A DNA stretch of 53,014 nucleotides from positions 1 to 53,014 of the forward strand of contig CAXHJY010001153.1 in NCBI GenBank assembly GCA_964016885.1. Reading direction: 5' to 3'. How positions within the stretch are numbered: the first letter of the stretch is position 1; every line of letters begins with the position of its first letter. The notes beneath the pieces are model-generated. The model was not told the DNA's origin. It ran no database searches and was given only the letters and a program-made list of their open reading frames with translations. Shown here piece after piece: positions 1 through 53,014 of this stretch. Position numbers and translations under genes: made by a program. This DNA comes from Eledone cirrhosa. Lineage: Eukaryota.

Positions 1-409
1 GGGTCGACACAGTTTCTTCACTGAGAAGTGAAAGACTTAACAGAAGTATTCTACTAATAAAGTCTGTTTAACCTAACAAATCAAACGAATATAAGAGATG
101 TAATAATATACCAGCAGGTCGATTAAGAGGTAAAATTATAAAAGAGAACACTATGTTTCTGAATAAACTCGGAAATAGTATGTTTTGCTTCTTTTTTCAT
201 AAATCTGTAAACAACTTCAGGTTGGTGCTAAGTTGGATGATGGTTTGGGATAGAAAATACAACATTCCAAACAATTAATATTTTAACGATTCTTATAATA
301 ATTTTAGAATTTACCTGATAGAATAAAATCCAATATACAATGTCTAAATCAATGACGTTGTCATGAAAACATGCAGCAACAATACACCCGTGTGAAGAAG
401 GAAGATCCG

Positions 410-567
410 AAAATGGCGGATACTAACTGACCTCTTTCTGATATGTCGTTAGGAAGAGTTTAAAATTATGAACGAGAAAATATTTTCTTTCCTTTCAAAA
501 ATTCTCTATTTGTTTGCTATTGTTATCATTATTAAATAATTTTACATTCCATTTAACTATATATAAT

Positions 568-606
<39 letters not shown>

Positions 607-696
607 GTATGTGTGTGTATATATATGTGCGTGTGTGTATATATATGTGTGTGTGTGTGTGTGTCAACAATGCCTAATCTCACGTGGACGAGAGTG

Positions 697-739
<43 letters not shown>

Positions 740-1051
740 TATATATATACACTACATATATGTGTGTGTGTATAAATATATATATGCTTGCGTATATTTA
801 TAGCTAAATATATATATTTGTAATTTCTTTATAAAAAAAATGTTTTACATTATAAAATCAAGTATCTAATGTAATGTAAAACATATTTATAAATAAGTTT
901 TAGAAAATGATTTGATTTGTTAAGGATAAAACTAGTAGTAATGTTGATGATCTGCTAGACAACTATATAATAATTTCAGACGCATGCGCATAATTAGTAG
1001 AATAAATGTCGTGATAGAGCATTTAAACAGGAAGTCAACTCGGCGCCATTT
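410..1051. promoter_or_regulatory. Candidate (possibly bidirectional) housekeeping-type promoter
   Basis: YY1-like AAAATGGCGG at 410-419, NRF1-like CGCATGCGCA at 981-990, ETS ACAGGAAGT at 1027-1035, YY1-like CGCCATTT at 1044-1051. A minus-strand donor CAG|gtaaat lies at 315/314. Confidence 0.5.
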
Positions 1052-2306
1052 CTTGCGTCATGCTATCAATCTTATTTGACAAAAATATTCTAAAGCAAAA
1101 TGTTTCCCTTCATATTAAATTAAAAATAAATGCAAGCAAATTTTTATCTGGCCACAAATCTTATATTTATTTTTTTGTATGTTGTTAAAAAAATATTGAA
1201 CTATACAATTTATATATAGACAGGATATTATTAGTAACAAATATAACCACCCGTTACACTTAGCGTTGTAGTTAAGACGTTCTTCCTCAGCAAGAGAAGA
1301 TAGTCCTAAAAGAGAAAACTATTGGACACTGCTATCTTACAAGCTATTCGTTGATTTAATGCTTCACTGAGCAAAATTAATATTAATGTCTAGATGCCAG
1401 GCATTAGTTGTTGTGAATATGATTATAATTTTTCGTGTTATTAACCTCGTCTTCGGAGCTCAGAGATGAAACCGATCGAAATATATATTGTAGATGTAAA
1501 TATAACAAACGGTTTCCATTTAAAGATGTGGTCAATAGTTCGAAAATTTATGATTTTAATATTAAATAATGTTTTAGAATAGAGAAAAACATTATAAAAT
1601 TATTTTTTGAGAATTTTCTTTATTGTTGACGAAATTCTGAGTGTAACGCTTAGATATAACTTGTAGATGAATATTTCCTTTTGGTCACTTCACGTGTAAT
1701 GTCTTGGCGTTTTTGTAAATACAAGTACGGAAGATTAACATGTATATAATATCCAAAATACAGTGCAGCAAAGATTAATTCAATACATATAAAAAAAAAA
1801 AGGGTAAACTAATCTTGCAGAATAGGTGCGTAGTTAGGAATGTAAAAACAATAATTGGGTTTTCTATTGCTGAAATGAACAAGTTTCGTTTAGAGTGAAT
1901 ACTTGTTTGGTTTTGTTCTTTTCTTTCCCGTAATACACGTGCTTTTAAAATGAAATTATTTTTTTTTATACACATGTAGCGTTAAATATATTTTGTTTAC
2001 AAAGAAGAAATTTTTATTATAAATGTAAATAAACATTTAGAGATTAAAAAAAAATTTTCAGCGTGGGGTTAAAAAAATGTAGTTTGTAATTATGAATTTT
2101 TAATCCTTGCAAAATATATTTAATGCTTATATGTAAAAATCTCATTTTTTAATTTCATTGTAAATCGCAGAATTATTACGAAAAATACAACAGTTAAATT
2201 AAAAGTATCCAAAATGAAACTTATTTGTTTTAGTAATTCAAGAAAGCCAAGTTTTTATTTTGTTTTATTTTTTATTCCTCAACTACTTACATATTTAGCA
2301 ATATTA

Positions 2307-2403
2307 CAGGTATGGCTGAGTGGTTAAGGAGTTTGCTTCGTAGCCATCTGGTTCCACGTTCAGTCCTGCTGCTTGGCACCTTGGGCAAGTGTTGTCTACT
2401 ATA
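2307..2403 (+). mobile_element. tRNA-derived SINE head
   Basis: A-box-like TGGCTGAGTGGTTAAG, degenerate B box, then ACCTTGGGCAAGTG. Confidence 0.65.
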
Positions 2404-2444
2404 TCTTCAAGTGAAATTACCATTTTCCTAGCAACCAGCTCCTT

Positions 2445-2690
2445 CCATTCCTCTCATCTCTCCTCGTTGTGTGTTGTCCTCCTATCTCTTCCTCCCTCCT
2501 TGTACTGTTCCCTGCAGGACAACTTGGCAAGCCCTGAAGATCTTGTCACGTACCTGTACCATCTCAATTTGCATTATTTCACAATGGTCAGTAGGTCTTT
2601 GTTGGGCCTGATGGCTTGCCAAATTCTGTTTTGCACCTCCTCATTCGAGATGCAGTCTCTGTAGGTGTCTCCTACAAGGACCACATCACC
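2445..2690 (-). mobile_element. Decayed RTE-clade LINE 3' fragment
   Basis: Minus-strand translation includes KLRWYRYVTRSSGLAK followed by a frameshifted (L)QGTVQGGR, typical of RTE ORF C-termini. Confidence 0.6.
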
Positions 2691-3559
2691 ATATGTATCT
2701 ATATGCTTCTAATTCTTGTATACATAATGTAGGGCTTTACAGAACCTATACGTACCAGAATTGTCTTTTAGCTTCCATTTGGCAGCACCAAGATATTGCT
2801 TGAGAAATAAAGAGGAATCAAGGCTTCTAAAATTCAGTAATGTAAATGACCAAACTGTTTGCAATGCTAACTTCAGGAAACCAGCCAGCCACTTAATCAC
2901 CTTACCAACCAGGCGAACACCAGCTATATTGACACCATGCTCATTAGAAAACAGAACAAACCAATGGTTAAAAATAATAATTTTGTGCACAGATAAGACT
3001 GCACCAACATAAATTAGTTATTAGTGACATTAGAATAATAATCAGATAAAATAAGAAATTCAGGACAATCTGGAGAAGGAGGGTATAGAAGCTAAAAGAC
3101 ATTGTTAGCTGGTCAGTCATTTGTGAATTTTATGGTGACACTGTACTCAGGCCTAGAGGGGGTGGGTTCTGCCAGGTTTAAAATGCCCTGAAAACGATGT
3201 ATGCCAATATGGCGCCCTGTTACGGAACCATACATACATATGGTGACACTATTGCTTTCATTAGTGTATTACACCAGCCTAAGGTATCAATTTGGTGTTA
3301 GTTTAATCAGGCTATTAACAGCTTTCATCAAGGATACATCATATTCTCAGCAACATGATACAAAACACTAACTTCATGTCAGCTTGCCCAGTACCCTGAC
3401 AACTTAGCCACAAATCTTTTCAGTATATATATAAAAAGATATCTTTCTCATTATATATAAGATACAAAGCTTTCAGCTTTTGTTTCAATTGCTTTTCACT
3501 TGTTTGATCAACTGAGCTACCTATGTGTTGAATTGACATTTAAATGACTGAGTATTAAG

Positions 3560-4295
3560 CAGTCAATATTTTTAGGAACATGTCCAATGTGTCAAGCTAT
3601 GACCAGTCAGTCTTTTTAGGGACATGTCCAATGTGTCAAGCTATGACCAGTCAGTCTTTTTAGAGACATGTCCAATGTGTCAAGCTATGACCAGTCAGTC
3701 TTTTTAGGGACATGACCAATGTGTCAAGCTATGACCAGTCAGTCTTTTTAGGGACATGTCCAATGTGTCAAGCTATGACCAGTCGGTCTTTTTAGGGACA
3801 TGTCCAATGTGTCAAGCTATGACCAGTCAGTCTTTTTAGGGACATGACCAATGTGTCAAGCTATGACCAGTCAGTCTTTTTAGGGACATGTCCAATGTGT
3901 CAAGCTATGACCAGTCAGTCTTTTTAGGGACATGTCCAATGTGTCAAGCTATGACCAGTCAGTCTTTTTAGGGACATGACCAATGTGTCAAGCTATGACC
4001 AGTCAGTCTTTTTAGGGACATGTCCAATGTGTCAAGCTATGACCAGTCAGTCTTTTTAGGGACATGACCAATGTGTCAAGCTATGACCAGTCAGTCTTTT
4101 TAGGGACATGTCCAATGTGTCAAGCTATGACCAGTCAGTCTTTTTAGGGACATGTCCAATGTGTCAAGCTATGACCAGTCAGTCTTTTTAGGGACATGAC
4201 CAATGTGTCAAGCTATGACCAGTCAGTCTTTTTAAGGATATGTCCAATGTGTCAAGCTATGACCAGTCAGTCTTTTTAGGGTCATGTCCAATGTG
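3560..4295. repeat. 44-bp minisatellite, about 16.5 copies
   Basis: Unit tttttagggacatgtccaatgtgtcaagctatgaccagtcagtc; T>A variant in units 4, 7, 10, 12 and 15. Confidence 0.97.
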
Positions 4296-5148
4296 ACCAG
4301 CCAGTTCTTTACTGTCCAATGTGTTGTGTATTTTTCTTTCCTTTTTATATGTGAGAGCTTGGATGTTTTTTTTTTCTAGCAATTCGAGCAACTTTATTGA
4401 GGCTCCTTTGATTATAATTGTTGATGGTGGTGGTCAGAAGTGACAGTGGTGAGTCTGTTGGTGATGGTTAAGGTAGAGTGGTGAGAGTAGTAGTGTTGGT
4501 TAAGATGGAAGTGGTGGCAGTGGTGAGGGTGGTGGTGGTCAGAGGTAGCAGTGGTGAGTGTGTTAGTGTTAAGGTGGTAATGGCAGTGATGGTGATAGTT
4601 GGTGTTCATGAAAATGATGAGGTTGACGATATCACCACACATGATGAAATAATTAAAAAGGAAAATAATTCTAGGAAGCTTTCAATTAATTTATTTTTTT
4701 CACACTTGAAAAAAAAAACATTTTTAAAACAAGAAAAAAAATCACTGATTGTTGTCACCTTACAAAAAAAAATGTTTTTTAAAGGAAAGAAAAAATATTT
4801 AAAAAGAAAACAAACATTTATATATAAAATCTGTTTATAGGTTAGATTTTTTTTTTATTGATAAAAGAGATAATTAAAAGAAAGAAGCAGCACATTTCTT
4901 AATCAATTTATTTATCTTTAATGATTAATGTTAATAATTTATTTTGAAGTTTAAAAAAATTAAAATAGTACTTCTTCCTTCTCTCCCTCTCTTTATATAT
5001 ATAGTAGTATAGTTAATGTGAAGCATTGTGTGATCTGTAATAAATGACTGATAAGTTTCAGAAAACTGGTACAATGACCTTTATGATATCTAAGACACTT
5101 TTCTGAAATTTATCAGTCATTTATTAGACACACACACACACAGACATA

Positions 5149-5194
<46 letters not shown>

Positions 5195-5197
<3 letters not shown>

Positions 5198-5376
5198 ATT
5201 GTTTCTACTTTAGGCACAAGGCCAGCAATTACCCAGTGCATTACTGGTACTTTATTTTATCGACCCTGTAAGGATGAAAGGCAAAGTCAACCTCGGCGAG
5301 ATTTGAACTCAGATCGTAAAGGAACGTAACTATGCTGGAAAGCATGGCGTCCGACCCTCTACCGATACTGCCAATA
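5195..5376 (-). mobile_element. tRNA-derived SINE (abundant family A)
   Basis: Head TTGGCAGTATCGGTAGAGGGTCGGAC, B box GAGTTCAAATC, core TTTGCCTTTCATCCTTACAGGGTCGATAAAATAAAGTACCAG, tail GGCCTTGTGCCTAAAGTAGAAACAATTA. Many copies in the window. Confidence 0.9.
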
Positions 5377-5558
5377 ATAAATTTGAAGACTAAAATCCAA
5401 AGAGGGCTCGATAAGGATAAATATATATCAAATATATAAGAACCCTAGAGCAAATATTTATTAAAATAACAGATTAAAGTTTAAGCAAAGAATCGCTGCT
5501 TTCACCCTTAACGGGATCTTCGAGCCCTCTTTTGATTTTAGTCTTCATATTTATTATT
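5373..5558. mobile_element. Small element with ~39-bp inverted ends; paralog of 48231-48409
   Basis: Arms 5373-5411 and 5520-5558 are reverse complements with 2 mismatches. About 130 bp of the interior is nearly identical to 48231-48361. Confidence 0.75.
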
Positions 5559-5577
5559 ATTACTATATATATATATA

Positions 5578-5608
<31 letters not shown>

Positions 5609-5811
5609 TGAAAAGATAACAAGGACGATTGGTTACTCCTTCATTACATTTATTGGTAGGTGACGCGCGTTCGCCACTGATCAGCTCAAGGTTCGATCTG
5701 AATCGATCTTACCCGACTCTGTAATCCGCAACTCGACGGATCCCTTAAAATGCTAGATATATATATATATGTATGTATGTATATATATATATATGCACAT
5801 GTATATGATAC

Positions 5812-5977
5812 ACCGTATATACTCGAATATGTGACCAAGAAATCGATGGTAGAAGGAGGAGGTGGGTCATTTGGGGGGCAATATTTTGAGGATTTTCACC
5901 AATCTCAAATTCTGGATTTTTGTCCATTTCTCAGACATAAAATAGTGTGGTCAGCTTATATTTGAGTGTATGTAGTA
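5812..5977. mobile_element. Tc1/mariner-superfamily (Tc2-like) MITE
   Basis: Left end ACCGTATATACTCGAATAT and right end GCTTATATTTGAGTGTATGTAGTA resemble the TACCGTATATACTCGAGTATAAGC-type TIR. A related right end lies at ~8440-8501. Confidence 0.6.
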
Positions 5978-6416
5978 TATGCCTGTAACTCTCAGACATA
6001 AAATAGTGTGGTCAGCTTATATTTGAGTGTATGTAGTATATGCCTGTAACTCTCAGACATAAAATAGTGTGGTCAGCTTATATTTGAGTGTATGTAGTAT
6101 ATGCCTGTAACTCTCAGACATAAAATAGTGTGGTCAGCTTATATTTGAGTGTATGTAGTATATGCCTGTAACTCTCAGACATAAAATAGTGTGGTCAGCT
6201 TATATTTGAGTGTATGTAGTATATGCCTGTAACTCTCAGACATAAAATAGTGTGGTCAGCTTATATTTGAGTGTATGTAGTATATGCCTGTAACTCTCAG
6301 ACATAAAATAGTGTGGTCAGCTTATATTTGAGTGTATGTAGTATATGCCTGTAACTCTCAGACATAAAATAGTGTGGTCAGCTTATATTTGAGTGTATGT
6401 AGTATATGCCTGTAAC
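5929..6416. repeat. 61-bp minisatellite, 8 copies
   Basis: Unit ctctcagacataaaatagtgtggtcagcttatatttgagtgtatgtagtatatgcctgtaa; the copies are essentially identical. Confidence 0.97.
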
Positions 6417-6751
6417 AACAGAACAAATGTTTGATGCAGGAGAAAAACTCGCCTACATTGCCAAAGCATTATAGCTTGCAATGAGAGCTAGATATGACAA
6501 TAAAGACAAAATTAAGTGCTCAAGCAACTACCCCTATCAACTGCTTGGACATCATTTATTCATAGATATGATTTGATGTTTAATATGGAATGAATTTTGC
6601 GTGTATAGGTTGGAATCAAGTCAAATGTAATGTGTAATATATATGATGTTCATTATTCAAACTAAACTAAATGTTCATATGATGATTTGCAGGAAACAGT
6701 GAAATTCCTAGCACAAAACATTTCTGGTAAGTAAAGTCTAGCTTGAAAGGT

Positions 6752-7056
6752 TTAACCCTTTAGCATTTAAACATTATTACATTTGTACATTATTCTATGT
6801 ACTCTACATTCACCCCTGACGAGTTGTAGTGCACCTGAGCACTCTACACAATAATTTCATTACCAAACCAGCCAGAATTCTTTCACCTCTATCTGTTCAA
6901 ACCGGCTGCTCATATTTATGTTAATGTATTGTTCTATAAATAAATAATATCAAAATCTCATAGATTCAATATTATGTGGGATAATTATGTGAGATTAAGC
7001 CTTTACTGCGAAAATACAATAGTAAATATAGAGTAATGTAAATGCTAAAGGGTTAA
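6752..7056. mobile_element. piggyBac-type MITE carrying an inserted CR1-like 3' tail
   Basis: TTAA-CCCTTTAGCATTTA...TAAATGCTAAAGGG-TTAA. The interior ~6775-6862 matches the reverse complement of ~9730-9812. Confidence 0.75.
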
Positions 7057-7734
7057 ACCAGGCAAATAGACCCAATTATAAGGTTTAAGGAATGCTGCAG
7101 TACAAGAAGTTGCCATTGAAGATCACTCAAGTCAACAGCAAAGAATGTTGTTAAAGGGTTGGTACTTATAGCTAAAGATCTGTCAACCTTTGTTGATAAT
7201 CCTAAATAAGAATGACAGGACCTGCTGGAAGGCATGTTTGAGGACTCTGCCCCCACGAATATGTGGGCAAAGAAGCAATATTTCATCAATGCAGGGAGAT
7301 GCCTACACACACATGTCAGTGACACTCCTATATATATAGGATTCTCACTGATGAAGTCAGTACTTATTGGAGCTACTAACTTCTTAGATGGGTGGAGGTT
7401 GCATCTCGCTTACATAAGTTCCCCCATCCTACAGTGTAATGTGTGCAATTTATCATGGCACCAGCACAGAGTGTACTGGGTGCATTTTATTGTGGTTTGT
7501 ATAAACACATATTTATTACTAGAATAACATTATATGTGTTAGTCATTCACCTAATGACTTGAATCTCATGTCTCATTTAAGTGTGTAGATAAGGAGGAGT
7601 TGTTTTCTAGAAATCAAATGATTAATGCTTCCGTTATATTTTACCAGTGTTTGGTGGGTTGCCTTAGTGACAAATACTGTATATACTTGTATATAAGCTG
7701 AGAAATATGACAAAAAAAAAATCAATGGTAAAAT

Positions 7735-7765
<31 letters not shown>

Positions 7766-8011
7766 GGGGTCAGCTTATACTTGCTGATTTTCACCAACTT
7801 CAAATTCTACCTGAATGAGGTGCTAAAATATTTTCACTTTGGGAGTGAATATTACACTGGTTCTACTTTAGAGGTGAATATTACACCGATTTCATTTTGG
7901 AGGTGAAATTTGTTTTGAATGAATATGGCCTTCAAAACAGTTGGAAATTGGTAGAAAAGAAAAAAATCTTTACATAAAGGAGTTGTGAAACAAAAACTAT
8001 ACTCTAAACTT

Positions 8012-8328
8012 TAACCCTCTAGCAATTATCTCTCCTAATCTTGAGCCTATGAGATTTTGATATTACTTATTTTGAGAACAGTTCCTTAACATCAGTATGA
8101 GTGGCTGGTTACAGCTGGTTTGAACAAAAAAAGGTGAGAGAATTCTGGCCGAATTTGGCTGTTTTAACCCTTTAGCATTCACATTATATATACTATTATA
8201 TTTTCACATAGTATGGAAAGTATTTATTTTGAGAACAATACCTTAACATCAGTTTGAGCGACCAGTTACAGCCTGTTTCAACAGAAAGAGGTAGAGAATT
8301 CTGGCCGGTTTGAACATTAAAGGGTTAA
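8012..8328. mobile_element. Two adjacent piggyBac-type MITE copies of the same family
   Basis: TTAACCCT(C/T)TAGCA ends at 8012 and 8164; AAAGGGTTAA at ~8319-8328. The interior is the reverse complement of the 8812 copy. Confidence 0.65.
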
Positions 8329-8811
8329 TATCAAAATATTAAAACTTCATAAATATATTCTCCACTCATGAGAATTTCAAAACTGCACCATTTAAACATA
8401 ATGTGTTGATTAGCTGCCTTGGTTTATAAACAGGGTTTGGATTTTTTTCCATATCCTAGACATAAAATAGGGGGTCAACTTAAATTCGAATATATACAGT
8501 AGTTTCATTTTATTTGCTTTTTTTCCCTAAATTTATATATAAGATGAATAACAATGGTAAAATGTTGAAAGATCAAGTGAGTGAAGTTATGGCAGCAGTT
8601 TACAAGTTCAATGTGTTTCAATAATCAGTAAAGAGAACAAATCTATTGATCCAAGGTGTAATCTTTCTGGATTCAGGAATTAAACGTTGAGTAAACCAAA
8701 ACCAAAACCAATCTAGGGAGTTGCATGAATGTCGGTCCACATGGCATTTAAATAAATACACAAAAGTGATAAAGAAATTTATGAAATGATTAAACAGACG
8801 AGCAAATTGTC

Positions 8812-9007
8812 TTAACCCTTTAGCATTTAAACCGGCCAGAATTCTTTCACCTCTTTCTGTTCAAACCAGCCTCTCGTACTGATGTTATGGTATTGTTCTC
8901 AAAATAAATAATATCAAAATCTCATAGATTCGATATTATGTGAAGTAAAGCCTTTATCATGAAAATACAATACTATATAGAGAGTAATGTAAATGCTAAA
9001 GGATTAA
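8812..9007. mobile_element. piggyBac-type MITE
   Basis: TTAACCCTTTAGCATTTA...TAAATGCTAAAGGATTAA; interior homologous to the 6752 copy. Confidence 0.75.
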
Positions 9008-9724
9008 ATTTCTTCATCAGTCTTATGTGTTTATTATATAAGATAAATCCAATGTGTATAAACTTTACTTCGTTTGATTCTCATGCTTATTATTTCAACA
9101 AGAATCTGTTTGTTAATAATAATATTGGAAAGTACCTTGTATTCCTTGAGAGCTTATTGTCCCAGTTTGTTGAAAGACACTTGTATATGTCTGTTGTTTT
9201 AGTTAACCATTAGGAGCTTTATAAGCAACTGATTCAGTATAGACAACAGGTATAAGCCTTAACATCAAAACAGGATTATGTAACCTATAGGGATAGCTGA
9301 AGAAGTGGCATTGTTTCATGTGTTGTGCCTGTGTCTTATATTTTTCTTCTTCTTGTGCTATATACATGTCATCACAATTGGATGGTAATACATGACCAGT
9401 GACATATCCACATCATTGTATGAGCATCTAATGAAGTCATAACCAAATAACAGAAATATATCATACAATAAAGCAAATATGGTGAAGTAACCTCATCTTA
9501 ACTACTTTTAATTGATATATATATATGTATATTCTTTTGAAATTAAGCTAATTCAGAGTTAACAGTTACAACTCATGTTTTTTTTTATATTTGACTATGA
9601 AAAAGAGGACAGTCACCAACAGGACTTGAACTCACACTCTCCAAATACCTTGCAGATGTGCTACCATTACAACAAAGTGATTCTGACCACGACTTTCCCT
9701 TTTTTAAAGCCTTTTATAAATAAT

Positions 9725-9970
9725 AATAATAATGAAATTATTGTTTACAGTGCTCAGGTGCACTACAACTCGTCAAAGGTGCATGTATAGTACATAGAAT
9801 AATATACAAATGTCAGGGAAGTGAATAGTGTATGAGTCATGATATACATGTGTGCGTGTGTATGGAGGGGGAATATTAGGAGTAGTGTTGGCGAATCTCA
9901 GGAAGCACGGAGGTTTTAAAGGATGCAGTGTCTCGACAGCTAATAACTGATGCAGGTAGTTTTATCATTC
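9725..9970 (-). mobile_element. CR1/L2-like LINE 3' end
   Basis: Encodes LPASVISCRDTASFK (an NxLP...SFK-type CR1 C-terminus), then a 3'UTR ending in (ATT)n. Confidence 0.55.
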
Positions 9971-9971
9971 G

Positions 9972-10520
9972 ACATACTCCTTTTCTACATATTGAGCAAG
10001 GCCACTTCCCTGCTGAGATCAGAGTCTCGTCTTCTTTCCTACTTATTAACAGTTTTGCCAAGTTTACTCTGAGCCCTTTTGATTCTGTTCCACAGATTTA
10101 GCTAGACAGCTAGTATTAAACTTATAGTCTGGAGAAGTTATAATAAACAAAAGTGGGCCGAGGACTTTATCTGTAGCTTCAATTCCTCACTAAACTCATT
10201 ATCCACTCTCACAAACCATTCAACACCCACTTCCCTTAAGGACCACCAAATTACAGATTGTGGTGCTCTGTCAAAGGCCTTCTCTAGATCAACAAAAGCT
10301 AGATATAGGAACATATTTTGTAGTTGTCTAAGAAGGCATCTGCAGTAGTCCTCCCTACCATGAAAACAAACTGCAGCTCATCTAATTTGACACTCTCCCT
10401 AATTAATTAATTGTGTTAGAACTCTTTCTGTTACTTTCATAATTTGGTTCATTAGTTTTATTCCTCTGTAGTTGCTCCTTTCCAAAGCACCACCTTTTCT
10501 CTTGTAGCAATTAATGAATG
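9972..10520 (-). mobile_element. Decayed RTE LINE reverse-transcriptase fragment
   Basis: Translates to NYRGIKLMNQIMKVTERVL, LYLAFVDLEKAFDRAP and GLRVNLAK...KWPCSICRKGV, with deletions and frameshifts. Confidence 0.85.
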
Positions 10521-11437
10521 CATATATATAGAGAGAGATAGGTAGATAGATAGAAATATCAGGATTTTACCAGTTTTAAACTAGTAAGACCATTATTCAG
10601 CAAAGAACTCGATACTTGGGATAATAGAGTGTGAATGTATTAGACAGTTGGGACCAGACAGCAGTGCTTTGGGCATTTCAATAGGACTGGAATTTGCTGT
10701 TGAAACAGCAAGAGCTCAGCCATTGGGCCCCAACTCTCTAATATATATATATATATAGTAAAAAGTTTATGAGACTATATCCATTAGAGTGGAAATAAAA
10801 TATTGAATATTAGTAAAATTTTATACTGAGAGGGAAGATTTAAAAATCAAATTTTCTGTGTGTGAGGAGGTTCTTTTTTTTTTTTTATTCAGAAAAAAAT
10901 CCTGTGACAAAAAAAAAAAAAAAAAAAAAAAAAATCTAAAATAAAAAAACTTACCACTCGTTATTACTCTAAAATGGCAAAGGTGAGGAGGGGGGAACAA
11001 AATGTAAAAAATTATAATTCTGAAACATTTATTTCAGAATCATTAACAATTATTGGTTTTTGCATGGATTTAAAAAAAAAAAAAAAAACCCTTCCAACCA
11101 TTATTTAATGCTTTCTTTTAAAATTGGGCAGGGAAAAAAATCCCTTTTAATCAGAAACTGTTTATGATAGGGGAATTTGCAACTGGAGTACCCTTTTTTT
11201 TTTCATAAATATGTTTTGTTTGTATTTGAAGTATATTTGTGTATTTCATTTAATTGTAACTGAAATATCATACATTTCCAGAAAGTGAAATAATTAATAC
11301 TCTTAAACGTAAAAAAAATATATTTCATATTGATAAAATAAAGTACGAGTGAAGTACTAGGGCTGATTTAATAAAAATTTCCCCATCCCACAAATTGCTG
11401 GCCTTGTGCCTAAATTAGAAACCATTATTAGTAGCGA

Positions 11438-11548
11438 AGATGCATGGCTTAGTGGTTAGAGAATTTGATTCACAACTGTGAGGTTGCGAGTTTTATTCTC
11501 GGACTGGGTGATGCGTTATGTCCTTGAGCAAGACACTATATTTCATGT
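11438..11548 (+). mobile_element. tRNA-derived SINE family B head
   Basis: TGGCTTAGTGGTTAGAG ... GTCCTTGAGCAAGACACT. Confidence 0.7.
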
Positions 11549-13011
11549 GGTTCTTCCTGCCAGGAGTTGTGACTGGTAGAGAGTATCAGCAATGGAAAGA
11601 CCAATAGAAACAGTTGCTGAATCTGTTAGAAACCACAGCCAATCACCCAATAATAACATCCTCATATAACCAAAAAATAATGAATAACAACACAAACATC
11701 CTAGACAACAACAATATGAACAATGATAATAAAAAATAATTCTTATTTGCACCCAAAATAAGCCCCTATGATATACAAACACGAAAAATAAGGTAAAAGA
11801 AATCAAAAACACAAAAATTATTGAACAACACAAACATAGATTTCCATGTAGTAATATTATCTGGTGAGAGAAGGAAGTGAAAAAATAGAGACAGGAAGTA
11901 GAGGTTACAATGAATGTGAGGAGATATTTGTATTTACTTGAAAAGGCTGATAGAGGCATTAAAAATTAACTATAAAAGCTACATTTTTATGAAAATATAT
12001 TAAAATTAGAATGTTAAAGATTTTAGATTGAACAAAAAGGTTGTTTTGAGTTTCAACTACATAGATATATTCATTTATCATGCTTTGTTCCAATATTATA
12101 AGGATGAGAATCACCACTTTTACATCTGCCTTTCCATGCAGAGGATGAATGAGACATTTTGAGGCAAAATTCCATGGCAGAATGCCTTTCATGATGCCAA
12201 CCCGTGCTTGTTTTTTTTTTGTAAGGAAGGTATTTACACATCGGCATACAGAAAAACGTATGTCATAAACAGAATAATTCATTTCAGAGTTTGGTTTCTT
12301 TGCATTAGTAAAACAAATAAAGTCAGAGTAGAGAAGTTTGTTCACTTTTACAAGTCCAGAAATAACATTTAATTAAAATAAAACGTCAAAAAAAAAAAGT
12401 GTTCAACAATCGTTATCATCATCATCATTGTCATCATTTTTATTATTCATTTAAAATCTGAATTTATTTATTCATTGTCTTTATACACTGATTGTAATTA
12501 TTTTCAACAAGATACTTCATTTTGTCCTTTTTTTTTTCATTTTCTTTTTGTTTTCATTTTACATTTAGACATTTCCACTCAGAGCAACACATACCCATAT
12601 CTATACAGTGCTTATATTTATATTGAAAATGTGTAAATTCTGCTGGGGTGGCAATAAAAATAATAAATAAATAAAAATCCACACATACGGAAAAAAAAAA
12701 AATTAAATTAAAATTATAAATTTGAACTGTTTGATAAAGTTAGAGAATAATCAAATTGTCTCATTAGATTATGTAAGGTACGCCATGAAAAATAAGTTCT
12801 TTTTTTTTCTTTCTAAATTTATAAGTACCAGCATTATTGGAGAAATGAAATTAAGGCCACCAAGATATATATATATATACATATATATATATAAATATAT
12901 ATATAAATAAATATATATAAATATATATACATACACACACTCCTTATGTATATAACATATATATCAAACTTCCATTCTTGCATTTTCTGTGTGCATGAGT
13001 ATATATATACA

Positions 13012-13083
<72 letters not shown>

Positions 13084-13580
13084 CATCCGTTTAGTAATGA
13101 GGAGAGCAAGAATTAGTACTAGATACCATAGCAGAGAGACTAATAATTTATTAAGATTGATACAGTGACCTGTTCTTCTGAATCAACCAATATATATATA
13201 TATATATATGAAAATTATTTTGATTTATTATCAAAAGCTACCACAGTTCATATAGTTGCTAAAACAAATAGTTGAATAGCCCATGTAAATTATCTTTGGG
13301 GTCAGAACAAAAGGTCAACAGAGATACGTTCAGGAATCAAACGGCATGTAGTTTAATTCTTTCAAGCCTGTGTCCAGGTATTTTCTGCTTCAAATGGTAA
13401 TTTACCTGACTTATTCAATTATTTTCTTAGTTATATAAATTGTAGCAGTTTTTGATAATAAAAGCAAACACATTTCAAACTTTCCCAATTCCTTCATATA
13501 AACATCATATATATATATGTATACACACACACACACACACACATATATATACACATACATACATATATATATATATACAT

Positions 13581-13621
<41 letters not shown>

Positions 13622-14024
13622 CACACACACATATATATATATACATATATAAAACAACTCTATGCAAACCTGTTGTGTCAGAATATATATTTTTGTGTGT
13701 ATCTGTTCTGTTTCTCTTACTGTTTTATATTTTTTGTTGTTTTCATTGGGCTTTTTAGCTAAACATTATTTTATTCTTTACCGTTGACATACAATAATTT
13801 TTTTTTCTATCATGATCACCATCTTATGTCTGTTTTACCAGTGGTAAAATATATATATATGTATTTATGTACACATACACATAATTCTTTACGCTTTTCT
13901 TCTTTCAAGAACAAGAATCAAAATATTTAAAAAAAAAAAATAAAATTAAGAATTAAAAAAAAAAAATGATCTTTAGCTTCTTTTGAAGAGAAGAAAAAAA
14001 TATTTTTAACAAGTTATTTTTTCT

Positions 14025-15177
14025 TTAACTAGGACAAGACACTTGGCAGGGATCTGATCCATGTATGGATTGTAGATGGCTTTGCAAAGTGTGGTTCTGA
14101 GAGAAATTCTTGCCACATATATCACAGTGGAAAGGTTTCCTATTTGAAATATTTCGGACACTGTCAGATAGGTGGATGATTTTATGTTTCTGAAGATTGC
14201 CTCGAAGTGAAAACTCTTTGCCACAGATTTCGCAGCCAAATGGTTTCAGTCCTGTGTGTATAATTTTGTGCTTCTCCATGTTACCACGCAGAGTGAAAGA
14301 TTTGCCACACACGTTACACTGAAAGAGCTTTTCACCAGTATGTATGATCCGATGCTTCTGTAAGTTTCCACGGAGACCGAACGTTTTGCCGCAGACCTCA
14401 CATGAGAACGGCTTCTCTCCTGAGTGTAGCTTCCTGTGCTTTTGCATGTTGCCTATCAGTGCAAAAGCACGGCCGCAAATGTCGCAGTGAAAGAACTTGC
14501 TCGGGAACGGGGAAGATTTCGAAGTCGGAGCCATTGGCATCATAACCTGAGAAATTGGTGATGGTGTTGAAGACAACGATGATGATGATGGCGGTGGTAG
14601 AGCTGTGGTGGTTGATGTAGGTGGCGTTGGATGTTGAGGAGGTGGTGATGGTGCGTTATCAGCAGATGGGAGCTGCTGGGGTGCCTTGCTTGCTAAAGGA
14701 TTTGTTAAGGAATTTCCCATCGAGCCATCTCCAACTCCATTACGATTGTTGTTAGAGATGTTATGTCTCCTGTTGGTATTGCTGTTGTTGTTGCTACTGT
14801 TATTGCTGCTATTGTTGTTGTTGTTATTGTTACAGCAGCTACTTTGGGACATACGCTGGGAAAGTTGTGATAAATTGGTAGGAAGATGAGGTGAATGCAT
14901 ATGGGTCTGAGGAGGCTGGTTGCGATGGGGCCGGTGATAGTTCCTCAAAATTATCTCCTTTCGACATGATTCACAGTGCTTTTCACTGGCCGAAGGACGA
15001 CCCGGATCTTTATGGAACAAACTTTGTGCAAAAGTGTTTCCGCAGAGGGTGCAGTGCGACACTTTGCAACGGATAGCTTTATAATTCTGCATCATACTTC
15101 CCTGAGGATACATCTGCTTACCAATTGTACCGTAAATGCTACCATCATGCATGGGGGACTTATCTGGACCAAGCATC
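14025..15177 (-). CDS. C2H2 zinc-finger transcription factor, main (last) coding exon
   Basis: Five C-x2-C-x12-H-x3/4-H fingers; the first four are joined by SGEKP/TGEKL/TGLKP linkers. They are preceded by Pro/Ser-rich and poly-Asn low-complexity regions. A T-rich tract and AG acceptor (ttattag|G ATG CTT) lie at 15179-15178, so the ORF-track start at 15242 is intronic. Confidence 0.93.
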
Positions 15178-15692
15178 CTAATAAAAAAAAAAACAAAAAA
15201 AAACATGACACATACAGTCTGCTTTTTGTTAAAACTATTCAAATTTCTATGAAGTTCATTAATTTGAAGAAAATGTGAAGGAATTTGAGGACACTAATAA
15301 ATTCTTTACATTCACTCTTGATCACAAAACTGTAGGAGATGGTTAGAGTGGAATGAAACTACCAAAGTAATTATTTAACAACATTAGAGAGAGGAAAGGT
15401 AAAGTTAATCTCAGAATCTAAAAGAACAGAACTGAATATCACATTGTATCTTGTCCAGGATTCTAGTGGTTCACTGCTGTTTTTCTTGGCCATAAAAAAA
15501 TAAAAATGTTGATATATCAAATCTTACTCTTTATTCTTGACAATATTTGAATTGCTGCTTCGTAGCAAGAAAATTTGTGTATCTATTGTTATTTGGAGAT
15601 AGTAATAATGACATAATAAACCAAATTTTCTTGCTATATAAAATGGCAAAACAGTCAAGAAAGGAAAAGAGTAAGATTTGATATATTAACAC

Positions 15693-16892
15693 CACACTGT
15701 AAAGTGGTTGTGATGGCGACACAACAGAAAGCACCCAGTCCACACTGTAAAGTGGTCATGTAGGTGTCACGACAAAAAGTCCCCAGTACTCACTGCAAAG
15801 TGGTTGTGTAGGTGTCACGACAAAAAGTACCCAGTACTCACTGAAAAGTGGTCATGTAGGTGTCACAACAAAAAGCATCCAGCCTACACTGTAAAGTGGT
15901 CGTGTAGGTGTCATGACAAAAAAACACCCAGTCCACACTGTAAAGTGGTTGTGTAGGTGTCATGGCAAAAAGCATTCAGTCCATACTGTAAAGTAGTCGT
16001 GTATGTGTCACAACAAAAAACACCCAGTCCACACTGTAAAGTGGTCGTGTAGGTGTCATGACAAAAAGCATCCAGTCTACACTGTAAAGTGGTCGTTTAT
16101 GTGTCACAACAAAAAACACCTAGTCCACGCTGTAAAGTGGTTGTTAGGTGTCATAACAAAAAGCACCCAGTCCACACTGTAAAGTGGTTGTGTTGGTGTC
16201 ATGACAAAAAGCACCCAGTCCACAATGTATAGTGGTCATGTAGGTGTCATGACAAAAAGCATCCAGTCCACACTGTAAAGTGGTCGTGTATGTGTCACAA
16301 CAAAAAACACCCAGTCCACACTGTAAAGTGGTCGTGTAGGTGTCATGACAAAAAGCATCCAGTCCATACTGTAAAGTGGTCGTGACAAAAAGCACCCAGT
16401 CCACACTGTAAAGTGGTTGTGTAGGTGTCATAACAAAAAGCATCCAGTCCACACTGCAAAGTGGTTTTGTTGGTGTCATGACAAAAAGCACCCAGTCCAT
16501 ACTGTAAAGTGGTCGTGTAGGTGTCATGACAAAAAGCATCCAGTCCACACTGTAAAGTGGTCGTGTAGGTGTCATGACAAAAAGCATCCAGTCCACACTG
16601 TAAAGTGGTTGTGTAGGTGTCATGACAAAAAGCACCCAGTCCACACTGTAAAGTGGTTGTGTAGGTGTCACGACAAAAAGCATCCAGTCCACACTGTAGA
16701 GTGGTCGTGTAGGTGTCATGACAAAAAGCATCCAGTCCACACTGTAAAGTGGTCGTGTAGGTGTCATGACAAAAAGCACCCAGTCCACACTGTAAAGTGG
16801 TTGTGTAGGTGTCACGACAAAAAGCATCCAGTCCACACTGTAGAGTGGTCGTGAAGATGTCATGACAAAAAGCACCCAGTGCTCACTGTAAA
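15693..16892. repeat. 48-bp minisatellite, about 25 copies, inside a SINE-like element
   Basis: Unit cactgtaaagtggtcgtgtaggtgtcatgacaaaaagcatccagtcca. It continues into the element's 3' part (16893-17048, CCCATGCTAGCATGGAA...GATGAT tail). Confidence 0.95.
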
Positions 16893-17323
16893 TGTGGTCG
16901 GCACAAGGAAGGGTATTCAGCTGCAGAAAACAAGCCAAAATCACTTCTGTATGAGGACATAGTCCCCTGACCTGGCATTTCTGACAACAGGAACTTGTTC
17001 AACCCATGCTAGCATGGAAAAATAGACATTAAACTGATGATAATGATGGGTTTTTTTATGTCCAAGAAAAATAGCAGTGAACCAACAGTTCTAGTCCTGT
17101 TGAAATCATTTCTATAATAAAATAAAGATGCATATACTCTACTAATGTATTGAGTACCTTTTTTTAACTGTGGTCACATCCTGGTACACATCGGGAATCC
17201 ACCTATTATATATAGGGAAAGTGGACATTAAAACAACAATGATGATGATGATATCTACATGTATTATTTCAGAAATTATATATTTAGCAAATAAATATCT
17301 TTGATACTATGTCTCTCTAAAGA

Positions 17324-17503
17324 ATAACTGTTTCTACTTTTGGCACAAGGCCAGCAATTATCCCAGAGTATTACTGGTACTTTATTTTAGCAACCCTGTA
17401 AGGATGAAAGGCAAAGTTAACCTCGGTGGGATTTGAACTCAGACCGTAACTCTGCTGCAAAGCATGGCGTCCGACCCTCTACCAATACTGCCAATCCACC
17501 GCC
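17324..17503 (-). mobile_element. SINE family A, in the zinc-finger gene intron
   Basis: Full-length match to the 5195 copy. Confidence 0.9.
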
Positions 17504-18193
17504 TGGTGGATTGTTAAAGAACAAAGAATCATAAACTCATTTCCTGGAGTATATCTATTCTATAAAAAATATTTGACCCTATGTGGTATATTTTTGATGG
17601 TTTCTTGACATTCTTAAAAATGTTTCTTATAAAAAAAAAATAGAGACACTGGATAATTTATTCCAAGATATACTAGGTAAAATAACCATGGCTTGACAGT
17701 CTGATCATACGTAGTGCCAACCAGGGTTTACATAACTATTACAAATAAATATTAGCATATTAGTGGTATATATTGATAATAAATAATGTACATTTCCTTT
17801 TCTACATCACACACACACGCACTCTCACACATATACACATGATGCATTCATTGATGTTGGTTATGTTGACATCAGCTGAGACATTAACACTTAACATCCT
17901 GTAATATTTTAGCAGAAAATGTCTAAAAATGAGTTAATGCAATTGTTTATAGTATCTTTACTGATGGACATGTGAAAACTTTCAATATTCAATTCTTAAC
18001 ATCCTGTAATATTTTAGCAGAAAATGTCTAAAAATGAATTTGTTAATTCAAATGGTTAAAATAATTTTACTTGTGAACAAATCACTGTAAAAATTTGCAG
18101 TATTAGATTAAAGTAATAGTGCAGTTATAGTGCTGTTTTGTACTTAACACGGTTTCATGTGGCACAATTAAAGAAGAAACTTTGCATACATAC

Positions 18194-18252
18194 CATTCTG
18201 TTGAAGGACGAGAGCCCAAGTTGTCTCGCATCATTGAGTTTGAAGGATGCAT
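18194..18252 (-). CDS. First coding exon of the zinc-finger gene (MHPSNSMMRDNLGSRPSTE-W); whole exon is 18194-18282
   Basis: Acceptor ttattgcag| before 18282 and donor AATG|gtatgt after 18194. TG|G joins in frame to the 15177 exon (59+1153=1212 nt, 403 aa plus stop). An in-frame TGA upstream of the ATG at 18252 marks the 5'UTR. Confidence 0.75.
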
Positions 18253-18389
18253 CTTTCCATCCAATGTAGGGCTTCAGAAAATCTGCAATAAATAAATAAG
18301 GATTATATTTGCAAGTAAGTGTGTATGTATGTATGTGTGTATATATATATATTTACCAAAAAGAAGAACAAGTCAACATCATTGGATAC

Positions 18390-18760
18390 CATCAGGGTTG
18401 CAGGTGTTATATCAGAGTTTTCCTTCTCCTAGAATTCTGCCTTGACAAAGGCTAAGGGGTCATCTCTCCCGGTGATTTTGGTCAAGAGAGTGGGACTGGC
18501 TTTGTGCAGTGCCTTTGCTCACTATAAAAGCTTCACGGCACAGGCATTGCTTTATATCTGGAGATCTCTCTGCACTTGTCGTCACATGGTACCATGGGCC
18601 CAGCAGTATGTGGCAATAATTGTCACAAGTGTAGTGTTTGTACCAGAGTTTTCAAGTCGCTGGCTGGACTAAAATGTCACACTTGTTTAGCGCATCGGTA
18701 GGGGTTCTCCTACATGGATATAAAGTAGTGGCCATACTCAAAAACGAGTTGGCAGCCACC
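18390..18760 (-). mobile_element. Probable RTE-type 5'UTR remnant
   Basis: Minus strand has CCCTTAGCCTTTG...CTAGGAGAAGGAAAACTCTGA, which I recall as a motif of RTE 5' regions; not verified. Confidence 0.4.
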
Positions 18761-18879
18761 ATATATATATATATATATATATATATTCATGAAATTTCAG
18801 TATTCATATACACTCACTGCTTCAAACTTTTTCAATTAATGTTTTATATATATAAACATTGATATTCTACTCAATTGAT

Positions 18880-19870
18880 GTAGGACTTATAACCTTATTT
18901 GGCAATCACAAACTGATCTGGTCCCAAACAATTTGATCCAGCTGGATCACAATCTGAACTTCTTCAATACTGAAAAGAAATAGCTTGCAGATAATTTGGG
19001 ATACTTCAGAATTTTATTCCATTTGGTTACGGATACAGTGACCTCCTACATCCACCTTTGCCACACATCCAACATTGAAGAAGGAGTGAAAGAATTGGTA
19101 ACTTGTGTCCCCAATCTGATATCTACCTCTAGCCCAAGACCACACATGACCATCAGGCCATTTCCCCATCAACTGTGAACAATCTGGCTAGTTCCAGAAT
19201 CGAAAGGATATTGACTCTAGCAAGGGCCTGCTTAATTACTAGGTTCAACTTTGTGTGATGAGTGAAACAAGTTGTATTGGGTGGCATGACAATCCATTAA
19301 GACCCACGGAGTCAAGGTTCTTCCACATCGACAGTTCAATCTCCCACTGACATCAGCTCCAACTATGTGAGCAATGAAGAAACAGAGCTCATCCAAATTG
19401 AGTAAGCCAGTGATGTTGACCACAGGGAAAACATTAACCCAGTCCCCCAAGTATTTGGTACTCTCAGAAAGCAAGCAACATCTTGATTATTGATTGGGAT
19501 TATCAAAGAGAGTTGAAAGTGTCTCTTCAATGTAAGTCCAAGACCTTTCTACTCTGCTCTGCATCAGGAACTGACAAACCCAGCTCCCATCTAATGTAAT
19601 ACGACTTCATTCAGCTTTCTTGTTGGAGCTAGTCCATTTTTGAAAGTTAACAATGTTACCCACAAAAAGGGAGCAAGTATGGATGGAAGAAAAAAAGCAG
19701 AGAAGAGACAGAGATAAGCATTTTGGTAGACCTAGGCCTCTGAATCGTTGGAGGGGGAGGGAGCACAGCATGGCCATAGGACTTTGGAGAAAGACACATC
19801 AACAAAACGGTCGAGTTTTCCAAAGATTGGGTTGACAAAATGTTGCAGAGAAGAATTTATACAAGGAACT
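18880..19870 (-). mobile_element. Heavily decayed LINE (L1/Tx1-like) ORF2 remnant
   Basis: Fragmentary LPLQRFRGLGLP motif (LPxxxGGLG-like); many stop codons. Confidence 0.35.
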
Positions 19871-19979
19871 AGCGCTGAGGATATATAGTAATTTAGGAAT
19901 AGATAGGAGTTTGTTTACCATTACTCTCAGAACACTAAAAATATTTTCACCGAATTAAATAACATACATATATATATAT

Positions 19980-20222
19980 CATCATCATCATCGTTTAACG
20001 TCCATCTTCCACGCTAGCATGGGTTTGGACGGGAATGTTCCCACTTGAGGCAAGATTGATTGTCTTGCTCGTATAGGACTGTCAGGCGGGTTTTCTACGG
20101 CTGGATGCCCTTCCTAACACCAACCACATTTACAGTGTGGAACTGGGAGGTTTTTACTGTGTTACCTACGCGGCCACATTACAGCGTGGACTGTGTGTTT
20201 TTTTGTCGTGACACCTACACGC
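19980..20222 (-). mobile_element. RTE-tailed SINE-like element with about two copies of the 48-bp unit
   Basis: (CAT)n-CGTTTAACGTCCATCTTCCACGCTAGCATGGG tail, then CTACGGCTGGATGCCCTTCCTAAC. Further copies at 20486-20528 and 20610-20835. Confidence 0.8.
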
Positions 20223-20861
20223 CCTCATTTGTTTCGGACTGGATGTTGTGGTACCAACATAACTTTACATTGGAAGGGGTGGGGTGGGGGTAGTGGGGCC
20301 GGGGTGTATTTTTGTTAGAGGTGCCTACTGACTGTAGGTTTCGCTTTGTACTTAGGCAAGGCGGGTCTTTTGTATTACTGTGTATCGCCAAAGATCTCGG
20401 TCCAGTGACATTGTCTTGGAGAGGTGTAAGTGTGTGAGGTCGGAATTTAGCAAGTCGTCCCAGGTATATATATATATATATATACATCATCATCATCTTT
20501 GTTTAACGTCCATCTTCCACGCTAGCATATATATATATACACACACACACACATATATATATATATACACACACATATATACATACATATACATATATAT
20601 ATACATATACATCATCATCATCATCACCGTTTTACGTCCATTCTTCCACGCTAGCATGGGTTAGACGGGTTGTCCTGTTGTGGGCAGCGTGCGGTCGGCT
20701 GACGCTGTCTTGCTCATACGGGAACTGATTCTGGCTTGATTTCTACACCTGGATGCCCTTCCTAACACCAACTTCATTTACAGTGAGTGCTGGGTGCTTT
20801 TTTGCTGTGGCACCTCCACGACCACTTTGCAGTGGAATGATATGGACCCCAGTCCCTATTA

Positions 20862-21004
20862 TCTCATTTCTACAGCTGAGTAAACTGGAGCAATGTGAAA
20901 TAAAGTGTCTTGCTCAAGGAACCAACACATCACCCGGTCCGAGAATTGAACTCACAACCTTTCGATTGCAAGCCCAATGCTCTAACCTCCAAGCCATGCG
21001 CCTT
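20862..21004 (-). mobile_element. SINE family B
   Basis: Reverse complement of the family B head plus TTGCTCCAGTTTACTCAGCTG. Confidence 0.75.
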
Positions 21005-21151
21005 CACATACATATACATCATCATCATCATTTTACATCCGCTTTTCCCTGCTTGCAATGTATATACATGCATATACATATATATATATACATATATATA
21101 CATATACATACATATATATGCATACATACATATATATACATATATATATAT

Positions 21152-21894
21152 ATGGGTACACAAGAGATGTAGCGGAATAGCAGGCAAACTAACAGGTAGG
21201 GAGAAATACGTATGCAGTAGATGTACAGGGAAATTAGACAGTAGAAGTCGCATTGATAGACACATTTTTCAAATGCAGGCGGGTGTTATAGAAGTGGTGG
21301 ATAACTTCCGGTACCTAGGAGATCAGATTAGCATGGGAGGGGGGGTGTTCTGAGGCCATAGTATCTAGAATAAGGACGGGTTGGAAGAAGTTTAGGGAGC
21401 TGCTTCCTCTGCTGATGAAGAAGGGTTTCTCCCTGCATACGAAAGGCCGGTTATATGATGCCTGTGTGAGGAGCGCGATGCTGCATGTTAGTGAGACACG
21501 GGCAGCAACTGTAGAGGATATGCGACAGCTGGAGAGAAATGAGGCAAGCATGCTCCGTTGGATGTGCAGTGTCAATGTGCGTGAACGACCCAGCATGAAT
21601 GTGTTGAGAGGGATAGAATGTAGTGTGCGAGAGAGGAGACTGAGGTGGTATGGACATGTGATGCACATGGAGGATGACCGATGGGTGAAGAAGTGCCAGG
21701 AAATGCCAGTTGAAGGAAGACATGGTAGAGGTAGACCACGAAAAACATGGACGGAGGTGGTGAGAACAGACCTCAGATCGCTGAAGCTCACGGTGGAGAT
21801 GACAAAGGACCGTGACAAGTGGAGAGATACTGTGCTGAATAAGACCCATCCCACGCTTGCAAGCAGGGAAGAGCAGACGTAAAATGATGATGAT
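21152..21894 (+). mobile_element. 5'-truncated RTE LINE (RT C-terminus and tail)
   Basis: WVHKRCSGI...VVDNFRYLGD, a frameshift, then GWKKFRELLPLL...RRLRWYGHV...GRGRPRKTW and a (GAT)n tail. Confidence 0.92.
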
Positions 21895-21898
21895 ATAT

Positions 21899-22247
21899 AT
21901 AAATTAATAAAAACAAAGAACAAGTTCCTTATATTAAAAAATTCATCATTTTACGATCGTTTCTGGGATGTATATGTGTGTGTTGGTATGTATATCATAT
22001 AGATCTATGTAAAAATATTACAAATTATCAGAGGAAATATATATACCTTCACATATACATGCCGTCCTCAGAAATGATATACGGCATGTATATGTGAAGG
22101 TATGTATATTTCCTCTGATAATTTGTAATATTTTTACATAGATCTATATGATATACATACCAACACACACATATACATCCCAGAAACGATCGTAAAATGA
22201 TGAATTTTTTAATATAAGGAACTTGTTCTTTGTTTTTATTAATTTAT
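21899..22247. repeat. Long near-perfect inverted repeat (167-bp arms, 15-nt spacer)
   Basis: 21899-22065 is the reverse complement of 22081-22247, with one mismatch seen. Confidence 0.95.
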
Positions 22248-22383
22248 CTTGACTCTTGTTTTCCTATGATTTTTATCGTAAATTTTGAATGCATCTTCTC
22301 TTTTCATGATATCTTCTATATTTGGATTACATCGAGTTCTTCAGACGGATTGGACACTACCGTATATTTTGGTAGATTTATCT

Positions 22384-22505
<122 letters not shown>

Positions 22506-22906
22506 AGAAACGTAGACTGTTTATTTAATAATTTTTTAAATATAAGAATTTATGAATGAAGAATGAATGCTTATAACGTGTGTATGGAGTATTTTATTTT
22601 CCTTCTTTCATTTTGACAAATGGAATAATTCATTCAGAAAAAAACACAAATTCCATTTATCAATTTCTTTTCGTCTCTTTTTATCAGATTGCCAATTTCT
22701 TTCATACTATATTTGTAGTACTTGGACTTGAGTGGGTTTATGAATAGTTTTAGCCTACTGCGACCGTAGTGAATTATATAACCTTATTTATTTCATTTGA
22801 TCTTATTTGAACTTAATAACTCAAGTTAAGTATTCATATCATTACTTTGTATTAAAAAAAAACAAGGAATTAAAATATATATATATATTAAATAATTTTA
22901 TTTTAC

Positions 22907-22960
22907 CTGTATTACCCACTGAAAAAAAGTATACTCTCAGAAGTACCCGTCACATGACAA
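22907..22960 (-). other. Possible non-coding first exon or promoter of the zinc-finger gene
   Basis: Donor-like ACAG|gtaaaa at 22907/22906 and an E-box-like GTCATGTGAC at 22949-22958, in unique AT-rich sequence. Boundaries are speculative. Confidence 0.25.
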
Positions 22961-24338
22961 TTAAGCTACCTGTTAATTAACTATAATTTATTAAAGCGTT
23001 AACTCACTAAATGTTATTGAATTAATCGCACTTTTTACGCAAATAACAAAGGAAAAATAAAAACGTAAAATGCTAAAGAAGCCACACGAACGAAATGAAT
23101 TTCATTCTATAAAATTTCAAATAAACGCGCCTAATTTTAATGAGATATAATAAAATAAAAATTAAATAGAGAAATATAACTGATTTTTTCCGACTTTGAT
23201 GATCATCACGAGAAGAGAAAGGAAATCATTGCAGATCCACTACAGCCAAATAACGCTTAGAACTAATCGACTTTATAATAGAAATTGTAGTCGTACTAAT
23301 AAATGTACTATAGCACATAATAGCATTGAAAGCCTGTATCAGAATTAATGGCTCCAAGTTCAATTGTAAAGGATGTGTGATATTTCACGTTTTAATAAGG
23401 TGTTTTTCGGACAATAGGGGAATAACGTATTCATAGAAACAATTAAAAGGTAGATGTACATAAAAGATTAGTTTGATTTTCAGTAAAAGCCATAGAAATC
23501 TACTAATAATTCGTTTCAATTAAATATAAAGATATGACATATATATATATTTCTCTTTTCACAATTGGAATAATGGGATCTAATCCGTGAGAGAAAACGA
23601 TAGCTGAATAAATAGCTGGATTATTTGAGTTTTAAGAGAAATATACTATTAAATAAAATATAGTTAAACTATTAATTAAATAGAAAGTAGTGTATGAAAC
23701 AGGAAAAAGATGAAACGTCTTTAATTACCGAATTAGTTTCCCCTGTGTTAATTAGACTGTACATTCGCGATGGAGAAATAAATGATAGAAAGAATGATTG
23801 AGGGGCAAAATGTAAAAGCTTTTATAAAGAACAAATGATAATACCTGGAGTAAATAATCGTAGTAATTCAGCTATTCAAATTATCTGGTCATCATTAGTT
23901 ATATTCGATATATATTTTCCATCTCCTTTTGAAACGGTGTTAGACGAGAACAGTTCCACTTCGACCGATTATTAAGAAAATAAAAATGTGTCATGTATAT
24001 ATTTTATATTTAAAAATTTATTCAAGTAGTTAAAATATGAAAAAGTGAAAAGAATATGGATGTTATTCTATACTAATAATTAGATACGAAAAAGCTGGCT
24101 CGATATTCAGTGAAAATATTTAAGATTTCAATATTTATTTTACACGAAGCAAATTACTTCCCTTGCTCTTATATGCGAAAGATAACTATTCATATATACG
24201 TATATATATTATTATTACATATATACGTATATATATTTTGTTTTTTCATGTTAATTTTTGCCGACTTTGGTTTATTTTCTATTCATATTAAAATATGTAA
24301 CTAATTTCTAAGAAATTAGAAATACTCTAAGCTGCATA

Positions 24339-24563
<225 letters not shown>

Positions 24564-24751
24564 ATATATATATATATGTATTTCATATATATATATATGT
24601 ATTTCATATATATATATATATATTTGTTGTAAGGTTGCTTAGATGCGTCCATAGGCGGAATGCTGGTTGATATATAAATATATATATATATATATATTCA
24701 TTTATTATGAAGTGCTGTTGGCTTTTCGCTGCAGTGTTTTCTATACCTTTC

Positions 24752-24800
<49 letters not shown>

Positions 24801-24822
24801 TTTATTATGGCTAAGTGGTGAC

Positions 24823-24873
24823 CCTTGTTACTCTGGAGCTTCACCTGCACATTCAAAGGATCATCAGATAAGA
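24823..24873 (-). ncRNA. Hammerhead ribozyme variant, partly degenerate
   Basis: UCUUAU-CUGAUGA-U-CCU-[10 nt]-AGG-U-GAAG-CUC-CA-GAG-UA-ACAAGG. GAAA is changed to GAAG. Followed by AATAAA and then (TA)n. Confidence 0.6.
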
Positions 24874-25087
24874 CTAAATTTTCGATAAAAGAGACAGTAT
24901 TAATAGCAAGACTCGAGGGAGATGATGGATAAATGTTATTGAATGAATATGTAGGGAGGGAAAGAAGGGTGTTATGAAAAGAACAAGGCAAAAAGAAAAA
25001 GAAAGAAAGTAATATAAGGAAGGTATGTGTGATGATGATGATAATGCAGTTGATGATTGGAATTAATAAAAGGGGTGAAGTTTTGGG

Positions 25088-25118
<31 letters not shown>

Positions 25119-25369
25119 AAATAGGGTAAATGAGAGGAAAATATTCACCCTAACCAATTAATATACATCCACCTACCCATCCAAGTAATTTTCCATTCAT
25201 ACATGTTGAAGGTTGATGAATTGCAACTCGGTAAGCAGCTTCCAAGTAATGGTCAGATGAGGATTGGGGACCCATTCACAAGTGCTATATATCAGAATGT
25301 GTTAAAATGTGTAAAATGACTATGACTGGTGTGTGTTTGTGTGTGTATAACAAGTAGGTACCAGCAAAT

Positions 25370-25795
25370 AACTGTTTGGACTAGAAGGGAAATGGGCAAT
25401 AGCTGCTGATTTCTTAGACTGGCTTAAGAATTATACCAAATTCATCAGCAAGAAAGGACAAAGACCAGATATTGTCCTGTGGTCAGAATTGGGTGCCTGA
25501 GTCATCCTGGTTGAACTGACAGTCCTGCATGAGAACCAAATAGATGAACAACACAAGTACAAGAAGAGGAAATATGAAGACCTCTCAGAGAGTTGACAAG
25601 AGACGGGTATCAGTGCACAATAAAGTCAGTGGAAGTTGGCGAATGAAGATTTATAACGGCTTCTATGTATCAACTACTAGGTTAGCTCAGAATAAAGAGT
25701 TGAAAAAGAACAAGCAATGATCAAATACCTGTCAAAGACAGCTGGGAAAAGCTCAATATAGCTAAGGTCAAAGAGGAATGATGACTGGAGCTAAA
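25370..25795 (+). mobile_element. HERO/R2-group non-LTR retrotransposon remnant (restriction-like endonuclease)
   Basis: RPDIVLWSE..VILVELTVLHENQIDEQHKYKKRKYEDL..GYQCTIKSVEVG matches the RPD...ELTVPWE...KY...VEVG pattern; contains stops and a frameshift. Confidence 0.8.
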
Positions 25796-27082
25796 ATAGA
25801 ATACATGAAGCTGCTAAGAAAAATAGATCTTTTCCCATTAGGGTAAAAGCCAAGTTTAGTAGGTTTAAATAGTTATGAAATGTTAGTTTTACTAATAGTC
25901 TTTGTGGCCGAGTGGTGTAAATCACAGAGATTAGAAACAAGATCACCAGAAGCAGCCGGGTTCACCAGAGAAGGGTAAACAGCAGGAGAAGCCACCTAGG
26001 AGTCACAATCTGGTTTAGTCAGGCTCTGTTAGAGAGTCAGGAAGAATCAAGGGCTGAAACACTTGCTTGATGAGAGGTCTTCCTCTGAAACTCCTCCTGC
26101 TGTCTGCTTGTCTCAGTGTGAAATTCCACCTTCTTCAGGGAAACTAACTCTTATTCTCTCTGAGAGAGAAATAAAGAAATAAGTGGAGTGTGTGTGTGAG
26201 AGAGAGAGAGAACCAAAGAATCAATAAAAAAAGGAGGGAGTTCTCTCTACCCATAATATGAACTTCATATTTCAGGACCTCAAAACATACATGAGATACT
26301 CTGATTTCTTCACCAAATAAAATTCATCCCTCACACTTAAAATTAACAATAATAATAAAAATAAGTTTAACAAAAAACATGTTCTTTTTTTTTTAAATTC
26401 AATTAATTCAACAGGAACTGCTAAAGTTTTTCAAGACAACCCTAAACTCTCATGACTGAAAATAGAATTAGTACATTCTGAGGAAATTCCTGACCCAGGA
26501 TCATCCAACACAACAACAATAAATGCACCGCTAATTAGCTAATTGCTCTATCAGCAATGTGGATAAGAGTCTGAGGTCATATATGGTGTACAAAATAACA
26601 TGTAACAAATGTGATGGTCATACTGTCTGCAAACATGTAACAAATGTGATTGGTCATACTGTCTGCAAACTATTCATCCACATAAGTGCTTGAGTGCTTC
26701 ATCTGTTAAAAAAATATCCCATCCAAGATATCAAAGTTACCATACAGGCCACGTTATAAAGCATTTAAAACTTATGAAACAAAGAGGTTGTTCTCATTAA
26801 TAGATTACAACTTTTCATTAACGAGTCATATGAAGCCAATAGATGTCCCCACCCCTCAAACCCAATATTTGTTTAGAAGAGCTCAACTCATCATCACACT
26901 CCATTTCCTTTCTTTTGAAAAAAAAAAGAGTTCCTAACTCTAAAATATGAAATATAAGTTAAAAGTGTAAAATATTGTTTTAATTTTGTTTTGTTTTACT
27001 TTACTCTAATTTTTTCTCCTTTATTTTTAACTGACATTGTATTGGCTTTCCCCAACACCATATTTCCCCATACTCCATCTCT

Positions 27083-27138
<56 letters not shown>

Positions 27139-27773
27139 GGAAAAAATGAAACGAAATTTCATTTCCCACTCTTAGTACGGCTGTTACTTAAATATAAGTA
27201 GGTACACGTACATACACAAATGTATACAAATGTACAGTAGTATGTATATATATATATATACATACATGCACACATATATATATATATATGTACGTATGGA
27301 TTCATCGAACATTTATTATATATATATATATATAATGGTTGCAAACTCTACTAAGAGTATTGTAATTGCTTGTCAGATTACAGAAAATTACGACCACGAT
27401 GATGATGATGATGGTGGTGGTGGTGGTGATGATGACGACGATGATGATGATGACAACAACAAAGTGTTTAAAGATAAACTACAAACTGGAAATGACAATA
27501 TCAATGACTAGTTAGTTATTTTATAAAATTTAAGCAACAGTTGGGAAGATTCCCACATTGTTACAACAGAATTATCTAATTAGAATGATTGAAGAAATAG
27601 GATCAGAATAACTACAGCCACCACTTACAATAGTGTATGACTTGGTAGTAACATAACTTTGCTAAGGGTATTAGGTGTCCGTGTAGTCATGAGCAGACAC
27701 AAACATTGTCTTGGCCCCTCTCCTTTAATCTAGGGAATAACTAGGATGTCATAACTAGAAAGAAACGCCATGC

Positions 27774-27932
27774 GGACGCCATGCTTTGACGTATAGAGTT
27801 ACGGCCCTTGCCATTCTGAGTTCAAATCCCGCCGAGGTTAACTTTGCCTTTCATCCTTCCGGGGTCGATAGAATAAAGTACCAGTAATGCATTGGGTAAT
27901 TGCTGGCCTTGTGCCAAAAGTAGAAACAATTA
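27774..27932 (+). mobile_element. SINE family A, 5'-truncated
   Basis: Same B box, core and tail. Confidence 0.88.
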
Positions 27933-29227
27933 TTAATGTTAAAAGTGAAACTGTAGAATGCTGTGACCCCTTAAATCATTTAAGAATCAGTAACAAGAAC
28001 TACTTGCTGTTATTGCTGTTGCTGTTGTTGTGTACCTTTAAGAGTAGCTCTGATTCACCAGACCTAGGATCAAAAGTGTTCCAGTCATGGCCATCCTATC
28101 TTTAACGTAGTAGGGTATAAGCTTTGAAGATGTGGTTGCTATTTCTAATAGTTTATCTACCACAGAGTGGCCATTTCCTAAACTGGTTGGTTGATTATTT
28201 TGTAGAATAAAATGAGTGTGTTGTATGCAAAGGCCTTGTTTCAGGGGGGGGGGGGGGGGGGGGTACCAGGGGACAAGGCCCCCCCCCCCTTTTTTTTTTC
28301 AAACGTCTATATTTTATTTTTTGTTTTTTGATATAATAAATTCTTTTTAAGTTTATTTTTTTATATCTGAACTTCATTTGAATAAATAAAATTTAATTAG
28401 CGTAAAATGTTACTTATGTGACAGGGTCTGGGAAAGGTACCATAAGTAATACTAACATGTTCCTTTAAGAATCAACAAATGTTGGTTTGTCCCACTCACA
28501 GTTTTAAGGCAAACGAGGCCCCTGGTTGCATATAGTAATAGGGAGGTTTTATAAAATATTTTTTTTTACTGGACCCACCTCAATGACATACCCAGGTAGC
28601 TTCTATCACATGTATACATATATTTCTGTACATGGGATACCGGAAGGTAATATTATTACTGTTAAAAACTGAATGGAATGGTCTCATTGGATTTCCATGT
28701 CCCTATAGTATAGATTAAGCAGAGTAGCTCACTGGTCAACAACCAGGAGCCTCGAAGTATTTAAAAGGCCCCGATAAAATTAATCCGCCCCTGGTAACGA
28801 AGGTGTGTCTACTTTGTGGATGTAGGTCGCAGATTCGAATAGATACAAGCTGACAACCACTCTATGACAGACGGAGCAGAATCTACGAAGTGTCGATATC
28901 CAAGAAACAGCAGTCAAATCATAATTAAATCACATGTTACTGTCTTTAAAATAATATAAGCACACGTTGGATAGAGTAATGCTATAGTTTACAGCAAACA
29001 AACAACGGTATGTGACCCAGATTAATACTTTTAATGATTGATACGCTCGCTCATAGTTGATCTGGGGTTAAATAACATCACATCATCAACAACAACAATA
29101 ACAACAGTTATATAAAAATCAGCCAAGTATATTTTAAAATCTTATCTTCAGAATCATTGAATTACCTCCCCTAGTTATAGCCAAGGGAGATAACTCTAAG
29201 TAATATTATAAGTAATTAATTCCCATT

Positions 29228-29348
29228 TTGGCAGATTCGTTAGAGCGTCGGACAAAGTGCTTTGTAGCGTTTAGTTATGGCCCTTTGCATTCTAAATGCA
29301 AATTCCGTTGAGGTCCACTTTGCCTTTCATCATTGCGGGGTCGATAAG
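29228..29348 (+). mobile_element. SINE family A, diverged and 3'-truncated
   Basis: TTGGCAGATTCGTTAGAGCGTCGGAC head and TTTGCCTTTCATC core. Confidence 0.75.
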
Positions 29349-29353
29349 AAATA

Positions 29354-29424
<71 letters not shown>

Positions 29425-29530
29425 GTGCGTATGTGTGTGTGTGTGTAAGCAGGAAAAAGGTCAAGGAAGCAACATAAATGAACTTTATTGAATCTGACAA
29501 TTGTTTCGATATCGATCAGCTCAGGCTTCG

Positions 29531-29574
<44 letters not shown>

Positions 29575-29644
29575 TCTATCTGTAACTCATTAAAATCTAC
29601 ATACACACACAACGCATTTCCTATCTCAATCATACAATAATTTG

Positions 29645-29728
<84 letters not shown>

Positions 29729-30154
29729 AACATCTATGTAATTTTATCCTAGAAATATATTAAAATTTCATTCTTAACTTTAATCAGTTTTACGTGTCAA
29801 TAATTGTTTCTACTTTTGGCACAAGGCCAGCAATTATCAGTGCATTACTGGTACTTTATTTTATCGACTCCAGTTTGAATGAGTGCTCATATATCCGCTA
29901 ATCCAGAATCTGAATTCCAAATTAAATATGTTCAACATTAACGACTCTGTCAATTTGTCTCCAACATAAGAGTCTAATGATGAGCCTCCGTCGGTTTCGA
30001 CGATAAGTGTTCCAGTTGTTCGTTCAACGGAACAGCTTGCTTATGAAATTAACGCTCAGGTGACTGAAAATTCCATAGAGACATGTACCCTTGATATAAT
30101 TCTCAGGGAGATTCAGACGGACATAGTATGTGAAAAAGTCTGTCTCGAAGCCGG

Positions 30155-30412
30155 TGGCTCATCAGGTTTTTATTTCGGTTTCCGTGAGGTGAAGCGACTA
30201 AGAGTACTTGACTCCCTCCTGGATAGGACGCCAGTCCATCACAAGGTTAAACCCCCAGCTATTGCTGGTACTAATTTTCAGCTGAGTAAACTGGAGCAAC
30301 GTGAAAATTAAGTGTTTTGCTCAAGAACACAACACACAACCAGGTGCAGGAATTAACCCCACTACATAATGATCGCAAGTCCAACACCCTTACCACTATG
30401 CTACGAGCCTCC
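30155..30412 (-). mobile_element. SINE family B, long copy nested in an older repeat
   Basis: Shares CAGCTGAGTAAACTGGAGCAA...TTGCTCAAG with 20862. The flanks (29987-30145 and 30430-30590) align with 46580-46845. Confidence 0.75.
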
Positions 30413-31208
30413 ACACATAGTGTATGGCATTACCGTTAATTACAGGTACGGTTCATCCAACGGGGTTCCAAACAATTTCCGCCTACCCAATTTGATTCAT
30501 TTGATTCACAAGGCATGGTTCGATCTGATCTGGGGTAAATGACACTTTATCAATATACCACACTGTTAGATCGAACTCGGAACCTAATTATTGCTAAGAG
30601 AACCTCATCACCATTCGATCATATATGAGCACCTAAAACCTACTAATGTATTCTTCTTTAATTGATTAACGTTTGGCTACGATTGATTAAGAATTGGTTT
30701 TAAATTATTTTAGATTGATTTGTGTTGCGACGTATTTAATATTATTTATATATAAACCAGTTTTACTATTTCACCTGTTCCAGTCTAGGACGCTAAATAC
30801 CCGGCACCTTGTGATATAGCTTCCGAGACTAGTTCTACAACGTGTGTCAACGTTTCCCAGTTATTCACCCTGTTCTCTCAAATAAAATATTTATCAACTT
30901 ACAGTTTGGCAAGCTGACGAGCCTAGTTTTTGATACTTCCTGCTATGACTACACAAAGAAAGTTACTAAGACTACATTTTCCACTGCACAGGCCACACTC
31001 ACCTACGCCAAATCATGTAATCAGTCATAACACCATATGATTTTCTCTACAACTTCACAGCAAAGATATTTTGTGGTGTATCTATTGACTGCCGGAAATT
31101 ATTGCATATTTAAATTGATTGTGTTAATTGTTATATGACCGTGATCCTTTAAGTTTCGGTTTTGCTCTTCTCTGAGGTGTGCGTCCTCGGCGGCTGCCTA
31201 GTTGGCTT

Positions 31209-31436
31209 TAAACCCTTTAATTACCAACCCGGCCCAAAACCGAAATATAGTTGCCCATTTTAAAGGTTTCTAATTTAAATCTAAAATCTTCCAACATAAT
31301 TTTATACAATGACCTTACATTAAATTACTATCTTAGTAATGAAATAATTAATAATTTTAGTAAACCCCTTGAAATTCCTAATTAATTAATTAAAATAGAG
31401 TGTATTTCATTAGAAATGTGATCATTAAAGGGTTAA
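31209..31436. mobile_element. Diverged piggyBac-type MITE
   Basis: TAAACCCTTTAAT...ATTAAAGGGTTAA termini. Confidence 0.55.
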
Positions 31437-31883
31437 TGGTAGTAGCGACTCTGGTGGGGGCTTGTTTTCCAATTAGTGGAGAGTGACATCAAACAGTGTC
31501 TGGGCCACGGTCCCAGGTCAGTAGAAATACTAGAGTATGAACTCTTGAACAGTCAGTTTGAAGTATGATATGTTAGAATCAGAGTTAAATACGACACATC
31601 TCATCTCGAGTGTTCCCGCCAGAACACTAATATTTCGAACTGCGCATTAACTGTATCCCACCCATTCTACTTAGTGAGGTTGTAAGAGAGATACGGGCAA
31701 CGCCCTTCCATTGCAGATGGAGCGATAAAAGAAGAATTTGGCTCGCAGTTGCTGACACCGAGGCATTCTTCAAACGGCAAAATATCTCAGTGGTTAGTAT
31801 GTAAAGTATTCGGTACCAAGTCTAGATAAATAGCTACACACACGGACACACATGCATCCACACATGCCCCCCCCCCCCACATG

Positions 31884-31930
<47 letters not shown>

Positions 31931-31997
31931 CCATCCATCTCCATCTATTTATTTATAAATATCTTTCTCTCTCTATATATATATATGAATACACAAT

Positions 31998-32085
<88 letters not shown>

Positions 32086-32127
32086 AGATAGATAGATAAA
32101 TATATATATATATATATAGATAGATAG

Positions 32128-32172
<45 letters not shown>

Positions 32173-32808
32173 TAAATAGATAGATATGTTTATATATGTG
32201 AATGTATAAGTATTTGAGAATAAGTGTTTGCATGAGTGAATGTGTGTGTGAGTATGTATGTGTATGTGAGTATGTGTGTGTGTGGGGGGGGGGCTGTGGT
32301 GTGCATGTGATGGTGGTGGTTGTGCTGATGGTGATGGTGGTGGTTGTGGTGTGAGTGATGGTGGTGGTGGTGGTGGTGGAACTCGTTGTAGTGATAGAGG
32401 TTGTGGTGATGGTGGTGGCTGTGATTGTGGTGATGATGGTGGTGGTTATGGTGATGATGGTGGTGGTTGTGGTGATGGTGGTGGGTGTTGGGGTTGTTAT
32501 TGTGGTGGTGGCGGTGGTGGCGGTTGTCGCTAGATTGTGGTTTACGCCCTTCTCACGATGGCAACAACATGTAACAGATACATACATACACACATACATA
32601 CATATATACACACATACATACATATATACACACATGCACACACATACATACACACATACATACATATATACACACATGCACACACCCATCCATCCATAAA
32701 TACATTCATACACACACACACACATTCATCCATCCATACACGCACACACACACATACATACATACTTACGTATATACATTTGTACAGGCGCGAGCGGATG
32801 AGAGTCAC

Positions 32809-33612
<804 letters not shown>

Positions 33613-33984
33613 AGGTTGCGATACCATCTTGTGATGTGAACTGATTATATATTCCATCAACGTGGTTCCAGTTAACACAATGGTTCTTATAGGGAGGTGG
33701 GGGGTGGGGGGTGGGGGGAACTACTGGATCAACCTCAATATCTAGAATTGGTTAGCCTATGGTTAGCCTATGGTTAAACAACGCCTGAAACTAAAATTTA
33801 CCCATGACCCTCGTTACCAGCGGTGGATTGTGTTGGGTGGGGGGATGACTTATTTATTTATTCATTTCATTTATTTATTTATTCAAATTAAACGTCCGTA
33901 GAGAGCTAGTAAGCCACGACAGACTCGGAGAAGTATCGAGTACTCCTTGCAGTTGGTAACCAAAAAGAGTTAGTGAGATAAGTA

Positions 33985-34390
33985 ATAATTGTTTCTATAT
34001 TTGACACAAGGCCAGCAATTATTCCAGTGTATTACTGGTACTTTATTTTATTGACCCTGTAAGGATGAAAGGCAAAGTTAACCTCGGCGGGATTTGAACT
34101 CAGACCGTAAAGGGACGTAACTCTGCTGGAAAGCATGGCGTTCAACTCTACACCGATACTGCTAATTCACCAATGGTTTCTTATATAGGCACAAAGCCAG
34201 CAATTTTGGGGGGAAGGAGAAGTCGATTAAATCGACCCCAGTGCATGACTAGTACTTTATTTTATCGACCCGGTAAGGATGATAGGCAAAGTTAACGTAG
34301 GCGGGATTTGAACTCAGACCGTAAAGGGCCGTAACTCTATGCTGCAAAGCATGGTGTCCGACTCTCTACCGACACTGCCAATCCACCACC
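33985..34390 (-). mobile_element. Two tandem SINE family A copies
   Basis: Copies at ~33985-34171 and ~34175-34390 in the same orientation; the second has a longer tail variant. Confidence 0.9.
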
Positions 34391-35564
34391 CTCGTGAGAC
34401 AAGTAATAATAAAAAAAGAAGAAGAAACCTAAAAACTACAATAAATAATCCGCACCCCACCTTTACAATACACAGAATACAATACAGATATTCTGACAGA
34501 ATAATCAAGGAGAATAAAGGAGAATAATGAATGAGGGATGTACAGAAACAATGAAATGGAGACATGGTGGAGTTTCATTAAAGATAAGGTTGATCCTGAG
34601 TTTTCGCAGGTGGTCTCAAATCGCAAGCATACTTAATAGACTCACTCTGGGATAGTACGATTCATTACAACACTCCTTGCTGGTTGGGTGTTCTATATAT
34701 GCAATGCGAGTGCCAAATATTGTGACAGGCATGTATTAGGTTTCATAGAAGTCGGAGACTGTCAGATGCAGAACCTCCGTAAAGCATAACAAAAACCTCT
34801 TAGATTTCATAGAAGAGAGACACTTGACGTAAGTTACTGATAGATGTTCAAGTCAACACCACCAAATATTGGGAGAGGTATGTCTTAGGTTTCATAGAAG
34901 AGAGATACTTGTCGTTAACTACTGACAGGTGTCCAGGTGTCAGCGCCACAAGTAGCTGCTTCCGAATCCCGGAACAGATGCAATGCTGGAATTTTTAGAC
35001 GAGTAATTTCAATAGCTAGAGTGACGTACTTTCACTCTCAAATCTGACTCTATTTAGTGGTGTGAGTGTCATGATAAGGACGCACGAGAAGAGAGTTTGC
35101 AACAGCCATGCATGGTCAGCCTCTATTTGTGATGATGTGGGCCAGGGTTTATTTCAAGGAAATTTTAAAACAGCACAATTCTTTGAGTAGTTGTCAAGAC
35201 ACACTGTTTGATGTTCTCTGAGTCTGAGAAGCATTTGTAATAGTTACTTTTCTTTTTAAACGTCGTTTTATAAATGTTTTATGTTTAAGCGCATGTATGG
35301 TAAACTTACTACACAACATTAGATTTAGAAATACACAAGCAGGGGTCAAATGTATGTTGAAGCGGGGCCATGTTCCCCTCCAATAATTATATTTTCTCCC
35401 CAAACTACCAAAACACACATGTATTTGGATATGCGCTACAATTTATGTACATATTTATCGCATATCGAAGTTTTCGGACCATTTTAGAGTGCAAAGAGTT
35501 AAATTAATCACTACAACTAAATTGTCCAAATGCCCCACCATCGATTCAGAAATGCTTCCACCGC

Positions 35565-35632
<68 letters not shown>

Positions 35633-35777
35633 AGGGTTGATGGACCCAGCATATTTATCAATGCCAGTACCGGTTATATCTCAGCGCACTCATTGGGCAA
35701 TGTAAGATACATTACCAGAGTATACACATAGTTATATGCCTCAACACAACACACGTAAAACGGGTGCCTATAAGGTT

Positions 35778-35887
35778 CCCGGACTCGAGTTTCAGCCGCA
35801 CTAATTCAGCAGTAAGGTGCACTGCACCATCTGTCTGCATATATTATGCTACAATGCACAATCGGCTTATGCGGCTTCATCAGCGGG
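35778..35887 (-). ncRNA. Type I hammerhead ribozyme, intact core, extended stem II
   Basis: Minus strand reads CCCG-CUGAUGA-AGCCGCA-[~69 nt insert]-UGCGGCU-GAAAC-UCGA-GUC^CGGG. Stem I (4 bp) and stem II (7 bp) pair perfectly; stem III is the palindrome ACUCGAGU; the cleavage triplet is GUC. Confidence 0.82.
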
Positions 35888-36217
35888 TATCGCCTAATCA
35901 ATAACCAATCGATCGACAGAATCCAAACACCGGCCCATACCGGTCATGACTGTTTGTGACAACCGACACGGTAAAGCGATTAACTGGCAACCGATAGGAC
36001 TCTATCTCTCAACTAGCCACTGATTTACATATTTTACGTGGGGACGGGAAGCTAAAAAGAATCAATCTATTTGTTCCTGTCAGAAGCCCTCAGCCAACGT
36101 GTCTCACACACAAATTATCAAGGGGTGAAAAGATGGCTATATATATGTATATATGGCTATATATATGTATATATATATATAATATATATAATATATATAA
36201 TATATATAATATATATA

Positions 36218-36626
<409 letters not shown>

Positions 36627-36710
36627 AAAGGTAAACAGAAATAACAACACAATCGGTACAGTATATGGAAGGAATATATTAGGTTAGCGCTTGATATAGC
36701 AGGAAGAGGG

Positions 36711-36746
36711 TCGTAACGTTTCGGACGCTTGTCCTTCATCAGAAGA
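36711..36746 (-). ncRNA. Minimal hammerhead ribozyme variant (Penelope-like type)
   Basis: UCUU-CUGAUGA-A-GGAC-AAGC-GUCC-GAAACGUU-ACGA. Palindromic AACGUU stem III; one mismatch in stem I. Confidence 0.7.
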
Positions 36747-37187
36747 AAGAATGAGAAAAAAGATAGATTGAGAGGACGGGCGGGTTGGCATTGGAAAAAA
36801 TATACTTTATATATATTTATTAATTTACGAAATCACACGAACAGAAGATGCTTGTTGCGCAGCTATATATGTCATTATTTAATTTTGAAATGGCTTCCGG
36901 GCTTCTGTGGTTAACCTGCGATATCACTCTGGAGCCCCTCCCCCAATAAATATATAATGTGTGTATGTCTGTCAAACTGACTAATGTAATATCTACTGAC
37001 TGGTGTGTCGATAAATAACTAAATAAATCAGAAGTGTCGGATTTGATTCCCGCCCTTTCAGTGACACTTGTCTGTGATTGGTTGATTTCTAGACCAAATT
37101 GACAGCTAAAACTAATGACGTTTCCTTCGTTTCCCCTCTTTTATTCTGAAATTCCAAACAACAGAAATGTTTTGGTTTCATTAGAGA

Positions 37188-37728
37188 GGTGGTGGTGGTG
37201 GTGGTGGTGGTGGTAGATGTGGTGGTGGTGTTGGTGGTGGTAGTGGCGGTGGTGGTGGTGGTAGTGGTGGTAGTGGTGCTGGTGGTGGTGGTGGTTGTGG
37301 TAGTGGTGGTGGTGGTAGTGGTGGTAGTGGTGGTAGTGGTGGTGGTGGTGTTGGTAGTTGTGGTAGTGGTGGTGGTGGTGGTGGTAGTGGTGCTGGTGGT
37401 TGTGGTGGTGGTGGTTGTGATAGTGGTGGTGGTGGTAGTGGTGGTAGTGGTGGTAGTGGTGGTGGTGGTGTTGGTAGTTGTGGTAGTGGTGGTGGTGGTG
37501 GTGGTAGTGGTGGTGATCGTGGTGGTGTTGGTGGTAGTGGTGTTGGTAGTAGTAGTAGTAGTAGTGGTGGTGGTGGTAGTGGTAGTAGTAGTAATAGTAG
37601 TAGTAGTAGTAGTAATAGTAGTAGTAGTGGTGGTGGTGGTAGTGGTAGTAGTAGTAGTAGTAGTGGTGGTGGTGGTGGTGGTAGTAGTAGTAGATGGAGG
37701 CAGTAGAAGTAGTAGTAGTAGTAGTAGT

Positions 37729-37775
<47 letters not shown>

Positions 37776-37812
37776 TAGTGGTGGTGGTGGTGGTGGTGGT
37801 GGTAGTAGTGGT
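37188..37812. repeat. Compound (GTG/GTA/GCA)n trinucleotide array
   Basis: Direct inspection; includes a 120-bp-period internal duplication at ~37270-37510. Confidence 0.95.
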
Positions 37813-38290
37813 GGAAGTTGTATGGTGGACGCGTCTGAAAGGACTGAGGTCAGACACCTTTCTCTCTGGCCAACAACTGGTCCGTTTCTTACGATATCAT
37901 TTCGGAAGAAGGATCAGGATGGAGAGAGAGGTGCTGCACCCCAGCCGTTTCTATGAAAGATGGGTGAAAGTGGTGAGAATGGCCCGTGTGAATGGGCCTT
38001 CACTCTACATAAGCCTGTAGGTGAGAAAGGTGAAAGATCATGGGAGTACCCTCTCTCTGTGCTCCTGAGGAGAAGGGCTGCACGTTTTTTCGGGGGGGGG
38101 GGTGCGACCCCCCAAGGCGCCTCCTCCCTATTGAGGATTTTGTTATTCAATTTATTTTTGTTATATTTTATATCTTATATTTTTATATGTTGTTATTGCC
38201 TCCTCCTTATTGGGGACGCCTTTTTATGTAAACTCCCCCCATTGTACTTGTCCCACTCTTTGACACCCCGGTGGCAAATAAAAAGAAAGT
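37813..38290 (+). mobile_element. L1/Tx1-like LINE 3' end
   Basis: EVVWWTRLKGL...FLRYHFGRRIRMERE...FYERWV, followed by a T-rich 3'UTR and AATAAA. Confidence 0.6.
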
Positions 38291-38622
38291 TATCTATTTA
38301 TTAATAGTTATATTTTCATATACCTGTACGTAAACTCCCCATTTGTATTTGTCCCCTTCTTTTGTGTCCTTGTGGCTAATAAAGAAATGTATCCATCTAT
38401 CTATCTATTTCTCTGACTGAACACACGTGGAAAATGCGCTGGTGAGTAAAAGCTTTAATTTCGTTGGAAATTACATGAACTGAACTTACATTTTTACACC
38501 ATTCTGTAGATAAGCTGCCACCCTTTACATTGTAGGTGGTAGCAACCCCAAATAATAAGCCCTCAGGGCGAAAAAGAGAGAAATCCCATAAAATTTCTAC
38601 TAAAATTTTGAAAATAGCTAAA

Positions 38623-39772
38623 ATGGCTAAATCTAAATGTCTTGACCTTGTCTTCTCAAAAAATGTATTAGAAAATTGTGGAGATGGGCTGCTAATTCCA
38701 CCTTCCACAGTGCTAGTGGCAGGTCAGGGTTGTATCTCCAATACAGCCACCACCACCACCACCACCACCACCACCAGCAACAACAACAGTAACAATAACA
38801 ACATCAAAACTGTCAGTCAACAATTAGACAGAGGTGGTGGAGAGGCGGTAAGAGTGTTAAGCTCGCAGTCATCTCCTCTCACCACCTCATTGAAAGACGT
38901 CGAAAATGGCGTAAAGTTTGAAAAACACGAAACCAATAACATGAAAAAGTTGAATGGCATCAACCAGAACAACATCAACAACAACAACAATGACAACAAG
39001 AACAAGAACAACAACAACAGCAACAATGATGACAACAAGAACAACAACAACAACAGCAACAATGATGACAACAACACCAACAAGAACAACTCCACAAAAA
39101 AAGAAATAATTTCATTCGCACAAACTATCCAAAAGACAGAACTGTATAAACAAATTGACATCTCTAATGCTAGATAACTACTAAGAGATGCCAATCAATA
39201 CGTAACTTTTGGGGAGAATGGCGCTTTTAGCATCACTTCTCCCCAAGAATTGCGTAGAGAAACTGTCCTGAAAACTATAGTTTTCAGGACAATCTCAAAC
39301 ACCACCAGAAAACCAGCTCAATTAACGCAAAATGAAACTGAGCTGGTTCTAAGAAACTCCATGAAGGATATTACCTTCATACAGAAGGGAAAACTCTTCG
39401 GGAGTTTATCAATAATAATCAAAGACCGATTGACGGCACAGAAATATTCTGTGTCGCCAATTGTCCCCCCCCCCTCTACACCTTTCCCCCCACATATATG
39501 AGAAAAAGGACCCCAAAAATGAGAATAACAAATATCACACCAAATGTAAACATCTGGTGGATATTATCTGGTTTCATCAATTTTGATGAAGACTCAGTGA
39601 TTTCGGTAGGAAAGTCCTCCAGGGGCATATTTAACGGTACTAGCTTAGAAGTTTTGGTCCAAATGAGGCCAGAACGAATAGCTAGAATCCCACATAAACA
39701 TTTCTGTTGAGGGTAGGCGGCCTTCATGTCACCACTGTTTAAGCAGTGGTCACCTGAGGGCTTCCTGTCCTC
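38623..39772 (+). pseudogene. L1/Tx1-like ORF1 (gag-like) pseudogene
   Basis: Long reading frame broken by a stop at 39175-39177 and by frameshifts. Thr/Asn repeat tracts. Ends in EGRRPSC(fs)HHCLSSGHLRASCP, a CCHC zinc knuckle. Confidence 0.7.
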
Positions 39773-40449
39773 AATTAACTGCGATTAAAAAAAGGCACTA
39801 CTGCCGACACCCAACACAACCACTACCACCACCACCACAACAACAACACACAAAAATAACTAAAACAAACCAAACCGCAAACACAGTCCCACCCAACCCC
39901 TCCCCACCTAAAACAACTCCAAAAACACCCACAAGAACAACAGCTCCCCAAAACGTACCCCTTCCCAATCACACAGACACCACAACGGACGAGGCCCCCT
40001 CATCATCACTCAGTTATGATGAGGGAGAACCCCTCCGCTCAAAAAGAAAAAAAAAAGACATAACACGAACAAAAAGGCAACAAACACACAACCACCAACA
40101 CAAACAACACAAACATTACAAACAAAAATCCCCCCCCCCCTCCTGAAAACAAAACAACGACAACACTCCAAACGCAAACACCTACAACAAAACGAAAACA
40201 CACACAAGAACAACAGACAAAAACCAGCACAACACAACAAGAACATTACACATACACATACATAAATACTCAAAACAAAAAATTCTAATGGAGGTCATCT
40301 CCAAAAACCCTGCGGTGAAAACCAAAGGGAAAACTTTTACAAACTGTTTGGACAAACCAAACCTAAAAATGATTAGGGGTCCCGATGGACACATATAGGT
40401 CCCTAAAAGAAAACTTCGATAAGGACGTGGAGAATTCATGCGTCAAACC

Positions 40450-40912
40450 CATGAACCGTTCGTGAGGCGAGCCTTCCCGCGACTCGTCTCACTGACCGAG
40501 CTGCAGTCCAGGGTCAAGCAAAGACCGAGGAAAATGGGCGACTGGCACATCGAATGTGCTCAGGCGCTCACAGTCCTCTGGCAAACGGACCCAGCGATCA
40601 ATGAAGACTCCACCTCATCATTCTATAGAGGGCTAGTCTGCAGCAAGTGCGACGACACTCTCGGAGAAACTCTAGGCGTAGAGGAAGACGAACTGGCCAG
40701 TCTATTCGGTAAGACATTCCACCCGGGACCGATGGACAACTTCCAAAAGTCCCTGGCCTGGCAGCGCTACTGAGGAGCTCTACCCGTTCGAGGCAAGCTC
40801 TACAGACACGGGCGTCCGGGAAGGGACCCCTCGAAAAAGATCTGTCCGAGATGCGTGCGGGACGAGGAAACCGTCGCGCACGCATTCGAACACTGCCCGG
40901 GCGTTACCGGCC
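40450..40912 (+). pseudogene. L1/Tx1-like ORF2 C-terminal fragment
   Basis: KSLAWQRY*GALPVRGKLYRH...ICPRCVRDEETVAHAFEHCP, a zf-RVT-type C-x2-C...ETxxH...C motif. Confidence 0.8.
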
Positions 40913-41396
40913 TAAACAGATCTAAAACACACACTTTGCTCCATCAATCACAAATGGACCTCTGTCGGTTTCGACGATGAATGCTCTAGTTGTTCGATCA
41001 ATAGAAGTCAGACCTGTGTTTATGTATTCAAACGAGCGACGTATCTCGCTACACATTTGCGATCTCATGTCAAAAAGTCTGTAGTTCCGTCATAAACTCT
41101 TTGCAAACATTTTGTTGTAGGACTTCTATAACTTACTGTGTTGTTTTTTTGTTGTTATTTTTTTATTTACTGTAAGCAATCGAACACTTATATGTTAATA
41201 ACACAGCCTGTTCATACAATCAACATATAAGTGATTGTTTTATTTCACATACACGTGCATCCTTAAGTCTCTTGTTACCATATCTCCAATGAAATAAGCG
41301 GTCCATGTGTTTCAGTTAAATTTGGAAAATAAACAAGAATTTGGAAAGATTTAGTGATAATATAATTAAGGTTTTCACTATTTAACTGGGATTTAA

Positions 41397-41617
41397 GGGC
41401 GGTGGATTGGCAGTATCGGTAGAGGGTCGAACGCCATGCTTAGTAGCATAGAGTTAAGGCCCTTTATGATCTGAGTTTAAATCCCGCCGAGGTAAACTTT
41501 GCCTTTCATCCTTACAGGGTCAATAAAATAAAGTACTAGTCACGCACTGGTGTCGAGTTTATCGACTTTATACACCCCCCAAATTGCTGGCTTTATGCCT
41601 ATATAAGAAAACATTAT
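41397..41617 (+). mobile_element. SINE family A, full length
   Basis: GGCGGTGGATTGGCAGTATCGG head through to the AGAAACATTA tail. Confidence 0.9.
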
Positions 41618-41661
41618 TTAACTGAGATTTGGGCAAGGACCATTATTGTAGTGTAGGAGAG

Positions 41662-41734
<73 letters not shown>

Positions 41735-42208
41735 TAGTTAGATAGATAGACAGACAGATAGACAGACAAATAACATATATACAGTGTGCCCAGACACGCA
41801 GGTATATTGCCCTTGGTATGACAGTGTGGTTTTAGCTCAATGTAGGATAACTGGTATACTATGTTATACTGGTATACTGTGTTTTATTTTTGGTTTTTGT
41901 TTATGTGTTTTTATTGTTTTTTTTTAAATTGTTTTTGATCATGCTGAGTAACATCTTCACTCATCCCTTGCTACCCTCTCCCAACCTCCTTATCATCTAT
42001 TGCACCTTGTAAGTCATACATGTTTGATGTGATCTTTGATGTAATTTTTAAAGACATTTTTTATGACATTTTATGACATTATATGCGTCATGTATTGTGT
42101 CTTTTTCATATATAGCGCTGGCCTCGAGACCCCCCTGCTGATCCTTTAACCTTGTTCTGGTGACGCAGCTTGATGGAGCATGCAACTATTGATATACTCT
42201 TGTTTATA

Positions 42209-42254
42209 GGCTCTGATGATTCCTGCCTTTGGGTATGGATGAAACACTTTAGCT
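42209..42254 (+). ncRNA. Hammerhead-like motif with degenerate stem III
   Basis: GGCU-CUGAUGA-U-UCC-UGCC-UUUG-GGUA-U-GGA-U-GAAAC-ACUUU-AGCU followed directly by AATAAA. Confidence 0.5.
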
Positions 42255-42289
42255 AATAAAACAATGTATTTCTAAGCACTCTTTGGTTA

Positions 42290-42359
<70 letters not shown>

Positions 42360-42934
42360 AATATATATATATATATATACATACACAAATATAAATACAT
42401 ACACACACATAAATAAATATATACATGCGTCTACATGTTTGTGTGAGTGTGTATGTATTCACACACAAACACTTTGGCACACACGTATATATATATACAG
42501 ATAGATGCAAACTTGTATACAAGTATGAGTAAGTTGTAGATGCATGTGTATGTGTGCGTATATATGTGTGCATGTGTATATATGTGCTTATTTGTGTGTA
42601 TATATATATATATATATATACGCCTGTGTCTACTAACACACCCACGACACAATCTGATCCACGTGAGTTAATTTCTGTATAGTTTTCTCACGCCCAACAC
42701 CAAAAGACGCTGCCACAGGAACTTCACACATACTCACAGACATTCGCACATATATATATATATATATATATACATACAAACGCATATATATATATATACA
42801 CACACTCATACATACACTCTTCCTGTTAAATACTTACACACAAACACGCACATATGTATATTTATACATACATACATACCTACCTACATACATACATACA
42901 TATATACATAGATGTATGCCTGTGTATGTATACA

Positions 42935-42980
<46 letters not shown>

Positions 42981-43078
42981 GAAACAGACAGACTGACAGA
43001 GACTGAAAAGGTTCAAGGGATGGGAATTCTCAAAACCGAGATGCAGCCATTATGTATGCATGAATATATGTATGTATG

Positions 43079-43211
<133 letters not shown>

Positions 43212-43288
43212 ATAAGTAATAACATAACAAACGGAACAGTACATGGAAGAAATATATTAGTTTAACGCTTAAAATAGCAGGAAGTGAG

Positions 43289-43324
43289 TCGTAACGTTTC
43301 GGACACTAGTCCTTCATCAGAAGA
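43289..43324 (-). ncRNA. Minimal hammerhead ribozyme variant, second copy
   Basis: UCUU-CUGAUGA-A-GGAC-UAGU-GUCC-GAAACGUU-ACGA. Differs from the 36711 copy only in the stem II loop. Confidence 0.7.
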
Positions 43325-43555
43325 TAAAGTTATAACTAGAAGATAAATAGGGAGTATAGAACAAATTATTGAAGATACCCCCCCCCCCCCACACACACAC
43401 ACACCACCACCACACACATATTGAGAAGGTCTCCTGAAGAGGTTTGATTTTCCCCAATATTTGATTTTCTAACTTTCAAGTTGATTCGTACTCGGCGAAA
43501 CTGCAGTCGGGATCATTAAGTAAAACATGTAACTTTTTACCTTGTTTGTTTTTCT

Positions 43556-43831
43556 TATGATCCAGAGAACAAAAGACAGAGTGCCCAGTGGAAACATTCT
43601 GACTCCCCAAGACCCAAGAAGACCAAGCAAAATAGGTCTTACTGGGAAACTCATGATGATTCTATTCTTCGACAGCAAGGGTTCCATCTACACCCACTAG
43701 GCTCCCCACGGCCAGGCAGTCAACAAAGAGTACTATGTAGAGGTTTTGGGGCAGTCCAGAAAGAGATTTCGTCGCAAGAGACCAGAACTCTTCAAGCCTG
43801 GTCAGTGCACCTGCACCAGGACAATGCCCCC
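43556..43831 (+). mobile_element. Mariner transposase fragment (pseudogene)
   Basis: YDPENKRQSAQWKHSDSPRPKK...GKLMMILFFDSKG...[10 protein letters not shown]...RRKRPELF...HLHQDNAP, with frameshifts and a stop. Confidence 0.9.
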
Positions 43832-43946
43832 TCCCCTGCTGTATATATATATATATATATATTCTTTTATTCTTTTACATATGTTCCAGCCATCCGGCTG
43901 AGGCCATGCTGGGGTACCGTCCATATATATATACACATATATATAT

Positions 43947-44027
<81 letters not shown>

Positions 44028-44033
44028 CGTGTA

Positions 44034-44077
<44 letters not shown>

Positions 44078-44423
44078 ATCGATAAAAGGCCTTGGGAGCG
44101 CTGCTGATCGCTTTTGATGTCCTGTTTTAAGCGCCGAAACATCTATGATCTGCAAGTTAACAGCTGACGAATGGGTCCTTCTCTTGTTTCGTCCATATTA
44201 CCATCTTAAACTTTGTTTACAGTAACCACACAGCTCGCTTCGTTTCTTATAATTATATATATATATATTTCAAAAGGTGGTATTCGGTCAGATTGTACAT
44301 TGTCTAAAGTCAAAACAGATTTTCACGTAGTAAAAGTAGTGAATTGTGGGAATCTACAAAGTCAATCTAGTACAAATATATTATTACGGCCCTTGTGGCT
44401 AATAAAGAAAATCATTATTATTA

Positions 44424-44585
44424 ATCCTTACGGGGTCGATAAAATAAAGTTCCAGTAATGCACTGGGGTAATTGCTGGCCTTGTGCCTAAAATAGAAACA
44501 ATTATTATTATTGGATTGGCAGTATCGGTAGAGAGTCGGACGCCATCTTTTCCAGTGTAGTTACGTCCCTTTACGGTCCCTTTAC
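44424..44585 (+). mobile_element. SINE family A fragments (tail followed by a new head)
   Basis: Core and tail at 44424-44505; head at 44512-44585. Confidence 0.8.
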
Positions 44586-44751
44586 ACTCACATGCACACA
44601 CACACACAGACACTTACATGCACACACATACACACAGACACATACACACACAGACAGACACACGCACAGACAGACACACACACACAGAGACAGACATACA
44701 CACACAGAGATGTGTATAAACACTAAAATTTGTAATAATAAATAAAGACTT

Positions 44752-44819
44752 AGAAGAAGAAGAAGAAGAAGAAGAAGAAGAAGAAGAAGAAGAAGAAGAA
44801 GAAGAAGAAGAAGAAGAAG

Positions 44820-44861
<42 letters not shown>

Positions 44862-44910
44862 ATGTTGATGATGATGATGATGATAATGATGACGATGATG
44901 ATGGTGATGA
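44752..44910. repeat. Compound (GAA)n(GCT)n(GAT)n microsatellite
   Basis: Direct inspection. Confidence 0.95.
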
Positions 44911-45071
44911 GTGTATAAAAAAAAAGCGAAGATAGCGACGAAAGATGAAAATGAAAATAAATATAAACCAATTGAAGTGCAAAACAAATAGAATAGAAAA
45001 TAAATTCCCCTCCCTCCTACTTATAGTTATATTAAAAGTACATAACGTTTGGGCGTTTTCCCCTACTCCAG

Positions 45072-45155
45072 GGCCGCTACTAAACCTAATGGTATTTCCG
45101 CTCCTCAACAGTGTAGAGTGGTTAGGGCAGACCGTAGTGAAGATGAGGAGCAAGG
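45072..45155 (+). CDS. Putative internal coding exon of an unidentified gene (PLLNLMVFPLLNSVEWLGQTVVKMRSK)
   Basis: Pyrimidine tract plus ccag| acceptor; 84 nt; open frame in phase 1-1; donor AAGG|gtagtt. Phase-compatible with the 50541 exon. Confidence 0.35.
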
Positions 45156-46257
45156 GTAGTTTTTCTGTGTGCATGGGTATTTTTTCTGTGTGAAATGGTA
45201 TTTTTTCTGTGTGCAAGAGTAGTTTTTCTGTGTGCAAGGGTAGTTTTTCTGTGTGCAAGGGTATTTTTTCTGTGTGCAAGAGTAGTTTTTCTGTGTGCAA
45301 GGGTATTTTTTCTGTGTGCAAGAGTAGTTTTTCTGTGTGCAAGGGTAGTTTTTCTGTGTGCAAGGGTATTTTTTCTGTGTACAAGAGTAGTTTTTCTGTG
45401 TGCAAGGGTAGTTTTTCTGTGTGCAAGGGTATTTTTTCTGTGTGCAAGAGTAGTTTTTCTGTGTGCAAGGGTATTTTTTCTGTGTACAAGGGTATTTTTT
45501 CTGTGTGCAAGAGTAGTTTTTCTGTGTGCAAGGGTATTTTTTCTGTGTGCAAGAGTATTTTTTCTGTGTGCAAGGGTATTTTTTCTGTGTACAAGGGTAT
45601 TTTTTCTGTGTGCAAGGGTATTTTTTCTGTGTGCAAGAGTAGTTTTTCTGTGTGCAAGGGTATTTTTTCTGTGTGCAAGAGTATTTTTTCTGTGTGCAAG
45701 GGTATTTTTTCTGTGTACAAGGGTATTTTTTCTGTGTGCAAGGGTATTTTTTCTGTGTACAAGGGTATTTTTTCTGTGTACAAGGGTATTTTTTCTGTGT
45801 GCAAGGGTATTTTTTCTGTGTACAAGGGTATTTTTTCTGTGTGCAAGGGTATTTTTTCTGTGTACAAGGGTATTTTTTCTGTGTACAAGGGTATTTTTTC
45901 TGTGTACAAGGGTATTTTTTCTGTGTGCAAGGGTATTTTTTCTGTGTACAAGGGTATTTTTTCTGTGTAAGGGTACTTTTTCTGTGTACAAGAGTATTTT
46001 TTCTGTGTGCAAGGGTATTTTTTCTGTGTGCAAGAGTATTTTTTCTGTGTGAAAGTGTATTTTTTCTGTGTGTAAGGGTATTTTTTCTGTGTGCAAGGGT
46101 ATTTTTTCTGTGTGCAAGGGTATTTTTTCTGTGTGCAAGAGTATTTTTTCTGTGTGAAAGTGTATTTTTTCTGTGTGTAAGGGTATTTTTTCTGTGTGCA
46201 AGGGTATTTTTTCTGTGTGCAAGGGTATTTTTTCTGTGTGCAAGGGTATTTTTTCTG
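45150..46257. repeat. 21-bp minisatellite, about 52 copies
   Basis: Unit aagggtattttttctgtgtgc with recurring variants. Confidence 0.97.
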
Positions 46258-46317
46258 AAGTTCGGTTTCGATCTTTGATTCTTGCTAACTTAATTTTCTT
46301 TGTTCATTCAGATCATC

Positions 46318-46487
46318 CGGTAGAGAGTCTGACGCCATGCTTTGACACAGAGTTACGGCCCTTGCCATTCTGAGTTCAAATCCCGCCGAGGTTAACTTTG
46401 CCTTTCATCCTTACGGGGTCGAAAAAATGAAGCACCAGTAATGTACTGGGAAAATTGCTGGCCTTGTGCCAAAAGTAGAAACAATTA
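46318..46487 (+). mobile_element. SINE family A
   Basis: Same B box, core and tail; very similar to the 27774 copy. Confidence 0.88.
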
Positions 46488-46502
46488 TCTCTCAGTGACG
46501 AG

Positions 46503-46845
46503 GGCGGCGGAGTGGCAGAGTCGGTGGAGTGTCGGACGACAGGAATAGAATAGACTGGAAATCCGTGGATTTCTACAACGGCTCTTCCAGTTTTTCCGTC
46601 AACGGCAGAATCTGCTCGTGAAATTAACTTACACGGGGCTGACCATTCCACAGACACGTGTACCTTGAGGTAATTGTCAGGGAAATTCAGGGTGACGTAT
46701 TGAATGACAAGGCTGAATTACAGTTACAGACCATCACACGGGGTCCAAACAGGTCCCGTCTATCCGATTAGACTAACAAGCCTTGGGTTGACCCAAGGGT
46801 AAAATCATGTTACTGTCCAAGATATCCCTCAGTGATATCGAATAG
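46503..46845 (+). mobile_element. Composite SINE-like repeat (family C)
   Basis: tRNA-like head, then CTGCTCGTGAAATTAAC...CCACAGACACGTGTACC. Homologous to 29987-30145; a related fragment lies at ~40961-41005. Confidence 0.65.
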
Positions 46846-47014
46846 TCGATGTTTATGTAATTGCCTGAGGAGCCTGTTACTTACGTAGACCAACCTTATC
46901 GTTGCATGACCATTATATAATTATGAATGGCTTTGAGCTGGACCACGAATGTAACACATGTAACGAAAAAATAAACAAGTTAAGCTTTTCTCTCACTCTC
47001 CACCCCTAACTCTC

Positions 47015-47174
<160 letters not shown>

Positions 47175-47185
47175 CATATATATAT

Positions 47186-47287
47186 ATATTGTTATACTTT
47201 GGGAGGGTCATGTTGCCAATAAGAAACACACGCACTGGTGCGTGTGTTTCTTATTGGCAACATGACCCTCCCAAAGTATAACAATAT
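47186..47287. repeat. Perfect palindrome (50-bp arms, 2-nt spacer)
   Basis: 47186-47235 is the reverse complement of 47238-47287. Confidence 0.95.
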
Positions 47288-47384
47288 CGGTTTCAACACA
47301 CGATTTCAGATAAAGAATCTTGCTAAACAAATTCAGAATCGAAATATATATATATGTAAGTATATATATATTATATATATATAC

Positions 47385-47516
<132 letters not shown>

Positions 47517-47740
47517 ATGTATATATGTATATATATATATTCCCATACACCTACACATACAGCTTTATGGTTATTTATTAGCTATAATGTCTACTTGGAA
47601 TTAAGAAATAAATGTCATTTGTGGAACATAATTGATAATAAAACTATAAAATCATAAAATAATAAAAAATAATTTCCATTGTAAATATTTACTGATTATT
47701 TAAAGGAATAAAATAGAAACACATACATATATAAACATAT

Positions 47741-47814
<74 letters not shown>

Positions 47815-47816
<2 letters not shown>

Positions 47817-47991
47817 ATAATATATAAGATCAAAAGATGGTTAAATGAGTTCCATGTATTTTATTATGCGCATTTCAAAAACAAATATCATCATGCAATA
47901 AATGTTATTGCATGATGATATTTGTTTTTGAAATGCGCATAATAAAATACATGGAACTCATTTAACCATCTTTTGATCTTATATATTATGT
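47815..47991. repeat. Perfect palindrome (87-bp arms, 3-nt spacer)
   Basis: 47815-47901 is the reverse complement of 47905-47991. Confidence 0.95.
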
Positions 47992-48089
47992 ATACTCCAG
48001 TCCTACAAACTGTAGAGTGCTTCTTATCCGATATCTGCATTGCTTTATTGTACTACAATAAAACTCACCTCCTACATGTCATATATATA

Positions 48090-48208
<119 letters not shown>

Positions 48209-48230
48209 ATAATAATAAAATTGAATAATA

Positions 48231-48409
48231 ATAAAATCCAAAGAGGGCTCGATAAGGAAAATATATATCAAATATATAAGAACCGAAGAGCAAATATTTA
48301 TTAATATAACAGATTAAAGTTTAAGCAAAGAATCGCTGCTTTCACCCTTAACGGGATCTTCTGAAACTAACCATGTTAGTTTCAGAAGATCCCGTTTAAT
48401 AAATATTTG
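48231..48409. mobile_element. Second copy of the same small element, ending in a 22-bp fold-back
   Basis: Matches ~5392-5521. Hairpin 48350-48371/48375-48396. Minus strand carries HHR-like CAGAAGA-U-CCC-GUUAA-GGG-U-GAAAGC. Confidence 0.75.
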
Positions 48410-48419
48410 TATATATGTT

Positions 48420-49330
48420 TGTATATATATATATATATACAGATACATACACCATTACACATACAGATAGAAACATATATACAAATATATACGTCATTAT
48501 ACATACAAATAGAAACATATATACAGATACATACAAACATATACACATATGTATACACCATTATACATACATATACAAACATATATACAGATAAATACGC
48601 CATTACACATACACATACAAACATATATACAGACACTTCATTACACATACACACATATATATACACTTTATTACACATACATACATATATATACAGACAC
48701 TTTATTACATATACACACACATATATATATATACAGACACTTTATTACACATACACACATACATATATATATATATATACAGACACTTTATTACACATAC
48801 ACACATATATATATATATATACACATATACATATACATATATATATACACTTTATTACACATACACACATATATATATACACAGACACTTTATTATACAT
48901 ACACATATATATATACACTTTATTACACATACACACATATATGTATACACAGACACTTTATTACACATACACACATATACACTTTATTACACATACACAC
49001 ATATACACATATATACACTTTATTACACATACACACATATATGTATACACAGACACTTTATTACACATACACACATATACACACATATACACTTTATTAC
49101 ACATACACACATATACACTTTATTACACATACGCACATATACACTTTATTACACATACACACATATACACACATATACACTTTATTACACATACACACAT
49201 ATACACTTTATTACACATACGCACATATACACTTTATTACACATACACACATATACACTTTATTACACATACGCACATATACACTTTATTACACATACAC
49301 ACATATACACTTTATTTCACATACACACTA
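48420..49330. repeat. (CA/TA)-derived ~26-bp minisatellite
   Basis: Recurrent acactttattacacatacacacatat, most regular toward the 3' end. Confidence 0.9.
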
Positions 49331-49736
49331 TGAAAACATTACGTAACTAAACACATTAACATATTTATGCTCCGCTACACATATACACACATTTATACAA
49401 ACATTTAGAAAGGAGGAGCTTTTTAATGTTAAATAAATAAAACTCCAAGAGTTATTTCCCTTGAATAAAATCTTTGAAAACATGTTTTGAATAGGAAAAT
49501 AAAATGAAGTATTATAAGTTCAAATGTCGCCAGTGTTTCGTTTGTCTCATAGTTTTTACCGTTCCTTACAGGATCACTATAGTTGTGTTACAGTAACAGT
49601 AATATACTGGGGGAAGAATATATGTACTACACCATCTTAACATGTCATACAAATGTATGGGCTTTAGAAATGAATATAGAAAAATAACAACAATAACAAC
49701 ACACAAGAGCTCAACCTCTCCAGATAATTGACTTCA

Positions 49737-50487
49737 CTGAGTGAAGGAAGGTATGGTTGAGTGAAGGAAAGTGTGGTTGAGTGAAGGGAAGGGGAGATGA
49801 GTGAAGGAAAGGGGAGTCGAGTGAAGGGAAGTGAGGTTGAGTGAAGGAAGGTGTGGTTGAGTGAAGGAAAGTGTGGTTGAGTGAAGGGAAGTGTGGTTGA
49901 GTGAAGGACGGTATGGTTGAGTGAAGGAAGGTATAGATGAGTGAGGGAAGGTATGGTTGAGTGAAGGAAGGTATGGTTGAGTGAAGGAAAGGGGAGATGA
50001 GTGAAGGAAAGGGGAGTCGAGTTGAGTGAAGGAAGGTGTGGTTGAGTGAAGGGATGTGTGGTTGAGTGAAGGAAAATGAGGTTGAGTGAAGGGAAGTGTG
50101 GTTGAATGAAGGAAAGTGGGATTGAGTGAAGGGAAGTTTGGTTGAGTGAAGAGAAGTGTGGTTGAGTGAATGAAAGTGTGGTTGAGTGAAGGGAAGTGTG
50201 GTTGAGTGAAGGAAAGTGTGGTTGAGTGAAGAGAAGTGTGGTTGAGTGAAGGAAAGTGAGGTTGAGTGAAGGAAAGTGTGGTTGAATGAAGGAAAGTGTG
50301 GTTGAGTGAAGGAAAGTGTGGTTGAGTGAAGGAAAGGGGAGATGAGTGAAGGAAAGGGGAGTCGAGTAAAGGAAAGTGTGGTTGAGTGAAAGGAAGTGTG
50401 GTTGAGTGAAGGAAAGTGGAGTGTAGTGAAGGAAAGTGTGGTTGAGTTAAGGAAAGTGGAGTCTAGTGAAGGAAAGTGTAGTTGAGT
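49737..50487. repeat. 20-bp purine-rich minisatellite
   Basis: Unit gagtgaaggaaagtgtggtt with 5-bp sub-periodicity. Confidence 0.95.
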
Positions 50488-50540
50488 GTGGCAGTGAAGA
50501 TACATAAGCCCAAACACTATCAGTATTTTAAATATTTCAG

Positions 50541-50642
50541 AAAACACGGGAGACAACCTTGAAGATGTTCCTGAATTATTAAACCTCCTCAGCGAAACAG
50601 ACTTCTCAGTAGTTGAAGAAATAGAGATGGGAGAACTACTAA
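50541..50642 (+). CDS. Putative internal coding exon of an unidentified gene (ENTGDNLEDVPELLNLLSETDFSVVEEIEMGELL)
   Basis: Acceptor tatttcag|; 102-nt open frame in phase 1-1; donor |gtaaat. Protein-like acidic composition in a unique island between two satellites. Confidence 0.5.
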
Positions 50643-50802
50643 GTAAATGTACATTATTGTGTATGGGTAGGCGTGGACTAAAACAAATCACTGAGGTTAA
50701 TGACCAACTATAGTTAACTATAGTTAGTATAATTAAGTTAGTGTTGACATATTTAATGTAGTAAGTATTAAAATTCCAATTCGAAATACGTATGTCTAAG
50801 TC

Positions 50803-51242
50803 TGGAGTGGTGTGGTGTGGAGTAGTGGGGTGTGGTGTGGAGTAGTGGGGTGTGGTGTGGAGTGGTGGGGTGTGGTGTGAAGTGGAGTGGTGTGAAATGG
50901 TGTCGTGTGAAGTGGGGATTGTGTGGCATGGTGTGGAGTGGTGTGGTGTGATGTGGTGTGGTATGGAGTGGTGTGGCGTGAATTGGAGTGGTGTGGAGTG
51001 GTGTGGTGTGAAGTGGGGATGGTGTGGCGGGGTGTAGAGTGGTGTGGAGTGGTGTGGTGTGTAGTGGTGTGGCGGGAAGTGAAATGGTGTGGAGTGGTGT
51101 GGTGTGAGGTGAAATGGCGTGAAGTGAAGTGGTGTGGAGTGGTGGAAGGTGAAATGGCGTGAAGTGTTGTGGTGTGGAGTGGTGTGGAGTGCTGTGACGT
51201 GAAGTGAAGTGGTGTGGTATGGAGTGGTGTGGAGTGATGTGG
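50803..51242. repeat. Degenerate (GTGTG/GAGTG)n pentamer repeat
   Basis: Direct inspection. Confidence 0.9.
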
Positions 51243-51303
51243 CATAAAATAAGGTAAAGTGAACCAGGTCCAGCGTGAAATAAAGCCAGGTACACTCGAC
51301 TTA

Positions 51304-51453
51304 GGCGGCAATTGGCAGAGACGTTAGAAGGGCGGATAGAATGATTTGTGGCATTTGTTCCGGCTCTCTGCATTCAAACCCCGCCGAGGTCAACTTTGTC
51401 TTTCACCTTTTCAAGGTCGATAAATAAAGTACCAGTCTAGTACTGGGGTCGAT
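51304..51453 (+). mobile_element. SINE family A, diverged
   Basis: GGCGGCAATTGGCAGAG head and CCGCCGAGGTCAACTTTG core. Confidence 0.75.
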
Positions 51454-51622
51454 TCTCCCCCTCTATCTCTTTCTCATTTCTTCTCTTCTACTTTCTATCC
51501 TTCTCTGGAAGAAATCTTCTATGTTCAGGCCCGGAGATGAGATGGGTCCCCTAGTCTTTAAAATGCCAAAGAAACGCCCTATATCAATATGGCAACCCTA
51601 CGACTCCACCAGGAGTTATGGG

Positions 51623-51940
51623 ACCATACCATACCATACCATACCATACCATACCATACAATACCATACCATACCATACCATACCATACAATACCATACC
51701 ATACCATACCATACCATACCACACCATACCATACCACACCATACCACACCATACCACACCATACCATACCATACCATACCACACCATACCACACCACACC
51801 ATACCACACCATACCATACCATACCATACCACACCATACCATACCATACCATACCATACCATACCACACCATACCACACCATACCACACCATACCACACC
51901 ATACCACACCATACCACACCATACCACACCACACCATACC
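51623..51940. repeat. (CCATA/CCACA)n pentamer repeat
   Basis: Direct inspection. Confidence 0.95.
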
Positions 51941-52161
51941 AAACCTAAAATCACACTGAATCATCTTAAAAACGGAGAAGTACGCATTAAGCAATATAGT
52001 CTCTACACCCCCCGGGTGGTCACCGTTGGAGCGCTTTGATCATAGGCTTTCTCGATCAGGATTGACCTTGGGCTAAATTATACAAACTATAAACCTTCAT
52101 GGGAGCTTAATTATCATTGTGTATACGTAACCGATCTATCGGACTTTTACGAAGCGCTGGG

Positions 52162-52281
52162 AGGATAAGACCCTTAGAGACGAAAAAGGAAGTTGCTCTC
52201 GGCCGCCTGAGAGGTACAAGGTTCGATTCCTCGTAGCGGCCGATGACTACTTCTTTTTCCGCCTCTAAGGGTCTTCATCCT
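52162..52281. repeat. Imperfect fold-back (MITE-like) with a B-box-like loop
   Basis: AGGATAAGACCCTTAGAGACGAAAAAGGAAGT pairs with ACTTCTTTTTCCGCCTCTAAGGGTCTTCATCCT. Inner TCGGCCGC/GCGGCCGA stem; the loop contains GGTTCGATTCC. Confidence 0.65.
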
Positions 52282-52659
52282 ATTTTATAATCTACGTTAT
52301 AACATCTCCGCGAATGAGCACACCACACTTTATATCAACTACCATTATAGTAACGCCTTCTAAAACCCTTCTGTTTACCACCACCAAAACATAACAACAA
52401 CAACAACATCAACATCAACTGTCTCAGACGCCGTATCTCACACCACCCCCGTATCTCCAAGGAAACCAACTAACGGTACATCAATTGAATGTAAACATTC
52501 GCCTCACTGACCTGACCTAATTATCTCCCTTGACCTTAAATGGCGATTGGCATCGCTCACTCATAACACTGATTCACGTGCATATTTACAACATCACATA
52601 CTTTGTCTTCCTATGTGTATATAAATATATATATATACACACACATATACACAGACAAA

Positions 52660-52832
<173 letters not shown>

Positions 52833-52936
52833 ACGAAGGAAATTATATATATATATATGTGTGTGTGTGTGGTGTATATATATATATACACACATATACA
52901 CATACATATATACATATATATATATATATGAATATT

Positions 52937-52975
<39 letters not shown>

Positions 52976-52979
52976 TATT

Positions 52980-53014
<35 letters not shown>

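What the first reader, a model, noticed from the sequence alone, without database searches (positions are those of the whole stretch)
35778..35887. Apparently intact hammerhead ribozyme with a long hairpin inserted in stem II
Seen: the minus strand reads CCCG CUGAUGA AGCCGCA [~69 nt] UGCGGCU GAAAC UCGA GUC^CGGG. All core nucleotides are canonical and stems I and II pair perfectly. The insert itself pairs (GUGCAUUGUA with UGCAGUGCAC). Predicted cleavage is between + coordinates 35782 and 35781. The motif lies in a ~510-bp ORF-less island (35630-36137) bounded on both sides by (TA)n. Known: Penelope-like elements and retrozymes carry type I HHRs with short palindromic stem III that can cleave as dimers. 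Inference: the long stem II would defeat short-loop motif searches, so this may be an overlooked active variant.
Basis: partly seen in the sequence, partly recalled or inferred. Interest (0 to 1): 0.85.

Follow-up and report, generated by a model that had tools for sequence, protein, structure and literature searches.

The report
Long-armed hammerhead in Penelope-type retroelement
This is a truncated copy of an ~840-base non-coding repeat, likely a Penelope-type jumping element, whose hammerhead ribozyme motif has a much longer second arm than usual; motifs of this shape number about 30,000 in this genome, this one scored below the standard Rfam cut-off, and they likely self-cleave in their source elements.

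Summary
The motif is real and sits exactly where stated. It is not a lone ribozyme. The 508-bp island is a 5'-truncated copy of an ~840-bp ORF-less repeat (family A; 2,819 candidates) with a fixed 3' end, (TA)n targets, partial tandems and a predicted retained intron: the anatomy of a non-autonomous Penelope-like element or retrozyme.

Two details need correcting. The perfect base of stem II is a private change (U in 5 of 357 copies; the family has an A·A mismatch). The insert is predicted to fold as a Y-shaped three-way junction, not one hairpin.

Long-stem-II type I hammerheads are abundant in this genome: 15,720 and 14,801 pattern matches against 570 and 692 in controls, in many families, with strong covariation in one group tested. 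Several families carry a covarying pseudoknot between the 5' leader and the stem II junction. It is only 3 bp in family A and was not supported in a second test set. Truncated copies pile up at the predicted cut in family D (9 of 37) but not in family A (0 of 31). No activity, RNA or autonomous partner was shown. Verdict: new structural variant of a known kind.

The parts
35630..36137 (-). 5'-truncated copy (unit positions ~331-844) of the ~840-bp ORF-less repeat family A; fixed 3' end running into (TA)n
35778..35887 (-). Type I hammerhead motif with 83 nt between the CUGAUGA and GAAA core boxes
35884..35887 (-). Stem I, 5' strand (CCCG)
   Evidence: 96.8% of cells paired in families A+B
35877..35883 (-). 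Core box C3-A9 (CUGAUGA)
35869..35876 (-). Stem II 5' strand: one A followed by 7 paired bases
35863..35868 (-). Junction linker AAGCCG; its GCC (35866-35864) is the putative pseudoknot partner of the leader
   Evidence: inferred, only 3 bp in this family
35843..35862 (-). Predicted hairpin 1 of the stem II three-way junction
   Evidence: 96.9% paired
35804..35840 (-). Predicted hairpin 2 of the junction; weakened in this copy by a rare substitution at 35806
35794..35801 (-). Stem II 3' strand; the U at 35794 is a rare private variant (family norm A)
35783..35793 (-). Core GAAA box and palindromic stem III (ACUCGAGU, 35790-35783)
35781..35782 (-). Predicted scissile bond (GUC^C; GUU in family B)
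   Evidence: position follows from established hammerhead chemistry, cleavage not tested
35778..35781 (-). Stem I, 3' strand (CGGG)
35761..35764 (-). Second CCCG, also present in family B, predicted to capture the stem I 3' strand in a competing hairpin (-7.9 kcal/mol)
35892..35894 (-). Leader GGC, putative pseudoknot strand
   Evidence: inferred
35568..35629 (.). (TA)n tract at the element's 3' end (likely target site)
36138..36408 (.). (TA)n tract at the truncated 5' junction

Best explanation
The locus is a 5'-truncated copy of an ~840-bp non-coding repeat, likely a non-autonomous Penelope-like retroelement, and its long-armed type I hammerhead likely self-cleaved, as a dimer and perhaps with protein help, in transcripts of the tandem source copies. 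Shown: the repeat anatomy, the motif, its conservation in a sister family and the abundance of the same architecture in unrelated families. Inferred: tandem copies are transcribed through more than one unit; two hammerheads pair through the palindromic stem III and cut at GUC, releasing an ~840-nt unit that would circularise. Inferred: an autonomous Penelope-like RT/GIY-YIG protein nicks (TA)n DNA and copies the uncut or circular RNA from a fixed internal start, giving a constant 3' end, variable 5' truncation and more-than-unit inserts. Predicted: the extra 69 nt form a three-way junction on top of a 7-bp stem II, and a short Watson-Crick pseudoknot between the junction and the 5' leader would replace the usual loop 1-loop 2 contact. 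This particular copy lacks the unit's 5' third and a tandem partner, so it is likely a dead insertion.
For: Repeat anatomy: 130 of 136 alignments in 115 loci reach the same 3' end and 5' ends are scattered. 3' flank is (TA)n in 99, a next unit in 11 and other in 9 of 119. Partial tandems in L009, L017, L026, L028, L039, L051, L052, L056. Longest stop-to-stop frame is 87 codons. A 91-nt GTAAGT...AAG intron-like segment with a branch-like TACTAAT is kept in 21 of 21 spanning copies. The cut site lies 152 nt from the 3' end (coordinates). Host machinery exists: 150 scored GIY-YIG matches of 10,597 candidates, with RT plus C-terminal GIY-YIG ORFs of up to about 1,000 codons that also end in (TA)n. 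Selection on structure: family B (72-75% identical in the longer alignments) keeps core, stems and insert with a G-C/A-U swap in stem II. Within family A, stem II variants C-G 65, C·U 29, A-U 9 and A·G 2 of 115 fit a compensatory path. Sequence-unrelated family C folds into the same junction with covarying hairpins. The D/E group has 8 of 23 pairs changed on both sides; 0 of 500 shuffles reach its covariation score. Pseudoknot: cognate complementary run 4.9 vs 3.5 (9 representatives, p 5e-4, post hoc) and 5.2 vs 4.3 on new loci (p 0.003; flanking controls 3.0). In family D, 9 of 37 truncated copies begin at 0 or -1 of the predicted cut (p 5e-4). Natural cut-to-cut units fold as circles at z -4.9 and -5.0 for family A and -2.0 to -4.5 for five other families, against -2.0 and -2.3 for ORF controls.
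Against: No autonomous partner found: no DNA similarity of family A or B units to 40 GIY-YIG loci. PLE protein hits fall in 10 of 223 loci, and in the four with a family A hammerhead downstream a (TA)n run lies between. Family A shows 0 of 31 truncations at the cut. Covariation within A+B alone is not significant (2 pairs; 49 of 500 shuffles). A subfamily with a C·U mismatch in stem II still amplified (29 of 115). The pseudoknot is only 3 bp in family A and was not supported in the second new set (5 representatives, 3.6 vs 3.05, p 0.19); the first new set was mostly related to the families that suggested it. With flanks included, the active fold lies 3.8-10.9 kcal/mol above the ensemble and stem I is outcompeted; in circular family A folds stem I is not formed. 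In an Anolis PLE the ribozyme was not needed for insertion in vitro (PMC11167929, passages).
Confidence: 0.6

Rival explanations
1. Same element class, but the family A hammerhead is vestigial or nearly inactive. The element spreads from uncut tandem transcripts, and the long arm is kept for another reason, such as binding the PLE protein or stabilising the RNA.
For: 0 of 31 truncations at the cut. A·A at the base of stem II, a C·U subfamily that amplified, and a pseudoknot cut from 4 bp (B) to 3 bp. Competing downstream hairpin. Metazoan PLE hammerheads cleave poorly in vitro (PMC4209133, parts 1-2) and were dispensable for insertion in vitro.
Against: Core, GUH site and palindrome are kept across 25-28% divergence between A and B. 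A 1x1 mismatch at the base of stem II is common in other long- and short-armed families here. A circular template would not leave a pile-up at the cut.
Confidence: 0.3
2. The repeat is a SINE-like or satellite-derived element moved by a non-Penelope reverse transcriptase and only happens to carry a hammerhead.
For: No sequence link to any autonomous PLE was found. Other LINE-like RT fragments occur in the window (ORF 21319-21882; family assignment recalled).
Against: Partial tandems, (TA)n targeting, a retained intron-like segment and the hammerhead near the 3' end match PLE anatomy. No poly(A) tail; no target-site duplication was discernible in the flanks viewed.
Confidence: 0.08
3. The hammerhead-like motif is a chance pattern in a repeat with no RNA function.
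For: Rfam score below threshold; fold z-score of the 126-nt region only -1.8.
Against: Enrichment of 21- to 28-fold over backwards controls genome-wide; 86 vs 0 strict hits; covariation.
Confidence: 0.02

Closest known systems
Hammerheads of metazoan Penelope-like elements (Cervera and De la Pena 2014, PMC4209133; parts 1-2 of 4 read)
   Same: Type I; helix I of 4-5 bp; helix II of 7-8 bp; extra base after A9; short palindromic helix III suited to dimers; most copies solitary and truncated.
   Different: Here helix II continues into a 40-95-nt extension (internal loop plus hairpin, or three-way junction) instead of a small loop. There is an extra base before G12 as well, and some families have a leader-junction pseudoknot. 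No ORF is linked.
Animal non-LTR retrozymes (PMC7229834, passages; bioRxiv 10.64898/2026.07.22.740005, parts 1-2 of 5)
   Same: Non-coding head-to-tail units, one type I hammerhead per unit, low GC (42%), predicted highly self-paired circle, coexistence with PLEs. A unit of 840 bp is within the 51-972 bp range of the 2026 preprint.
   Different: Larger than the 170-400-nt circles shown experimentally; mostly dispersed 5'-truncated monomers in (TA)n; intron-like segment; long branched helix II. Circular RNA not shown here.
Pseudoknotted hammerheads (Perreault et al. 2011, PMC3088659; passages)
   Same: A Watson-Crick pseudoknot predicted to hold stems I and II parallel, reported for all three types (about 40% of motifs); a mismatch at 10.1-11.1 can be tolerated.
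   Different: In the passages read the partner is a terminal loop or tail; here it is an internal junction strand 6-9 bp up stem II, with a large domain beyond it. Figures, Dataset S1 and supplements were not seen.
Rfam RF00163 Hammerhead_1
   Same: All core positions align.
   Different: 45-position model; the insert drops the score to 16.1 bits, under the 34-bit cut-off.

Membership tests
Type I hammerhead ribozyme | Core CUGANGA / GAAA / UH around three helices, stem I open | tested here: met
Type I hammerhead ribozyme | Paired 10.1-11.1 at the base of stem II | tested here: inconclusive
   A-U in this copy only; the family has A·A or A·C followed by G-C. Read with the first A as the known extra base after A9, G-C is kept but one more base precedes G12.
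Type I hammerhead ribozyme | Rfam Hammerhead_1 gathering score | tested here: not met
   16.1 vs 34 bits, owing to the insert
Type I hammerhead ribozyme | Site-specific self-cleavage | not testable with these tools
   Indirect only: pile-up at the cut in family D (9 of 37), none in family A (0 of 31)
Non-autonomous Penelope-like element | Fixed 3' end, variable 5' truncation, partial tandems (pLTR-like) | tested here: met
Non-autonomous Penelope-like element | (TA)n insertion bias | tested here: met
   3' flank TA in 99 of 119, 5' flank TA in 79 of 118; no genome background was computed
Non-autonomous Penelope-like element | Retained spliceosomal intron near the 5' end | tested here: inconclusive
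   Signals present in 21 of 21 spanning copies, donor also in one family B copy; splicing not shown
Non-autonomous Penelope-like element | Shared ends with an autonomous RT-GIY-YIG element | tested here: not met
   None among 40 GIY-YIG loci out of 10,597 candidates; the sample is small, so this is weak
Non-LTR retrozyme | Non-coding tandem units, each with a type I hammerhead | tested here: met
   L017 and L026 hold two hammerheads 839-840 nt apart; no ORF over 87 codons
Non-LTR retrozyme | Accumulates as circular RNA | not testable with these tools
   No RNA holder listed; only a folding prediction

The most novel reading that the evidence does not exclude
A distinct structural subclass of type I hammerhead, with stem II carrying a 40-95-nt hairpin or three-way-junction domain and docked to the 5' leader by a Watson-Crick pseudoknot, makes up tens of thousands of motifs in this genome. 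It processes many families of 460-840-nt Penelope-dependent circular RNAs, and the appended domain serves as the handle for the Penelope protein. Short-loop searches would have missed this whole layer in animal genomes.
Probability: 0.3. Interest if true: 0.75.

Novelty: new variant of a known kind. Interest (0 to 1): 0.55.

Why it matters
Ribozyme surveys of animal genomes use short-loop descriptors or the 45-position Rfam model. Here, with the same stem III pattern, motifs with 75-105-nt spacers (14,801) outnumber those with 8-30-nt spacers (10,481), so current counts may miss many animal hammerheads. The families give natural covarying test cases for an open question: what hammerheads do in Penelope transposition, and how they work without canonical loop-loop contacts. 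The pile-up of truncated copies at the predicted cut in family D suggests a way to read in vivo cleavage from genome sequence alone. The single locus flagged is in itself an ordinary dead copy.

Tried and rejected
Whole-window Rfam scan: the 150 best of 221 rows were microsatellite-driven miRNA-type matches, no hammerhead among them.

Short-armed ancestor with the same stem III: 3 matches; L061 looks like a deleted family B copy, the other two are unrelated.

My early idea that the insert is a duplication whose internal copy forms a rival short stem II: not supported; the long-range stem II has pairing probability about 1.0 in the window copy and in C-G and A-U family A copies.

The branched fold gets 90.9-96.9% but is itself not significantly covarying.

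Autonomous partner: not found.

Expression: no RNA holder listed; the three runs laid are contigs of unknown kind from one sample and cannot show RNA ends.

General pseudoknot in the 75-105-nt class: not supported for families L237, L238, L248. That test used 5 representatives from the 14 of 30 loci that passed the stem filter.

Junction test limits: only loci in the first 100 listed lines of 128 and 154 matches; one duplicate family D locus and one inverted-partner family A junction were left out; only junctions with ATATA upstream were caught; 7 of the 9 family D cases are at -1, where a T could belong to either side.

Earlier scan findings: none returned.

Papers not available: Lunse et al. 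on PLE hammerhead variants and Arkhipova et al. 2017 on terminons; they or unseen supplements may already show long-armed variants.

Full report
Observation. Rfam Hammerhead_1 aligns over the whole core but scores 16.1 bits against a cut-off of 34. The motif is not chance: a pattern with both core halves matches 357 times in the 3.0-Gb genome and 0 times backwards.

What the island is. The 508 bases match a dispersed repeat, family A: 2,819 candidates, the 40 scored being 95-96% identical apart from the window itself. In 115 loci, 130 of 136 alignments end at the same 3' base while 5' ends are scattered. The full unit is about 840 bp, defined by partial head-to-tail tandems; the window holds positions ~331-844. 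The 3' flank is (TA)n in 99, a further unit in 11 and other sequence in 9 of 119 cases. The longest stop-to-stop frame in a natural tandem is 87 codons, and a 91-nt intron-like segment is kept in all 21 copies that span it. Copies differ by about 1.9% from the column majority at non-polymorphic sites, so the family is young. These loci were chosen by similarity or by the hammerhead pattern, so core invariance within them is circular and is not used as evidence. This anatomy matches Penelope-like elements as described in PMC8557442 (passages) and PMC4209133 (parts 1-2). The genome holds many RT plus C-terminal GIY-YIG elements with a cysteine linker, which by that description are Neptune- or Nematis-like; I built no tree. 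None of the 40 sampled shares DNA with family A or B. By eye, some carry short-armed hammerhead variants near their 3' ends.

Corrections to the structure. The U that closes stem II in the window occurs in 5 of 357 copies and 1 of 115 aligned copies, and public contigs agree. The family norm is an A·A juxtaposition, or A·C in an apparently older subfamily and in family B. Similar 1x1 mismatches recur in other families here, long- and short-armed, so this is a class trait rather than decay. The 69-nt insert is predicted to form two hairpins on a three-way junction.

Relatives. Family B (2,253 candidates) is 72-75% identical in its longer alignments and keeps the core, the palindromic stem III, both hairpins and a G-C/A-U swap in stem II, with GUU at the cut. 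Within family A, one stem II pair is C-G in 65, C·U in 29, A-U in 9 and A·G in 2 of 115 copies. With B as outgroup this reads as loss and later compensation (association p 0.0017), but it is a single event among related copies and shows that a mismatch was tolerated. Family C (2,608 candidates; 695-bp unit) has no sequence similarity to A or B but folds into the same junction, and its hairpin 1 covaries among relatives. Generic patterns give 15,720 matches for 44-64-nt spacers (control 570), 14,801 for 75-105-nt spacers (control 692) and 10,481 for 8-30-nt spacers with the latter stem III pattern (control 1,032). These are pattern matches, not curated ribozymes; listings also include unrelated repeats. 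Fourteen members of the D/E group show 8 of 23 pairs changed on both sides, and no shuffle of 500 reaches their covariation score; relatedness inflates this test.

A candidate tertiary contact. In several families the strand just after stem II is complementary to the bases just 5' of stem I: 3 bp in A, 4 in B, 5-6 in C and 5-7 in D, E, F, H, I and J, against 2-3 in G and K. On the data that suggested it, cognate runs averaged 4.9 against 3.5 (p 5e-4). On new loci with 44-64-nt spacers they averaged 5.2 against 4.3 (p 0.003), with flanking windows at 3.0; these were mostly kin of the first set. On new loci with 75-105-nt spacers the effect was not significant (p 0.19) and three new families lacked it. 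I therefore regard the pseudoknot as well supported for one group, plausible for B and C, and weak for family A. Pseudoknots holding stems I and II are known in all three hammerhead types (PMC3088659, passages).

Is it active? Nothing here shows cleavage. Stem III is a perfect 8-nt palindrome (-10.7 kcal/mol as a duplex), the form that works in dimers. As a fossil test I mapped the 5' junctions of copies truncated near the cut. In family D, 9 of 37 begin at 0 or -1 (uniform p 5e-4; 7 at -1 are ambiguous by one T); in family A, 0 of 31 do. Natural cut-to-cut units fold as stable circles (family A z -4.9 and -5.0; five other families -2.0 to -4.5; ORF controls -2.0 and -2.3; 15-25 shuffles). With flanks, stem I of families A and B is outcompeted, in part by a second CCCG downstream of the cut. 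That would fit cleavage during transcription or protein assistance, as reported for an Anolis PLE whose ribozyme needed the element's protein and was dispensable for insertion in vitro (PMC11167929, passages). It would equally fit a weak or vestigial ribozyme.

Novelty. Seven searches of the held library returned no paper whose listing or read passages describe type I hammerheads with a 40-95-nt or branched stem II. Reported long helix II means 6-8 bp. Lunse et al. and Arkhipova et al. 2017 were not available and no supplements were read, so a precedent is not excluded. The host group was not determined; octopus is a recalled guess from genome size and microsatellite load.

Verdict. Real motif in an ordinary truncated copy of a known kind of element (Penelope-dependent, retrozyme-like), but of a structural variant that is abundant in this genome and easy to test. 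Interest 0.55.

Noticed in passing
window 36718-36742 (-) and 43296-43320 (-): Two copies of another repeat with a short-armed hammerhead-like core (extra A after A9, 4-bp stem II, short palindrome after GAAA), each about 90-115 bp upstream of a (TA)n run; stem I is imperfect in both, intact in a relative in L055.
   Followed up: partly
L010 2135 and 2830 (+); L142 2881; L005 2126: Family C: 695-bp tandem unit, 95-nt branched stem II, 2,608 candidates.
   Followed up: yes
L204-L233: Group of families with 44-64-nt stem II and tandem periods of about 480-570 bp; family D shows truncations piling up at the predicted cut.
   Followed up: yes
L237, L248, L236, L238, L239-L242, L247: Further long-armed families with 75-95-nt spacers; L237 and L248 fold as long unbranched hairpins and lack the leader pseudoknot.
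   Followed up: partly
L169 (also L108 1818, L031, L199, L202): A near-intact 938-codon RT-GIY-YIG Penelope-like ORF with a tandem 3' end upstream; this family and other repeats carry hammerheads with the U3-A8 core variant.
   Followed up: partly
G000 C1, several pairs in the listing (e.g. 17640174-17640235): Short-armed hammerheads often occur as closely spaced inverted pairs, as expected for inverted 5'-truncated Penelope copies.
   Followed up: no
window 14025-15293 (-): Open frame encoding several C2H2 zinc fingers after a low-complexity region, likely an exon of a host gene.
   Followed up: no
window 21319-21882 (+), 36420-36516, 39178-40903 (+): Fragments resembling LINE-type retrotransposon proteins (labels recalled, not searched).
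   Followed up: no
window 3560-4295, 5929-6416, 15692-16900, 45150-46257, 49738-50488: Minisatellite arrays with periods of 44, 61, 48, 21 and 20 bp.
   Followed up: no
window 36131-36170: A 20-bp tandem duplication spans the element's truncated 5' junction with the (TA)n tract.
   Followed up: no
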